64,000 nucleotides of DNA from NCBI GenBank assembly GCA_963667665.2, contig OY763927.2, forward strand, positions 1,280,001 to 1,344,000. The letters are read 5' to 3'. The notes beneath the pieces were generated by a model. It was not told the DNA's origin. It ran no database searches and saw nothing but the letters and a program-made list of their open reading frames with translations. The position numbers were made by a program, and so were the translations under genes. How positions within the stretch are numbered: position 1 is the first letter of the stretch; each line of letters opens with the position of its first letter. This stretch comes from Nitrosopumilus sp. GTDB taxonomy: Archaea > Thermoproteota > Nitrososphaeria > Nitrososphaerales > Nitrosopumilaceae. This document shows, piece after piece, positions 1-64,000 of this stretch.

Positions 1-2
1 AC

Positions 3-491
3 AATAGAAGAGTTATTTGTGTTGGCGGTGGAACAGGATTAGCACCATTTATTGCATTTGCACATCATTTCCATGATACTAATGACAAAAGAGAATTGAT
101 TATTTTGCACGGAGCAAGTTACATTGATGAATTAAGTTACAAACGACTTTTAACAGATTTGGAAAATGATAGTAAAAAAAGGGGAAGTGATCAATGGAAC
201 TTTAGATATAGGGCAGCCATCAGTAGACCAAAAGAATACTATAACAGATCTTGGTCTGGCCATGTAGGCAGAGTAGAATCATTTTTCAAGCTTGATAAAA
301 AAACGGGATTATCACCAGTAGATGAAATGGTAGGAGAAGAAATAACGCCAGAGAACACCATAGTATACATTTGTGGTTATCAAGGTACAATTGATGGTGT
401 AATTGACTCTCTTGGTTCAAGAGGTTTTGTTACGGAACACGAGAAAAATCCCGATGGAAGTTTTGGAATAAAGTTTGAATCTTACGGATAG
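3..491 (+). CDS. ferredoxin--NADP+ reductase family protein (5' end outside window)
   Basis: Frame is open from position 3 (NRRVICVGGGTGLAPF). It has the GGTGLAP and YICG motifs and a C-terminal FESYG. Paralogue of 12816..13676. Confidence 0.85.
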   Translation, partial: NRRVICVGGGTGLAPFIAFAHHFHDTNDKRELIILHGASYIDELSYKRLLTDLENDSKKRGSDQWNFRYRAAISRPKEYYNRSWSGHVGRVESFFKLDKKTGLSPVDEMVGEEITPENTIVYICGYQGTIDGVIDSLGSRGFVTEHEKNPDGSFGIKFESYG

Positions 492-601
492 AAAGAATTT
501 CCAAGAAAATAATCATAAATTTAATTTTTATAATTAGAAAAGCAATTTTATTAGATCAGACATACCTGTGGATTTTTATATTGTAGTATTTTTCCTAAAG
601 T

Positions 602-769
602 ATGGCAAAACTCAAGTGTGGAGATTACGGATTTGAATGTGATTTTGTAGCAGAAGGGGAAATGGAAGAGGTCATAGTGAATTTTAGAAAACACACTGAT
701 GAAGAACATGGAATAGACTATTCTAAGGAAGCAGTAATGCAGTTTCTCTTAAGAAAACAAGGAATTTAA
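602..769 (+). CDS. small DUF1059-like protein (55 aa)
   Basis: Read manually: MAKLKCGDYGFECDFVAEGEMEEVIVNFRKHTDEEHGIDYSKEAVMQFLLRKQGI. The CxDxGxxC...H....H pattern fits the family. Below the ORF-track cutoff. Confidence 0.8.
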   Translation: MAKLKCGDYGFECDFVAEGEMEEVIVNFRKHTDEEHGIDYSKEAVMQFLLRKQGI

Positions 770-774
770 GAAAA

Positions 775-1863
775 TTAAGAATCTAATTTTTGCATTGTCA
801 TAGATAAAATAGGCACTTCTTTTGCAATAATTTTTTCAACTGCAGGAACAATGTTTACTCTAGCTTTAACACCTTCTTCATAAATTTCATAAATTTGATC
901 TCTAAACAATAATTTAATTCCTGGAAGTGCTGTAATTCCTTCAGCTACAGTTCTAGGTTCTGACAAATCTAAAATTAGTGTACCTTTTTTCTTTTCTTCC
1001 ATCGCCAAATGGATTCCATCATAAGTGATTAAGAAATAATCACAAGTCGTTGCAACAAAGATAATATCATATTTATCAAAACCAGATAAAGCTTCATTAA
1101 ACTCAATAGGATTTCCTCCCAAGAGTGTTGTAAATCCAGTTGCACGATCAATTGTTCTACTTGTGACATCAAAGTTGATGTCTCTTTTCTTCAAAGTTTT
1201 GGCAACCATAGCAGCTTGCTCACCAGTACCAATAAGTAATACTTTTTTCTTGGCATCAAGTCCTGCTTTTTCATCTACTAGTTTTATTGCAACATCACCA
1301 AGAGAAACAACATCTTTTGCAATTCCTGTGGTATCTCGCATTCTTAGAGATAATCTAATTACGCTTTCAAATAATTTATTAAGAATTTTGCCAGATACGC
1401 CTGCACTCTTTGCCTTAGCGAATGACAAAACAATCTCATCAAATATTTCTTGTTTTCCAATAACTGGAGAATCCAATCCAGATGCTAAACGTAATAGATG
1501 AAGATAAACATCATCGCCTTTGTATACTTCAAGAGTTTGATCAAAATGATCAATATCATTCTGGTTTAATGTAGACAAAGGTATCCAAGTATCTTTGATT
1601 TGATTTAACACAAGAGTTTTTCCTTCAGCTCTTCTTGCATCTGGAGAATCAGAAGTTTCAACATTGCTTACTAAAAAGATTTCAACTCTACTTGCTGTTT
1701 GAATAATTACACATTCATCAACACCAGAAATTTTTTTGAATTCTTCAGATGCTGCAATTACATCTTTGAAATTAAATTTTGATAGCATATGTAGAGGAAC
1801 ATTTTTGAAAGTGACTCTTGCATTCATTACATCAAAACTTACTTTACCCAAATCATTCACCAT
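775..1863 (-). CDS. glutamyl-tRNA reductase (HemA)-like protein with degenerate active site
   Basis: HLLRLASGLDS, IGTGE Rossmann and DLSEPR motifs are present. The canonical TCNR is replaced by TASR, and there is no C-terminal dimerisation domain. Confidence 0.8.
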   Translation of the reverse strand: MVNDLGKVSFDVMNARVTFKNVPLHMLSKFNFKDVIAASEEFKKISGVDECVIIQTASRVEIFLVSNVETSDSPDARRAEGKTLVLNQIKDTWIPLSTLNQNDIDHFDQTLEVYKGDDVYLHLLRLASGLDSPVIGKQEIFDEIVLSFAKAKSAGVSGKILNKLFESVIRLSLRMRDTTGIAKDVVSLGDVAIKLVDEKAGLDAKKKVLLIGTGEQAAMVAKTLKKRDINFDVTSRTIDRATGFTTLLGGNPIEFNEALSGFDKYDIIFVATTCDYFLITYDGIHLAMEEKKKGTLILDLSEPRTVAEGITALPGIKLLFRDQIYEIYEEGVKARVNIVPAVEKIIAKEVPILSMTMQKLDS

Positions 1864-2573
1864 TAAGATTTTATCTTGTCCCGTCCGCCTTTTGCAGTTC
1901 TGAAAACATTCATTCCGATGTAGAAATTTTCATGTAATGACTTTAAGTAAGTAATATCATTTTTAGCATTTTTGATTTGTTTTTCAGTAGCTTCTGGATC
2001 ATTTTTTAATTTTTCAAGTATTTGTTTAGATTCTTCTATAAATGTATCAACTGCTTTTTCATAATTTGAAACACCACCAAACTCTGGACTAAGAACATGT
2101 TCAGGAACATAATTAGGAGTTACATCTTGGAACCTCTCAGCTTCTCTTGTTATAGATTCCTGTTCTTCTGCTGAAAGAATTGGTCGTGGGAATCGATCTT
2201 TCTTATCTAACCAAAATTCTGGTTCACCCATCTCTCGTCTAAAGATTTCTTCGCCTTGTCTCTTGAATGTATAATCAGGACCCTTTACTGCATCTTCTTT
2301 TACTTCATCGGCAATTGCCTTGTATTCTGCTTCTGCTGCAGATTCTGCTTTATCTTTTGCAGCTGCTGCTTTTGCAATAGCTTTTTGTGCTGCAATTTCT
2401 GCTTTTTCAGCTGCTTTTGCTGCTGCATCAGCTTTACTTGTAGCATCTACTGCCACTTTGGCTTCTTTTGCAGCTTTAGTTTTTGCAACTTTTTCTGTAG
2501 ATGATTTATCTGATGCTGTATCTTCTGAAGGTTTTGCGTCTACTTCGGATTCCTTTTTCTCCTCAGACATCAA
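1863..2573 (-). CDS. hypothetical protein, Ala/Lys-rich N-terminus
   Basis: 236-aa ORF. Its stop overlaps the start of the hemA-like gene (TAATG). Confidence 0.7.
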   Translation of the reverse strand: MMSEEKKESEVDAKPSEDTASDKSSTEKVAKTKAAKEAKVAVDATSKADAAAKAAEKAEIAAQKAIAKAAAAKDKAESAAEAEYKAIADEVKEDAVKGPDYTFKRQGEEIFRREMGEPEFWLDKKDRFPRPILSAEEQESITREAERFQDVTPNYVPEHVLSPEFGGVSNYEKAVDTFIEESKQILEKLKNDPEATEKQIKNAKNDITYLKSLHENFYIGMNVFRTAKGGRDKIKS

Positions 2574-2713
2574 AATTTACTGAAGTTGCCTGAATTTTAA
2601 GATTCTTGTATGAAAAATCGTTGATCATTTCTTTTTTGATTATTAATATCTGTAAATATAATTCTGATCGATTGTTAAAGGATTTTCAGATAAATTAGAT
2701 TTTATAAAAATTA

Positions 2714-2791
2714 TGGCGCCCTCGGCGGGATTTGAACACGCGTCTCAGCCGTGACAGGGCCGAATTCTAGACCGGGCTATACTACAAGGGC
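2714..2791 (-). tRNA. tRNA-Asp (GTC), encoded CCA
   Basis: Acceptor GCCCTTG/CGAGGGC, anticodon arm CGGCC-CT-GTC-AC-GGCTG, T-loop TTCAAAT. Confidence 0.93.
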
Positions 2792-2887
2792 ACAAATACT
2801 TTGAATCAAATTGCCAGATTAAAAGTTTCTGTCACGATAAAAAATTTTGTAAAAGTCTAAATTATACACGTAAAGCATTTTTCATGA

Positions 2888-2961
2888 GGGTCTATGGCGC
2901 AGCCAGGTAGCGCACCGGACTTTTAATCCGGTTGTCGAGGGTCCGAATCCCTCTAGACCCG
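2888..2961 (+). tRNA. tRNA-Lys (TTT)
   Basis: Acceptor GGGTCTA/TAGACCC, anticodon arm CCGGA-CT-TTT-AA-TCCGG. Confidence 0.93.
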
Positions 2962-2980
2962 CTACTTTTCTTTCTTTTAT

Positions 2981-4441
2981 TTATTGAATTAATTCTTTAA
3001 CTTGTTTTTCCAAGTTTTCAATAGATGAATTGATTTCATTTTCCCTGTTAGTTATAGTGGTTCTATAGTTATTGATCATTTCAATTCTATCAGAAATCAT
3101 TCTTTTCTGTTCATCAAATCCAGAGGAACCAAATGATTTTCTGTCCTTTAGAGAAGAGACAACAGTAACAGAAGAGACAATTTTTGAAACAATTTTGGGA
3201 TCAACTTTAGTATCAACTACAGATTTTTTTATTTCTGGTAAAGTCAATTTGGAAATAGGTTTTTTTGATTGATGTGCTAATTGAACCAAAATACCTGTAA
3301 TTTTATGTGTAACTCTAAATGGAATTCCCTCTTGAACTAATTTTTCAGCAATATCTAATGCAATAAGATTACTTGACTCTGTAATTTTTTTCATTTGTTT
3401 TTCATTTACGTTCAAAGTGAGAAGTATTGATTTTAGAATTAATAGTGAACTGATGGATATTTTTGATGTTGACCAAATAGATGATTTTATTTGTTGTAAA
3501 TCACGTCCATAGCCAGATGCTAGTCCTTTGATAGTAGTTAGAATTGCAGTTAGGTTTCCAATAACTTGAGCAGTTTTACCTCGTGTCAATTCTAAAATAT
3601 CTGGATTTTTCTTTTGAGGCATTACGCTTGAAGGAGACGTAAATTCATCAGCAAGTTCAATAAAAGAAAATTCAGATGTAGACCAGAGGATAAAATCTTC
3701 AGATATCTTACTTAGATTAGTCATCAAAATTGAAACCATTGCAACATATTCTGCTACAAAATCACGCGTACTTGTAGCATCAATTGAATTCTCAACAAGA
3801 CCATCAAAACCCAACATCTTTGCAGTGCTATGTCTATCAATTTGGATACTTGTTCCACCAACAGGTCCTGCGCCAAGTGGACTTTGGTTTACTCGTTCAA
3901 ATGTTCCATAAAGTCGTTGGAAATCTCTAGACAAAACATCTGCATGTGCCAAAAGGTAATGAGAAAATAAACCAGCTTGAGCTTGTTGAAGGTGAGTATA
4001 AAGTGGCATTATTGTTTTTTGATGATTTTTAGCCACAGAAACTAGAGCTTCAATGGCATCTAGAAGGCAATTACAAATAATGTTGATATCATCTCTAATT
4101 TTCATTCTAATATCTAATGCAACTTGATCATTACGCGACCTTGCAGTATGCATTTTTCCTCCACTTGCCATTCCAGCCTTTTTGATAACAAGTGATTCAA
4201 TTAATTCATGGATATCCTCTGCTCCAGATGATGAATCAAATTTTTCTTTTTTCAAATTCTCTAATGCCGACAAGATCTTTTTTGCATCATTTTTTGTTAT
4301 GATGTTATTTTGAAATAACATTAAAGTATGAGCTTGACTTCCAAGAATATCATAAAGTGCAATTTCAAAATCATCATTTATTGAGGAAATATAATCTAAA
4401 GTAATATCACTCAAATCATTTCCAAGACGTGAACGATACAT
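2981..4441 (-). CDS. argH: argininosuccinate lyase
   Basis: HTARSRNDQ, YTHLQQAQ and SSVMPQKKNPD motifs. Start moved to ATG 4441 (MYRSRL). Confidence 0.95.
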   Translation of the reverse strand: MYRSRLGNDLSDITLDYISSINDDFEIALYDILGSQAHTLMLFQNNIITKNDAKKILSALENLKKEKFDSSSGAEDIHELIESLVIKKAGMASGGKMHTARSRNDQVALDIRMKIRDDINIICNCLLDAIEALVSVAKNHQKTIMPLYTHLQQAQAGLFSHYLLAHADVLSRDFQRLYGTFERVNQSPLGAGPVGGTSIQIDRHSTAKMLGFDGLVENSIDATSTRDFVAEYVAMVSILMTNLSKISEDFILWSTSEFSFIELADEFTSPSSVMPQKKNPDILELTRGKTAQVIGNLTAILTTIKGLASGYGRDLQQIKSSIWSTSKISISSLLILKSILLTLNVNEKQMKKITESSNLIALDIAEKLVQEGIPFRVTHKITGILVQLAHQSKKPISKLTLPEIKKSVVDTKVDPKIVSKIVSSVTVVSSLKDRKSFGSSGFDEQKRMISDRIEMINNYRTTITNRENEINSSIENLEKQVKELIQ

Positions 4442-4491
4442 CACATAAGATTTTAGAATGGTTATATATAGCATCGACGCTTTTGCCAAAC

Positions 4492-4815
4492 ATGAGTCAA
4501 GATATCAAATTGCTTCGAGTAAAAATCTTCGATGAGTTATCTAAGATTGTGGATCCAGAAATCAATACATCAATTGTTGAATTAGAGTTGATTGATGAAG
4601 TTGATATCAATAATAGTAATGTTAAAGTTGATTTGCATCTTACTAGTCCATTCTGTCCAGCAGTTTTTGGTTTTAAGATTTGCCAAGATGTGCACGATTA
4701 TCTTTTGAAGGTAGATGGAGTAGATGATGTCAAAGTAAATGTTTCAAATCACTTTATGGCAGAACAAATTAACAATCAGGTAAACAATAGCCCAAACCCA
4801 AAAAAACTAGGTTAA
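4492..4815 (+). CDS. DUF59 / Fe-S cluster assembly (PaaD/SufT-like) protein
   Basis: DPEIN.SIVELELI and LTSPFCP motifs. Start at ATG 4492. Confidence 0.88.
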   Translation: MSQDIKLLRVKIFDELSKIVDPEINTSIVELELIDEVDINNSNVKVDLHLTSPFCPAVFGFKICQDVHDYLLKVDGVDDVKVNVSNHFMAEQINNQVNNSPNPKKLG

Positions 4816-5579
4816 CTTCTAAATCCTAACAAATAGCCTCGAAGTAGTTGTATTCCCATTGCAGGATCAACTCCTTTTGGACATACTTGACTACAAGAAC
4901 CAGCAAAGTGACATCTCCAAATACCATGAGATTCATCAATTATCTTAAGTCTGGAATCTTTTCCCTTATCTCTGCTATCAGCAACATATCGATATGCTTG
5001 AGCTAATGCTTGTGGTCCAACAAATGAAGAATCTGTTGCCATGGTAGGGCATGCAGAATTACATAAACCACATTTGATACAATTAGCAAATTGTATGTAT
5101 TGTTCTACTTCTTCAGGAGTTTGTAAGAATTCTTTTTCATCAGATTCTATTTCTGAATCATCTCGTATTAGATATGGTTTGATTTTATGATGAGATTCAA
5201 ACAATTTTTCAAACTTTACTGCCAAATCACGAATAATTGGAAAATTACTCATAGGTTCAACTGTAATTACATCAGAGTTTAATTCAGTAATTTTTGTAAA
5301 ACATGCAAGTTTTGGTTTTCCGTTGATCATCATTCCACACGAACCACATGAAGCTTGTCTACAAGAATATCGAACTGCTACTGAATGATCAAAATGTTTT
5401 TTGACCTCAAGAATTGCATCTAGAACAGTTGTCCATTTTTCATATGGAACAGAAAACTCCATAAATCCACTTGTTTCATCGTATGCTGGATTATATCGTG
5501 AAATTCTAAGTGTAATTGATTTTGAAGAAGATAATGGCGTTGATGTTTGTTCTTCTGCAATACTAGATACCTGTGCCAT
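4812..5579 (-). CDS. sdhB: succinate dehydrogenase iron-sulfur subunit
   Basis: SCRQASCGSCG, CIKCGLCNSACP and CHFAGSCSQVCPKG cluster motifs. Confidence 0.95.
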   Translation of the reverse strand: MAQVSSIAEEQTSTPLSSSKSITLRISRYNPAYDETSGFMEFSVPYEKWTTVLDAILEVKKHFDHSVAVRYSCRQASCGSCGMMINGKPKLACFTKITELNSDVITVEPMSNFPIIRDLAVKFEKLFESHHKIKPYLIRDDSEIESDEKEFLQTPEEVEQYIQFANCIKCGLCNSACPTMATDSSFVGPQALAQAYRYVADSRDKGKDSRLKIIDESHGIWRCHFAGSCSQVCPKGVDPAMGIQLLRGYLLGFRS

Positions 5580-5581
5580 TT

Positions 5582-5926
5582 CTATACCATCCCCATGTTA
5601 GTAACAATTATTGTTCTTGAACCATATGCTATTAATCCAACCATTGCAGCAATACAACCATAAGAGACAGCTTTTTCGTAAGTTTTCCCTTGTTTTAATT
5701 CCAATAAAATAACTCTAAGTCCATTAAATCCATGAATTGAAAGCAAGACAAGTATCAATTCCAACATTATAGCATATGGAACGAATTTGTAGTTAGCAAG
5801 AACACTTTCAAATTCTAAGGATTCTGCAAATCCCTGCGTAAGACGCATCAAAACATGAACTGCTACTAGTGCTACTGCTGCAATTGCAGTTCCATAGTGA
5901 ATTTTCATGATTGTACTTTCTCTCAT
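5582..5926 (-). CDS. sdhD: succinate dehydrogenase membrane anchor subunit
   Basis: Three TM helices, HGFNGLR, operon position. Confidence 0.8.
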   Translation of the reverse strand: MRESTIMKIHYGTAIAAVALVAVHVLMRLTQGFAESLEFESVLANYKFVPYAIMLELILVLLSIHGFNGLRVILLELKQGKTYEKAVSYGCIAAMVGLIAYGSRTIIVTNMGMV

Positions 5927-5927
5927 C

Positions 5928-6359
5928 TTATTCACCAAACATTACTGCCATTCCATACATCATTGCAACTGCGGCAAGAACAATTGCAGAATAGATTCCT
6001 ATCTTGTGTCTGTAGTTTTGTGATGCTGGATCATATGGGTAATCAGGTCTAGCAGGTTTTCCTACACCAACTCCTCCATGACCTAACATCACTCTAACTC
6101 CATTAACAGTATGAAATACACACATTCCAATTACAATTGCTAAAACAGCATGTCCTTCAGTAGATGATGTCATTTCCATTAACTCATCCCATCCAACTTG
6201 TCCCCTCAGAATATTACTTGTTTCATAAATGTGAGCTATAAAATATGCCAATAATCCTAATCCACTTAATCGCATTAACAAATATGCAACTCGTTCTATG
6301 CCATAGCGACGAGGATTTATCATTCCTCCAACGCCTTCTTTGTGTTCGTCGGAAGTCAT
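5928..6359 (-). CDS. sdhC: succinate dehydrogenase cytochrome b subunit
   Basis: RLSGL...H and FHTVNGVR motifs, operon position. Confidence 0.82.
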   Translation of the reverse strand: MTSDEHKEGVGGMINPRRYGIERVAYLLMRLSGLGLLAYFIAHIYETSNILRGQVGWDELMEMTSSTEGHAVLAIVIGMCVFHTVNGVRVMLGHGGVGVGKPARPDYPYDPASQNYRHKIGIYSAIVLAAVAMMYGMAVMFGE

Positions 6360-8072
6360 CTAATATTTTCTCTCCACTGGCTTGTACTTAGTAATTGTTA
6401 CTGGAAATTTTTTCATGATTGGTTCATTTGGATCATAGTAGGCAAGTGTATGATGTAAAAAGTTTACATCATCACGTTTAGTATAATCAGTTCTAGCGTG
6501 TGCACCACGAGATTCTTTTCGATTAATTGCACCAATCAACACAATCTCTGCTACTCTAAACATAGAATCAAGTTCCATGACATTTGAAAAGTTAGTGTTA
6601 TACTCTTTTGCTTTATCATCAACATGTTTCCAAGTCTGCACTTTTAGTTCACGAATCTTTTTGAGACCTGCAACTAGATCAGTTTCATTTCTGTAAACAT
6701 ATGCCTTTTCATTCATAGTGTCAGTAAGTTGTTGTCTAATTTCATATGGATTTGCATCACCATTTCCTCTAAAGATTCCATCATAGATTCTCGTCTCTTC
6801 GGCTGTAACCAAATGATGAGGCCAAGGAATTGATGGGATGCCCTTTTGGATGTACTCAACTGCTAATTCTCCTGTAATTTTACCCCAAACAAGGCATTCA
6901 GAGGTAGAATTTGCGCCTAATCGATTTGAGCCATGAGCACTATTACATGCAGCCTCGCCAGCAGCCCAAACACCTAGCATTTCTGTTGCTCCTTGAATAT
7001 CAGTATGTATTCCGCCCATCATATAATGACAAACAGGTCTAATGTCAAGTAAGTCTTCGGCAGGATCAATACCAGAAAATTTGATAGAGATTTCTCTTAT
7101 TCCACCTAATTTTTCTTTAATTTTTTCATCTCCGATATGTCTTAAATCAAGTTTCATACAATCAACTCCAGTTTCATGTTTGAATCCTCGACCTTCTTGA
7201 ATTTCCGTTATAATTGATCTTGAAACAATGTCACGTGGAGCTAATTCCATTGTACTTTCAGCATAATTTTTCATAAATCGTTCACCTTTGTTGTTAAGAA
7301 GATAAGCACCCTCTCCTCTTGCACCTTCTGTGATCAAAATTCCAGATGGTAAAATTCCTGTTGGATGAAATTGCACAAACTCCATGTCTTTGAGTGCCAT
7401 ACCTGCACGGTATCCCATATCCAAACCATCTGGAGTTGATGACAATGAATAAGTTGAAAAACTATACAATCGTCCAGCACCGCCAGTCGCAATGATAAGA
7501 GCTTTACCTTTGATTATGTAAAATGTGCCAGAAGATAATTCTATTGCAGTAAGTCCCATGAATCTTTTTCCATCATGAATGATTGATGTTGCAAACCATT
7601 CGTTAAGATATTCAATATTTTCGTATTTTTGACATGTGTCATACAAGGTCTGCATTTCAAAGAAACCAACTTTATCTGATGCATAAGTTGCTCTTGGAAA
7701 ACTATAACCACCAAAATTTCTTTGATCAATTTTACCATCATCTTTTCTAGACCATGGCATTCCCCAATGTTCTAATTGGTAGATTTCTTTTGGCATTTCT
7801 ACACAGAGTTTTTCTGCAACATCTTGGTCTGCAAGAAAGTCGCTTCCTTTCACAGTATCATAAATATGGGATTCAATAGTATCACCTGCTTCTTCACAAA
7901 TTACTGCTGCAGTACCTCCTTCTGCAGATACAGAATGAGAACGCATTACTTGTAATTTTGAAACAATGCCGATTTTCAGATTTGGTCCCTTTTTTGTAGC
8001 TGCTATTGCAGCTCTCAAACCAGCAAGACCAGAACCACAGATTATCAAATCAAATTCGATAGAATCAACCAT
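6360..8072 (-). CDS. sdhA: succinate dehydrogenase flavoprotein subunit
   Basis: GSGLAG, RSHSVSAEGG, QFHPTG, HYMMGG and HGSNRLGANS motifs. Confidence 0.96.
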   Translation of the reverse strand: MVDSIEFDLIICGSGLAGLRAAIAATKKGPNLKIGIVSKLQVMRSHSVSAEGGTAAVICEEAGDTIESHIYDTVKGSDFLADQDVAEKLCVEMPKEIYQLEHWGMPWSRKDDGKIDQRNFGGYSFPRATYASDKVGFFEMQTLYDTCQKYENIEYLNEWFATSIIHDGKRFMGLTAIELSSGTFYIIKGKALIIATGGAGRLYSFSTYSLSSTPDGLDMGYRAGMALKDMEFVQFHPTGILPSGILITEGARGEGAYLLNNKGERFMKNYAESTMELAPRDIVSRSIITEIQEGRGFKHETGVDCMKLDLRHIGDEKIKEKLGGIREISIKFSGIDPAEDLLDIRPVCHYMMGGIHTDIQGATEMLGVWAAGEAACNSAHGSNRLGANSTSECLVWGKITGELAVEYIQKGIPSIPWPHHLVTAEETRIYDGIFRGNGDANPYEIRQQLTDTMNEKAYVYRNETDLVAGLKKIRELKVQTWKHVDDKAKEYNTNFSNVMELDSMFRVAEIVLIGAINRKESRGAHARTDYTKRDDVNFLHHTLAYYDPNEPIMKKFPVTITKYKPVERKY

Positions 8073-8145
8073 TTTTCAGACAAACTTGCTTTGAGTGGGA
8101 TAAATATGTAGTAATTGATAGGCGTGATCCAAAATACTAAAATAT

Positions 8146-8169
8146 ATCACTAGTGATATCACTAGTGAT
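8146..8169. promoter_or_regulatory. double palindrome (ATCACTAGTGAT)x2, candidate operator
   Basis: Two abutting perfect 12-bp palindromes overlap the PadR start codon in the divergent sdhA/padR intergenic region. Confidence 0.55.
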
Positions 8170-8677
8170 GATTTCGGAATGGTTTCAGAGAGTAGGAAGT
8201 TCAATTCCAAGAGGATTTTCAAGATATTTCATTTTAGAGTTATTGAAAAAGAAAACACACACTGGAAAAGAGATCATCGATTATGCAGTTAAACAAAGTA
8301 ATGGAATTTGGAAACCATCACCAGGATTGATCTATCCATTGTTAGGTAGATTACTAGATGAAGGATTAATTGAAGAAGCCAAAGACGGAAAATATCAATT
8401 AACAAAGAAAGGGAAGGAAACAGCAGATGATGTAGATAAGATAAACGATATTGTTAGAAAGCAATTAGAGGTTTTATTTAGACTAAGTAATGTAGGAAAA
8501 TTTGTTGCTATTGATCTATTAGAAAAGATTTCATCAATGGGATCTATTCTTAGTTCAAATTTTGCCCATATGACTGATGAAGAAACCAAGAAATACAAAC
8601 ATTTTCTTGAATCAGAATTAAAGAAAATTCAAGAAAAAGAAGTAAAGAAAAAAGGCAAAGAAATAAAGATCGAATAG
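8168..8677 (+). CDS. PadR-family transcriptional regulator
   Basis: WKPSPGLIYPLLGRL and YQLTKKG winged-helix motifs. Confidence 0.9.
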   Translation: MISEWFQRVGSSIPRGFSRYFILELLKKKTHTGKEIIDYAVKQSNGIWKPSPGLIYPLLGRLLDEGLIEEAKDGKYQLTKKGKETADDVDKINDIVRKQLEVLFRLSNVGKFVAIDLLEKISSMGSILSSNFAHMTDEETKKYKHFLESELKKIQEKEVKKKGKEIKIE

Positions 8678-8778
8678 CAATAATAGAAAAATTATTTTAA
8701 GTTTCAAAGAATCAAATTGAAATGGTATTAGATAATTTTTGATTAAAATCATAAATAATTCAGAGAAAGAACACCATT

Positions 8779-9645
8779 ATGAAAAATTTGAGAAATATGT
8801 TAAAATCAAAAAAACCACTTGTCATTCCAGGAGTTTATGATGCATTAGGAGCAAAAATTGCCCAAAAAGTCGGATTTGAGGCAATGTTCCAAACAGGTTA
8901 TGGAACATCTGCAACTCTATTTGGAATGCCAGATTATGGATTTATCGGAGCTGCTGAAACAGTAGATAATGCAAGACGCATATGCAGAGCAGTTTCAGTA
9001 CCTGTAATTGTAGATTCAGATACAGGATATGGAAATGCTTTGAGTGTATGGAAAATAGTTAAGGAATTAGAATCAGCAGGAGCTGCAGGAATTTTTCTTG
9101 AAGATCAAAGATGGCCAAAAAGATGTGGACATATGCAAGGAAAAGAAGTAATTCCACAAGAGGAATATACTGAAAAATTATCAGCCGCACTTGACGCAAG
9201 AGAAAGCAAAGATTTCATAATTGTTGCAAGAACAGATGCAAGAGCTACTGAAGGATTAGATGCTGCTATTGAGCGTGGAAAGCAAAATAAGAAAACAGGA
9301 GCAAACGCGATATTTGTTGAAGCCCCAAGATCATTAGAAGAGATGAAAAAGATTGGAAAGGAGATCAATGCGCCATTAGTTGCAAACATGATTGAAGGAG
9401 GAGTTACTCCATTGAGTTCAGCTGAAACATTAAACAAGATGGGATTTAAAATAATTCTTTATCCACTATCTGTTTTGTATGCTAACTCATTTGCAACCAT
9501 GAATATTCTAAAAGAATTAAAGAAATCAGGTAACACTACAAAATACAAACATAAAGTTGTGAATTTTGATCAGTTTAATGATCTAGTTGAACTTCCAAAG
9601 TTCAGAAAGATGGAAAAGAAGTTCAAATTTTCAAAAAGAAAATAA
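8779..9645 (+). CDS. isocitrate lyase/PEP mutase family enzyme (methylisocitrate lyase-like)
   Basis: DSDTGYG, LEDQ.WPKRCGH and IVARTDAR motifs. Confidence 0.88.
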   Translation: MKNLRNMLKSKKPLVIPGVYDALGAKIAQKVGFEAMFQTGYGTSATLFGMPDYGFIGAAETVDNARRICRAVSVPVIVDSDTGYGNALSVWKIVKELESAGAAGIFLEDQRWPKRCGHMQGKEVIPQEEYTEKLSAALDARESKDFIIVARTDARATEGLDAAIERGKQNKKTGANAIFVEAPRSLEEMKKIGKEINAPLVANMIEGGVTPLSSAETLNKMGFKIILYPLSVLYANSFATMNILKELKKSGNTTKYKHKVVNFDQFNDLVELPKFRKMEKKFKFSKRK

Positions 9646-9670
9646 AAGAAAAATTTCAAGTAAAGCGCAG

Positions 9671-11965
9671 CTATGCTGTGGTTCTCTTTACTTCAATTTC
9701 TATCGTTGAAACGTTTCTGGTTCTACCGTCTTGTGACTCTAATGCTTCAGAGCCAATTTTGATTTCACCAACAGCGTAGCCTGCACTTTCTGTTTTTCGT
9801 GCAATGATTTGAGCTACATCTACAGCACGGCCAATGCTCATGCCTCTAGCTTTGATGTAGACGGCTGATAAGTTTGCCAATTGAATAAGCGCTGATGTTA
9901 CATATGCCATCAATGGTTTCTTACCAATGAATATAGTATCTCTGGTACCTGAAGATTCTCTAGGTTTGGAAGACTGTGTATTTTCTCTAGGTTTGGAAGA
10001 CTGTGTATTTTCTCTAGGTTTGGAAGACTGTGTATTTTCTCTAGGTTTGGAAGACTGTGTATCTTCTGGAGTTTCTTTAGATTCAGAAGTCTGTGTATCT
10101 TCTGGAGTTTCTTTAGATTCAGAAGACTGTGTATCTTCTGGAGTTTCTTTAGATTCAGAAGACTGTGTATCTTCTGGAGTTTCTTTAGATTCAGAAGACT
10201 GTGTATCTTCTGGAGTTTCTTTAGATTCAGAAGACTGTGTATCTTCTGGAGTTTCTTTAGATTCAGAAGTCTGTGTATCTTCTGGAGTTTCTTTAGATTC
10301 AGAAGTCTGTGTATCTTCTGGAGTTTCTTTAGATTCAGAAGTCTGTGTATCTTCTGGAGTTTCTTTAGATTCAGAAGACTGTGTATCTTCTGGAGTTTCT
10401 TTAGATTCAGAAGTCTGTGTATCTTCTGGAGTTTCTTTAGATTCAGAAGTCTGTGTATCTTCTGGAGTTTCTTTAGATTCAGAAGTCTGTGTATCTTCTG
10501 GAGTTTCTTTAGATTCAGAAGTCTGTGTATCTTCTGGAGTTTCTTTAGATTCAGAAGTCTGTGTATCTTCTGGAGTTTCTTTAGATTCAGAAGTCTGTGT
10601 ATCTTCTGGAGTTTCTTTAGATTCAGAAGTCTGTGTATCTTCTGGAGTTTCTTTAGATTCAGAAGTCTGTGTATCTTCTGGAGTTTCTTTAGATTCAGAA
10701 GTCTGTGTATCTTCTGGAGTTTCTTTAGATTCAGAAGTCTGTGTATCTTCTGGAGTTTCTTTAGATTCAGAAGTCTGTGTATCTTCTGGAGTTTCTTTAG
10801 ATTCAGAAGTCTGTGTATCTTCTGGAGTTTCTTTAGATTCAGAAGTCTGTGTATCTTCTGGAGTTTCTTTAGATTCAGAAGTCTGTGTATCTTCTGGAGT
10901 TTCTTTAGATTCAGAAGTCTGTGTATCTTCTGGAGTTTCTTTAGATTCAGAAGTCTGTGTATCTTCTGGAGTTTCTTTAGATTCAGAAGTCTGTGTATCT
11001 TCTGGAGTTTCTTTAGATTCAGAAGTCTGTGTATCTTCTGGAGTCTGTGTATCTTCTGGAGTTTCTTTAGATTCAGAAGTCTGTGTATCTTCTGGAGTTT
11101 CTTTAGATTCAGAAGTCTGTGTATCTTCTGGAGTTTCTTTAGATTCAGAAGTCTGTGTATCTTCTGGAGTTTCTTTAGATTCAGAAGTCTGTGTATCTTC
11201 TGGAGTTTCTTTAGATTCAGAAGTCTGTGTATTTTCTGGAGTTTCTTTAGATTCAGAAGTCTGTGTATCTTCTGGAGTTTCTTTAGATTCAGAAGTCTGT
11301 GTATTTTCTGGAGTTTCTTTAGATTCAGAAGTCTGTGTATCTTCTGGAGTTTCTTTAGATTCAGAAGTCTGTGTATCTTCTGGAGTTTCTTTAGATTCAG
11401 AAGTCTCTGTATTTTCTGGAGTTTCTTTAGATTCAGAAGTCTCTGTATTTTCTGGAGTTTCTTTAGATTCAGAAGTCTCTGTATTTTCTGGAGTTTCTTT
11501 AGATTCAGAAGTCTCTGTATTTTCTGGAGTTTCTTTAGATTCAGAAGTCTCTGTATTTTCTGGAGTTTCTTTAGATTCAGAAGTCTCTGTATTTTCTGGA
11601 GTTTCTTTAGATTCAGAAGTCTCTGTATTTTCTGGAGTTTCTTTAGATTCAGAAGTCTCTGTATTTTCTGGAGTTTCTTTAGATTCAGAAGTCTCTGTAT
11701 TTTCTGGAGTTTCTTTAGATTCAGAAGTCTCTGTATTTTCTGGAGTTTCTTTAGATTCAGAAGTCTCTGTATTTTCTGGAGTTTCTTTAGATTCAGAAGT
11801 CTCTGTATTTTCTGGAGTTTCTTTAGATTCAGAAGTCTCTGTATTTTCTGGAGTTTCTTTAGATTCAGAAGTCTCTGTATCTTCTGGAGTTTCTTTAGAT
11901 TCAGAAGTCTGTGTATCTTCTGGAGTTTCTTTAGATTCAGAAGTCTGTGTGTTATCTGTCGACAT
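9671..11965 (-). CDS. albA: Alba DNA/RNA-binding protein with very long acidic tandem-repeat N-terminus
   Basis: The C-terminal ~90 aa are Alba (IFIGKKPLMAYV, IKARG.SIGRAVDVA, IGSE...NVSTIEI). There is no Met between ATG 11965 and the Alba domain. Confidence 0.85.
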   Translation of the reverse strand: MSTDNTQTSESKETPEDTQTSESKETPEDTETSESKETPENTETSESKETPENTETSESKETPENTETSESKETPENTETSESKETPENTETSESKETPENTETSESKETPENTETSESKETPENTETSESKETPENTETSESKETPENTETSESKETPENTETSESKETPENTETSESKETPENTETSESKETPEDTQTSESKETPEDTQTSESKETPENTQTSESKETPEDTQTSESKETPENTQTSESKETPEDTQTSESKETPEDTQTSESKETPEDTQTSESKETPEDTQTSESKETPEDTQTPEDTQTSESKETPEDTQTSESKETPEDTQTSESKETPEDTQTSESKETPEDTQTSESKETPEDTQTSESKETPEDTQTSESKETPEDTQTSESKETPEDTQTSESKETPEDTQTSESKETPEDTQTSESKETPEDTQTSESKETPEDTQTSESKETPEDTQTSESKETPEDTQTSESKETPEDTQTSESKETPEDTQTSESKETPEDTQTSESKETPEDTQSSESKETPEDTQTSESKETPEDTQTSESKETPEDTQTSESKETPEDTQSSESKETPEDTQSSESKETPEDTQSSESKETPEDTQSSESKETPEDTQTSESKETPEDTQSSKPRENTQSSKPRENTQSSKPRENTQSSKPRESSGTRDTIFIGKKPLMAYVTSALIQLANLSAVYIKARGMSIGRAVDVAQIIARKTESAGYAVGEIKIGSEALESQDGRTRNVSTIEIEVKRTTA
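9956..10063. repeat. 27-bp tandem repeat x4 (coding TQSSKPREN)
   Basis: Unit TTCTCTAGGTTTGGAAGACTGTGTATT, adjacent to the Alba domain. Confidence 0.92.
10050..11950. repeat. 36-bp coding minisatellite, ~52 copies plus one 18-bp half unit
   Basis: Unit GAAGTCTGTGTATCTTCTGGAGTTTCTTTAGATTCA with only three variable positions and no spacers. Half unit near 11041. Confidence 0.97.
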
Positions 11966-12079
11966 AACATTCAACCATTTAAGGATAATTTAAAGCTAAA
12001 GGAATTTTTTTGAATTTAATGGAAATTTTGCAAAAAATTTGAACTAATATTAACTACAAAAGAGTAATTTATTCTGAAC

Positions 12080-12634
12080 TTGGAAAATATTTCAAAGATT
12101 TTAGAATTAGGAAGTTGTGAAGAAAAAATCAAAATTTTACAAACATTAGATTGTACAAAAAATCCAGAATTTTTGGAAAAAATGATTTTAAAATTAGATG
12201 ATGATGATATTCAGGTTAGAGGAGAGGCATTTAGTTCACTTGTATTAAATGAAAATAAAATTTCAAATTTTTTAATTAAAAGTTTGAATTCTACAAGCAA
12301 AAATATCAGAGGTTTTGCATCATTGATATTAGCAAATAGAAATGAAACAACTGCAATTCCAGAAATTTTAAAACTTGTAAAAGATGAACGGTCTATGGTC
12401 AGAGAATGTGCAATTGGGGCACTAGGATATCTCAAAGCTCAAGAAGCTAAAGAAACTTTTCTTGAATCTCTGTTAGACTCTAATTTGGAAGTAAGAAAAA
12501 GTGCTCTTCAGGCAGTTATTGATCTAAATATTATAATTTCAAAAAATACAATAAATGAAATTAGTAAAGAAAAAGATCCTGAAATAAAAAAATTAGTTTC
12601 TATATTAAAAAAAAGTGGACCGGAAGGGATTTGA
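12080..12634 (+). CDS. HEAT-repeat protein
   Basis: Repeated D...VR..A..AL helical units. The 3' end overlaps tRNA-Ala. Confidence 0.8.
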   Translation: MENISKILELGSCEEKIKILQTLDCTKNPEFLEKMILKLDDDDIQVRGEAFSSLVLNENKISNFLIKSLNSTSKNIRGFASLILANRNETTAIPEILKLVKDERSMVRECAIGALGYLKAQEAKETFLESLLDSNLEVRKSALQAVIDLNIIISKNTINEISKEKDPEIKKLVSILKKSGPEGI

Positions 12635-12689
12635 ACCCTCGATCCGATGCATGCCATGCACCTATCCTACCGGACTAGACGACCGGCCC
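12616..12689 (-). tRNA. tRNA-Ala (GGC)
   Basis: Acceptor GGGCCGG/CCGGTCC-A, anticodon arm GGTGC-AT-GGC-AT-GCATC. Confidence 0.9.
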
Positions 12690-12815
12690 ATTAATCAGAA
12701 TTCTGATCGAATAATATTTTTCAAATTGGTTATTAACGTTTAGCGGTGTAAGTAAAATCTAGTATGAAGTTAACACAAAAGATATTTAACCATAATTAAT
12801 CATGATTGAATCGTT

Positions 12816-13676
12816 ATGGTGGTAGATAACAAAGCAACTGTCACATATGTTCAATTATTAAAAGAGGATCTTGTGATTATTAGATTAGTTCCAAAAGATG
12901 AAGAGGGTAATGTTGCTCCAGTTCCAGATTTTAAAGCTGGTCAATTTATCACATTGGGATTACCAAATCCTCTAGAAGGTGGAAAGATTGTTAGACGAGC
13001 ATATTCAATTGCATCGCATCCAGAAAATAAAGATTACATTGAGCTTGTAATTAGATGGGTTAGAAAACCACTTCCAGGTAGATTAACTACACAATTATTT
13101 AATTTAAAAGAAGGAGACGAAATTCTTTGGTTAAAACCTACAGGTAAAGCCCTTGACATTAACGAAGAACTTCCCAATGGAAAAAAAGATAGCAGACGAA
13201 TTATTTGTATAGGTGGAGGTACAGGCCTTGCACCATTCGTTAGTTTTGCACAGCATTTTCATGACACTGGAGATAAGCGAGAAATCATAGTATTACAGGG
13301 TGCAAGTTACGTTGATGAGTTAAGTTACAAAGATTTGCTAACTTCACTTGAAAATGAGAGTATTGAGAAAGGCAAAGATGTATGGAACTTTAAGTACAGA
13401 GCCGCAGTAAGTAGACCTCAAGAATGGTTTAACAGATCATGGGGCGGTCAAATTGGAAGAGTTGAAACATTTCTAAGACCTAGGGAGAATGGAATGTCAC
13501 CACTAGAAGAATTAATTGAGAAAAAAATTACTAAAGAGAATACAATTTTCTATGTTTGTGGTTGGCAAGGAACAATAGATGGTGTAATGGACTTTTTAAA
13601 GCCACTAGGTTTTGTTACAGAACATGACAAACGTGAAGACGGAAGCTTTGAACTCAAATACGAATCATACGGATAG
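12816..13676 (+). CDS. ferredoxin--NADP+ reductase family protein
   Basis: FKAGQF, RAYSIAS, GGTGLAPF and YVCG motifs, C-terminal YESYG. Confidence 0.9.
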   Translation: MVVDNKATVTYVQLLKEDLVIIRLVPKDEEGNVAPVPDFKAGQFITLGLPNPLEGGKIVRRAYSIASHPENKDYIELVIRWVRKPLPGRLTTQLFNLKEGDEILWLKPTGKALDINEELPNGKKDSRRIICIGGGTGLAPFVSFAQHFHDTGDKREIIVLQGASYVDELSYKDLLTSLENESIEKGKDVWNFKYRAAVSRPQEWFNRSWGGQIGRVETFLRPRENGMSPLEELIEKKITKENTIFYVCGWQGTIDGVMDFLKPLGFVTEHDKREDGSFELKYESYG

Positions 13677-13727
13677 AATTATCAAAAAATCAATCATTGA
13701 AATATGAGATTTATTTAGTGATTATAA

Positions 13728-14330
13728 TTGATTACTGCACTATATCTTGCGCATCTAAATCCACTGACAAATGCACATGTTGAAATTATTTCAGAGTTGA
13801 AAAAAGAAGCTGATATTGTTAAAGTCATGCCTGTAGTTTTCAGAGATGATGACAGAGAAATAAACAGTAAAAGTTTTCCATTTAATTTTGAAACCAGAAA
13901 GAAAATGCTCATATCAGTTTTTGAAGATTCAATTCAAATTACAGATGATTATGCATTTCTTGCTCCATTTAAAAAATACTTGCCACCTTTAGTCAGATCA
14001 AGGTCATGGAAATTAAAAAAACAAATTCTGCAGGGAGTAGAAGGAGATTATTTTTCATATACAGGAGACAAAGCTGAGGGTTATATGTTAAAAATGTACA
14101 GACTAAAACCAAAGTTAGGGAAAAGAAAATCACTTTCTGCATCATCTGTTAAAGAAAAATTATTTGATGCTGCACTTGGGAAAGAATCCACATGGAAAAA
14201 TGATGTGCCAGAAAGTATAATCAAGATAATTGAAGAAGAATGGAAAACAGTTGAGAAATTTGCAAATATGGAAGATAAAACTACTAGAGTTTTAGGAATG
14301 AAATTTCCTAAAGAAGGATATTCAAAATAA
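13728..14330 (+). CDS. cytidylyltransferase-like (HIGH superfamily) nucleotidyltransferase
   Basis: HLNPLTNAH (HxGH-like), FPF.FETR and LSASSVK motifs. Confidence 0.7.
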   Translation: MITALYLAHLNPLTNAHVEIISELKKEADIVKVMPVVFRDDDREINSKSFPFNFETRKKMLISVFEDSIQITDDYAFLAPFKKYLPPLVRSRSWKLKKQILQGVEGDYFSYTGDKAEGYMLKMYRLKPKLGKRKSLSASSVKEKLFDAALGKESTWKNDVPESIIKIIEEEWKTVEKFANMEDKTTRVLGMKFPKEGYSK

Positions 14331-14365
14331 ATAGAGATTAATACACATTCAGTAAAAAATTTTCT

Positions 14366-15283
14366 ATGAAACTTCCACTTTCAAAATATGTCTGGTTTGA
14401 TGGAAAATATGTTCTTACAGAAAAAGCTCAAGTTCCATTAACTACTCATGCAATTCATTATGGAACGTCAATCTTTGAGGGAGTAAGGGCATATTGGAAT
14501 GGAAAGAATCTCTATGTGTTTAGACTAGATGAGCATGTAAAGCGGTTTAGAAGATCAGGTCAGTTTTATAATATTTCACTTAATTTCTCTGACAAGGAAA
14601 TCACTGATGCAATTACTGGAATCTGTAAAAAAAATAAGATTAAAAAATCATGTTATATCAGACCATTTTACTTTGTTGGGGATTATGGAATAAATCTACA
14701 TGTAACAGAAAAGGCACCAACTAATGTTGCAATTTTTACATTTCCTTTTGGAAATTTGTTTAACAAGAATGGAATTTCAGCAGGAGTAGTATCTTGGAGA
14801 AAATTCTCAGATTTAGCTACTCCTTCACAAGCAAAAATGGGAGGAAATTATCTAAATTCTATAATTGCAACACAAGAAGCAAAAAGAAATGGTGTTGATG
14901 AAGCAATTTTGTTAGATCATAATGGAAATGTTAGTGAAGCGCCAGGAGAAAATATCTTCATTGTAAGAGATGGACAGTTAGTAACACCATCACTAGCATC
15001 ATCAGCACTTGAAGGTATTACTCGTGATGCAGTAATCAAAATTGCAAGAGATTTAGATATTGATGTAGTTGAGAGATACATTTCTAGAGATGAGTTAGTT
15101 ATGTCTGATGAGATTTTTCTAACAGGAACAGCAGCTGAAATCACTCCTATCATATCAATGGATTCAAAAAAGATAGGTAATGGTAAACCGGGAGATATAA
15201 CAAAGAAGATGATGCAAGAGTATACAGACATAGTAATGAACAAAAATGATGACTATTCTCATTGGTTAACAGAGGTGTATTAG
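14366..15283 (+). CDS. ilvE: branched-chain amino acid aminotransferase
   Basis: HYGTSIFEG, YIRP, AKMGGNY, LEGITR and FLTGTAAE motifs. Confidence 0.93.
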   Translation: MKLPLSKYVWFDGKYVLTEKAQVPLTTHAIHYGTSIFEGVRAYWNGKNLYVFRLDEHVKRFRRSGQFYNISLNFSDKEITDAITGICKKNKIKKSCYIRPFYFVGDYGINLHVTEKAPTNVAIFTFPFGNLFNKNGISAGVVSWRKFSDLATPSQAKMGGNYLNSIIATQEAKRNGVDEAILLDHNGNVSEAPGENIFIVRDGQLVTPSLASSALEGITRDAVIKIARDLDIDVVERYISRDELVMSDEIFLTGTAAEITPIISMDSKKIGNGKPGDITKKMMQEYTDIVMNKNDDYSHWLTEVY

Positions 15284-16219
15284 ATGAAAATTGTTCAAAT
15301 TGGAACCGGTGGATGGGGTAAAAACCATACGAGAATTTTATCTCAATTAGGTGTACTTTCAGCTGTTTGTGATGCAGATTCTCAAAGAAGTAAAGAATAT
15401 GGAGAAAAGTATTCTGTAAATCATTATGAATCATTAGATGAGCTACTTAGTTCAGAAGAGTTTGATGGAGCATTTGTAGTAACACCTACATCAACTCACA
15501 CAGAAATTGCAACAAAATTGTTAGATGCAAAAAAACATGTTTTTGTAGAAAAACCAATGACGTACAAATCTGAAGATGGTGAAAAACTTGCCAAACTTGC
15601 AGAGAAAAATAAAGTAGTTTTAACATGTGGGTATATTGAGAGATTTAATCCTGCAGTAGATGTTGTAAAAAAATTTGTCAAGGAAAAGAAATTTGGAGAT
15701 TTGGTAATGCTAGAATTTCATCGTGAAAATAGAATGCCTCTTCATATCAAAGATGTTGGGATTATCTATGATACTTCAGTTCATGATATTGATACTGCAA
15801 ATTGGTTGTTTGATGATATGCCACATGTGGTATTTGCAAGAGCAGGTAAAATAAAACATGAACATGAAGATTTTGCAAGCATTATGCTTGGATACAAAGA
15901 TGACAAAGTTGCAATCATTTCATCAAACTGGATTACGCCAAAAAAAGTTAGAAAATTTAATGCTGTATGTACAGATGCTATAATTTCATCAGACTTTATT
16001 ACTCAAGAAATCATTGTGGAAAAAAATGATGAATCAGAAATTATTCAAAATGAAAAACAAGAACCATTATTATTAGAAATTCAAAGTTTTCTTGGAGCAA
16101 TTGAAGGTAAAAATGAACAAGTTGTAAAATCACAAGAAGCAGTTAATGTTACAAAAATTGCAGAAGCTGCACTTTTATCTAGTCAAAAAGGAATACCAAT
16201 CTATCTAGATCTAAAATGA
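15284..16219 (+). CDS. Gfo/Idh/MocA-family oxidoreductase
   Basis: IGTGGWG, VEKP and D.SVHDID motifs. Confidence 0.9.
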   Translation: MKIVQIGTGGWGKNHTRILSQLGVLSAVCDADSQRSKEYGEKYSVNHYESLDELLSSEEFDGAFVVTPTSTHTEIATKLLDAKKHVFVEKPMTYKSEDGEKLAKLAEKNKVVLTCGYIERFNPAVDVVKKFVKEKKFGDLVMLEFHRENRMPLHIKDVGIIYDTSVHDIDTANWLFDDMPHVVFARAGKIKHEHEDFASIMLGYKDDKVAIISSNWITPKKVRKFNAVCTDAIISSDFITQEIIVEKNDESEIIQNEKQEPLLLEIQSFLGAIEGKNEQVVKSQEAVNVTKIAEAALLSSQKGIPIYLDLK

Positions 16220-16485
16220 ACAAAACAATGATGGATATTTTGGCATGCCCAATAGACAAAAATCACCCTCTAGAATTATTTGAAATTAAAGAGAAAGACA
16301 ATATTGTCTCCGAAGGAGCACTATTTTGCTCAAAATGTTCCAGATTTTATCCAATTATTGAAGAGATTCCAATAATGCTTCCGGATGAATTAAGAGACAA
16401 AAAACAAGAATTAGAATTTCTAAAAACTAACAAGGACAAATTACCTGAAAAAATTATTACAAAGGCAAACCCATGGCATTTGTGA
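16216..16485 (+). CDS. Trm112-family protein
   Basis: DILACP...L.C..C.RFYPI.EEIPIML pattern. Confidence 0.88.
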   Translation: MNKTMMDILACPIDKNHPLELFEIKEKDNIVSEGALFCSKCSRFYPIIEEIPIMLPDELRDKKQELEFLKTNKDKLPEKIITKANPWHL

Positions 16486-16489
16486 GATA

Positions 16490-16966
16490 ATGGTTACAAA
16501 TTTTATTTCTGAAAAAGCAAAAATTGGTCAGAATGTACAGATTTGGCATTTTTCATATGTTGGAGATAATGTAGAGATTGGAGACAATGTTAAGATTGGT
16601 TCTCTTGCACATATTGATTACAATGTAAAGATTGGAGAGAATACAAAGATAGAAGGTCAAGCATACATTCCACCGTTATCCATAATTGGAAAAAATGTAT
16701 TCATTGGTCCAGCAGTTGCATTAACAAATGATCCTTATCCCATGTGTGATAAAATGGTCGGTGTTACAATTAAAGACAATGCAATAATTGGTGCACGTGC
16801 AGTAATCAAAGCAGGAGTCACTATAGGAAAAAACAGTGTTGTTGGAATGGGCGCAGTTGTAACAAGAGATGTTCCTGAAAACACTGTTGTCATTGGTTCT
16901 CCAGCTACAATCAGATACACTAGAGAAGAATATGACAAGAAACAAAGAAAGTGGAAAGAGAGTTAA
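16490..16966 (+). CDS. hexapeptide-repeat acetyltransferase (WbpD/WxcM-like)
   Basis: Left-handed beta-helix repeats, FIGP...TND.YP motif. Confidence 0.85.
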   Translation: MVTNFISEKAKIGQNVQIWHFSYVGDNVEIGDNVKIGSLAHIDYNVKIGENTKIEGQAYIPPLSIIGKNVFIGPAVALTNDPYPMCDKMVGVTIKDNAIIGARAVIKAGVTIGKNSVVGMGAVVTRDVPENTVVIGSPATIRYTREEYDKKQRKWKES

Positions 16967-17193
16967 GACTTTATCTCTTTTTTAAAAATCAAGTTTTTCA
17001 ATTTAGACAGAATTAAAATCCATATTACAACTAAAATAATTGCAACTATTGCTTTAATTATAGATCCAATAAACATATCAAATTCACCAAATCCAGAAAC
17101 AGAAATTGGTCCTAATATTGTAACAACAATTCCACCGCCGACAAGTATCAAAATCCACATTGCAAACAAAAATCCAAAAAGATCAGACTTCAA
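16963..17193 (-). CDS. small two-TM membrane protein
   Basis: Hydrophobic 76-aa ORF coupled to the upstream gene. Confidence 0.65.
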   Translation of the reverse strand: MKSDLFGFLFAMWILILVGGGIVVTILGPISVSGFGEFDMFIGSIIKAIVAIILVVIWILILSKLKNLIFKKEIKS

Positions 17194-18182
17194 AGAGAAA
17201 CCCCCATCATAAATGCAGTAATTATAGCCAAAATTCCTGAAAATATAGCTAGTTTGAAAATTGCAAATCCAACTTGTTTTTCAGATAATGGCCCTCCTGC
17301 AAGTATCAGTCTTACCAAAGTAATAGGAGCAGTCTTGTCATCAGTTGCCCTAAGTAGGAAATCATCAGTATGATCTACTGGTTTTCCCTTGATTTGTCTA
17401 TGCTCTACTATTCGTTTTACGCTTGATAGGAACAAAAATGAGTTGATAACAGCAGGCAATAATGCAATGGCAGCTAAAATTTCTACACCACCTACAATTG
17501 CAATTGTTCCATACATTGCACCAAATGTTAATGCTCCTGAATCTCCGGGAAAAATCTTGCTTGGAACTTTATGGTATTTATAAAAAGCCAATGAAACAAA
17601 TCCTAGTGGCAAACTAACTATTGCAATTTCATAATTTTGTACAATAAACAAACATATCGACAATGAAAAACTTGCAATTACCATAAAGCCACTAGCAACT
17701 CCATTTAGAACATCAATTGAATTAATTGTATTTCCAGTAATAGGAATTATAAAAACTATCAAAGCAAGATAGAGTACTGGGATTTGTACTATTCCAAATA
17801 ACGGAAAGGCAAGATTTGAATCATATGCACCCAATGCGATAATGGGAATTGCTGCAAATGCAAGTGCAACAGGTTTGAACCAACCACCCATTACTTTTCT
17901 ATCATCAATGTATCCAATTACAAAAGCAGCAGACGTAGTAATAATTATGGCAAGAATTTCATTTAACTGTAAAAATGCATAAAGAACAATTTCTGATGCA
18001 ATGATTCCTACAATTATGGATGGTCCACCTGGTCTGACAACCATTACATCTTCTTTTTTGTTCATGTCTTTTACTGCTAGATTTCTTTTTCCTAGAAATT
18101 TGATTAAAGGAGGAGTCATTAGAAATACGACAAAAAACGCAACTATGCAAGAAGCTACTGCTGGAAGTATTAATTCAATCAA
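17190..18182 (-). CDS. UDP-GlcNAc:dolichyl-phosphate GlcNAc-1-phosphotransferase (MraY/GPT family)
   Basis: GYIDD, N.IN.IDVLNG and IFPGDSGA motifs; multi-TM. Confidence 0.88.
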   Translation of the reverse strand: MIELILPAVASCIVAFFVVFLMTPPLIKFLGKRNLAVKDMNKKEDVMVVRPGGPSIIVGIIASEIVLYAFLQLNEILAIIITTSAAFVIGYIDDRKVMGGWFKPVALAFAAIPIIALGAYDSNLAFPLFGIVQIPVLYLALIVFIIPITGNTINSIDVLNGVASGFMVIASFSLSICLFIVQNYEIAIVSLPLGFVSLAFYKYHKVPSKIFPGDSGALTFGAMYGTIAIVGGVEILAAIALLPAVINSFLFLSSVKRIVEHRQIKGKPVDHTDDFLLRATDDKTAPITLVRLILAGGPLSEKQVGFAIFKLAIFSGILAIITAFMMGVSL

Positions 18183-20309
18183 TTATCTAACCTTTCGTAA
18201 TTCAGACTTTATGTTATCTGCAAGGGTTGAACCAATTTTATCTATTTCTGCTAATTTATTCACTGGAATTTTTGCCAAATCATCTAAATTCTTAATTCCA
18301 TGTTTGTAGAGAGTTCTGGCTCTAACCCTTCCAATTCCTTTGACTCTAACTAGTTCAAGCAATTCCTCTCGAATTCCATAAACAATTCTTTTTCTTAGAT
18401 TACCAAGTTCTTCAAGCAAATCAGCTCTTTTCACATGCTTGGAGATCTCTCTGAGGCAGTATGAAAGCCAATTTGCAGTCTCCGTCATCCTATGCATGTC
18501 TCCTGACTCAATTCCAAGGTTATCAGATAGTGACAATTCTGAAGATTCGGTAATCCAAGCCTGTAAGGCCAAAAGGCTTCTTGAGCAATCATATTCTGAA
18601 ATTTGTTCAAGCAATTCTGAAGAATTATTTTCTATCAAAAGACTGGCAGATTCATAATCCTTCTTTCGAAGTGAGAATTTTGGGAAAAATTCTTCACAGT
18701 TTGAGATCAAGTGCAAAAATCCAAATGTATGTTTTCTTTCTTGGGATACATTTTCAATAGCATCTCTAAAGTATGTTGCAGTTAAAGGATCAATATACAA
18801 CATTGATGTCTTTTTTCCAAATTCAGTAGCTGCATATCTTTCACCTTTTTTGATTATCAGATATTTGCTGGATAAAAAACGCAAAGAAATATCAATTGCA
18901 AATTTTATTGTAGGTTTTCTTGATTGTAAACCTCCTAATGTTTGTAAGAAAAATTCCAAGATCTCATCTTTTTTAATTCCAGGATGTGTAACTATAACAC
19001 TAAGTATGTGAGTTCGCAGAGATTTGTCATCAGTAATCTTTGAAATTATTGGTTCTGGTTCTCCATTAACATAATAATCAATCAAGTCCGCAGTATTTCC
19101 ATTTCCAACAATTATTGCTTCTCCATAATCATCATATTGTGGTCTTCCAGCTCTGCCACAGAGTTGTTTGTATTCTAAAATACTAATGGGTCTATTTGCC
19201 CCAACTTTTGCATTATACCGATTAACATTTGAAATTACAACTCTTCTTGCTGGAAGATTAACTCCAGCTGCTAAAGTTGGTGTGGATGACAATAACTTGA
19301 TAGTTCCTTTACGAAATTCTGTTTCTATTGTCTCTCTGCAATTTTGATTCAACCCTGCATGATGAAATGCAACTCCTTTTTTAACAAGAAATGCTAATGT
19401 CTTTATTAATTCTGTATGTTCATTTTGGGCTAGAATTTTTTTTGAGGTTTTTTCTAATTCCTTCAAATCTTTTTTTTCTAAAATTTGAGAGATGGCATCT
19501 GCTGCTTTTGTTGCAAGAGATTTTGAACGGTTTCTAGTCTCTGCAAATACTAAAGATTGACCTCCTTCTTTTACTGATTGTACGCCTAAATCAATAGGAG
19601 TTCCACGTATGCTACGCTCAACTGAAAAGGTTTTACCATCATTCATAGTAACTTCGCCTGCATCACATACTCCCTCTGTTAGAGGTACAGGTCTCCAGTC
19701 ATTTTTTACTAGCTTGCAATCAAGCCAATCTGCAATCTCATCAGAATTTGTAATAGTAGCACTAAGACCTACAATCTGAGGTTTTGTTTCTAGTAATTTT
19801 AGTTGTGTAAGAATCATCTCAAGTGTTGGACCTCGATTTTCATCTCCAATTAAATGGACTTCATCAGTAATTACTAGTCCAATTTCTTCAACCCATTCAG
19901 CACCATGCCTAATAATTGAATCCATTTTTTCATTTGTTAAAATTAAAACATTACTTTTCTCCAAATTCTTTTCAATATTTTCATAGTCTCCAGTTGATAT
20001 ACTGACTTTGACTTTATTTCCTATTGCAACTTTTTCTAATTTTTTAAATTCTGAGAATTTTTCAGCAGCCAATGCACGTAAAGGACTAAGATAAATCACC
20101 TTGCCGGTATTCTTTGAAAGATAACTAATTATTGCAAGCATTGCAATCAGGGTCTTTCCACTTGCAGTAGGAGCAGATACTAGAATACTTTTCCCATCTA
20201 GTAAGCCAGATTCAATACTATCAGCTTGTGGAGGATATAATTTTTCATAACCTTGTGATTTTAAAAATTCAATTGCAGAATCGGGAAGATCTAGTTTCTC
20301 TATTTTCAT
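18183..20309 (-). CDS. hel308: Ski2-like DNA helicase Hel308
   Basis: APTASGKT, DEVH, LSAT, FHHAGL and GRAGRP motifs, C-terminal HhH. Confidence 0.92.
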   Translation of the reverse strand: MKIEKLDLPDSAIEFLKSQGYEKLYPPQADSIESGLLDGKSILVSAPTASGKTLIAMLAIISYLSKNTGKVIYLSPLRALAAEKFSEFKKLEKVAIGNKVKVSISTGDYENIEKNLEKSNVLILTNEKMDSIIRHGAEWVEEIGLVITDEVHLIGDENRGPTLEMILTQLKLLETKPQIVGLSATITNSDEIADWLDCKLVKNDWRPVPLTEGVCDAGEVTMNDGKTFSVERSIRGTPIDLGVQSVKEGGQSLVFAETRNRSKSLATKAADAISQILEKKDLKELEKTSKKILAQNEHTELIKTLAFLVKKGVAFHHAGLNQNCRETIETEFRKGTIKLLSSTPTLAAGVNLPARRVVISNVNRYNAKVGANRPISILEYKQLCGRAGRPQYDDYGEAIIVGNGNTADLIDYYVNGEPEPIISKITDDKSLRTHILSVIVTHPGIKKDEILEFFLQTLGGLQSRKPTIKFAIDISLRFLSSKYLIIKKGERYAATEFGKKTSMLYIDPLTATYFRDAIENVSQERKHTFGFLHLISNCEEFFPKFSLRKKDYESASLLIENNSSELLEQISEYDCSRSLLALQAWITESSELSLSDNLGIESGDMHRMTETANWLSYCLREISKHVKRADLLEELGNLRKRIVYGIREELLELVRVKGIGRVRARTLYKHGIKNLDDLAKIPVNKLAEIDKIGSTLADNIKSELRKVR

Positions 20310-22393
20310 ACTCGGTTATAATGACCGGGTCTTGATTCATAAATAGATGCTTCTCTAAGCATTCTTCGGATATAGTTTCTTGCCTCATCTTCAGTGAATT
20401 TATCACTCTTTTCTAGTTCCCTGACAAACAACTTTTCTTCTACGGGTACCTTGTTATCACCTTCAAGGCCTCTGAGAACATCCATGAATAATTGCATCTT
20501 TGAAACCTCACTTCTTGGTTTTCCTTGTAATACTCCAAGATCTACTTTTCCAGTATTGACATCTACTCCTGCGTCCTCAAGCATACTCTGAAGCAAGAAG
20601 ATTGCACGCTCAGCATCTTCTAGTTCTACCTCGTTTTTCATGAGTAATCTTGCTCTTGCAGTAGAGAGTCTGATAATTCCCTCTAGTTGTCTTGGCGTAA
20701 CTGTAATCATCTCTTCGGATTCTACATTTCTCATCTGGAGATAGTATTCGAGGATCTTTTCTTCAGCATCTTTTGTCATTTTAGGAGTACCACGTTTTGC
20801 ATATGAGAGATATTTTGTTAGTAAATCAACATCAATTACAGAACGTTTGTCTGTTCCTTGTATAGAATGCAGTTCTATAATGTGTCTAGCAATTCTTTCA
20901 TCTTTTTCTTTACTTGGAATATCTCTTACAACAAAAATCAAGTCAAATCTTGTAAGCAATGGAATTGGCAAGTTTACATTTTCTGTAATATTTTTGAATG
21001 GATCATATTTTCCATACATTGGGTTTGCAGCAGCTAAAATTGATGTTCTAGCATTTAGTGTGGCGACAATACCACCTTTTGCAATACTGGCTGACTGTTG
21101 TTCCATGACTTCGTGTAAAGCACTTCTATCTTCTGGTTTCATCTTGTCAAATTCATCTATACATACAAGACCTTGGTCACCAAGCACTACTGCACCTGCT
21201 TCAAGCATCATGATTCCAGTTTTGTCTTTAACTATAGCAGCTGTAAGTCCTGCAGCAGTTGAACCTCTACCAGAAGTATACAAACCTCGTGGTGCAATCC
21301 TTGTACAAAACTTTAGCATCTCACTTTTTGCAGTACCAGGATCTCCAACTAGAAATACGTTAATGTCGCCTCTAATCTTGCTTCCATCACCCAATATTTT
21401 TTGATTAGCACCAACGATAAGTAACATAATAGCTTCTTTGATAACTGAATGTCCTTGAATATGAGGAGCAAATGAATCAATTAGTTTTTGATATACATCA
21501 GGACTTTTACTTAATGCTTTGATCATTTCTTCTTCTTCAGGTGAAACTTCGTCTTTTGCTATTTTACGAGACATTTTAGAACCATGCCCACCCAAAAATT
21601 CAATGTTATTTCCTTCAATTCTTAATCGGTATAATCCACTATGACCTCTCTGAACACCTGCAACAGATTCTTGTTCGATTCTTACTATACCTGTAAGAAT
21701 TATTCTGTCTCCAGGCCTTGCATTATCGACTAAATCCTGCCTAATTGTGACATCAATATAGTGAGGAAGTTGTCCTGGAGGTAGATCTTCAGGAAGTTCT
21801 TGTAATCTAAGAAGTTGAAAATCAATAAACTTGCTTGCTTCAGGTTTTATCTCAAAATCCCTGTGTTTACAAGATGGGTTATCACATACTACAGGAATTT
21901 TAACATCCATTCCTTTAAGCTGAATTACTTTGGTAGGATGATCATCTGGACAAACAAAGACTAGTTCTTTTGCAAGAGGTTTTACTTCTGATGCTCTAAC
22001 TACCATTCCTGAAACACTTGTAATTGTTCCAATAGTTTCAGCATTGATTTGTCTGAGACTTCTCTGAAGTGGATAATTTATTATTCTTACACGAACTTCA
22101 TCTTTTATTTTTTCAGCATAATCAGGAAATCTTGTTTGTAGTGCTTCTTTGATTGCTCTAGAAAACGCATCAAAGACTCTATCAGGACTTGTAGTAAATA
22201 AGATCTCAATTTCTGGTTCTACAACCAAATCATTGTAATCAACTACAATGTATTTTGCATTTTTAGGCATCATCTCATCGATTGCCTCTACATAGGTATA
22301 GTTACCAGATTTATTTTTGAATCTAGTCAGGAATTCTTTTACTCTATCTGACAATGCAGAATCTGTAAATGTACTAGTTTGAGTCTTGCTCAT
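20306..22393 (-). CDS. mcm: replicative helicase MCM
   Basis: GDPGTAKS, IDEFDKM and AAANP motifs, LLTRFD arginine finger. No intein. Confidence 0.97.
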   Translation of the reverse strand: MSKTQTSTFTDSALSDRVKEFLTRFKNKSGNYTYVEAIDEMMPKNAKYIVVDYNDLVVEPEIEILFTTSPDRVFDAFSRAIKEALQTRFPDYAEKIKDEVRVRIINYPLQRSLRQINAETIGTITSVSGMVVRASEVKPLAKELVFVCPDDHPTKVIQLKGMDVKIPVVCDNPSCKHRDFEIKPEASKFIDFQLLRLQELPEDLPPGQLPHYIDVTIRQDLVDNARPGDRIILTGIVRIEQESVAGVQRGHSGLYRLRIEGNNIEFLGGHGSKMSRKIAKDEVSPEEEEMIKALSKSPDVYQKLIDSFAPHIQGHSVIKEAIMLLIVGANQKILGDGSKIRGDINVFLVGDPGTAKSEMLKFCTRIAPRGLYTSGRGSTAAGLTAAIVKDKTGIMMLEAGAVVLGDQGLVCIDEFDKMKPEDRSALHEVMEQQSASIAKGGIVATLNARTSILAAANPMYGKYDPFKNITENVNLPIPLLTRFDLIFVVRDIPSKEKDERIARHIIELHSIQGTDKRSVIDVDLLTKYLSYAKRGTPKMTKDAEEKILEYYLQMRNVESEEMITVTPRQLEGIIRLSTARARLLMKNEVELEDAERAIFLLQSMLEDAGVDVNTGKVDLGVLQGKPRSEVSKMQLFMDVLRGLEGDNKVPVEEKLFVRELEKSDKFTEDEARNYIRRMLREASIYESRPGHYNRV

Positions 22394-22904
22394 TTAGATC
22401 TCCTCTTATTTGTTTTTCAAACTCTACACTGTTATCATGGATTGTTTTATAGAATGCACTTTCTTCAACAGTTAATTTGTTGTAGAGTTCAGAATTTAGT
22501 TTGATAGAGTCTGCTATCTTTACTAGTTTACCTCTTCTCATTCTAAATAACTCTAACATCATACTTTCAACTTTATCAAAATCGTTATGATTCAATTCTT
22601 TCATAGATTCTTTTAGTTTAATGTAAAAATGAGAGTCTAGTGTAGAGATTTGATATTCTCCAACCATCTTTTCTTTTGATAATGCTTGTTTTAGTTCAGT
22701 AATCATATCTGGAGAATCAAGTGTTGTCAATTTATTATCAGATAGTATTTTTCCAATCCACTGAGGCATGTTAATTATCTCCCCTGTAGTTCCCTCGGTT
22801 TTTATTCCTGCAACATTAAATTTGAAATCGCGATTAACTGTAACCTTAGCATCCTTTAGGCGGTGTCCAACCGAATGCACTTTTTCTATTTTATCTATTT
22901 CCAT
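22374..22904 (-). CDS. GINS complex subunit (Gins23 type)
   Basis: MP.W.G..L, FYIKL and R.RRGKL motifs. Directly upstream of mcm. Confidence 0.85.
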   Translation of the reverse strand: MEIDKIEKVHSVGHRLKDAKVTVNRDFKFNVAGIKTEGTTGEIINMPQWIGKILSDNKLTTLDSPDMITELKQALSKEKMVGEYQISTLDSHFYIKLKESMKELNHNDFDKVESMMLELFRMRRGKLVKIADSIKLNSELYNKLTVEESAFYKTIHDNSVEFEKQIRGDLNEQDSN

Positions 22905-22909
22905 ATCGA

Positions 22910-23004
22910 GATCTTGATCCGCCTGAAGATCTTCAAGTCAGGATCCGTCAATTGATCTGATCAAACAGCTCAATAGAATTGATCCAAGCGATCTCAGGCT
23001 GATC
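22910..23004. promoter_or_regulatory. GATC cluster / structured leader of gins-mcm operon
   Basis: GATC at 22910, 22916, 22928, 22942, 22954, 22959, 22981, 22990 and 23001. Confidence 0.55.
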
Positions 23005-23095
23005 GCATAGAAAATACAACTAATTTTGATTTTAATTTGTAGTATGTCATAATAACCAATTCGGATTTATTAATGGGAATTGAACCTAAAGTTTT

Positions 23096-24046
23096 ATGTC
23101 TGCAACAGGAATGTGGGTAGAAAAATATCGACCAACAAAACTTTCAGAAATTGTAAACCAGACAGAAATTATTGGAAGTTTAGAAGCTCTAATCAAAGAT
23201 CCCACTGATATGCCACACTTGATGTTTTCTGGTTCTGCAGGAGTAGGCAAAACCACTACTGCATTATGTCTTTCAAGACAAATTTTAGGGGAATATGCCA
23301 AAGACCACACTCTTGAGTTAAACGCATCAGATGAACGAGGAATTGAAATGGTTAGACAAAAAGTAAAGAAATTTTCAAGATTTGCCGGAATGGTAGATGT
23401 TCCATTTAAAATTATTATTTTAGATGAAGCAGATGAAATGACCTCAGCTGCTCAAACTGCACTTAGAAGAATTATAGAAGATACCGCAAAAATTTGTAGA
23501 TTTATTTTAATTGCAAATAATATTTCAAAAATTATAGAACCTATTCAAAGCAGATGTGCAACTTTCAAGTTTACAACAGTTTCTGAAGAAGATGTCATTG
23601 CCAGACTAGAAGAGATTGCCAAAAAAGAGAAAGTAAAGACTGACAAAAAGGGTCTAAAGGAAATTTATGAATATACAGAAGGAGATTTGAGACATGCAAT
23701 TAATTTAATGCAAGCAACTGCAAGTCTTGGTGGAATCACTGAAGAGAATGTAAAGGCATCAGCTGGATTATCAAAAACCAGTGATGTTGATGAAGTCCTA
23801 AAAATTGCACTAGCCGGAAAAGTTGTCGAAGCAAGAGAGAAGATGATAGAATTAATCAAAGTTTATGGAATGTCAGAATCTGATTTCCTAAAGTATTTCA
23901 ATTCAGCTGTATTCAAATCAAAACATACCAATTTGTCAGATATTTTACAAGTAATTGCAAAGTATGATTATAGAATACTAGTTGGAGCAAATTCTGAAAT
24001 TCAGTTATCTGCAATGCTTGCAGAACTTGCAAAATTAGAAAAGTAA
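23096..24046 (+). CDS. rfcS: replication factor C small subunit
   Basis: WVEKYRP, GSAGVGKTT, ELNASDERG, DEAD and QSRC motifs. Confidence 0.96.
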   Translation: MSATGMWVEKYRPTKLSEIVNQTEIIGSLEALIKDPTDMPHLMFSGSAGVGKTTTALCLSRQILGEYAKDHTLELNASDERGIEMVRQKVKKFSRFAGMVDVPFKIIILDEADEMTSAAQTALRRIIEDTAKICRFILIANNISKIIEPIQSRCATFKFTTVSEEDVIARLEEIAKKEKVKTDKKGLKEIYEYTEGDLRHAINLMQATASLGGITEENVKASAGLSKTSDVDEVLKIALAGKVVEAREKMIELIKVYGMSESDFLKYFNSAVFKSKHTNLSDILQVIAKYDYRILVGANSEIQLSAMLAELAKLEK

Positions 24047-24054
24047 TTCAAGAA

Positions 24055-24966
24055 TTAAGCATCTAGAGATTTTAGATTTTTACATCTGTTTCTTATAGTA
24101 ACTTCAGTTACGCCTGCAGCCAAGGCAATTGTTTTTTGGGTTGTATTCTCGCCAGTCTCCATACTTGCAATATACAAAGCAGATGCTGCCATTCCCATAG
24201 GATCTTTTCCAGATACAATTTGATGTTGTTCAGCTTTTTTGAGAAGCTTCATTGCATGACGTTTAGTTTTTTCAGATAGACCTATCTGACTTGCAATTCG
24301 TGAAATACATGAAACTGAATCAACTACCGGCATCTTCAAATCTAATTCTTTTACTACCATTCTATAACAAATAGCGAGATTTTTTCTCGTAATGTTAATT
24401 GAACTTGAAACATCATTAAGAGTTCTTGGAGTACCAGTTTCACGACAAGCAGCATAGAGTGTTGCAGCAATTAATGCAGAAATTGATCTACCCCTAACAA
24501 GTTTCTTTTCAAGAGCTTTTCTGTAAATGTAAGCTGCTTTTTCTACAATAGGATCAGATAAAGATAATTTCTCTTTCATTTTGAGTAATTCACTTAGTGC
24601 ATGTTGAAGATTTCTATCAGCAGAATCTTTAGTACGACTTCGGCTATCCCAAATACGTAATCGCTTAATTGAGGATTTCATGGATGAAGATAACGGATTT
24701 CCAGAAGAGTCTTTGTTCATTGGGCTAATTATTGTACTAAGACCTTGATCATGTCTTGTTAGTGATGTTCTATCTCCAGTTCTTGATTTGTTGGTACCAC
24801 TATCTGAGAATGTTCTTTCTGGTCCTTGATTGTCTATTCTGCCAGTAATTACAAAACCACACTTGCCACAAAACATTTCACCTGTTTCATCATCAGTAAT
24901 TATTTTGCTTTTTCCACATCTAGGACAGCCTTGTTTTTTTGATAGTTGTTGATTTTGTTGTGCCAT
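24055..24966 (-). CDS. tfb: transcription initiation factor IIB
   Basis: N-terminal Zn ribbon (CPRC...CGKCG), two cyclin folds, GVTEVTIRNR. Confidence 0.95.
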   Translation of the reverse strand: MAQQNQQLSKKQGCPRCGKSKIITDDETGEMFCGKCGFVITGRIDNQGPERTFSDSGTNKSRTGDRTSLTRHDQGLSTIISPMNKDSSGNPLSSSMKSSIKRLRIWDSRSRTKDSADRNLQHALSELLKMKEKLSLSDPIVEKAAYIYRKALEKKLVRGRSISALIAATLYAACRETGTPRTLNDVSSSINITRKNLAICYRMVVKELDLKMPVVDSVSCISRIASQIGLSEKTKRHAMKLLKKAEQHQIVSGKDPMGMAASALYIASMETGENTTQKTIALAAGVTEVTIRNRCKNLKSLDA

Positions 24967-25038
24967 GTTATTTTATCTTAAATGTTAATGTCTAATAAAT
25001 CGTCAAATCTCTGCATTGTGATCTATGAATAATAAAAA

Positions 25039-25122
25039 CGCAGAGAGAGGGATTTGAACCCCCGTATGCTTGCGCACACAGGCTCTCAAGGCCCGCGCCC
25101 TACCGAGCTAGGCGACCTCTGC
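25039..25122 (-). tRNA. tRNA-Ser (TGA)
   Basis: Acceptor GCAGAGG/TCTCTGC-G, anticodon arm CGGGC-CT-TGA-GA-GCCTG, long variable arm. Confidence 0.92.
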
Positions 25123-25195
25123 AAAAAATAGTGTGAAAAAGTGATTAAAATTTGTTGATGTAAAAATAAAAAATAAGAAAAAAGAAAAAGTTTCT

Positions 25196-25744
25196 TTAAT
25201 TGTGAGCGTGTGGTCCGCCACCACTAGATGGCATTACAACAAATGTTCCATCTGCTTTCTCGTGCCATTCTTGGTTAGCTGCTTCAATTCGAATAGCTCC
25301 TTGAGGACAGATTTCTTGACATGCCATACAAATCGTACAATCATGTTCTCGGATTGGTTGTGATTTGTCTGAAGCATCTAATCTTTCAGTTGCTTCTGTA
25401 AGACCAGTTCCTTCAAAGGTTGCATCAAGACAGTCTGCTGCCGGAATGTCTTTTTCGGTTCTATACCATTGAAAAGTTTGAACAGGACATACACCAAAGC
25501 ATTCACCTGCTGCAATACATGAATCCCAATCAACTGCGACTGTTGTTCCATGAATTCCTAAAGGAACCATTTTCTCTCCATGTTCTGCATAAGCTGCTTT
25601 TACATCCTCATTTGAGAATGCTTTGCCGTTTGGATCTCCTTTGCCCCAGATAAAGTGCTTATTTTCTCCATCTGAATGGCTAGTTTTTCCTACGGGCTTT
25701 ACGTCATTTGTACAAAAATCTTCTGGTATTACTAAATCTACCAT
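25196..25744 (-). CDS. Zfx-type dicluster ferredoxin (paralogue A)
   Basis: [25 protein letters not shown] and CTICMACQEICP motifs. Confidence 0.88.
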   Translation of the reverse strand: MVDLVIPEDFCTNDVKPVGKTSHSDGENKHFIWGKGDPNGKAFSNEDVKAAYAEHGEKMVPLGIHGTTVAVDWDSCIAAGECFGVCPVQTFQWYRTEKDIPAADCLDATFEGTGLTEATERLDASDKSQPIREHDCTICMACQEICPQGAIRIEAANQEWHEKADGTFVVMPSSGGGPHAHN

Positions 25745-25808
25745 ACTATAATGATTTGAGAATATTATTTAAAGCTAGGGCAAAATTAGTTGTGACTAAA
25801 TCTTTTAT

Positions 25809-26327
<519 letters not shown>

Positions 26328-26437
26328 TCACAATAGATATTATTTAAAGCTAGGCCAAGATTGTTAGGAGTACCAGTCAGTAATAGATCAGTTATGTAGT
26401 AATTTCCTTACGTTCATAACGATCTACGATCAATTTC

Positions 26438-27109
26438 GTGGATATGGATATTTTCAAATTTGATGTGTATCGTGGACCAAACCTTGGAGTCTACATTAGT
26501 GTTAATGATAATACTATACTAGTTCCAATGGGTTATGCCAAATCAAAAGCAGAGAAACTTGAAAAATATCTTGATGCAGAGGTTTTATTCACATCAATTG
26601 CAAACACTAGACTAATTGGAATATTATCTGTAATGAATAACAAAGGAATCCTGCTTCCTAAAACTGCATATCAAGATGAATATGATTTTTTGAAAAAAGA
26701 GACTGGCTTGGAAATTGGTGTACTTGATTCAAAATTTACTGCATTAGGAAATGTAATTTGTGCAAATGATAAGGGTGCAGTTGTTTCTCCTTGGTTATCA
26801 AAAAATGATTGCCAGACAATTTCAGATGTACTAGGAGTTGAGGTAATTCAGAAAAGAATTGCAGGATTCAACCAAACAGGAGTAGTCATTGTAGCAAACA
26901 ATTCTGGTGCTGCAATCCATCCAGAAGCTGATGAAGAAGACATGAAGACATTCTCTAATTTGCTAGGCGTGAAAATAGAGCAGAGCTCAATTAATAATGG
27001 CACGCCCTATGTCTCATCTGGAATTCTTGCAAATAATCATGCTCTAGTTGTTGGGTCTCTAACTACGGGTCCTGAAATAATGATGTTAACTAGGGCTTTT
27101 CTAAATTAA
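26438..27109 (+). CDS. eif6: translation initiation factor 6 (aIF6)
   Basis: ALGNVICANDKGA and VVGSLTTGPE motifs. Confidence 0.92.
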   Translation: MDMDIFKFDVYRGPNLGVYISVNDNTILVPMGYAKSKAEKLEKYLDAEVLFTSIANTRLIGILSVMNNKGILLPKTAYQDEYDFLKKETGLEIGVLDSKFTALGNVICANDKGAVVSPWLSKNDCQTISDVLGVEVIQKRIAGFNQTGVVIVANNSGAAIHPEADEEDMKTFSNLLGVKIEQSSINNGTPYVSSGILANNHALVVGSLTTGPEIMMLTRAFLN

Positions 27110-28370
27110 GAATAGAGTTTGGATCTTCAGTTAGTTTCTCTAAAGAGATAACTCCTTCTGTTCCATCAATCATGTTTCTTAGTACGACATTTCCCTCTTC
27201 AAGTTCTTTTGGTCCAACAATAATTGAGAATCTAGCATTTGTTGCAATCTCCATCTGTTTTTTTAGATTACGTCCTGCCAAATCAATATCAGTTGGAATA
27301 TTTGCTAGTCTTAATAGTGATGTAATTGATAATGCAACTTTTTGCATCTCTTCATTAGTGTACAATACTGCAACTCTGCTTTGTTTTACATCAGGAATTA
27401 TTCCTTGCTCTTGCATTGTTAGTATCATTCTCTCTACTCCACCAGCAACTCCTGTTGCTCCAATGTCTTCTCTGCCAAATGCTTTAGTTAGTGAATCGTA
27501 TCTACCTCCACCAGCTAGAGCTCCTAGAGTTGAATTTTTATCAAATACTTCAAAGACAATACCAGAGTAATAGTCTAATCCTCTTACTATACCGAAATTA
27601 ATTCTAACATTTGAGACTCCGCGATTCTCTAGTGAATCAATTAATAATTTTAGTTCATCCCATGATTCTAGCTGTGATACATCAAATGCTTCTTCTACTT
27701 CTGAGATGGTTCCTTTAATTTGTGAGAACTCTAGAATCTTTTCTAATTTTTCTGTATCATATCGGTCTTTGAATTCTTGTATGATTTTGTCTTTGGATTT
27801 TTTTGCAATTTTATCTACTGCTCGCAGAATATCTGCTACTAGTGTTGAGTCTGTAGAATCAAAGATTTTGTTGATATAGGATTCTACGAGATTTCTATGA
27901 TTAACATCAATTGTGATATTTTTGAGTAATAGTGAATCAAATAGTCGAGATGTTAACTCTATAACTTCAGCCTCAGATTCTAAGGTTGGTTTTCCATAAA
28001 TTTCCAAATCCCACTGGTGAAAGTAGCGGTATCGTCCTTTTTGAGGCTCGTCATATCTGAACACTCCGCCATAGCTTGCAATTTTTGCTGGAAGCTTCAT
28101 TGATTTCTGATTAGCTGCGAATCGGGTTAGTCCAACTGTAAAGTCAAATCGTAACGCTACATCTCTATCTCCTTTATCTTTGAAATAGTAAATTTCATCT
28201 TTTATTCCAGGACCTGACTTTGTCTCTAATACTGATAGTAGCTCAATTGGGGATGGATCCATAAATGAAAACCCGTATAGGTTTGATAGTTGCTTGAAAT
28301 GATTCCTGATATGCTCAATGTTTGCAGTTTCTATACTTTCAAAGTCTTTCATTCCACGAGGTAGTTCCAT
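27090..28370 (-). CDS. hisS: histidine--tRNA ligase
   Basis: PRGMKD, RYDEPQKGRYR, RGLDYY and GGGRYD motifs. Start at ATG 28370. Confidence 0.96.
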   Translation of the reverse strand: MELPRGMKDFESIETANIEHIRNHFKQLSNLYGFSFMDPSPIELLSVLETKSGPGIKDEIYYFKDKGDRDVALRFDFTVGLTRFAANQKSMKLPAKIASYGGVFRYDEPQKGRYRYFHQWDLEIYGKPTLESEAEVIELTSRLFDSLLLKNITIDVNHRNLVESYINKIFDSTDSTLVADILRAVDKIAKKSKDKIIQEFKDRYDTEKLEKILEFSQIKGTISEVEEAFDVSQLESWDELKLLIDSLENRGVSNVRINFGIVRGLDYYSGIVFEVFDKNSTLGALAGGGRYDSLTKAFGREDIGATGVAGGVERMILTMQEQGIIPDVKQSRVAVLYTNEEMQKVALSITSLLRLANIPTDIDLAGRNLKKQMEIATNARFSIIVGPKELEEGNVVLRNMIDGTEGVISLEKLTEDPNSILNLEKP

Positions 28371-28458
28371 TGATAATCTGTTAGATGATTGTGATTTAGA
28401 TATTTCTGTAGAGCTAGGTAGTTTTTTTGCAGTATAAATGAAAATTAAATTACTAGAG

Positions 28459-28872
28459 ATGTCCATACAAAGTATGGACTATAACAGTCTGAATAGTAAT
28501 ATTTTAAAACTAAACCCAAAGGTTAGGTATGCTGGAATCTATCAAACCGGAAATGTGCAAATATGGGAAAAAATACAGAAAGGAATTACCAGACTATTTG
28601 ATAAGGAAAAAACCAATGACACTTTAATTCATGCATACATGAGATGGCGAACTCGTCAACATGATTCAGAAATAATTGGTCAACCAATGTATTCAATTAC
28701 AAAATATGCAAAAATTAATCGTCTAACAATTCCTGCAAATTCAAAGGCACTCTTAATGGTAAATACAGAATCAGATCTTGAAATTCATGAGATAGTTGGT
28801 GATATTATAAAACTAATTGGAAAATATTCTGATGATCCCGACTATACACCAAAAAAAGTGCATTTGGGATAA
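28459..28872 (+). CDS. thaumarchaeal roadblock-like (DUF6659-like) protein
   Basis: ILKLNPKVRYAGI and IG.P.Y....Y.KI.R.TIP patterns, typical of this paralogue family. Start uncertain (28438 or 28459). Confidence 0.6.
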   Translation: MSIQSMDYNSLNSNILKLNPKVRYAGIYQTGNVQIWEKIQKGITRLFDKEKTNDTLIHAYMRWRTRQHDSEIIGQPMYSITKYAKINRLTIPANSKALLMVNTESDLEIHEIVGDIIKLIGKYSDDPDYTPKKVHLG

Positions 28873-29131
28873 GATGATTGTCTAACAAAGACGTTTCTCA
28901 TAATTGATACAATAAAAAATGAGACGTTTTACGTCGTTATTTCTGGTAAATTTTGCATTAATCTATATGATGTCATGAATATTTGTTTAGTTTTTACTTT
29001 ATTATTAAATAATTTGAAATATTTTTTTTGCTTTGTTTAAATATTTTTTAAACATATTAGTTTCATGGAAACTGCATATGTGCGTTCAACTCTTACTTTG
29101 ATGTGGATTCAGAGACAAAATTAGGAGAAAT

Positions 29132-29680
29132 ATGGCTAAAGCCTATGTCTTAATTGTAAATGAACCTGGAGCAGAAGATTCTATAATTTCTAATTTAAGT
29201 AAAATATCAAGTATTACAGATGCCCATAGAACATTTGGAACATATGACATACTAACCAAACTAGAATCTCATGATGAAGATATAATTCAAAATAATATTA
29301 CAAATGGAATTAGAAAAATTTCAAAGATTAGATCAACTTTAACAATACTGGTCGATAAAAAACCAGGAATCTTAAAGGTAAACGAAATTGAACAAAAAGT
29401 ATTAGATGAGCATACGGCTCAGGCGTATATTATCACTATTCATCGTGTAAAGACAGACGAACCTTACATAATGAAAAGATTACAAGAAATTCCTGAAGTG
29501 ATAGAAGCAGATTTCTTGATTGGATACTATGAGATGATTTGTAAGATTTCTGCTCCTTCATTCAATGACATTTCTGAAATTGTTAGTAGTAAGATTAGAA
29601 AGATTTCTGGAATAAAATCTACAATAACAGTTAATGTGATAAATAATCAGGGATTTAGTAGAAAACCATGTTCTAGGTAA
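29132..29680 (+). CDS. tandem Lrp/AsnC ligand-binding-domain protein (no HTH)
   Basis: Two copies of AY.LI...G.YD/E...IRKI..I.ST.T. Confidence 0.85.
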   Translation: MAKAYVLIVNEPGAEDSIISNLSKISSITDAHRTFGTYDILTKLESHDEDIIQNNITNGIRKISKIRSTLTILVDKKPGILKVNEIEQKVLDEHTAQAYIITIHRVKTDEPYIMKRLQEIPEVIEADFLIGYYEMICKISAPSFNDISEIVSSKIRKISGIKSTITVNVINNQGFSRKPCSR

Positions 29681-29836
29681 ATGCACAAAATGTTCTTGAA
29701 GAAGAATTGAAAATATTTGAATCTTCAATGCCGTAACTAAAAAAACGAGATACTCTCTATTAGTACCATGAAAATTTAACCCTCTAGGGGATTTCCTAAT
29801 TGATTCAATTCTTTAGAGGCTTGAACCATTCTTTTT

Positions 29837-29977
29837 TTAGAATCCTTCTTCGTCTGCATCAGGTTCTTTATTTATTTTCTCAAAAGTCATATCTGCTCTT
29901 TGGCATGATTCACATTTTTCCCACATACCAAATTCATTCCTATATTTTCCTGTTCCATCACATCTCAAACAGTTCAA
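29837..29977 (-). CDS. 46-aa zinc-finger microprotein
   Basis: Read manually, TTG start: MNCLRCDGTGKYRNEFGMWEKCESCQRADMTFEKINKEPDADEEGF. Confidence 0.55.
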   Translation of the reverse strand: MNCLRCDGTGKYRNEFGMWEKCESCQRADMTFEKINKEPDADEEGF

Positions 29978-30085
29978 TTTGATTTAATTAGATTAGATTA
30001 GCATTAAGGTTTTCTAAGAATCTGATTTTTTTTGAATCTAGATGTTTGATTCTAAACTCTTTTTTTACAGTATAAAGTAGAAAAT

Positions 30086-31117
30086 TTGTATATGTCTAGT
30101 GTAATAGTAAATGGAGTAATTCTCGCAATGGTATTTGTTTTGTTTATTCCAGTATCAGTATTTGCGCCATCTCATCCAGAGTATGTTGGATTTGATTCAC
30201 CAAGAAAGCAAGTAGCACAAGGTGTTTTGCCTTCAGCAGTTACTTGCAATGAAGGATTATCATTAATTGTAAAAAATAGTGGCACTCCTGCATGTGTTAA
30301 AGAATCCACTTTAGATAAACTTGAGAAACGTGGTTGGGGAGGAGTTCCTGGCCCTTGTTGCAAAAAGATGCATGAAGAAACTCAGACACTTCCTGATTAT
30401 CAAAAAAATGAAAACAACAATTCTGCAGTATTCTCTGTTGGGAAATTAAAAGTAGATGTAATGGATGTGAAATATTATCAAAACTCTATAGGATATCTTG
30501 CTGCACCTCAATTAGAAGGAGACTATCCTGGAATAATTATGATTCATGAATGGTGGGGACTAAATGATAACATCAAAGAGATGGCAGAAAAACTAGCATC
30601 GCATGGATATGTTGTATTAGCTGTAGACTTGTATGATGGAAATGTAGCAGTAACCTCTGAGCAAGCTCGTTCCTTGATTGGATCTTTTGAGAAACAATAT
30701 TGGATTGATAACATGAATGCTGCTACATCGTATCTTCAAGTAGAGTACTTGCCTGAAAAGATTGGATCTATTGGTTGGTGCTTTGGTGGCGGTCAATCAT
30801 TGAATCTTGCATTAAATAATGAGATGGATGCAACTATAATTTACTATGGAAATCTAGAAACACAATTAGATGTACTATCAGTAATTGATTGGCCAATCCT
30901 TGGAATTTTTGCAGGGTTAGATACAGGAATTCCACCTGAAACAGTTAATGAATTTGAATCAGCATTAGATGAGCTATCTATTCCAAATGAAATTTACATT
31001 TATCCTGATGTAAATCACGCATTTGCAAATCCATCGGGAGATAGATATGCACCTGAAGAGTCTAGTGATGCATGGAATAAGACTATAGAATTTCTAGAGA
31101 GCAATTTGAAGAATTAG
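30086..31117 (+). CDS. secreted dienelactone hydrolase-family protein with N-terminal two-Cys module
   Basis: Signal peptide; IHEWWGLN, GWCFGG and HAFAN motifs. Confidence 0.9.
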   Translation: MYMSSVIVNGVILAMVFVLFIPVSVFAPSHPEYVGFDSPRKQVAQGVLPSAVTCNEGLSLIVKNSGTPACVKESTLDKLEKRGWGGVPGPCCKKMHEETQTLPDYQKNENNNSAVFSVGKLKVDVMDVKYYQNSIGYLAAPQLEGDYPGIIMIHEWWGLNDNIKEMAEKLASHGYVVLAVDLYDGNVAVTSEQARSLIGSFEKQYWIDNMNAATSYLQVEYLPEKIGSIGWCFGGGQSLNLALNNEMDATIIYYGNLETQLDVLSVIDWPILGIFAGLDTGIPPETVNEFESALDELSIPNEIYIYPDVNHAFANPSGDRYAPEESSDAWNKTIEFLESNLKN

Positions 31118-31452
31118 TCTGATTAACTTTGATTTATTAATTAATTTAGAAAAATTTTATGTCGTACAATACCAATGCTTGAAATCGTACTATACGACTT
31201 GTAAAGGCTAGACTAATTTTATCTAGATTTATAACGCATGATCATTGGCGTGAATGATGTTTCAGAAAATAATCTGTCATCTTGAAAAATTATTCAAGTA
31301 TGTAGATAGACAAACTAACATCGGTTGATGTTTTATCGGGGGAAGCGTTTGTCTTCCCTCTGACCCTTTAGATTAAGTGAAGTAAAACTACCAAATTGGG
31401 GATAAAAATGAAGGATTATAACAGATCCATATTTTTTTATTTATACTCTCAT

Positions 31453-31692
31453 TCACAATGAAGTAGGGTATTTTTTGTAAATAGATTTGTAGATGGTTCC
31501 TTTTGTATACTCTATTCCATGTTCATTATTCATGTATTCACAATAAGCATCAACTACTTGATCAATTACTCCTTCCATAAAATAATCACAATCAAAACCA
31601 TAATCATCACACCTAATGTTTACAATTTTAGAGATTACCTTGTCACCTTGTATAGTGGATACGTTACTAGTGTCTACGGATAATTCTGCCAA
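31453..31692 (-). CDS. DUF1059-like protein
   Basis: CDDYGFDCDY...EHGIEY, similar to 602..769. Confidence 0.65.
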   Translation of the reverse strand: MAELSVDTSNVSTIQGDKVISKIVNIRCDDYGFDCDYFMEGVIDQVVDAYCEYMNNEHGIEYTKGTIYKSIYKKYPTSL

Positions 31693-31868
31693 CTAATTTG
31701 GTACGTGATGGATTGATTTAAAGATGATCAAAAGTATGTAAGTATGAAAAAAATATAATATATTTTAATAAAAATACACAAAAACTGTAAAAAATAGTCT
31801 AGATGATCCGAAATTAGTTCTACATTGTTTACTGAAATTCTTAATTCTTAGTTTGCTTTGAATGTATT

Positions 31869-31979
31869 ATGGCTTTTACTAGATGTGGCAAATGTGGCGA
31901 ACTTCGATTTGATACAAAAATTAATCTTTGTGCAAATTGTGGCTATAGAATTACAAGGACTGCAAAGTCATTTGAGTGA
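31869..31979 (+). CDS. 36-aa C4 zinc-ribbon microprotein
   Basis: Read manually: MAFTRCGKCGELRFDTKINLCANCGYRITRTAKSFE. Confidence 0.55.
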   Translation: MAFTRCGKCGELRFDTKINLCANCGYRITRTAKSFE

Positions 31980-32004
31980 TGAAGGAATTTTGATAGTGAA
32001 TTAA

Positions 32005-32199
32005 ATGAAACCTAATGGATTATTGATACTGTATCCAGTATTGTTTGGATTAATTGGAGGCATCATAGCGTACTTGAGAGTTATAAATAAAGACAAAGAT
32101 CTTGCTACTGCATTATTGAAGATAGGAGGAGGAGTAACTGCATTATGGATTGTTGTAGTAATTGTCATATTTGTAATACAATATACTGACTTTATCTAA
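32005..32199 (+). CDS. small two-TM membrane protein
   Basis: FGLIGGIIAY...A..LL.IG pattern. Confidence 0.65.
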   Translation: MKPNGLLILYPVLFGLIGGIIAYLRVINKDKDLATALLKIGGGVTALWIVVVIVIFVIQYTDFI

Positions 32200-32438
32200 A
32201 AAATCATCTAGTTTTTACATCCCCATACTGGTAATTTGTTGCGTGATTCCAAAAATCGCGATTACCAAATCGGGTAATCGAAACGCAAATTGAAGAACGG
32301 ATTCTCTCCATTCTTCATGAGATTGGAAGGACCTATTCAGTTCTTTCAATCTCGCTTTTGATAATTTAGATATACATTGTATCGTTATGAATTAAGAATA
32401 GATAATACGCTTGAGTTTCTAATTTTTGTAGAAACTTT

Positions 32439-32678
32439 GTGACCGATGATAAGAAAATGAAAATTATGTGTAAATGGTGTAATGTTTCTAAAACTTGTCA
32501 TATTGTTAGTCAAGAAATTACAGATCATCAGGGAACCTATGGAATAGATAGTGTCATGATGGCCAAAGTTAAAATCCACAAGCATTTCAAAGGAAAAAAT
32601 TATTGTAAAGGCTCAGATAGAACAATTACTGTGCCTTTAGATAAGGTGGTAAAGTATAATGAAAAAAATCGAGATTAG
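32439..32678 (+). CDS. hypothetical Cys/His protein
   Basis: CKWC...H.H.....C.GS pattern. Confidence 0.6.
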   Translation: MTDDKKMKIMCKWCNVSKTCHIVSQEITDHQGTYGIDSVMMAKVKIHKHFKGKNYCKGSDRTITVPLDKVVKYNEKNRD

Positions 32679-32717
32679 ATTCTAAACTCTTTTTGCCTAG
32701 CTCACATCATATAACAT

Positions 32718-33677
32718 GTGAAAAAAGTACTGCTTTTTGCAGTGGTTTTTGTATTGATAATTAGTGTTTCTTCTGCAACAATTTATGCCCAATCTCAATC
32801 TGAGATTCCATCCTGGGTTAAAGGAATAGCAAACTTTTGGGTGGAAGGAAACATTTCAGATAACGAATTTGGAGAATCAATTTCATTTCTAATTGAACAA
32901 AAAATTATACAAGTTGAAATGCCAGAGACGGATAATTATCAAGACACTAAAAAAATTAGAGATCTAGTAGTTAAAAATAAGAAATTAGAAGCAGAAAATA
33001 AGAAACTCAAAAACGAGAATTCAATTTTAAAAAATGAGAATAAGCAATTGAATACTATGGTTGACAATCTTTTGTATTCACCACCTGAATCTTCAAATGA
33101 TAATTATTTAGACAATGGATGTACTGTAGATTATCCATACCCTTGGTCAGATGGATTATGTCATAAGATATCAGAACCTAACTGTCCTGCAAGTAATCCT
33201 TACATTTGGTCTGATGGATTTTGTTACAAGTCTCCAGAATATTTAGACAATGGTTGTCATAGTGATTATCCATACTATTGGTCAGATGGATTGTGTCATA
33301 CAACACCTGAATCAAATTATAATCCACCAACAAATTCAGCTCCAAGTTGCGACTCTTCATATCCAGATGTATGCATTCCACCTTATCCTCCAGATTTAGA
33401 TTGTGATGAGATTTTCTATTCTAACTTTAGAGTGACAGGTTATGATCCTCACGGATTTGATACTGATTATGATGGTATAGGTTGTGAAGTAGGTTCTCCT
33501 GATTCTTCTAACACTGTAGATACTCCAAGTTGTGATCCTTCATATCCGGATGTATGCATTCCACCATATCCTCCTGACTTGAATTGTGGAGATATTGGAT
33601 ACTCAAACTTTAGAGTAATAGGAAATGATCCTCATGGATTTGATAGAAACAATGACGGAATTGGTTGTGAATCATGA
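32718..33677 (+). CDS. secreted protein: IPSW domain, coiled coil, 3 Cys/YPY repeats, 2 Excalibur-like Ca-binding repeats
   Basis: Signal peptide; IPSWVKGIA.FW; C...YPY.WSDG.C x3; CDPSYPDVCIPP...DPHGFD.D.DGIGCE x2. Confidence 0.8.
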   Translation: MKKVLLFAVVFVLIISVSSATIYAQSQSEIPSWVKGIANFWVEGNISDNEFGESISFLIEQKIIQVEMPETDNYQDTKKIRDLVVKNKKLEAENKKLKNENSILKNENKQLNTMVDNLLYSPPESSNDNYLDNGCTVDYPYPWSDGLCHKISEPNCPASNPYIWSDGFCYKSPEYLDNGCHSDYPYYWSDGLCHTTPESNYNPPTNSAPSCDSSYPDVCIPPYPPDLDCDEIFYSNFRVTGYDPHGFDTDYDGIGCEVGSPDSSNTVDTPSCDPSYPDVCIPPYPPDLNCGDIGYSNFRVIGNDPHGFDRNNDGIGCES

Positions 33678-33679
33678 TT

Positions 33680-33790
33680 TTATTTTCTTCTTATCCAATC
33701 CCATTCAGGACGTTCATTTTGTTCAGGTTCTATTCCAAGAACTTTTTCATGGAATTCATAGATAAATTCGTCTAGATCTTCTTCATCCAT
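33680..33790 (-). CDS. possible 36-aa hypothetical protein
   Basis: Read manually: MDEEDLDEFIYEFHEKVLGIEPEQNERPEWDWIRRK, with TATA-like sequence upstream. Confidence 0.35.
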   Translation of the reverse strand: MDEEDLDEFIYEFHEKVLGIEPEQNERPEWDWIRRK

Positions 33791-34001
33791 ATGATTTTCA
33801 TAATCATTTTAGTATATAGCAAATATTATGTTCAAAATATGACACACACTATTTAGCTATTTTAGATTCTACTCTAGACAATTTGAAAAAACTATTCACT
33901 CTACGCGTTCAATTAATTTTAAGATACAAACAATCGATGTTACATCAAGAGTAAATTATGATAAATTGAATGGTTTGCCAATATGTTTAGAGTCTAAATT
34001 C

Positions 34002-34694
34002 TTACATTGACAGATATACGTTACAGGAGCCACAGAATTGTTTTCCATTTTTGTACTGTGTATCATTGCCACAATGAGGACAAACCCAAAACTGTGTCTC
34101 ATCTTGTGATTTTAATTTTGGAAGTAAGTTTGATTGAGATGATGCCCTACTACTTTGTCTACTACTTTGTCTACTACTTTGCCTTCTAGGTCTACGTCTT
34201 AATGCTTGTTGACGATTTAATAGTCTTTTTGTTGGAAGTTCATATTCAAACATAATTTTTCCTGTTTTCAACAATGTGATTCTATAACACATTCCATTTG
34301 ATTTTATTTCATAATTTTTTAGATATTCCCAGATTTTCTCAAACTTTCTATCAATATCTTTCATTGCCAAAGTTGCATGGAATTTGAATTCATCTTTTGA
34401 ATCATGATCGATATTTGTGGTATCAGTAATTTTGAGTAGTTTTTTTGCCAATTTGTGTCTGAATTCTTTGAGTTCATCACTTGGTTTTATTTTCAGATAG
34501 ATTACATTTTTCTTGGTAGATGTAGTGATGAATAGAAATTTTTTCTTTAACTCAAAATAATCAAACCCATCAATTCCATATGCTAATTCTGAGTATTCAG
34601 AACCAACTTCTCCAATGGTATGTATGACATCTCTAATGGAACGACATCCAAAAGGGCCAAATAGTGAAACATGAGGTACAGGTCTGTGTTTCAC
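34002..34694 (-). CDS. 2H phosphoesterase (2'-5' RNA ligase superfamily) with C-terminal Zn ribbon, probably N-terminally truncated
   Basis: PHVSL and FHATL (HxS/T) motifs; CPHC...CGSC. The first motif is only 8 aa from the GTG start. Confidence 0.75.
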   Translation of the reverse strand: MKHRPVPHVSLFGPFGCRSIRDVIHTIGEVGSEYSELAYGIDGFDYFELKKKFLFITTSTKKNVIYLKIKPSDELKEFRHKLAKKLLKITDTTNIDHDSKDEFKFHATLAMKDIDRKFEKIWEYLKNYEIKSNGMCYRITLLKTGKIMFEYELPTKRLLNRQQALRRRPRRQSSRQSSRQSSRASSQSNLLPKLKSQDETQFWVCPHCGNDTQYKNGKQFCGSCNVYLSM

Positions 34695-34737
34695 TTGACC
34701 CCTAACTCGGAATTTATGGAAAATATCAAAAACAATT

Positions 34738-35148
34738 TTGTTTGATGGAACAAAACCATTTCCATCAAAAGCAGAGGAGAAAAAAAGTGAAATGGTTGAT
34801 GGACTTGATGAGCTAAATCAAGAAATCAAAGAAAGAGAAAATAAATTGAAAAATTATTTGATTGTTGCTCCAAAACGATCTGAACGTGGTGCAATTAGTA
34901 GTAATTTGGGTACAATAATGCAAAATTTTTTACCACATAACAAGGAGTTTGGCAAAAATATCTCGATAGTGGACTCGAGATTTTTATCTGCACAAATAGA
35001 CATTATAGTTTTTGATGGTGCAGCAAATTATGATGTAAAACATATTTCCTTTATGGATGCTAAAACTGGAGATGGAACACTGGAACCAAATCAAAAACAA
35101 ATTAGTGATATTGTAACTAATGGTAAGGTAAGATCGGAGTTGCTCTAA
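34738..35148 (+). CDS. archaeal Holliday-junction-resolvase-like PD-(D/E)xK nuclease, probably N-terminally truncated
   Basis: RFL...IDIIVFDG...SFMDAKTG..L..NQKQI pattern. Confidence 0.7.
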   Translation: MFDGTKPFPSKAEEKKSEMVDGLDELNQEIKERENKLKNYLIVAPKRSERGAISSNLGTIMQNFLPHNKEFGKNISIVDSRFLSAQIDIIVFDGAANYDVKHISFMDAKTGDGTLEPNQKQISDIVTNGKVRSELL

Positions 35149-35709
35149 ATGGCAGATACTTTAGATCTATTTAATCAATTTAAGACAATTTTATGTTTAT
35201 GCCCACATTGTTCAAGTCTTCTTAGGTTAAGTCAGTTGCATTTACGTTCTGATGTTCCATCTCAAAAAACATGGCTTGATGAATATGATCTAAAGAAAAT
35301 TAAACTAGGAAACAAGGAAGAAAAGATTTCTCAGAAAGAATACAAACAAAAAGAATTGATAAAGGAGAAAAAAAAAGAAGCTACACAACGTGGAAGAACT
35401 AAAGTTGTAAACACTGTTTTGAATTCTTTACATTCTTCATCTTCAACAAATATGTTGAAAAAATACAATCCATTTGATGTAAAACCAATAATTCATCCTG
35501 TAGATTTTGTGATTTTCAATGGAGATTATGAAGCAAAAAAGACCAAATATAAGAAAAAAAAGATTCAGGAAGTTGTATTTTTCTCAAAAAAATCAGAAAA
35601 TTCAGATATGTTAAACTTGCAAAAATCAGTTGATGAATGTGTAAAAAACAAAAATTATGATTTTAAGGTTGTAAGAATCAACAATAGTGGTAATGTAAGT
35701 TTTGAATAA
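35149..35709 (+). CDS. Holliday-junction-resolvase-like protein (second paralogue)
   Basis: N-terminal CPHC, coiled coil, HPVDFVIFNG. The (D/E)xK motif is replaced by FSKK. Confidence 0.7.
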   Translation: MADTLDLFNQFKTILCLCPHCSSLLRLSQLHLRSDVPSQKTWLDEYDLKKIKLGNKEEKISQKEYKQKELIKEKKKEATQRGRTKVVNTVLNSLHSSSSTNMLKKYNPFDVKPIIHPVDFVIFNGDYEAKKTKYKKKKIQEVVFFSKKSENSDMLNLQKSVDECVKNKNYDFKVVRINNSGNVSFE

Positions 35710-35731
35710 TCCCAATTTGTCATCAATGTAC

Positions 35732-36319
35732 TTAGATTGGAGTGATTGGAACTCCTTCTGACTCTGCGGCTTTAATCAGTAGACTATCTCGCGTAATCAA
35801 TTGAACTTGTTTAGTCAAATGCATTTGGAGTAAGATACAATCAGTTACAGAAAGTGGAATTCCCTCCTCATTAACATATTTTTTTGAATCAAATATTTCT
35901 CTTGCTTTGAGCATTTCTTTATCTGCATAATCTATTTGGATTTTTTTGACTGCACCTATCTTTCTTAGTGATTCAATAATTCGTTCTTCAGTTAATGATA
36001 CATTGTACTCTTGTTTTTCCATGTGGATGGTTTCAATTAATATTCTATCAACTAAAACTAGATTTTTTTCAGTGCCTTGAATTTTTTTTGTAAGCTTTTC
36101 AACAATATTTTTATTATTGATTATTTCATGAATTATCATTGTATCTAGTAACAAATGAGTTATTTTTTTGGTACTTTGCTCTGATGTTTTGATACTTTGA
36201 TTAGATATTTTGATGGTTGGTAATTCTTTTTTAGTTTTTTTACCAACAAATTCAGTAGCAGCTTCAACTCTTTTTCTTAATCTTTCTTTTGCTCTTTCTC
36301 TTTTTTCCTTATTAGACAT
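35732..36319 (-). CDS. PIN-domain protein
   Basis: LLLDT, ILIE, LSVTDC and LITRD acidic PIN motifs. Confidence 0.85.
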   Translation of the reverse strand: MSNKEKRERAKERLRKRVEAATEFVGKKTKKELPTIKISNQSIKTSEQSTKKITHLLLDTMIIHEIINNKNIVEKLTKKIQGTEKNLVLVDRILIETIHMEKQEYNVSLTEERIIESLRKIGAVKKIQIDYADKEMLKAREIFDSKKYVNEEGIPLSVTDCILLQMHLTKQVQLITRDSLLIKAAESEGVPITPI

Positions 36320-36353
36320 TACTTTGAATTTCTTATTCTCTTCTAATTATTTA

Positions 36354-36740
36354 CTATTTTTCCTTATTTTCTTCATCAAATAGTCCCAACGTTTCTCTAA
36401 TGTTATTAAATATGTTTCTTGGTCTTTTCTTTTTTCCTTTTCTCATATGCGATAACATGCTCTCAAAAAATTCTACTTGTGAGCATGGTTTCCAATAATC
36501 CATACCTGATTCGTTAATTTTTCTCATACAAAAATTACAATAGAATTTTTCTCCAGTATTGACACGTCCAATGAATTTAGTAGTTCCACACATGCAACAT
36601 GCATTTTCCTCGTCTATCACAGTATCATTACAAAATTTTTGCATTAAACTAATTTCCAACAATTCATCACTTGTCACATCTTTAGTCACTGTCACAAATT
36701 GAGGCGTAAAGGAGGGGCTACTATTTTTACTGATTGTCAA
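36354..36740 (-). CDS. hypothetical Zn-finger protein (possible PIN partner)
   Basis: CCMC...YCNFC; directly upstream of the PIN gene. Confidence 0.6.
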   Translation of the reverse strand: MTISKNSSPSFTPQFVTVTKDVTSDELLEISLMQKFCNDTVIDEENACCMCGTTKFIGRVNTGEKFYCNFCMRKINESGMDYWKPCSQVEFFESMLSHMRKGKKKRPRNIFNNIRETLGLFDEENKEK

Positions 36741-36813
36741 GAATCTCTTTTGTAAAAACTCTCATAGGGAATTATTACTTTGGTTCAATGCCCTAAAAAT
36801 AAAAAAAGAAAGA

Positions 36814-38331
36814 TTAGTTAGCAGGAACTATAATTCCTCTATCTATCATCTTCAATGCAGTATCTGCATATAGACACATTGCTACACCGTTTGATGCTTT
36901 CATTACAAGGCTGAATCCTTCTCTACATTCAACGTCTGCGGCATCAAGGCCTGCAGTCATTTGAGTACGTGGGGAAATCCATGCTAGTTGCATGTCTTTT
37001 GCCTTTTCAATGAAATCTGCTCTAAGTTCTTGTTTTTCCTCGTCAGTCATATCAGATGCTCTTTCTCGAAGATCAGCTTTGAATGCTTTCATCTCAGCTA
37101 TTCTATCATGAATGTCAGATTTTTGCTCATCAGTTAGATTGTGTTTGATTTTTGCCATATGATCTTTGAATTTCATTTTAAGATCAGACTTTTTTGCATC
37201 AGTCAAATCACCATGCTTTTCTTTGTATTTCATCTTGATTTCATCCATTCTCTCATCAGTAATGTCATGCTTTGTCATGATCATTGCTTTGAGTCGTGGA
37301 GATTGATCAGAGAATTTCTGCATTTTGTCATGTAGTTTGTCTTTTGCGACATCAGACATTCTGTCTTTTGCCATATCTGACATTCCATCAAAGTCATGTT
37401 TTTTATCCATCATTTTGTCTTTCATAGAATCTTTATGATCACGCTTGAAATCTTCTCTCTCTTCTGGAGTCATTTCACACCATTCAGAGATTCTATCAAG
37501 TTTTGCTACATCTGTGATTTCTGCTGCTCTATCTGATGCTGCCATATCACATAGTCTATCATAATTCATGTGAGGTTTTTTATCTGACATGTTATCTCGC
37601 ATTTTGTCTTTCATGTGATCTTTGATGTAATCTTCTCTTGCGTCATCGTCAAGTGAACAATATTCGTTCATCTTTTCTACATGATCAGCTGCTTTGTCAT
37701 GTTCTGCAACAAATGCTAGCTTATCTTCGTCAGACATTTCACAGTATCTATCTATCATACCTCGTATGTCTTTGTCATGCATTCTGTCTTCCATGTGAGC
37801 TTTGAATTCGTCTCTGTGTTCTGCGATAAAGTCTGCTCTGTCTGATTCATTTAAAGTACAATATCTGTCAGCTTTTGCTATTTGATCTTCTGTTTTATCA
37901 TATTTAGCTGCAGTTGCTTCTTTGTCTTCATCAGACATTTCACACCATTGTGTTAGTTTATGTCTAAAGTCTGCGTCAGTATTTCTGTCCCAGTCTTCAT
38001 CTCTAACATGATCTCTAATAAAATCATCAATTGCATCTTCGCGTTCATCTCCAGACAAATCACAATAGTTTGCTAGTCTGTCAGAAAACTGTTCTAATCT
38101 TGGATGATCCTCAAAGAATTGACGTTTTTCCTCGTCAGTCATTTCACAGAAATATTCTAGTCTGTCATCAAGATCGTGATGTCTACCATCTTTGACATAA
38201 TCTCTGTCATAGTAATCGTCATCGTATGAATCGTCATATTCGTCTGATTCAGCAAATGCTACACTACCGGCAGTAACACCAGTAAACATAATCACTGAAA
38301 AAACTATACTTAGAAGTTGTTTACTTTTCAT
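36814..38331 (-). CDS. secreted Asp/Met/His-rich protein with eight Cys-containing helical repeats
   Basis: Signal peptide (..SVAFA); (Y/W)C.(M/L)(S/T)..(D/E)(K/R) repeats; C-terminal two-Cys module. Confidence 0.8.
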   Translation of the reverse strand: MKSKQLLSIVFSVIMFTGVTAGSVAFAESDEYDDSYDDDYYDRDYVKDGRHHDLDDRLEYFCEMTDEEKRQFFEDHPRLEQFSDRLANYCDLSGDEREDAIDDFIRDHVRDEDWDRNTDADFRHKLTQWCEMSDEDKEATAAKYDKTEDQIAKADRYCTLNESDRADFIAEHRDEFKAHMEDRMHDKDIRGMIDRYCEMSDEDKLAFVAEHDKAADHVEKMNEYCSLDDDAREDYIKDHMKDKMRDNMSDKKPHMNYDRLCDMAASDRAAEITDVAKLDRISEWCEMTPEEREDFKRDHKDSMKDKMMDKKHDFDGMSDMAKDRMSDVAKDKLHDKMQKFSDQSPRLKAMIMTKHDITDERMDEIKMKYKEKHGDLTDAKKSDLKMKFKDHMAKIKHNLTDEQKSDIHDRIAEMKAFKADLRERASDMTDEEKQELRADFIEKAKDMQLAWISPRTQMTAGLDAADVECREGFSLVMKASNGVAMCLYADTALKMIDRGIIVPAN

Positions 38332-38539
38332 TGCAAATCTTCAATTCTTTTGAATATAAAGAATAACGGATCATATCGTAGTAGCTTTTATTACAAATGA
38401 GACATTTTTTGGCTAATTTCACGCCTGGTAGGCATGAAGTATGTAATTTGTGATTAAATCAAAAGACTAGCTGATTTTTTTAGTTTTGTTCATTTTTATT
38501 TTTAGAAAACATAAGTAATTTCTTGCTATTCTAAATCAA

Positions 38540-38905
38540 ATGGCAAACGTGATGATTGCCGATGATTCAGAACAAGTAAGATACACCTTAAGGGATATTG
38601 TAGAGGCAGGAAAACACAAGGTAGTAGCAGAAGCAGTAGATGGCATTGACACACTAGAAAAATTTGATGCTGTAAAACCTGATGTGTTATTACTTGATGT
38701 AGCAATGCCGAAAAAAGATGGCATGGAAACTTTAATTGAGCTTATGAAAAATGATTCAAAACCCAAAGTTATCATGATTACTGCACATGATGATATGGAT
38801 CTAATACAGAATTGTATCAAAATAGGTGCTTTGGCATACATTACAAAACCGTTTAACACTGATGATATTTTACAAGCAATCTCTTATGCATTTGAAGAAA
38901 AATAA
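38540..38905 (+). CDS. stand-alone response-regulator receiver (CheY-like)
   Basis: IADD, LLDVAMP..DG, MITA and KPF motifs. Confidence 0.93.
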   Translation: MANVMIADDSEQVRYTLRDIVEAGKHKVVAEAVDGIDTLEKFDAVKPDVLLLDVAMPKKDGMETLIELMKNDSKPKVIMITAHDDMDLIQNCIKIGALAYITKPFNTDDILQAISYAFEEK

Positions 38906-38916
38906 TTAATTTCAAA

Positions 38917-39456
38917 TTAAGGTAAGGGTGAACTAGCAAGTCCCATGGCTTCACCAAAGTAATATCCAGCCAAAATTGTTGCAGCAGACCAAATACAGGA
39001 ACCTGCAAACGTATACAAAACAAATTTTGGAATTTTCATTTGTAGTAATCCAGCTGGAACTGAAATCATCTCCCTCATTACTGGAATCATTCTACCCAAA
39101 AATACTGCCTTGTCTCCATACTTTTCAAACCATTTCTCAACTCGCTCTAACTTTTTTTCTGATACCTTGACATATTTCAAATAACGAAGTAAAACTACTC
39201 GTCCAAGTTTTAATGCAATAAAATAGATTGCAGATGTTCCAATAGTAGCACCAATTCCACCAAGAATTATCATTGGAATTACTTCAATTATTGGAATTCC
39301 TTGTTGTGATGCTAAAAATCCTGCAGTTGGAAATATTGCAAGAGTAGGAATTGGAGGAATTATTGTCTCAATTAGAGCAGCTAGAAATATTCCCTCATAG
39401 AGATGTCCTCCTAAAAATTCTGTAACCCATACCAAAAACGAATCAAAAAGTTCCAT
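38917..39456 (-). CDS. DedA-family membrane protein
   Basis: WFEKYG.KAVFLGRMIPVMR..ISVPAG motif. Confidence 0.92.
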   Translation of the reverse strand: MELFDSFLVWVTEFLGGHLYEGIFLAALIETIIPPIPTLAIFPTAGFLASQQGIPIIEVIPMIILGGIGATIGTSAIYFIALKLGRVVLLRYLKYVKVSEKKLERVEKWFEKYGDKAVFLGRMIPVMREMISVPAGLLQMKIPKFVLYTFAGSCIWSAATILAGYYFGEAMGLASSPLP

Positions 39457-39589
39457 TTGCTTCTGGAAATAAGATCCTACTAAATTACTTTACGAGTAAA
39501 AACTCGTACTGATTAGTCATATCTCTATTGCCAAGAATTTGGATAAGATTTGGAAAATGTGTTTTATATCAAAATCAGATGATGTAACC

Positions 39590-40216
39590 ATGAACAAATC
39601 TTTGCTGGTAATTATAGCAGTAATAATAGTCGGAGCAGCATCAGTATTTGCTGTATCGCCATACTTTACAGAATCAACTGTAGATGAGGCATTACCAACT
39701 GGCGCTATTATGCAACCAAAGATGGAAGATAAAGACGCAATGATGATCAAAGATGATTCTACTGTGATGGAAGAAAAAGCCATGATGGAAGAGGAAACTA
39801 TGATGGAAGACAAAATGATGGATGAAACTATGGAGGAAGAATCCATGATAGATGAAGATTCTATGATGGATGAAACTATGGAAGAATTAGTTGTAGTCTC
39901 TTATGCTGGAACATTTACTGGTGCGGGTGATGGAATTCATGATGCACAAGGAGATGCATACACAATACCACTAGAAGATGGAAGTAATGTACTAAGACTA
40001 GAGAATTTCCAATCAACTAATGGTCCAGACTTGTTTGTTTATCTGTCAACTGATGAGAATGCATCAGAGTTTATCAATCTAGGAGCACTAAAAGCAAACA
40101 ATGGAAACCAAAATTATGAAATTCCAGATGATACTGATCTTGAGAAATACAACAAAGTTCTAATTTGGTGTAAATCATTTAGTGTTTTATTTGGTAGTGC
40201 AGAATTATCTTCCTGA
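39590..40216 (+). CDS. DM13-domain protein with Met/Glu-rich linker
   Basis: N-terminal TM; GPDLFVYLS, LG.LK...GNQNY and VLIWC..F.VLFG.A motifs. Confidence 0.88.
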   Translation: MNKSLLVIIAVIIVGAASVFAVSPYFTESTVDEALPTGAIMQPKMEDKDAMMIKDDSTVMEEKAMMEEETMMEDKMMDETMEEESMIDEDSMMDETMEELVVVSYAGTFTGAGDGIHDAQGDAYTIPLEDGSNVLRLENFQSTNGPDLFVYLSTDENASEFINLGALKANNGNQNYEIPDDTDLEKYNKVLIWCKSFSVLFGSAELSS

Positions 40217-40257
40217 TATCTTTTTTTAAAATAAAAAGATCTGTTTTAAATAAGTCA

Positions 40258-40638
40258 ATGAGAAGAAAAATTATGCCAAGAGTTTCATGGTTTGATATTC
40301 CAGCAGATGATCCTGAAAGGGCTCAAAAATTCTACAAGGAAGTATTTGATTGGAGTTTTGACAAATGGGATGGGCCAATGGATTACTGGATGACAAAAAC
40401 AGGAACTGAAGAACCAGGAATTGATGGAGGGTTATCAAAAAGAATGCCTGGCCAAACGGGAATGACAAATACCATTACTGTTCCATCAGTTGATGAATTT
40501 ACAAAAAAAATTATAGAGAAAGGTGGACAAATGGTTTGTGCTAAAATGGCGATTCCAAAAATAGGATGGATTGCACAAGCAACAGATACTGAAGGAAATG
40601 TATTTGGAATTATAGAAATGGATGAGAAAGCAGAGTAA
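40258..40638 (+). CDS. VOC/glyoxalase-family protein
   Basis: FDIPADD.ERA..FY..VF.W and DTEGN.FG motifs. Confidence 0.9.
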   Translation: MRRKIMPRVSWFDIPADDPERAQKFYKEVFDWSFDKWDGPMDYWMTKTGTEEPGIDGGLSKRMPGQTGMTNTITVPSVDEFTKKIIEKGGQMVCAKMAIPKIGWIAQATDTEGNVFGIIEMDEKAE

Positions 40639-40680
40639 TACCACCTAAATTAATAATTAGAAAGATTTCAAAATGAATAA

Positions 40681-41097
40681 TTGAGTTACAAGTTTTTAGA
40701 TCACGCAACTGATGCCATAATTGAAGTAACAGCAAAAGACCTCAAAGAAGCTTTTTCAGTAACTGCTGATGCTGTGATTAATCTAACACTTGATCAAGAT
40801 AAGGTAGAGGAAAAAGATCAAAAAGAGTTTTCAGCAAATGGAAAAGATCTAAGATATCTTCTATTTAGCTGGATTGAAGAGATAACATTTGTTCTAATTA
40901 CTCAAGGATTTGCAATAAAGAGAGTAGAATTTGATATTGAACAAAAAGAAGGCTACAAAATCATTGCCAAAGCATACGGTGAGCCTCTTGATTTACACAA
41001 ACATAATTTCAAAGTAGAGATAAAGGCACCTACATTTTACGAAATGGAGATAAATCAGGATGAAGGCGTTTATATGAAATTTTTGGTAGACTTGTAA
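40681..41097 (+). CDS. archease
   Basis: FLDHATD and EIKAPTF motifs. Confidence 0.92.
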   Translation: MSYKFLDHATDAIIEVTAKDLKEAFSVTADAVINLTLDQDKVEEKDQKEFSANGKDLRYLLFSWIEEITFVLITQGFAIKRVEFDIEQKEGYKIIAKAYGEPLDLHKHNFKVEIKAPTFYEMEINQDEGVYMKFLVDL

Positions 41098-41166
41098 AGA
41101 ATTTTTTGCAAATAGATAGAAGAAATTATACGCGTTTTTTAAAAAACTCCAAAATAAATCAATATT

Positions 41167-42753
41167 ATGCGCAGCAGACTAGCAGGATTTGCAGTATTTT
41201 CATTATTTGTACTAATGATGGTACCAGTCAATGCTGAGGTGACAGAAGTTTCCCTTGGAAAAAATCTCTACACTATTAATGAAAAGATTTCATTTGTGGG
41301 TAATGAAAGTGAAGGAAGTGAAATAGTTAATGTAGTTGTAAAACCACCTAGTGGAAAATCAGAATTGCTTGGAGGAGGTTTTTCTAATTCTGATGGAGAA
41401 TTTGAAACAATTCCACAACCAGTAAAAAATATCTTTGATAGAGTTGGAATATATAGTGTAACAGTATTTGTAGACAAAATTGAAAATGGTATTTCAATTC
41501 AACTTGAATTTGACGGAAACAAAGTATTTGAAGTTCCTGATGTTGTATTACAACTAAAATCAATTGTAGATAAAACAATAGAAGTAGAAAAAACAATTTC
41601 ATTTACAGCTAGTCTTACTGATAGTTCAATTGAGGATGCAGTTTTTAGTTTGAATAGTGCAGCGCCTACAGGGGCTACAATAGATTCAAGTTCTGGAAAA
41701 TTTATTTGGACTGTATCAAAATCGCAGGGAAATATTCAAGATGTACAGTATAATTTTGATATTATTGTAACAAAGGGAGCTCAAGAAGATAGAGAAAACA
41801 TAACAATTACAATAAAGCAAGCATATGTTGAACCAGAAAAAGAACCAAAACCCACAACAGAACCAGAACCATTAGAAATTCCAGCACCATTTGTTGATGA
41901 ATCAAAGGATCCACAGAGTTATGTTGATAGATACAACAATGAAATTACATACAAGGATTGGTTTGATAAAACATATCCAGAATATGATTCAATTTATCAG
42001 GCAGTGGGACTAGAGAAACCATTAGAAATTCCAGCGTCATTTGTAGATGAGTCAAAGGATCCACAGAGTTATGTTGATAGATACAACAATGAAATTACAT
42101 ACAAGGATTGGTTTGATAAAACATATCCAGAATATGATTCAATTTATCAGGCAGTTGGACTAGAAGAGCCAAAAGAATTAGCACCATTTGTTGATCCAAA
42201 TCTAGACCCTCAATACTATATTGATAGATACAATAATGAAATTACATACAAGGATTGGTTTGATAAAACATATCCAGACATTACAATTTACAAAGCAGTG
42301 GGAATTGAAGAAGAAGAGTTTGGAGAATGTGGTAAAGGAACAGATCTTGTAAATGGAATGTGTGTTATTGTTGATAATTCTGGAGGAGGTTGTCTTATTG
42401 CAACAGCTGCATATGGCTCAGAAATGGCACCACAAGTTCAATTACTTAGAGAGATTCGCGATAATCAATTAATGAATACTGAATCAGGATCATCATTTAT
42501 GACAGGATTCAACCAATTGTATTATTCATTCTCACCAACTATAGCTGATATGCAAAGAGAAAATCCAATGTTCCAAGAAATAGTAAAAATTGGAATTACC
42601 CCATTATTATCATCATTGTCAATAATGGAATATGCTGAATCAGACTCTGAAGTATTAGGATATGGTATTGGTGTTATTTTGATGAATATTGGAATGTATT
42701 TTGCAGCACCAGCAATTATAATTTTCAAGACTAGAAAATATATCAGAATTTAG
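41167..42753 (+). CDS. surface protein with Ig-like domain, three YVDRYNNE repeats and CFI-box C-terminal anchor
   Basis: Signal peptide; GGGCLIATAAYGSEMAPQVQ.LRE.RD; C-terminal TM. Confidence 0.88.
   Translation: MRSRLAGFAVFSLFVLMMVPVNAEVTEVSLGKNLYTINEKISFVGNESEGSEIVNVVVKPPSGKSELLGGGFSNSDGEFETIPQPVKNIFDRVGIYSVTVFVDKIENGISIQLEFDGNKVFEVPDVVLQLKSIVDKTIEVEKTISFTASLTDSSIEDAVFSLNSAAPTGATIDSSSGKFIWTVSKSQGNIQDVQYNFDIIVTKGAQEDRENITITIKQAYVEPEKEPKPTTEPEPLEIPAPFVDESKDPQSYVDRYNNEITYKDWFDKTYPEYDSIYQAVGLEKPLEIPASFVDESKDPQSYVDRYNNEITYKDWFDKTYPEYDSIYQAVGLEEPKELAPFVDPNLDPQYYIDRYNNEITYKDWFDKTYPDITIYKAVGIEEEEFGECGKGTDLVNGMCVIVDNSGGGCLIATAAYGSEMAPQVQLLREIRDNQLMNTESGSSFMTGFNQLYYSFSPTIADMQRENPMFQEIVKIGITPLLSSLSIMEYAESDSEVLGYGIGVILMNIGMYFAAPAIIIFKTRKYIRI
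41887..42248 (+). repeat. ~360-bp direct repeat, copy 1 (identical to 45190..45551)
   Basis: Base-by-base match at offset 3303, first mismatch at 42249/45552. Confidence 0.88.
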
Positions 42754-42834
42754 AAAAATCTTCAGATATTGTAAATCTCAATTGATCAAATGGGTAGTGA
42801 AATTTATTACTTAATTTATTAAATTTGCATCAAT

Positions 42835-45732
42835 GTGAATAATTATAAATTGGAAAAAAAAATAATTTTTAGTCTTTTATTCGTGCTTTGTGTTGCATCT
42901 ATTCAAATTGCATATGCTGAACCAGAATTTGCTTTCAAATTTGGTTCATTAGGCACGAATGATGATGAACTGGATAATCCTACAGATTTGATATTAGATA
43001 AAAATGGAAAAAATGTCTATGTAATAGACAACCAAAACAACAGAATTAATGCATTTGAAGACGATGGTGATGATGATTTCATTTATGGATCATTTTGCGA
43101 TATTGTATCTATTCAAGATTGCAATGACAATGCAGATGGAGCAGATGAAGATGGAGATGGTCAATTCAATAGCCCAATTAGTATTGCTCGAGATGCCTTA
43201 GGAAAGTTTTTTGTTGTAGATTCAGATAATTCAAGAGTACAGATATTTGATGATGATGGGGAATTTCAATCAAAGTTTGGTTCATCAGATAGTGGAGATG
43301 ATGAATATCTTGGCTCAGCTGTAGGAATCGTAATACAAGAATCATCTAGAGATATTTTTGTTTCAGATGTTAAAAGAGATTCAATATCTGTTTTTGATTC
43401 AACAGGTAACTTCAAGTTTAAATTTGATTCATTTGATGGAAACGATGATTTCAAAAACCCAACAAACATGATAATTGACAATTCAGAAGAAATGTTATTT
43501 GTTACAGATACAAGAAACGATAGAATTGTTATCTTTGAATTAGTTGATGGTACAACTTGTCCTAGTGGAACAGTAGAGTCAGTTGATGGAGTTTGTTTTG
43601 TAAAAGAATTTGGTTCTGCAGGATCAGATGAAGGAGAATTTGATGATCCCACAGGACTTGCATATGATTCTGTTAAGGATTTGTTGTATGTGGCTGATAC
43701 AGATAATAACAGAATTCAGATCTTTGAGATAATTGAAGGAAATGTTTGTCCTAGTAGAACACAGGAAATAGTTGACGGAGTTTGTTTTGTTGAAGAATTC
43801 GGTTCTGCAGGTACTAGAAATGGAAAATTTGACACTCCAATGGGAATTGCACTAGATACAACTAATGATTTGTTGTTTGTGGCTGATTCAGATAATGACA
43901 GAATTCAGGCATTTGATCTAAACACAGGACCTGTAGTTCTTCTTGCAGAAAAACCAGATAATCTAAAGGCATTACCAATTTCACCAACTTCAATAATAAT
44001 TTCATGGGATGAACCAGAAATGCAAGAAAATGTACCTGCAATTTCAGGATACAAAATAGAATACAAAATTGGTTCAGGAAGTTATGCAGTAATCACTGAA
44101 AATACTGCAAGTACTGCAACATCATTTATTCATCAGGGACTTAGTTCTAGTGAGACTTACTATTATCGAGTGTATTCAATTAATTCAGAAGGAACAAGCA
44201 CTTCATCAAGTGTTTCAATAAGGCCAGAACATACTACAACACCTGCAGCATTAACTGCAACAGCAATTTCACCTAACCAGATTAAACTTTCTTGGTTATC
44301 ACCATCAGATACTTTTGGACAAGCAATTAGTGGTTATGAAGTTAAAAGAGAAATTATTCCAGCAGTTTATGAGGTTATAGGAAATACAAACAAAGATACC
44401 ACCACATTCATTGTAAGCGGCTTGGCAACTGATAAGACATACACATTTGCAATTAGTGCAAATATTAGATCTGGAACAACACAAGAATCAAATTCTGCAT
44501 CTGCTACTCCACAAGAAGATTCAGTAGATACATCAGAAGAACCAATAACATCAACTTTAGTGCAAATAACAGTTTCTACACCACCAATAAAATTAACTGC
44601 ATCAAGTGTTTCAGCAACTCAAATTAATTTATCATGGAGTCCACCAGTAGAGGATGGAAATTCTCCAATTACAGGTTACAAAATTGAAATGAAAATAGAT
44701 AGTAATGCATTCACTACACTAGTTGCAGACACAGAAAGTACAACAGAAACATACTCACACATCAATCTCATAACAAATGCAAGGTATACCTACAAGATTT
44801 CAGCCATAAACTCTGCAGGAGTTAGTGAACCATCAAATGAATTTTCTACTACACCAAAATCAACAAATGTACAAATTAGCCCCATTGGTAAATTAACAAT
44901 AGATGAAGGAAAATTGTTATCTTTTACAGTTAAGCTTGTTGATAATTCAGTCAGTAATGCAGTATTTAGTTTGGAGAAAAATCCACCATCTGGTGTCAAA
45001 ATCATATCAAATACAGGTATGATTTCATGGACGCCATCAAGTTCTGATGGTGGAAAAACACACACATTTGATGTGGTAGCAAAAAAAGATGGAATCTCAG
45101 ATAGTGAGACAATAACGATTGTTGTCAATGACGTAATGAATGATTCACAATCAACAACAGAGCCTGAACCAAAAGAAACAGGAATTGCCCCATTTGTTGA
45201 TGAATCAAAGGATCCACAGAGTTATGTTGATAGATACAACAATGAAATTACATACAAGGATTGGTTTGATAAAACATATCCAGAATATGATTCAATTTAT
45301 CAGGCAGTGGGACTAGAGAAACCATTAGAAATTCCAGCGTCATTTGTAGATGAGTCAAAGGATCCACAGAGTTATGTTGATAGATACAACAATGAAATTA
45401 CATACAAGGATTGGTTTGATAAAACATATCCAGAATATGATTCAATTTATCAGGCAGTTGGACTAGAAGAGCCAAAAGAATTAGCACCATTTGTTGATCC
45501 AAATCTAGACCCTCAATACTATATTGATAGATACAATAATGAAATTACATATAAGGATTGGTTTGATAAAACATTTCCAGAATATGATTCAATTTATCAG
45601 GCAGTTGGACTAGAAGAGCCAAAAATTAAAGAGAAGCAATTTGGAATATGTGGTCCTGGAACAAAGTTGATTGACGGTGTATGTACAATTATTGAAAAAC
45701 CAATTGTAAAGCCTTGGTGGAAATTTTGGTAA
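42835..45732 (+). CDS. secreted NHL-repeat / 3x FN3 / Ig-like protein with three YVDRYNNE repeats
   Basis: FD.P.G.A.D....LYVAD..N.RIQ NHL repeats; W..P...I.GY.IE FN3 motifs; ends KPWWKFW. Confidence 0.9.
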   Translation: MNNYKLEKKIIFSLLFVLCVASIQIAYAEPEFAFKFGSLGTNDDELDNPTDLILDKNGKNVYVIDNQNNRINAFEDDGDDDFIYGSFCDIVSIQDCNDNADGADEDGDGQFNSPISIARDALGKFFVVDSDNSRVQIFDDDGEFQSKFGSSDSGDDEYLGSAVGIVIQESSRDIFVSDVKRDSISVFDSTGNFKFKFDSFDGNDDFKNPTNMIIDNSEEMLFVTDTRNDRIVIFELVDGTTCPSGTVESVDGVCFVKEFGSAGSDEGEFDDPTGLAYDSVKDLLYVADTDNNRIQIFEIIEGNVCPSRTQEIVDGVCFVEEFGSAGTRNGKFDTPMGIALDTTNDLLFVADSDNDRIQAFDLNTGPVVLLAEKPDNLKALPISPTSIIISWDEPEMQENVPAISGYKIEYKIGSGSYAVITENTASTATSFIHQGLSSSETYYYRVYSINSEGTSTSSSVSIRPEHTTTPAALTATAISPNQIKLSWLSPSDTFGQAISGYEVKREIIPAVYEVIGNTNKDTTTFIVSGLATDKTYTFAISANIRSGTTQESNSASATPQEDSVDTSEEPITSTLVQITVSTPPIKLTASSVSATQINLSWSPPVEDGNSPITGYKIEMKIDSNAFTTLVADTESTTETYSHINLITNARYTYKISAINSAGVSEPSNEFSTTPKSTNVQISPIGKLTIDEGKLLSFTVKLVDNSVSNAVFSLEKNPPSGVKIISNTGMISWTPSSSDGGKTHTFDVVAKKDGISDSETITIVVNDVMNDSQSTTEPEPKETGIAPFVDESKDPQSYVDRYNNEITYKDWFDKTYPEYDSIYQAVGLEKPLEIPASFVDESKDPQSYVDRYNNEITYKDWFDKTYPEYDSIYQAVGLEEPKELAPFVDPNLDPQYYIDRYNNEITYKDWFDKTFPEYDSIYQAVGLEEPKIKEKQFGICGPGTKLIDGVCTIIEKPIVKPWWKFW
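45190..45551 (+). repeat. ~360-bp direct repeat, copy 2
   Basis: Matches 41887..42248. Confidence 0.88.
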
Positions 45733-45781
45733 AATATATTGAAAAGTTAAGTTTTAATCACAATACTTTTTCATCATTATT

Positions 45782-45916
45782 ATGGGAAAACTAGATAAAC
45801 ATCTTAGAATTTGTGGCGAATGTGGTATTGTATATTCTTCAGTTAGCTTTACAAAACTCATTGATCAGTGTCCCATATGCAAATCAAGAAGATTTGAGTC
45901 AATTTCAATAGAATGA
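45782..45916 (+). CDS. 44-aa zinc-ribbon microprotein
   Basis: Read manually: MGKLDKHLRICGECGIVYSSVSFTKLIDQCPICKSRRFESISIE. Confidence 0.6.
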   Translation: MGKLDKHLRICGECGIVYSSVSFTKLIDQCPICKSRRFESISIE

Positions 45917-45972
45917 GATAAACAATAATTATTCAACATAGATTTTTTAGTAGAACTAATTTTTGAGATATA

Positions 45973-46374
45973 ATGTCTGATGACCCAGAAATTGAGAAAA
46001 TAAAGCAAAAACAGTTAGAAGAATTGCTCAAACAGCAAAATCAGCCCAAAATTGAGCCTGGAATCATAGATTTGAATGAGTCTAATTTTGACCAAACCAT
46101 ATCAGCTGAGAATCCAACATTAGTAGATTTTTGGGCAGAGTGGTGCGGACCATGCAAGACGATGCATCCAGTTTTTGAGAGTCTATCAAAAACTTATCCA
46201 AAAATAAAATTTGCCAGAGTTAATGTTGATAACAATCAAAACATTTCAACGAGATTTGCAGTTCAATCAATTCCTACATTTATCATGTTCAAGTCAGGAC
46301 AAATTGCAGATAAAATGATGGGAGCAGTTGGTGCACCTGGAATTCATATGATTTGCAAAAAGTATTCAAACTAG
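45973..46374 (+). CDS. trxA: thioredoxin with N-terminal helical extension
   Basis: DFWAEWCGPCK motif. Confidence 0.92.
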   Translation: MSDDPEIEKIKQKQLEELLKQQNQPKIEPGIIDLNESNFDQTISAENPTLVDFWAEWCGPCKTMHPVFESLSKTYPKIKFARVNVDNNQNISTRFAVQSIPTFIMFKSGQIADKMMGAVGAPGIHMICKKYSN

Positions 46375-48152
46375 TAAGCGTATACTGGTTCTTTTTCTCG
46401 TTGAATCCTAACTATTTCATTTAGAATTTTTTGTTCTTCAGGATTGAGTTTATGCATGAATCTATTGAGTAGTTGTTTTGCTTGGTGTGATGGCGGAAAC
46501 GTGTAGTAAACTTCTTCTTCAAAGATTTGTCTACCAATTGTAACATCTCTAACAGAGCAGGCAACCTCATCTCCTGTTTTTGCAGAAGTAACTGTTTTTT
46601 TATCTAGTTGAAGTTGATGGATATTTCCAACCTTTCTTCCTTTCATGTTCATAAATGGAATTTTTTGTTTTAGAGTTCCAACATCTATACGAATTCCAAA
46701 AACTGCAGGATCATTATTTCTGAAAACCATTCCTTTGAGGAAGGTAAATTTTGAGATTGGAACTAATTCTGAAAATATTGCATCTTCTTCATTTGCACTA
46801 TCTTCTTCAACCCATGCATTGTAGTTATCAATTAAACTGTAGATTACTTTGTCTTCAAACACTTTGATATGACTGTCTTCTGATTCTTCTTTTGCATCAG
46901 GTAGAACCTTGACATTAAATGACAAAACAACTCCTAGATGTCTATCTTTTTCTTTGATTGCTTTTGCTTCAATAACATCTCGTCTGGTAACAGGTCCAAT
47001 GTCGGCTTTGGCAACAGGGACTTGGGAGCGTCTAAGCATCTCAATTATGGCCTCAAGTGAGCCTATAGTATCGCATTTGAGGATAATTCCGTTAGTTTCA
47101 GTGTCAATAAACATAGATTTCATTTCAGATTCGATGAGTTTGGAGAATTTTTCTATCTCTTCTTTATTTGATGCAACATAGAGAGTACTTCCTGGAAGAA
47201 CTCCCTCAAGATCAGGTGATGCGATTTTTAGTCCAGCAGCAGCATCTACTTGTGTAACTGGTTTGAATTTATCTCGAGGATCTCGCATCTCATCGAGAGG
47301 TTTTGGTAAAAGCAATGCTTTTGGTTTTATTACTACAACAGAATCTCTTTTAGCTACAACAATGCTGTTTTCTTTTTTGATTGTTCCATCAATTAGAATA
47401 ATATTCGCTGTTTGTCCTAACCCTACCTCATCTTTTACCTCCAAGACAATGCCACGTGGATCTTTTTCTTCCTTGCTGAGTCTTTTTTGAAGATACTGTT
47501 GCGTTAATCCTACTAGTACACTAAGTAATTCAGGAATCCCAACTCCAGATCGTGCAGAGATTGGAACTATTGCAATCTCGGATTTAAAGTCCTTAACACG
47601 ATAAAATGCCTCTGATTGATATCCCAAAATAGAAAGAGTTCCTACAACATCATAGATCTTTTGATCAAGATCAGCTTGGATAGATGCATCTTGTTCTTTT
47701 AGTACCTTTGAGATAAAAAGAGACTCTGATTTTCGCCATCCAGAAATTTGATCACATTTGTTTAGTGCAATAACAAAAGGAACTTTTCTGTTCTGTAGAA
47801 TTTTCAAGCTTTCATTTGTTTGTGGTTGAAATCCACGATTAACATCAACTACGAGAATTGCAATGTCAGCTGCTGATCCTCCTCTAGAACGAAGGTTTGT
47901 AAAAACTTCGTGTCCCGGAGTATCAATAACTAAAATTCCTGGAACCTGATTTTCTGATTCTTCAAGTTTCTTGTATAATATTCCACATGTTTTTTTGATG
48001 GTCTCAATTGGAAGAAAGCTTGCACCAATGTGCTGTGTAATTCCACCGGCTTCTCTACCTTGAACACCTGTACCACGAATTTTATCTAAAAGAGAAGTTT
48101 TACCAGAGTCTACATGACCAAGAACTGCCACTATGGGCTGACGAATTTGCAA
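46371..48152 (-). CDS. infB: translation initiation factor aIF5B (IF-2)
   Basis: GHVDSGKT, GGITQHIGA, DTPGHE and NKCD motifs. Confidence 0.96.
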   Translation of the reverse strand: MQIRQPIVAVLGHVDSGKTSLLDKIRGTGVQGREAGGITQHIGASFLPIETIKKTCGILYKKLEESENQVPGILVIDTPGHEVFTNLRSRGGSAADIAILVVDVNRGFQPQTNESLKILQNRKVPFVIALNKCDQISGWRKSESLFISKVLKEQDASIQADLDQKIYDVVGTLSILGYQSEAFYRVKDFKSEIAIVPISARSGVGIPELLSVLVGLTQQYLQKRLSKEEKDPRGIVLEVKDEVGLGQTANIILIDGTIKKENSIVVAKRDSVVVIKPKALLLPKPLDEMRDPRDKFKPVTQVDAAAGLKIASPDLEGVLPGSTLYVASNKEEIEKFSKLIESEMKSMFIDTETNGIILKCDTIGSLEAIIEMLRRSQVPVAKADIGPVTRRDVIEAKAIKEKDRHLGVVLSFNVKVLPDAKEESEDSHIKVFEDKVIYSLIDNYNAWVEEDSANEEDAIFSELVPISKFTFLKGMVFRNNDPAVFGIRIDVGTLKQKIPFMNMKGRKVGNIHQLQLDKKTVTSAKTGDEVACSVRDVTIGRQIFEEEVYYTFPPSHQAKQLLNRFMHKLNPEEQKILNEIVRIQREKEPVYAY

Positions 48153-48158
48153 ACCAGA

Positions 48159-48560
48159 TCACTCAAACACTACCCTCGATTCGTGATCAAAACTTTCCTG
48201 TGAATCTGATGCATGAATAATATTTGCACTAAATCCTAATCCAAAGTCTCCCCTGATGGAACCAGGTTCTGCTTCAAATGATTTAGTTGTGCCAATCATA
48301 ATTCTTGTAGTAGCAATTGCATTGTTTCCTTCAATGATTGCTGCAACTACAGGCCCTGATGTGATAAATGATGTCAATTCACCAAAGAAAGGTTTGTCTT
48401 TGTGTACATCATAGAATTTCTCTGCTTGTTCTTGAGTAAATGTAAACATCTTTAGTTTCAAAATTTTAAATCCTTTTTTTTCAAATCTTGATATAACTTC
48501 ACCAACTAGATTTCTAGCCACTGCATCTGGCTTTACAATAAATAGAGTATTTTCAGACAA
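48159..48560 (-). CDS. ndk: nucleoside diphosphate kinase
   Basis: IVKPDA, PGSIRGDF and NIIHASD motifs. Confidence 0.96.
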   Translation of the reverse strand: MSENTLFIVKPDAVARNLVGEVISRFEKKGFKILKLKMFTFTQEQAEKFYDVHKDKPFFGELTSFITSGPVVAAIIEGNNAIATTRIMIGTTKSFEAEPGSIRGDFGLGFSANIIHASDSQESFDHESRVVFE

Positions 48561-48562
48561 TT

Positions 48563-48763
48563 CTACTTCTTTCTAATTCCGCCTTTAACGTGTTTTTTGG
48601 TCCACTTTAATTTTCTTGGATCACGTTTTAGAACTAGTGCATTTTTTTTACATTTTGAAGAACAGAACCATAAAACAGTTCCATTATTTTTGGCAAACAT
48701 TGTACCTGAACCTTTGGGAACAGGTCTATCACAAAAACTGCAAGGTTTAGCTAAAAGACTCAT
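48563..48763 (-). CDS. rpl24e: 50S ribosomal protein L24e
   Basis: CSFC...FCSSKC...PRKLKWT motif. Confidence 0.95.
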   Translation of the reverse strand: MSLLAKPCSFCDRPVPKGSGTMFAKNNGTVLWFCSSKCKKNALVLKRDPRKLKWTKKHVKGGIRKK

Positions 48764-48771
48764 CTAATCAC

Positions 48772-48984
48772 CTATTTGATCTTTTTTGCTTCTCGCTCTG
48801 TTTCTCGTAACATGAGAATCTCACCCACTCTAACAGAACCTTTGACATTTCTTGTAAGAATTCTTCCTTTATCATTTCCTGTAAGAACTTTAACTCTAAC
48901 TTGAATTACTTCACCAGCAATGCCAGTTCGTCCAACAATTTGAATAATTTCAGATTGAACTACTTGATCAGTTGTAGAGCTCAT
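48772..48984 (-). CDS. rps28e: 30S ribosomal protein S28e
   Basis: GRTG..GEVIQV...RNVKG...ETEREA motif. Confidence 0.95.
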
Positions 48985-49367
48985 TGATCAGTCTTGCCAC
49001 CTTTGAGTTTTGCAATTGTTTCTATAATTTGATCGACTATGTGTTGTGCATCACCAGCATCCAAAATTGCTGCAGCTGCAGAAGTAATCTCAATACCTAG
49101 TGAACTACCTAATTCTTGCTTTGTTGGAACAAATACAAATGCTGTATCGTGTTCCTCACATAGAATTGGAAGATGAGCGACTACCTCAGGTGGTTCAACA
49201 TCTTCTGCTATAATGATTAGCTTACTTGTGCCACGTTCAATTGCCTTGGTGGCTTCGTTAGTTCCTTTCTTGACCTTACCGCTAGTAGATGCTACTCTAA
49301 GTGCCTCTAAAATTGGGCTTACAAGATCCTCTGGTGTTTCAAATTTAACGTAATATGGTTTTCCCAT
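48981..49367 (-). CDS. rpl7ae: 50S ribosomal protein L7Ae
   Basis: [14 protein letters not shown] and [11 protein letters not shown] motifs. Confidence 0.96.
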
Positions 49368-49428
49368 ACTTTGTCACCCTAAGGTTCATTCTCCATTCTC
49401 TCAGTCGATTAGTTTGGTATTAAAAGTG

Positions 49429-50775
49429 TTATCGGGAAATAATTGATTTTACTTTTTTGATATATTCAGACATCAATGTGTCTAGTTTCTCCTGACTTTT
49501 AGCTTCTGCATAGATTCTAACAATTGGTTCAGTTCCACTAGATCTAATCATTACCCAATTTTTTGAATCAATTGTTATTTTGATACCATCAGTTGTATCA
49601 GAACTTGGAAACTTTTCTTTTAGTGAGATAATCAGTTTTGAAGCATTTTCTGCAGAACATGAAACCTTGTCTTTTGTAGTAAAAGAAGGAGGTAAACTGT
49701 CAATCTCATCAGATAGAGACTTGCCTGTAGCTAAAAGTTCAAGCATTAATGCCAAAGCCATACAGCCATCTCTGACTTGATTATGTTTTCCATACATGAA
49801 TCCCCCATTTTCTTCAAATCCTATTAACGCATCAGTTGCAACCATTTTTCGTGATACTTCAACGCTACCCACTTTGGTACGAATAACTTTTGAGTTGAAT
49901 TTTTCAGCCATTACTTCAATATTAGAACCAGAATTCAAACAAGTAATAATTAACGAGTTTGGATTTTTCTTTAAGATATGTTGAGTAAGAAGTAATGCAG
50001 ATTTATCGCCAGTTAAGACATTACCTTTGTTGTCACAAAAAATACTTCTATCCCCATCTCCATCAAATGCAATTCCAAAATCAGCATTGTTTTCTACCAC
50101 AGTCTTTGAAAGCTCGGAAAGATTTTGTGGTGTTGGTTCTGATCCACGTCCTGGAAAGCTTCCATCAATATTTTGATTTACTAAAAGTGTTTCACAATGT
50201 AGCATTTTACAAAAATCAGGTGCAGAAACTGCTTGTACACCATTTCCTAAATCTAAAACTACTTTGAAATTTTTTGATTCTATTAATTTAGAATCAACAT
50301 GAGAAATGATTCCTTTAAGATATGTTTCAACTGTTCTCTCCTCTCTTCCTGTTTCACCCCAATTATCAGCATTCTTTATCCAACTTTTTTGTGTATAGAT
50401 ATCTTCAATTATTAATTCATCTTCTCGTGAAATCTCAACTCCATCCTTTGCAGCTGGTTTGATTCCATTGTATTGTGGAGGATTGTGAGATGCAGTAATC
50501 ATAATTCCACCAGAATAACCCAAAGTCTTTACAGCGAATTCAAGACAAGGAGTTGGAACAATTCCTGCAACATTACAATTAATTCCTATTGAATTCAAAG
50601 CAGAGCTTATAACTTTGCAAATTACTGGACTTGATTCTCTTCCATCAAAACCAATCAGTATTGGTCCTCGTGCAAAGTAAGTTCCAATAGCTAAAGTCAT
50701 ATCATGAACAAATTCTAATGTAAAGTTTTCAGAGAATACTCCACGAATTCCATTTGTTCCAAAAAATTTTGCCAT
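49429..50775 (-). CDS. phosphoglucosamine/phosphomannomutase
   Basis: FGTNGIRG, ITASHNP and FDGDGDR motifs. Confidence 0.92.
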   Translation of the reverse strand: MAKFFGTNGIRGVFSENFTLEFVHDMTLAIGTYFARGPILIGFDGRESSPVICKVISSALNSIGINCNVAGIVPTPCLEFAVKTLGYSGGIMITASHNPPQYNGIKPAAKDGVEISREDELIIEDIYTQKSWIKNADNWGETGREERTVETYLKGIISHVDSKLIESKNFKVVLDLGNGVQAVSAPDFCKMLHCETLLVNQNIDGSFPGRGSEPTPQNLSELSKTVVENNADFGIAFDGDGDRSIFCDNKGNVLTGDKSALLLTQHILKKNPNSLIITCLNSGSNIEVMAEKFNSKVIRTKVGSVEVSRKMVATDALIGFEENGGFMYGKHNQVRDGCMALALMLELLATGKSLSDEIDSLPPSFTTKDKVSCSAENASKLIISLKEKFPSSDTTDGIKITIDSKNWVMIRSSGTEPIVRIYAEAKSQEKLDTLMSEYIKKVKSIISR

Positions 50776-50822
50776 AATATTATTCAATAATAGATAAATT
50801 TGTGTTTAATGGCATGTCCGTT

Positions 50823-50910
50823 GCGGGAGTCGCCCAGCCTGGTCAAAGGCGTAGGGCTTAGGACCCTATATCTTAGGATTTCGTGGGTTCAAATCCCACT
50901 TCCCGCACCA
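50823..50910 (+). tRNA. tRNA-Leu (TAG), encoded CCA
   Basis: Acceptor GCGGGAG/TTCCCGC-ACCA, anticodon arm TAGGG-CT-TAG-GA-CCCTA. Confidence 0.94.
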
Positions 50911-50935
50911 TTTTGATTTCTGTGAATGATTAATA

Positions 50936-51805
50936 ATGAGAAAATCCCCAACAAACAAAGTCTTGAAAAAAACAGTCATTGGAATTACAGTAGTTGGAAA
51001 AGATAGAGAAGGAATTGTAGCTACATTTACAAATTTTGCATTCTCAAAACATGGAAACATTGAGAAAGTAAACCAAAATGTAATCAAAGGTCTGTTTGGA
51101 ATGTATCTAGAAGTATCCTTTTCAAAAACAGTTGATGTGAAGAGATTTGATGCAGAAATACAAAGTTTAGCTAAAAAACAAAAAATGGATGTAAGTACAC
51201 ATCATGAAATAAATTCGCAGAAAAATATTGCAATATTTGTAACAAAAGAGCCACTTTGTCTTAAAACAATTCTTGCTAATGCAAAATCACTCAAAGGAAA
51301 AATTTCAGTAATAGTTGGTACAGAAAATACACTTGCCCCCTTAGCAAAGAAGGCAAAGATTCCATTTGTTACAATAAAAGAAAAGATTCAACAAAAGGCT
51401 GAAGAAAAAATTATTCAAATATGCAAAAAATATGATATTGATTTGATCTCACTTGCAAGATACATGAGAATTCTTAGTCCAAACTTTGTTTGGAGATATC
51501 CAAATAGAATAATTAACATTCATCCATCAGTATTACCTGCATTTCCAGGAGCACTGGCATATGAACAAGCATATGAAAGAGGTACAAAAATTGTTGGTGT
51601 AACTTCGCATTATGTTACAGAAAATTTAGATCAAGGACCAATTATCTTCCAAGATTCATTCAAAGTGGATCCGAATGATACATTAGAAAAAATAAAGACA
51701 AAAGGACAAAGACTTGAAGCAGACACATTGCTTAAAGCAATGAAAATGCATCTAGAAAACAAACTAGAAGTTCGTTGGAGAAAGGTTCACATCAAATCCA
51801 AGTGA
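50936..51805 (+). CDS. purU: formyltetrahydrofolate deformylase
   Basis: N-terminal ACT domain; LARYMRILS, INIHPS.LPAF.G and LDQGPII.Q motifs. Confidence 0.9.
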   Translation: MRKSPTNKVLKKTVIGITVVGKDREGIVATFTNFAFSKHGNIEKVNQNVIKGLFGMYLEVSFSKTVDVKRFDAEIQSLAKKQKMDVSTHHEINSQKNIAIFVTKEPLCLKTILANAKSLKGKISVIVGTENTLAPLAKKAKIPFVTIKEKIQQKAEEKIIQICKKYDIDLISLARYMRILSPNFVWRYPNRIINIHPSVLPAFPGALAYEQAYERGTKIVGVTSHYVTENLDQGPIIFQDSFKVDPNDTLEKIKTKGQRLEADTLLKAMKMHLENKLEVRWRKVHIKSK

Positions 51806-51810
51806 ATTAA

Positions 51811-52533
51811 ATGACAGATATCAGAGCCCAATTTGATCCTAATCTTAGAAAATCAATCAAAAAGAAAAAACAAGTCGCTGTAATTCCAATTGGCGCAATT
51901 GAGCAGCACGGAGCACATTTGCCTGTATCAACAGATTCAGATATTGTAACTGAAGTTGCTAAAAGATTATCTGAAATGAAAGGGTATCTTCTTTTTCCAA
52001 CACTTAACTATGGAGTTTCATTTGAGCATGCACCATTTTTTAATTTAAGCATTAAAGAATCAACATTACGTACTGTTCTAACTGATTTGTGTTCATCACT
52101 GTTAGCAAATAATATCAAAACAATTTTCATAATTAATGGACATCATGGAAATTTAAAATCAATCAAAAACATTGATGTAAAACTCCAAAAACTCTCAAAA
52201 AACAAGCTCAAAGTATTTTCATTATCCTATTGGCATTTTATGAAAAGAGATTTTGATCATGCAGGATTTGTAGAGACATCATTAATGTTAGCAATTTCAA
52301 AAAACGTGAAAATGACATTAGCAAAAAAGGGGTTAATCACTGATGGGATGACAAAACAAGAAATCAAAAAACTTGGAAAACTAGCAAATCAATCATTTCC
52401 CAAAGCGACCAAAAATGGAATTTGGGGCGATCCTAGAAAAGCTACAAAAAAGGATGGACAGTCAATTTTAGCTGAAATTGTTAAAAATTTAGGAAAAAAG
52501 TGTCAAACTTGCCTTACTGAGCATAGCTCTTAG
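51811..52533 (+). CDS. creatininase-family amidohydrolase
   Basis: GAIEQHGAHLP..TD, NGHHGN and HAG..ETS motifs. Confidence 0.9.
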   Translation: MTDIRAQFDPNLRKSIKKKKQVAVIPIGAIEQHGAHLPVSTDSDIVTEVAKRLSEMKGYLLFPTLNYGVSFEHAPFFNLSIKESTLRTVLTDLCSSLLANNIKTIFIINGHHGNLKSIKNIDVKLQKLSKNKLKVFSLSYWHFMKRDFDHAGFVETSLMLAISKNVKMTLAKKGLITDGMTKQEIKKLGKLANQSFPKATKNGIWGDPRKATKKDGQSILAEIVKNLGKKCQTCLTEHSS

Positions 52534-52590
52534 TTTAACCAATGAATATTTAATATAATCCCTCAATATCAAAGCCAATAAGTGAAATAG

Positions 52591-52827
52591 ATGTCCGTTG
52601 ATATGGCAGTAAAAGTATTGGATGAGAGTATCAATCAAGTAGTATTGATAAAACTCAAAGGTAACAAAACACTTAGAGGTAATCTTCTTGGTTTTGACCA
52701 ACACATGAACCTGCTACTCGATTCTTCAGAGGAAGTTCCTGCTGAAGGCGAGACAAAGAGCCTTGGAACCATCGTAGTTAGAGGAGATAATGTAGTTATG
52801 ATATCCCCTCCACCACCAAACAAATAG
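52591..52827 (+). CDS. Sm/Lsm RNA-binding protein
   Basis: [10 protein letters not shown] and VRGDNV motifs. Confidence 0.95.
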
Positions 52828-52837
52828 GTGATTTGAG

Positions 52838-53005
52838 ATGGTAAAAGGCACAACTTCTATGGGTGGTTATACAAAGAAGAAAGTTCACATCAGATGTAGA
52901 AGATGTGGTAAAAACTCACTTCACAAACGTCATCACCAATGTGCAAGTTGTGGATTCCCAGAGGCTAAACGCAGAAAGTATTCCTGGATTAAATGGTATA
53001 CATAG
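52838..53005 (+). CDS. rpl37e: 50S ribosomal protein L37e
   Basis: Read manually: [55 protein letters not shown]. Confidence 0.95.
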
Positions 53006-53956
53006 ATGCAAGAAATTGTTCTTATTCTTAGTTCAATAGCAGGTGTAGCTACAGCCGTTGCTGCACGAAAGATGCCAAGAGGTAAAAAACAATTGCTTAG
53101 CCTTGGTGCTAGTTCACATATTAAAAGTCAAATTAATACTCTAAAAATTGAAAAAGATATTCTAACAAAAACAATTACAAGATTATACCAAGTAGACTCT
53201 GAATTTTCTAAAATTCAAAAGGACAAACTATTACTAAGATATCAACACCAATTAGGAATTGTTTTAGCTAAACTAGAAAAACTTGAGCAAGCAAGTAAAC
53301 ACCCAGACTTGGGTCCAGTAGGTGATGGTTTGATAACTTTGATGGATCAAAAATTATCAAAACTAGATGATAGATTGTATGAAATATCATCAAAGATGAA
53401 AAGTGCAAAAATAGAAACACCAGAAATTAAAGAAACAAAGAGAGAATCAAAACAAAGTATTTCAAAATCATGGTTCAACTTTGAGAAACCAAAAGAAACA
53501 AAGAGAGAATCAATTGTAATTCCTCCAACAAAATCAAAACAATCATTTGAATTTTCTACTTTAACAAATATTTCAACAAAGGATTCAAAATTCCCATTAT
53601 TTGAAAAAGAAGAATCAAAACAAGACATTGTAAATCCAATTTCACAACCTGAAATTATTCAATCTACAATAATCAAACCAAAAGAAGAGATTATCCAAGA
53701 AATTATTCAACCAAAGCCAAAAGTTGAGGATAAAATTGATATTATTCAGTCAGTTGCACCAAAGCCAGTACTAGAGACTAAGATTGACATTAACAAAGAA
53801 GTTGCAAAAATTACTGAACACAAAGCACTCCCAGAACCAGAACAAAAACCAACAACATTAGATAATGACTTTGATGATGATGTAGATGATTTAGATAAAG
53901 TCAAATCAAATATCATGAAAGTTCTATCAAAGCTTGATCAAGCAGAGGTAGAGTAA
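53006..53956 (+). CDS. hypothetical membrane-anchored coiled-coil protein
   Basis: N-terminal TM, coiled coil, Pro/Glu/Lys linker, C-terminal LSKLDQAEVE. Confidence 0.7.
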   Translation: MQEIVLILSSIAGVATAVAARKMPRGKKQLLSLGASSHIKSQINTLKIEKDILTKTITRLYQVDSEFSKIQKDKLLLRYQHQLGIVLAKLEKLEQASKHPDLGPVGDGLITLMDQKLSKLDDRLYEISSKMKSAKIETPEIKETKRESKQSISKSWFNFEKPKETKRESIVIPPTKSKQSFEFSTLTNISTKDSKFPLFEKEESKQDIVNPISQPEIIQSTIIKPKEEIIQEIIQPKPKVEDKIDIIQSVAPKPVLETKIDINKEVAKITEHKALPEPEQKPTTLDNDFDDDVDDLDKVKSNIMKVLSKLDQAEVE

Positions 53957-54631
53957 TTGTCCTATGATAGTGCTATCAAGGCATTATCAAGTGATGCACT
54001 AAAGCATGTCAAAGATTATTCTATAGTTGGATTAGGAAGCGGAAGAGCAGCAACTGCACTTGTAAAATCACTTTCACGACTAATCGAAGTAAAAGATTTT
54101 CATATTGTTGGAATTCCAACTTCATTACAAATCAAACAAGTTGCAGAAAATGGGGGCATACCACTTGTAGAAGCTGATCAAGTTGATCATATTGATGTTG
54201 TATTTGATGGTGCAGATCAAATTGATTCTCAAAAATTTGTAATCAAAGGAGGAGGAGGTGCTTTACTACGAGAAAATGTTTTGTTTAGTCTTGCAAAAAA
54301 AGTTGTAGTCATGGCAGACAAGAGCAAGTTTGTAAAAAATTTTACAAGAACTGTTCCAGTAGAAGTTCATCCATTTGCTAGAAGTTCAGTAATAAATGCA
54401 ATTGAAAAACTAGGAGGAAAAGTACAACTACGAACAATGGATAGAGGCTATTCGTTTTTTACAGAAAATGGTAACATAATTTTAGATTGTGATTTTGGAA
54501 CAATAAAGAATCCAAAAGTACTTACTCAAAAAATCAAACAAATTGCTGGAGTTTTAGAGTCTGGAATTTTTCTTAGAAAACCAGATGTAATTTACAGAGC
54601 CAAAACTAACGGTAAATTTGATATTCTCTAG
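53957..54631 (+). CDS. rpiA: ribose-5-phosphate isomerase A
   Basis: GLGSG, DGADQ and IKGGGGALLRE motifs. Confidence 0.95.
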   Translation: MSYDSAIKALSSDALKHVKDYSIVGLGSGRAATALVKSLSRLIEVKDFHIVGIPTSLQIKQVAENGGIPLVEADQVDHIDVVFDGADQIDSQKFVIKGGGGALLRENVLFSLAKKVVVMADKSKFVKNFTRTVPVEVHPFARSSVINAIEKLGGKVQLRTMDRGYSFFTENGNIILDCDFGTIKNPKVLTQKIKQIAGVLESGIFLRKPDVIYRAKTNGKFDIL

Positions 54632-54646
54632 AAAATTTTGACAAAC

Positions 54647-55315
54647 CTATTCTTTTTTGCCAAATTTTCCCAGTAGAGGAACAAAAATGTAGTTCGGTTG
54701 GTTTTTAATTTCAACAATTCCTTCAGAAGTTTTTTTCAATAAAACTAATGATTGAGATGAATTCCCTACAGGTGCAATTAAGAGTCCATTCTCACCGAGT
54801 TGTTCAAGTAATGGTAAAGGAATTTCTGTGCATGCTGCAGTAATTATGATTTTATCATATGGTGATTCTTCTGAATAACCCAAAGTACCATCACCTAAAA
54901 TTACTTGAGTATTATCCAATCCAAATTTTTCTAAATTGTTTTTTGCAAATTTTACTAATTTTGAATGTCTTTCTATGGAATAAACAGTTCCTGTTCCTAC
55001 TAGATAAGAAAGGATTGCAGTCTGCCAAGCAGAACCAGTACCAATCTCAAGAATTTTTTGCCCATCTTTTACATCTAACCACTCTGTCATTCTTGCAACA
55101 ACTCCTGGTTGAGAAATAGTCTGATCTTTCATTATTGATAGAGGTTCATTGTAATATGCTCTATCTAGTTCTGATATAGGAACAAATTCATGTCTTGGAA
55201 TGTTTCTAAATGCAGATTCAACGTTATCATTAGTAAGAAATTCTGAATCTTTTAGATAATTAATTAAATTATCTAACTCCATCTGATATTTTTTTTCAAT
55301 TTTAATTATATTCAA
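54647..55315 (-). CDS. pcm: protein-L-isoaspartate O-methyltransferase
   Basis: PRHEFV, QTISQP, LEIGTGS and FVPL motifs. Confidence 0.93.
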   Translation of the reverse strand: MNIIKIEKKYQMELDNLINYLKDSEFLTNDNVESAFRNIPRHEFVPISELDRAYYNEPLSIMKDQTISQPGVVARMTEWLDVKDGQKILEIGTGSAWQTAILSYLVGTGTVYSIERHSKLVKFAKNNLEKFGLDNTQVILGDGTLGYSEESPYDKIIITAACTEIPLPLLEQLGENGLLIAPVGNSSQSLVLLKKTSEGIVEIKNQPNYIFVPLLGKFGKKE

Positions 55316-55355
55316 TTATTATAGATAGAATTTTTTATCATTTAAACCCAATTTG

Positions 55356-56759
55356 TTATTTTGAAAATAAGTTAATTTTTCGTTCGACTAGTTTTCCATG
55401 ACCAAGTTTTCCAATTACTTCAAAGTCATCAGCGACTATTTCTCCTCTAACAATTGTTTTAACAGGCCATCCTTTTAGATTTCTTCCTTCATACACAATA
55501 TAATCAGAAAAGCCTCCAAACAAATCAGATGTTACTTTTTTTTCTTTTTTCAAATCGATCATAGTAATGTCGGCATCAGAATTTTTTTCCAATGTTCCTT
55601 TTTGTGGATACATTCCAAAAATTTGAGCAGCATTATAACTTGTAAATTGCACAAATTGCTCAAGTGTTATTTTGTTTTGGTTTACACCATCATTAAGTAA
55701 TATTGGAATTACAGTACCAATTCCTGGAAATCCTGCTAATGCTCCCCAAATATCATCACCATCTAGTTTGAGTTTGAGTTGATTTGCAACATGATCCGTA
55801 CCTATGGTATCAATAAAATTCTGAGAAAGAGCATTCCAAACTGCCTTGTTGTCATTTTCTGTTCTTATTGGAGGCATAACTTTAGCAAGATATCCTTCTT
55901 GTTTTTCAATAGATAGTGTAAGATAGTGAGGGCACGTCTCAACAAAAATTTTTGTTCCAAGTTTTTTCTCTTCTTGAATCTGAGCTAATGCTCGTTCTGA
56001 GCCAATGTGAACAAAATAAATTACACAATCATAATCTCTTCCAAACTTTGAAACAGTCTTAATGGCTTTGGCCTCAAATTCAGGAGAACGACTTTGAGAC
56101 CACGCAGAAAGTCCGTCTTGTTTTTTTTCTTTTGCAGTTTTAATTCCACATCCACATGATTCATAGTCTTCGGCGTGAACAAGTACTGGACAACCAAGTG
56201 AAGCTGCAGTTTTTACAGTTTGTTCAACTATTTCATCATTAACTTCTACTTTAGCTGAAACAAGTTTAGAGGAGTTTGGTGGCATATCCATGTATACATG
56301 ACTAATTTCACCACCAAGATTCATGTAAATTTTAAAAGATGTAATTCCTTTTTCTATACAGAAATTCATCTCATTGATTTGTTGAGGTGTAAAAATAGAA
56401 GCATGAATTGCATAATCAATGTAATGACTTTGAGATGATGCATCAAGCTGAGCTTGTAATGAGCTAGAAAATGAATTTTCCAATCTAAGCATTCTCATCA
56501 TAGTTGTTATTCCACCAATTGCTGCAGCATGAGATTCGGTTTTTGCTGATTCATTTATTGGAGAATACACACCATAATGAACATGAGTATCAATTGGACC
56601 AGGAACAGAAATCAATCCATTGCCATTAATTTTGTTATCACAAGCTGGAGTATCATTTGTAAACCCAACAATTTTTCCCTCATCAATTAGAATATTTTTG
56701 TCTAGCATTCCCTGAGGAAGTATAATGTGTGAATCGATAATCACAGTATCATACGTCAT
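55356..56759 (-). CDS. cyclic amidohydrolase (dihydroorotase/allantoinase family)
   Basis: PG.IDTHVH, VHAED, ETCPHYL and GTDH motifs. Confidence 0.85.
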   Translation of the reverse strand: MTYDTVIIDSHIILPQGMLDKNILIDEGKIVGFTNDTPACDNKINGNGLISVPGPIDTHVHYGVYSPINESAKTESHAAAIGGITTMMRMLRLENSFSSSLQAQLDASSQSHYIDYAIHASIFTPQQINEMNFCIEKGITSFKIYMNLGGEISHVYMDMPPNSSKLVSAKVEVNDEIVEQTVKTAASLGCPVLVHAEDYESCGCGIKTAKEKKQDGLSAWSQSRSPEFEAKAIKTVSKFGRDYDCVIYFVHIGSERALAQIQEEKKLGTKIFVETCPHYLTLSIEKQEGYLAKVMPPIRTENDNKAVWNALSQNFIDTIGTDHVANQLKLKLDGDDIWGALAGFPGIGTVIPILLNDGVNQNKITLEQFVQFTSYNAAQIFGMYPQKGTLEKNSDADITMIDLKKEKKVTSDLFGGFSDYIVYEGRNLKGWPVKTIVRGEIVADDFEVIGKLGHGKLVERKINLFSK

Positions 56760-56834
56760 TTGAAAATTTTATACCTGGCAGTCTATTATGCGTTGAGAAA
56801 ATGAATAAACATACAACTAGAAGGAATAACTCAG

Positions 56835-56906
56835 GGGCCGGTGGTTTAGGGGTATAATGCCTCGTTCGCAACGAGGATGTCGAGGGTTCGATTCCCTCCC
56901 GGTCCA
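56835..56906 (+). tRNA. tRNA-Ala (CGC)
   Basis: Acceptor GGGCCGG/CCGGTCC-A, anticodon arm CCTCG-TT-CGC-AA-CGAGG. Confidence 0.93.
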
Positions 56907-56950
56907 CTTTTCTAGAAACCATTATACATAAATGAAAAAATTCTAACGTT

Positions 56951-57310
56951 ATGGAAGTATTTGACGGCAAAAAAGCTGCACAAGACTACATGTCAACACA
57001 TACTCTAGCATTTTCAACTCCAGAATTAACTCTAATGAGATTTGCATTTTGGTTGGGAGATTCAGTCCCAGATCCAAAAAACGAAGGAAAGGGATTTCCT
57101 AGAATGATGACATTTTTGACAGAAGCAGATTTTGAACCAGTTTTAATTGATGATGACAAATACGAACCATCTGGTGCAGTCAGTAGATCTGCATTTCTTG
57201 GAAACGCCTACAAAGAAGAAAATACAGACGGAAAGTTTTGTTCTGAATGTGGTACAACTCTTTCAGCAACAGCAAAATTCTGTCCTGAATGCGGTACAAC
57301 ACAAGAATGA
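56951..57310 (+). CDS. zinc-ribbon domain protein
   Basis: C-terminal FCSECG...AKFCPECG. Confidence 0.8.
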   Translation: MEVFDGKKAAQDYMSTHTLAFSTPELTLMRFAFWLGDSVPDPKNEGKGFPRMMTFLTEADFEPVLIDDDKYEPSGAVSRSAFLGNAYKEENTDGKFCSECGTTLSATAKFCPECGTTQE

Positions 57311-57335
57311 GAAAATAGTTTTTAGAGTTTTAATT

Positions 57336-57863
57336 TTATGTTCTAGTTCCACACTTTGTGCAAAACTTTGCATTTGGTCTTAGTTCAGCACCACATGAAG
57401 AACATCCATTTCCACTAGATGTTGTAGCTGTTTGAGCTACCAAACGTTGATCTGGTGTTGGTAAAGTTCCAACGTCTCCAAATGATTCTTGGGCAGAAAC
57501 AATTCCTGGTGGGCCTCCAACTGGATTGTCCGTAGTCCCTGCTCTTGGTGGCATTCCCATTCCGCCAGCCATACCTCCAGGATTTCCCATTCCGGGCATC
57601 AAACCAGGAGACTGTGTATTTCCTCCGCCAGAACCCATTGATTTTTTCATCTCAAATAGTACTTTGATTGCTAGAAATTCTAATGCTGAATATGCTACTA
57701 CATAATCACCAAGTTTTTGGAAGAATTCTTTATCACTTAGTTGGCCTTTTTTGTACATGTTATTAGTATCAAGAAATGTTTCATAGTATCCTTGAGATTC
57801 ATCAAACAAACTTTCGAGTTTTTCATATAGCATACCTAGTGTATCTACTTCACCAAACGACAT
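57336..57863 (-). CDS. zinc-ribbon domain protein with Gly/Met/Pro linker
   Basis: C-terminal CSSCG...AKFCTKCG. Confidence 0.8.
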   Translation of the reverse strand: MSFGEVDTLGMLYEKLESLFDESQGYYETFLDTNNMYKKGQLSDKEFFQKLGDYVVAYSALEFLAIKVLFEMKKSMGSGGGNTQSPGLMPGMGNPGGMAGGMGMPPRAGTTDNPVGGPPGIVSAQESFGDVGTLPTPDQRLVAQTATTSSGNGCSSCGAELRPNAKFCTKCGTRT

Positions 57864-58064
57864 GAACCCCCTCAATTTTTGGAATATTAATTACTTTAGG
57901 ATCAAAATGTGTAATGTTCAATATACTCAACAGGCTCAATTTAGTCACAGATATCATTGAATTGATTTTTCATATTGAAAGTAGGTTCAGCTAATTAAGA
58001 CAAGTTCTTTAAACAATTGTTTAGTTTTTGTGTAGTTAATTTTATTTAAAATGTATTTCTTGAA

Positions 58065-58493
58065 ATGAAAATGGATAAATCTTCTCACCAAACAAAAGAT
58101 CTCTTTGGTGTATCTAAAAAAAATATTGACAGATTTTTTAATGAGGTTGAAAAATCTTCTCCAAAATACCATCAATCAGTCGCTAAACTTCAGCAAGATT
58201 ACATCGATGCATGGAAAACTGTGATTAATTCAGCTATTTCTTTGGAACAAGAATATGCAATCAAGGCGGGTTACAAGACAGAAGTACCTGAATCTGTTCT
58301 AAAAACAATCCGTGATATTACTGACTTCTCTCTTGAAGCATATAACAATCAAAATAAAATCACTACAAATGCATCAGAGGCAACGAAACAGGCGTTTAAA
58401 ACATTTAATCAAAATACAAAATCTTTTGCGACTCTAAACAAAGAGATTATGGGATATATCATGTCTGTATTTGAACAGAAATTAAACACCTAA
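58065..58493 (+). CDS. all-helical hypothetical protein (phasin-like appearance)
   Basis: Amphipathic helices, P.Y.QS...LQQ.Y..AW pattern. Confidence 0.6.
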   Translation: MKMDKSSHQTKDLFGVSKKNIDRFFNEVEKSSPKYHQSVAKLQQDYIDAWKTVINSAISLEQEYAIKAGYKTEVPESVLKTIRDITDFSLEAYNNQNKITTNASEATKQAFKTFNQNTKSFATLNKEIMGYIMSVFEQKLNT

Positions 58494-58537
58494 TCTATTT
58501 TTTCTAGATCAAAAAAGAAGAAAAACGTGTTTGGGAT

Positions 58538-58864
58538 TTATGCTAGTGCTCTATCAATCATACTTTTGTATGATTCTTTAGAAGCAGCGCCTACTTGTTG
58601 GCTAACTAATTCACCTTTGTTAAGTAGGATTAAGGTTGGAATACTAAAGACATTATATTTTGATGCCAATTCATTGGCCTCATCAACATTAACCTTGACA
58701 AATTTTACTTTGCCATCATAATCATTTGCCAATTCTTCAACTACTGGACTTACCATCCTACATGGACCACACCATTCTGCCCAAAAGTCTACAAATACAG
58801 GAATATCAGAGTTTACCACTTCGACTTCCCAAGACTTTGCATCTGAAACTTGTGTAACTGTCAT
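58538..58864 (-). CDS. trxA: thioredoxin
   Basis: DFWAEWCGPCR motif. Confidence 0.94.
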   Translation of the reverse strand: MTVTQVSDAKSWEVEVVNSDIPVFVDFWAEWCGPCRMVSPVVEELANDYDGKVKFVKVNVDEANELASKYNVFSIPTLILLNKGELVSQQVGAASKESYKSMIDRALA

Positions 58865-58979
58865 GGTACTGATACTTTATTGACCGTACCTAAAAACGTT
58901 CACCAGAATTAACACCATATTTTTTGTTGGATAATTAATTTTGGTATATATTTAAATGACGTTTTAATAAAATTCAGAC

Positions 58980-59711
58980 ATGAGTTCAGAGCTTAGACTT
59001 AAAAAATTAAGAGGTTCCGGAGGATATGTTATGGCCACAGTTACTGATGAACAACAGAGAAAAGCAAATGTAGGTGGTGGTGGTCCTGATCTGTTTTTAG
59101 CAGCAATAGGTAGATTAGAAGTAGAAAAAATTACCAAATATTTTTGCAATACCTGCGAAAAAGAATTCGAGGGCGCACCAAAAATAGAATTTGAGAATCC
59201 TAACGAAGAAGTTTCAGAAAATCTAATTCTTGTAGAAAAAGGACAATACATATGCAATTCATGTAATAATTCAATTGCAGAATATAGAGAATTCAAAAAA
59301 CCAGACGAAACAGGAGAAATTGGAAATGCAAAACCTGAAGGGGAAATAGTTGAAAGTGTACCACAGCAAGTTGTAGAGGCATCACCACAAACTCCACAGG
59401 AAACAGTTACACAACCAGGTCCAGCAACTTCAGTTACTTCAATTGAAGGAAGAGCAGTATATGATGAAAATGCCAACAAGATCGGAGTTGCAAAACAAGT
59501 AGGTATTGATTCTTCACAGTCGATGGTTCTAGTATTGACTAAAAATGATGGTACAGAAGGCAGTATTCCATGGAATGGTATCAAAAAGATTGGCGAAGTA
59601 ATTCTTTTAGGAAATCCAGAATCTGCTACTCAACCAGGAAAATGCTCTAATTGTGGATTTGGAAATAAAGAAGGCTCTAAATTCTGTGAAGAGTGCGGAA
59701 CCAAGCTCTAA
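58980..59711 (+). CDS. Zn-finger / PRC-barrel / zinc-ribbon protein
   Basis: CNTC..CNSC, G..VYD....KIG PRC-like stretch, C-terminal FCEECG. Confidence 0.75.
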   Translation: MSSELRLKKLRGSGGYVMATVTDEQQRKANVGGGGPDLFLAAIGRLEVEKITKYFCNTCEKEFEGAPKIEFENPNEEVSENLILVEKGQYICNSCNNSIAEYREFKKPDETGEIGNAKPEGEIVESVPQQVVEASPQTPQETVTQPGPATSVTSIEGRAVYDENANKIGVAKQVGIDSSQSMVLVLTKNDGTEGSIPWNGIKKIGEVILLGNPESATQPGKCSNCGFGNKEGSKFCEECGTKL

Positions 59712-59752
59712 TAGCTAACAAATTTAATCAATGAAAATAGGCGATGATATAA

Positions 59753-60472
59753 TTGAAAAAATCTATTTCTAAAGGAGTAATCAAAGACATCATTATTGTT
59801 GGTGTAGGGGTTTTAGTTATTTGGATAGGTCTACAAGCAGCATTTGGAACACAAAATCCATTCTATGTAGTTGCAAGTGGAAGTATGATTCCAGTTTTAG
59901 AAGTTTATGATGTTTTGATAGTTCAAGGACATGAGCCTTTTGAAGATATAGAGATAGGAGACATTATTGTATTTAATCGGCCATCAGATCATAATAGAGT
60001 AATTGTACATAGAGTTATATCAATAATTGATGATGAACCAAAAACAGTTAGAACAAAAGGAGATGCAAATCCAGCGTCAATTCCTGGAACTGACTTTCCA
60101 ATTACTGAAGAAGAATACATTGGAAAAGTAGTACATACGCTTCCACAAGTAGGATATGTTACACAGTTACTAAAACCACCCATTAACTATGTCATTATTG
60201 CAGTTGTGATAGGAGTAATGATTGTAAAACAGATTACAAAGAAGAAAAAAGAAAAAGAAACTATACTCTCAGATCCATTAGATTCAAAAAATCCAGACAC
60301 AATTGAAGAATTATCAGATATAGATAAAATAGAAAAAGATTCTGAATATTCTGGACATGTAGAAAAATTAGATTCTACAGAAAAAGTAGAGTCTGATGAA
60401 GAAGCTAAATTAGATTCAGATGAAACACCCAAAAAAGATGATAAAACATCTGAGAAAGATAACAAAGAGTAA
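59753..60472 (+). CDS. archaeal signal peptidase I
   Basis: VVASGSM.P, GDII.F, IVHRV and TKGDAN motifs. Confidence 0.93.
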   Translation: MKKSISKGVIKDIIIVGVGVLVIWIGLQAAFGTQNPFYVVASGSMIPVLEVYDVLIVQGHEPFEDIEIGDIIVFNRPSDHNRVIVHRVISIIDDEPKTVRTKGDANPASIPGTDFPITEEEYIGKVVHTLPQVGYVTQLLKPPINYVIIAVVIGVMIVKQITKKKKEKETILSDPLDSKNPDTIEELSDIDKIEKDSEYSGHVEKLDSTEKVESDEEAKLDSDETPKKDDKTSEKDNKE

Positions 60473-60701
60473 ATTAAATTCGGTGTAATTCAGGCAAACA
60501 GGTTCACATTATGCGTAGATGAAAGCACTAGATCGTCCTGTTTGCTTGGTGAGATTATTTACGTAAAATTTACTAAAAAAGGATTCTGATAAATCATTAG
60601 TTCCAAGAGTAGAATCATTTATGAACTACCTGTAATGTTAATTTTAAAATCTATAGTTTTGTAGATTAGTTTAGTGCGTATTTCATTAAAATCCCAATTA
60701 T

Positions 60702-60941
60702 CTAATGAGTATATGCAATTTTAGATAACTTACGGATATGACTAGTATCATTTTTTGCTGCCAAGTTTAGTGCTTTTTGCATTTTATTTTTGATTTCATC
60801 AAAGTCTTTTTGGTCCTCTTTGATTACCTCGCATTCTGCGACAATTGGCAAGTCTCTAAAGTTCTGAAACTGCACATATGTCACAACACAGGTATAGTAT
60901 TTTTTGTCTTCCTTGAATTTGTACCTAATTTTAACTGGCAT
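60702..60941 (-). CDS. hypothetical protein
   Basis: 79-aa ATG-initiated ORF with TATA-like sequence upstream. Confidence 0.55.
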   Translation of the reverse strand: MPVKIRYKFKEDKKYYTCVVTYVQFQNFRDLPIVAECEVIKEDQKDFDEIKNKMQKALNLAAKNDTSHIRKLSKIAYTH

Positions 60942-61089
60942 ACCATTTTCAATGTAATTTAATTATGAGATTAAATACTGTTAGTTAGAAAAATAAATAA
61001 CATCTTTATGATCGCTATGTTGTTTTTAATAATTTGATCTCACCAAATTGTATTACAAATTTAATGATCTATTTTAGAAATTTTAAAAT

Positions 61090-62616
61090 CTACAAAATAG
61101 AATCTTTTGTTTGAAATATTCGTTTAAAGTAATCAGAGGGTTCTGATGGTTCTTCAAGATCGTTTGTAATACCAGCTAGTTTCTTTGCAAGATTCTTTTT
61201 GTAACCAATTTGCATCTGTCTTTGAATCTGGATTCTTTGTGCTTGTGGAGAACCTGCACCATGCATAGATTCTGTAAGATATCCCACAGAATTTCTACCA
61301 AGTGTCATGTTTTCAATTAGTCTAAGAATTCTCATTCTGTTTTCAACATCAACACCTTTTCTTCCTACAAGAAATCTTTTCAGTAATGGACCAGCAACTG
61401 GATGTCTAAAGTCCTTTTCAGATGGAAGAGTCACTACTAATCCACCGGCAATGTCTTGTGCAAGTCTACTAATTTCATATGGAAATCTAGTAACGTTGTG
61501 TTTGCAAACTTGTGCAAGCATATCTTCATTTAGATATACACCTGATTTCATCTTGTGTGCTAAGTAAGAGGATGCTATTCCTGCAGCAAAGATTGATTCG
61601 TTAAGATGAGTCATTTCAACAATTTTGTCTTTAATGTGAGATACCTTTGGTACTCCATTATAGTCAGCAATTGTTGCTGCAGCACCAATGAGTACATCAC
61701 CAAGTCCTGTTTTGCATACATAACTACGTCTATGATAACAAGTAAAACGCTCTATTAGCATAGATGCAAATTCATATTCTCCATGCATGAAGACCTTATC
61801 CCATGGAATAAACACTCTTTCTAAAATCATCAAGGCTTCTTGTCCACCATATTTTGCATTACCATCATCAATGTCACCTTCTTCCATGCTTCTAGTGTCA
61901 CAAGACTGTCGACCATAGATGTAAGTAACTCCTTTTGCATCTGCTGGAATTACACCAACAAATGCCCAGTCTTTGTCATCTTGTGTCAGTCTAACTGTGG
62001 GCATCAAAATAATCCAATGTGAATTAATACAACCAGTTTGGTGTGCTTTGGCACCAGACACATAGATTCCTTTATCATCAGTCTCTACTACTCGTGTAAA
62101 CATGTCTGGATCATCTTGTTCTGATGGTCCTTTACTTCTATCACCTTTAGGATCAGTCATTGCACCACCAATTACAAGATTTTCTTGTTGAACCATCTTT
62201 ACAAATTCTAAGAATCTTTTATGATAGTCTGTTCCATGTTTTTCATCTATTTCAAAAGTTACAGAGTGTAAAGAATTCAATGCATCCATTCCAACACATC
62301 TCTGGAAACATGTTCCAGTGTTTTGTCCTAATGTTCTTTGCATTTTATTTTGTAAAACCAAGTCTTGTGCACTTTCTGCAATGTGTAAAAATCTGTTAAC
62401 TCTTAATCCAGTAATTGATGAATCAGCTGTAGCCAAAGCTTCTTCACGTACTGCAAGATCATAAGTTTCTGCAACTGCGTTAATTGATGGTCTAATCATT
62501 GGATGATCTACGGGTTCTTTGACTAATTCTCCAAATAGGTAAACTGTGAGATCACGTCCTCTAAGACTTTCAATATAATCATCACCTGTTCTAATTGTCT
62601 TTAAGACATTAGCCAT
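61090..62616 (-). CDS. hcd: 4-hydroxybutyryl-CoA dehydratase (3HP/4HB carbon fixation)
   Basis: TCFQRCVGMD, AMTDPKGDRS, YHRRSY.CK and MHGAGSPQAQ motifs. Confidence 0.94.
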   Translation of the reverse strand: MANVLKTIRTGDDYIESLRGRDLTVYLFGELVKEPVDHPMIRPSINAVAETYDLAVREEALATADSSITGLRVNRFLHIAESAQDLVLQNKMQRTLGQNTGTCFQRCVGMDALNSLHSVTFEIDEKHGTDYHKRFLEFVKMVQQENLVIGGAMTDPKGDRSKGPSEQDDPDMFTRVVETDDKGIYVSGAKAHQTGCINSHWIILMPTVRLTQDDKDWAFVGVIPADAKGVTYIYGRQSCDTRSMEEGDIDDGNAKYGGQEALMILERVFIPWDKVFMHGEYEFASMLIERFTCYHRRSYVCKTGLGDVLIGAAATIADYNGVPKVSHIKDKIVEMTHLNESIFAAGIASSYLAHKMKSGVYLNEDMLAQVCKHNVTRFPYEISRLAQDIAGGLVVTLPSEKDFRHPVAGPLLKRFLVGRKGVDVENRMRILRLIENMTLGRNSVGYLTESMHGAGSPQAQRIQIQRQMQIGYKKNLAKKLAGITNDLEEPSEPSDYFKRIFQTKDSIL

Positions 62617-62688
62617 GTAATAATATTCTCCTTTATGATGTATAAATATTCAGATTGAAATGAGGAAAAATTTACGAATGAATTATTA

Positions 62689-64000
62689 TCAGAGACCTAT
62701 TCTGACATCTAAAATGCGACAACCTTTACCCTTCTCCATTACAAGTACAGGATTCATGTCTAATTCTTTGATCTCTTTAAAGTCAGAAACTAGTTGAGAT
62801 AACCTTTGAATGCATTCAGAGAGTTTTGATATGTCTGAAGGTTTTTCACCTCTTACACCTAGAAGTATTTTTTGGGTCTTTATTGATGCTATCATGTCAT
62901 CTGCTTCTTTGTCAGTTACAGGCGCTATCTTGAATGTAACATCTTTGAGAACTTCGACGTAGATTCCTCCCATTCCTAGCATGATTACTGGACCGAATCC
63001 AGGCTCGAGTTTTGAGCCGATGATTAGTTCTTTTCCACCCTTTACCATCTCTACAATCAAGACACCCTTAATCTCAGCTTTTTTGTTGTATTTTTTAGCA
63101 TTTTTGATAATTGTTTTGTATGCATTTTTGATTTCAGAATCATTTGTCAAGTTTACTTTAACACCACCTGCATCAGATTTGTGAACAATCTGAGGTGATG
63201 CAATTTTCATTACAACTGGATAACCAATCTTCTTTGCAATTTTTACTGCTTCGGACTCTGTTGCAGCAAGTGCACTTGAAGGTAGTGGTAATCCATATGC
63301 TTTAAGAACTTCTTGTCCTTCTTCTTCTAGAAGATTTGGTCGTTTCTCTTTTTTGACCTGGTCAAATATTTTCTTGGCTTTTGCTTTGTTTACTTTGAAT
63401 TTAGTAATTTTTCCAGTAGGATCTTTTATCCAGTTAGAAAATCTAATCATTGCTGCAAGAGTTCTAATTGCACCTTCTGCGTATGTGTAATATGGAACAT
63501 TTCCAGCAGCTAAAATTTCTCTGTTGGTAATTCCTTCATCTAATCCCATCAAACTTGCAAGCATTGTCTTTTTGTATTTCTTTGACATTTCAACAATGAC
63601 TTCTGCTAGTTTATCATAATCTAGAGTTCCAGAAGGAGTACACATTGTAATTACAGACCCAACTTTTGGATGTTTGAGAACTCTATCTAAAACATTATGG
63701 AATCGATTAAAATCAGCATCACCAACAATATCAACAGGATTTCGAGAGCTTCCCCAAGGTGGAATTACCTCGTCAATTTTTTTTCTAACACTTGTAATAT
63801 CTGCCATCTTGATTTTAGCCTTTGAACATGCATCAGTTGAGATGATTGCAGGACCACCTGCATTTGAAACAATTACAAGATCACCATTTGATGGTAGTGG
63901 TTGTTTAGAAAATGCTGTTGCATAATCAAAGAGTTCTTCCATGGTATCAACTCTGATTGCACCAGATTGTTTTAGTAAAGCATCATAGATTTCATCGGAA
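62689..64000 (-). CDS. ADP-forming acyl-CoA ligase, likely 4-hydroxybutyrate--CoA ligase (5' end outside window)
   Basis: SNAGGP, NPVD, HKSDAGGV and ELDMNP ATP-grasp motifs. Adjacent to hcd; the frame runs to the window edge. Confidence 0.85.
   Translation of the reverse strand, partial: SDEIYDALLKQSGAIRVDTMEELFDYATAFSKQPLPSNGDLVIVSNAGGPAIISTDACSKAKIKMADITSVRKKIDEVIPPWGSSRNPVDIVGDADFNRFHNVLDRVLKHPKVGSVITMCTPSGTLDYDKLAEVIVEMSKKYKKTMLASLMGLDEGITNREILAAGNVPYYTYAEGAIRTLAAMIRFSNWIKDPTGKITKFKVNKAKAKKIFDQVKKEKRPNLLEEEGQEVLKAYGLPLPSSALAATESEAVKIAKKIGYPVVMKIASPQIVHKSDAGGVKVNLTNDSEIKNAYKTIIKNAKKYNKKAEIKGVLIVEMVKGGKELIIGSKLEPGFGPVIMLGMGGIYVEVLKDVTFKIAPVTDKEADDMIASIKTQKILLGVRGEKPSDISKLSECIQRLSQLVSDFKEIKELDMNPVLVMEKGKGCRILDVRIGL

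What the first reader, a model, noticed from the sequence alone, without database searches (positions are those of the whole stretch)
22905..23010. Nine GATC sites in 95 bp in the leader of the gins-mcm-hel308 operon, divergent from RFC
Seen: GATC occurs at 22910, 22916, 22928, 22942, 22954, 22959, 22981, 22990 and 23001. At ~33% GC about one site per ~330 bp is expected, so this is roughly 30-fold enriched, and I saw no comparable cluster elsewhere in the window. It fills the non-coding gap between the gins ATG (22904) and AT-rich promoter-like sequence near 23020-23075. It is also more GC-rich than other intergenic DNA. Established: dense GATC clusters at E. coli oriC and the dnaA promoter are Dam/SeqA hemimethylation timers. 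I recall, but cannot verify here, that GATC m6A is reported in marine AOA methylomes. Inference: this may be a methylation-state-sensing element that couples expression of the helicase and clamp-loader genes to fork passage. I am not aware of such a system described in archaea.
Basis: partly seen in the sequence, partly recalled or inferred. Interest (0 to 1): 0.8.

Follow-up and report, generated by a model that had tools for sequence, protein, structure and literature searches.

The report
GATC-packed leader of archaeal helicase operon
A 100-base stretch in front of the replication-helicase genes of an ammonia-oxidising archaeon holds nine copies of the DNA-methylation site GATC, is kept across its genus, and is probably a protein-bound control region that may tie helicase production to the methylation state of the DNA.

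Summary
Nine GATC lie at 22910-23004. This is the only non-tandem cluster of that density in the 1.89-Mb genome, where GATC is otherwise the most depleted palindromic tetramer (O/E 0.69).

The cluster fills the gap between a conserved TATA-like box and the GINS start codon. That implies a ~100-nt leader, which is unusual in a genome whose promoters mostly sit 26-35 nt before start codons.

I read the homologous stretch in 66 same-genus genomes. 65 carry 4-10 GATC.

- No RNA structure is supported.
- Sub-modules occur in both orientations.
- Extra copies sit before unrelated genes.
- An orphan Dam-type methyltransferase is present, and papers report 98-99% GATC m6A in relatives.

Against a pure SeqA-like timer:
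- The spacers are conserved too.
- There is no SeqA.
- Helical phasing is not significant.
- The origin is 234 kb away.
- Some Dam-positive relatives lack the cluster.

Best reading (0.4): a DNA-level array of GATC-centred palindromes, bound by an unidentified protein and modulated by methylation.

The parts
22905..23010 (-). GATC array. Nine GATC sit in about 100 bp that form the predicted 5' leader and initially transcribed DNA of the GINS-MCM-Hel308 operon. The array is built of short palindromic or inverted modules.
   Evidence: Sites. Uniqueness. Conservation. Modules and their inversions.
23022..23036 (-). Conserved TATA-like box (minus strand ATTAAAATCAAAATT). It is the presumed promoter of the operon.
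   Evidence: The box is kept at a fixed distance from the start of the conserved leader in the alignments. The 12-14 nt after it vary. Its promoter function is inferred, not shown.
23004..23008 (-). Predicted transcription start, about 22-25 nt after the TATA-like box, where conservation resumes.
   Evidence: Inference from the spacing and the conservation pattern. No start-site data were found.
22374..22904 (-). GINS subunit gene (176 aa).
   Evidence: Pfam Sld5 helical domain, E 3.7e-10. ORF.
20306..22393 (-). MCM helicase gene (695 aa). It overlaps the end of the GINS gene by 20 nt.
   Evidence: Pfam MCM, MCM_OB, MCM_lid and MCM_N. ORF.
18183..20309 (-). Hel308-type helicase gene (708 aa). 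It overlaps the end of the MCM gene by 4 nt.
   Evidence: Pfam DEAD, Helicase_C, archaeal helicase domain 4 and HHH_5. ORF.
23051..23077 (+). Nearly invariant promoter block of the divergent RFC gene. It contains a TATA-like TTTATTAA that ends 22 nt before the start codon.
   Evidence: Nearly invariant columns in the 20-genome alignment. Conserved in 38 type-A genomes. Its position fits the genome-wide TATA peak at -35 to -26.
23096..24046 (+). Replication factor C small subunit gene (316 aa).
   Evidence: Pfam AAA, Rep_fac_C and RFC lid domains.

Best explanation
The cluster is a DNA-level control region. It is an array of GATC-centred palindromes and inverted modules that fills the first ~100 transcribed base pairs of the GINS-MCM-Hel308 operon. 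It also lies 90-190 bp upstream of the divergent RFC gene.

An as yet unidentified DNA-binding protein, probably dimeric, occupies these sites and sets how much of the helicase operon is transcribed. The cores of the sites are the target of the genus-wide orphan Dam-type methyltransferase. Binding is therefore likely to depend on whether the sites are un-, hemi- or fully methylated. That would let expression respond to passage of the replication fork.

Shown:
- the array and its uniqueness in the genome;
- its conservation in the genus;
- its position between a conserved TATA-like box and the start codon;
- its tolerance of module inversion;
- the presence of the methyltransferase gene.

Inferred:
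- that the DNA rather than the RNA is read;
- that a protein binds;
- that methylation changes binding;
- that the output is replication-coupled.
For: 1. Density and uniqueness.

2. GATC is otherwise avoided. Its O/E is 0.69, the lowest of the 16 palindromic tetramers. Yet it is the commonest tetramer in the promoter-plus-leader segment of 43 genomes, at a mean of 6.93 per ~152 nt.

3. Conservation. 65 of 66 same-genus leaders read have 4-10 GATC. 134 of 151 genus genomes matched the query.

4. Orientation tolerance. A 16-nt module lies forward at position 43 in the majority allele. It lies forward at position 21 in three genomes and reverse-complemented at position 21 in four, including this one. 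A second module is reverse-complemented in the minority allele. GATC and the other palindromes survive such inversions, whereas an asymmetric RNA sequence would not.

5. No RNA structure. MFE z-scores are -1.29 and -0.46. The consensus fold has a covariation term of +0.09 and its pairs are GATC-on-GATC. Rfam found nothing on the element.

6. Portability. Further copies of the leader stand before other genes in G016, G020 and G157.

7. The methyltransferase. A Dam-type ORF scores 218 bits on PF02086 and carries DPPY. A match over the family cut-off was found in 22 of 24 sampled genus members. Published GATC m6A levels in relatives are 98-99% (passages read).

8. The G156 case. Both this leader (2 GATC) and the otherwise conserved GATC-bearing leader of the origin-adjacent gene (0 of 3) have decayed in this genome. 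Its Dam ORF is intact and its genome-wide GATC depletion persists, with O/E 0.64. This points to a shared trans-acting factor other than the methyltransferase.

9. Position. Sites downstream of the start point are where archaeal repressors commonly act. This last point is established knowledge, recalled and not tested here.
Against: - No binding protein is identified.
- The element is transcribed if the promoter prediction is right, so an RNA-level role is not excluded. GAUC also survives inversion in the RNA.
- Within the majority allele the spacers are as conserved as the GATCs. Methylation sites alone therefore do not explain the constraint.
- No SeqA homologue was found.
- Helical phasing is not significant (p 0.12 and 0.16).
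- Dam-positive relatives lack the cluster at the same gene pair (G002, G017, G038).
- Other replication genes (PCNA, PolB, primase, orc1/cdc6) have 0-1 GATC upstream. There is therefore no general GATC regulon of replication genes.
- The decay in G156 affects the whole leader at about 24% divergence, not the GATCs in particular (my count). It is a single lineage.
- The methyltransferase's specificity for GATC was not tested here.
Confidence: 0.4

Rival explanations
1. This is an ordinary transcription-factor operator array in which methylation plays no part. GATC occurs only because it lies inside the factor's palindromic recognition sequences, such as the 12-bp and 8-bp perfect palindromes of the majority allele.
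For: - Spacers and non-GATC palindromes (a GTTAAC box) are as conserved as the GATCs in 38 genomes.
- Dam-positive genomes exist without the cluster.
- G156 lost the element while keeping Dam and its GATC depletion.
- A conserved winged-helix protein gene sits next to the origin behind its own GATC/GTTAAC-bearing leader.
Against: - The flanks of the individual GATCs show no common extended motif (my reading).
- The GATC number is kept or raised, at 8-10, in the minority allele although the GTTAAC box degenerates there.
- Any protein that reads GATC in a cell where about 98-99% of GATC is methylated must meet m6A in its site (papers).
- The 12-bp palindrome defines no wider regulon. It occurs once or twice per genome, always in a copy of this same leader.
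Confidence: 0.25
2. This is an RNA-level leader. The ~100-nt 5' UTR acts through its GAUC-rich sequence. It might bind a protein, or pair with the GAUC-containing 3' end of 16S rRNA, or mask the Shine-Dalgarno-like GUGAUC that lies 5-6 nt before the start codon in most relatives.
For: - The conserved block begins where the transcript is predicted to start, and the spacer before it varies.
- Long leaders are rare in this genome.
- The consensus fold pairs an upstream GGAUCA with the GUGAUC region in 18-19 of 20 sequences.
- A small peak of SD-like words lies at -15 to -11 genome-wide.
- That the 16S 3' end contains GAUC is recalled, not checked here.
Against: - Folding energies do not differ from shuffles (z -1.29 and -0.46).
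- There is no covariation, and variants in the best local hairpin are not compensatory (my reading).
- There is no Rfam match.
- A 16-nt module is present in either orientation in related genomes.
- Transcription of the leader is not shown.
Confidence: 0.2
3. This is a pure SeqA-like hemimethylation timer. Only the number and density of GATC sites matter. A reader of hemimethylated DNA sequesters the promoter after the fork passes.
For: - The density is extreme and conserved.
- The GATC count is kept through rearrangement.
- An orphan Dam-type gene is present.
- Three GATCs in the leader of the origin-adjacent gene are kept in 23, 20 and 23 of 23 genomes aligned, including two high-G+C genomes where the flanks differ.
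Against: - Spacers are conserved.
- There is no SeqA.
- Phasing is not significant.
- The locus is 234 kb from the origin.
- Dam-positive genomes lack the cluster.
Confidence: 0.1
4. The array is a by-product without a GATC-specific function. It would be an inversion-prone quasi-palindromic promoter cassette that spreads by duplication and is kept for reasons unrelated to GATC.
For: - There are nested inversions.
- Extra copies lie next to a transposase fragment and a ParB-like gene.
- A partial copy and a copy of the promoter part exist in G157 and G155.
Against: - Near-invariance over 38 genomes, whose neighbouring coding third positions vary freely, shows purifying selection.
- GATC is depleted everywhere else.
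- The element stays at one syntenic place in at least 122 genus genomes that aligned end to end (my count of rows).
Confidence: 0.05

Closest known systems
E. coli oriC and dnaA-promoter GATC clusters (Dam methylation, SeqA sequestration). Recalled from established knowledge.
   Same: Both have a dense cluster of Dam sites at a replication-initiation or helicase-related promoter, in an organism with an orphan GATC methyltransferase. In both, fork passage would produce a hemimethylated state.
   Different: - This is an archaeon with a TATA/TFB-type promoter.
- No SeqA was found.
- The cluster lies downstream of the predicted start point, 234 kb from the origin.
- Spacers are conserved as well as sites.
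- Phasing is not significant.
Dam/regulator competition switches in enterobacteria (pap with Lrp, agn43 with OxyR). Recalled.
   Same: GATC sites are embedded in binding sites of a sequence-specific protein, so methylation and binding exclude or modulate one another. This fits an array in which both GATCs and spacers are constrained.
   Different: Those switches use 2-3 GATCs and give heritable on/off phase variation of surface structures. Here 6-10 sites sit in front of essential replication genes. No regulator is known and no under-methylation data exist.
Caulobacter CcrM/GcrA control of cell-cycle promoters through GANTC methylation state. Recalled.
   Same: The idea is the same: the position of a gene relative to the origin, plus m6A sites in its promoter, times expression of replication and cell-cycle genes as the fork passes.
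   Different: None of these components was looked for here except the Dam-type enzyme.
GATC m6A in archaea. Sources are the Sulfolobus acidocaldarius methylome study (PMC5809426, passages read) and thaumarchaeal methylomes (PMC6329791 and PMC8919816, passages read; PMC11033074, review passages read).
   Same: Archaeal GATC adenine methylation by enzymes without a partner nuclease. A link to the cell cycle has been asked about.
   Different: The passages I read describe genome-wide levels and gene sets, not a GATC cluster at the GINS/MCM operon. The 2024 review 'The Archaeal Cell Cycle' (PMC7617429) holds no occurrence of the word 'methylation'.

Membership tests
Dam/SeqA sequestration element (oriC / dnaA promoter type) | An orphan GATC-specific adenine methyltransferase in the same genome. 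| tested here: inconclusive
   A D12-class ORF scores 218 bits on PF02086 and carries DPPY. No restriction-enzyme family was found in the two flanking ORFs tested. GATC specificity was not tested here. It rests on papers about relatives.
Dam/SeqA sequestration element (oriC / dnaA promoter type) | A cluster of GATC far above the background density. | tested here: met
   Nine sites in 95 bp against 1 per 325 bp. This is the only non-tandem cluster of that density.
Dam/SeqA sequestration element (oriC / dnaA promoter type) | A SeqA-family reader of hemimethylated GATC. | tested here: not met
   PF03925 has no match at E <= 0.1 in a 99.97% complete genome. The control search found it in E. coli. 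A non-homologous reader is not excluded.
Dam/SeqA sequestration element (oriC / dnaA promoter type) | Sites spaced so that pairs lie on one face of the helix. | tested here: inconclusive
   The resultant length at period 10.5 was 0.40 (p 0.12) for this genome and 0.46 (p 0.16) for a majority-allele genome.
Dam/SeqA sequestration element (oriC / dnaA promoter type) | Prolonged hemimethylation after fork passage. | not testable with these tools
   This needs methylation kinetics in synchronised cells.
Structured RNA leader / riboswitch | A conserved secondary structure supported by covariation or by unusual stability. | tested here: not met
   The RNAalifold covariation term was +0.09. 2 of 15 pairs showed any double change, and in each case only in the rearranged sequence. 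z-scores were -1.29 and -0.46.
Structured RNA leader / riboswitch | A match to a described RNA family. | tested here: not met
   Rfam 15 at E <= 10 over 22000-24000 gave six weak hits. None lay on 22905-23010 and none came near its gathering score.
Archaeal replication origin (ORB boxes plus an AT-rich unwinding element beside orc1/cdc6) | Origin recognition boxes and adjacency to orc1/cdc6. | tested here: not met
   The only Cdc6_C match is at contig position 1,536,150-1,536,410. Repeated boxes and an AT-rich stretch lie next to it. Three complete relatives start their numbering inside that region. The GATC array is 234 kb away and has no such boxes.
Simple tandem repeat | Head-to-tail copies of one unit. 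| tested here: not met
   The spacings are 6, 12, 14, 12, 5, 22, 9 and 11. In contrast, the 12-, 15- and 9-bp arrays elsewhere are regular.

The most novel reading that the evidence does not exclude
The genus runs a replication-coupled epigenetic circuit of a kind not described in archaea. Dam-methylated GATC arrays sit in the leader of the GINS-MCM-Hel308 operon and in the leader of a conserved winged-helix gene right beside the orc1/cdc6 origin. A dedicated protein, possibly that winged-helix protein, would read them and distinguish hemimethylated from fully methylated DNA. Helicase and clamp-loader expression would then be reset each time the fork passes. Mobile elements would have copied the leader to ride on the same timing signal.
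Probability: 0.2. Interest if true: 0.85.

Novelty: new variant of a known kind. Interest (0 to 1): 0.62.

Why it matters
How archaea time the expression of their replication machinery is largely unknown. The 2024 review I searched lists a few ribbon-helix-helix regulators and does not mention DNA methylation.

Ammonia-oxidising archaea carry a conserved orphan GATC methyltransferase whose purpose is unexplained. The finding gives that enzyme a concrete candidate target: a genus-wide, uniquely dense and strongly constrained GATC array on the replicative-helicase operon.

It also makes the question testable with existing methods:
- per-site methylation kinetics from published long-read data;
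- start-site mapping;
- methylated-probe pull-downs.

If methylation proves irrelevant, the element is still one of the most conserved non-coding sequences of the genus. It would be a handle on an unknown regulator of MCM/GINS expression.

Tried and rejected
- Rfam scan of 22000-24000 at E <= 10: nothing on the element.
- RNA folding and consensus folding: no excess stability and no covariation.
- Helical phasing of the sites: not significant.
- RNA evidence. I laid contigs of four metatranscriptome runs on 21500-24500. The runs that hold this strain have no contig over 22914-23115, which says nothing either way. One contig of a relative (X18) runs 153 letters beyond 22904 into its own leader. 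DNA carry-over cannot be excluded, and contigs show no starts.
- Homology of this leader with the leader of the origin-adjacent gene: they share short words in the same order, but local alignment scores are reached by 2 to 39 of 300 shuffles in the same orientation. I rejected this as evidence.
- A GATC-doublet regulon. Short-spaced doublets and triplets are enriched in non-ORF DNA: GATCGATC 6 of 6, and 33 of 66 triplets against 15% of the genome. Their neighbours are heterogeneous, including transposases, ThiC, an ABC transporter, a chaperonin and others.
- A general replication regulon: PCNA, PolB, primase, orc1/cdc6 and CdvB-like genes have 0-1 GATC upstream.
- The 12-bp palindrome as a regulon marker: it found only copies of this same leader.
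- Loss of Dam as the cause of the decay in G156: rejected. The ORF is intact with DPPY and 81% identical to this genome's, and GATC O/E in 140 kb is 0.64.
- ORB-like boxes ending in GATC at contig positions 567.8 and 590 kb as the chromosomal origin: rejected, because orc1/cdc6 lies at 1,536 kb.
- Small ORFs in the leader on either strand: none is conserved (my reading).
- Earlier notes of this scan: only phage GATC clusters, nothing on this genome or element.
- Literature on start sites in Nitrosopumilus and on GATC at archaeal GINS/MCM: nothing found by the terms. The GATC/methylation search returned only the review PMC11033074.

Full report
**1. Observation**

GATC occurs at the nine stated coordinates between 22910 and 23004.

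The window has 206 sites, fewer than all 100 dinucleotide shuffles (mean 260). The 1,884,960-bp main contig has 5,799, or one per 325 bp. A second-order expectation is 8,348. GATC therefore has O/E 0.69 and is the most depleted of the 16 palindromic tetramers.

At the observed density the chance of nine or more sites in 95 bp is 3.3e-11.

A genome-wide scan found only three other places with six or more sites per 100 bp. All three are regular tandem repeats of 12, 15 and 9 bp. Over the 150 nt upstream of 1,800 crude ORFs, the next highest count after this locus's nine is five.

The element is 44.3% G+C, against 32.7% (sd 8.0) for intergenic windows.

**2. Anatomy**

On the minus strand lie three genes with overlapping frames: a GINS subunit (22374-22904), MCM (20306-22393) and a Hel308-type helicase (18183-20309). 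On the plus strand lies the RFC small subunit (23096-24046).

The RFC gene has a nearly invariant promoter block. Its TATA-like element ends 22 nt before the start codon. This is the usual arrangement in this genome: TATA-like hexamers pile up 26-35 nt before start codons, with 327 hits in those two 5-nt bins against roughly 55 per bin elsewhere.

The GINS gene has no such element there. Its only conserved AT-rich box is at 23022-23036. A variable spacer of 12-14 nt follows, and then conservation resumes at about 23006.

I infer a start point near 23006 and a leader of about 100 nt. That is unusual here, and the GATC array fills it completely. No start-site data could be found.

**3. Relatives**

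The region aligned end to end in 19 of 24 same-genus genomes of a first draw. 134 of 151 genus genomes matched in a second search. By my count of its rows, about 122 span the whole intergenic region.

I read the leader in 66 genomes:
- 46;
- the 20 weakest full-length matches.

65 carry 4-10 GATC. In 43 genomes the count per promoter-plus-leader segment was distributed as 2:1, 5:1, 6:10, 7:21, 8:7, 9:2 and 10:1. Three sequences were dropped because a script pattern failed.

GATC is the commonest tetramer of the segment.

Outside this AT-rich part of the genus the gene pair stays divergent, but the gap holds 0-3 GATC. This applies to G002 and G017, which are same-genus and 52-55% G+C, and to four genomes of other families.

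**4. Is it an RNA structure?**

- Rfam finds nothing on the element.
- The leader folds no better than shuffles (z -1.29 here, -0.46 in a relative).
- The consensus fold of 20 sequences has a covariation term of +0.09, and its helices are GATC pairing with GATC.
- Variants in the best local hairpin are not compensatory (my reading).
- No conserved small ORF is present.

**5. Methylation**

A D12-class adenine methyltransferase ORF scores 218 bits on PF02086 and carries DPPY. It lies elsewhere on the contig.

The two flanking ORFs I scanned show no nuclease family. The ORF before it looks like AmoA to me, which is recalled and not tested.

A match over the family cut-off was found in 22 of 24 sampled genus members. 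The two without one are 56% and 73% complete, and one of the 22 is only a fragment.

I read passages only of the following papers:
- GATC m6A at 98.2% in a Nitrosoarchaeum bin, with a methyltransferase lacking a nuclease partner (PMC6329791).
- More than 99% in Ca. Nitrosomarinus catalina, as reviewed in PMC11033074.
- 19-99% across marine archaeal bins (PMC8919816).

The sites of the array are therefore very probably methylation targets. This was not measured for this organism.

**6. Tests of the SeqA-type reading**

- No SeqA-family protein was found.
- The sites are not significantly phased.
- orc1/cdc6 and a typical origin, with repeated boxes and an AT-rich stretch, lie 234 kb away.
- Dam-positive G002, G017 and G038 lack the cluster.
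- In the majority allele (38 of 45 aligned genomes) nearly every base of the central 50 nt is 95% conserved or better. That is more than the third codon positions next door.

The constraint is therefore on a specific sequence, not only on GATC density.

**7. Modules and copies**

The minority allele includes this genome. It is not a drifted version of the majority allele but a rearranged one.

- A 16-nt module lies forward at position 43 in the majority allele (0 mismatches).
- The same module lies forward at position 21 in three genomes (1 mismatch).
- It lies reverse-complemented at position 21 in four genomes (1-3 mismatches).
- A second module appears reverse-complemented at position 44 (2-4 mismatches).

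The GATC number is kept or raised through this, at 8-10. Function thus tolerates inversion of parts. That fits palindromic DNA sites better than a defined RNA.

Further copies of the leader exist:
- In G016, before an unknown 160-aa ORF and near a transposase fragment.
- In G020, before an unknown 84-aa ORF and near a ParB-like gene.
- In G157, near a PolB-exonuclease-like gene and an HD-domain gene.
- In G155, a copy of the promoter part only.

**8. Other GATC places**

Non-tandem triplets of GATC within 50 bp are intergenic in 33 of 66 cases, against 15% of the genome. GATCGATC is intergenic in 6 of 6 cases. These figures rest on a crude ORF map.

The next non-tandem clusters include the upstream region of an HTH/ATP-cone/NrdD-like gene, with five sites. 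A triplet just beyond that gene's stop, 135 nt or more before the neighbouring ribonucleotide reductase gene, is also listed, though only one of its sites falls within 150 nt of the RNR start. Relatives also carry sites before the NrdD-like gene. The two high-G+C genomes carry none.

Beside the origin lies a 128-aa gene that is conserved (3,757 homologues, unnamed).
- Its model has a winged-helix C-terminal half.
- Its best structural matches are all winged-helix repressors, but only at E about 3e-3.
- Pfam gives a weak BlaI-type hit (E 0.0075).
- Its leader has three GATCs, kept in 23, 20 and 23 of 23 aligned genomes. This includes the two high-G+C ones, where the flanks differ.
- More distant Dam-positive genera have GTTAAC boxes there but no GATC.

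PCNA, PolB, primase and orc1/cdc6 have 0-1 GATC upstream. There is therefore no general regulon.

**9. A natural experiment**

G156 has 2 GATC in the GINS leader and 0 of 3 in the origin-adjacent leader.

Both leaders are diverged as a whole, by about 24% and 31% on my count. Its Dam ORF is intact, and GATC remains depleted in 140 kb sampled: O/E 0.64 against 0.73, 0.60 and 0.69 in three other genomes.

Two unlinked, otherwise strongly conserved leaders decaying together suggests a shared trans-acting factor other than the methyltransferase. This is one lineage only.

**10. Synthesis**

| Reading | Confidence |
|---|---|
| DNA-level array of GATC-centred palindromes in the initially transcribed region, bound by an unidentified protein and modulated by Dam methylation | 0.4 |
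| The same array with methylation irrelevant | 0.25 |
| An RNA-level leader | 0.2 |
| A pure density-based hemimethylation timer | 0.1 |
| A by-product cassette | 0.05 |

Specific protein sites that contain GATC fit better than a bare SeqA-like landing pad.

**11. Novelty and limits**

Dense Dam-site clusters on replication promoters are textbook in enterobacteria. I found no description of one in archaea with the searches, nor in the review.

All functional statements are inferences from sequence. In particular:
- The intergenic classification rests on a crude ORF map of frames of 90 aa or more.
- Relatives are not independent samples.
- Supplements of the methylome papers were not opened. 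They may hold per-site data bearing on the claim.

Noticed in passing
Outside the window: G000 contig 1, 1,537,320-1,538,192 (locus L068): This is the orc1/cdc6-adjacent origin region. It has two direct copies and one inverted copy of a ~23-nt box, an AT-rich stretch and at least five GTTAAC boxes. A conserved 128-aa gene follows. Its model is a winged helix, and its short leader carries three GATCs kept in 23, 20 and 23 of 23 genomes.
   Followed up: partly
Outside the window: G000 contig 1, about 567,790-567,840 and 589,990-590,320: There are several copies of a ~23-nt box ending in GTGATC. Some form inverted pairs that meet at GATC-N(1-2)-GATC, in a region with transposase fragments. They look like origin-recognition or iteron boxes of an integrated element, not the chromosomal origin.
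   Followed up: partly
Outside the window: G000 contig 1, 1,653,819-1,653,900 and 1,656,143-1,656,190: Five GATC lie upstream of an HTH/ATP-cone/NrdD-like gene. Three lie just beyond that gene's stop, 135 nt or more before the neighbouring ribonucleotide reductase large-subunit gene. AT-rich relatives also carry sites before the first gene.
   Followed up: partly
Whole genome G000: The octamer GATCGATC occurs six times, and all six lie outside ORFs of 90 aa or more. GATC pairs 4-14 bp apart are about twice as often intergenic as single sites.
   Followed up: partly
Loci L193 (G016), L196 (G020), L168/L197 (G157), L169 (G155): Paralogous copies of the GINS leader, or of its promoter part, stand before unrelated small ORFs. 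They lie near a transposase fragment, a ParB-like gene, a PolB-exonuclease-like gene and an HD-domain gene.
   Followed up: partly
Loci L160 and L170 (G156): One genome has lost most GATCs in both the GINS leader and the origin-adjacent leader. It keeps an intact Dam-type gene and genome-wide GATC depletion.
   Followed up: yes
Outside the window: G000 contig 1, 11,494-11,725; 307,258-307,408; 907,715-907,763; 836,579-836,678: GATC-containing tandem repeats with units of 12 bp (20 copies, inside a large ORF), 15 bp, 9 bp (intergenic) and 24 bp (coding, glycine-rich).
   Followed up: no
Locus L001 (G000 contig 1, 1,776,676-1,780,428): The Dam-type methyltransferase gene directly follows an ORF that looks like the ammonia monooxygenase A subunit. 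This identification is recalled, not scanned.
   Followed up: no
window 26386-26431: Three GATC lie in 46 bp, in the gap between a ferredoxin-like gene (minus strand) and the eIF-6 gene (plus strand). The last site ends 6 nt before the eIF-6 start.
   Followed up: no
window 24055-24966: A TFB (TFIIB-type) gene lies tail to tail directly after the RFC gene.
   Followed up: no
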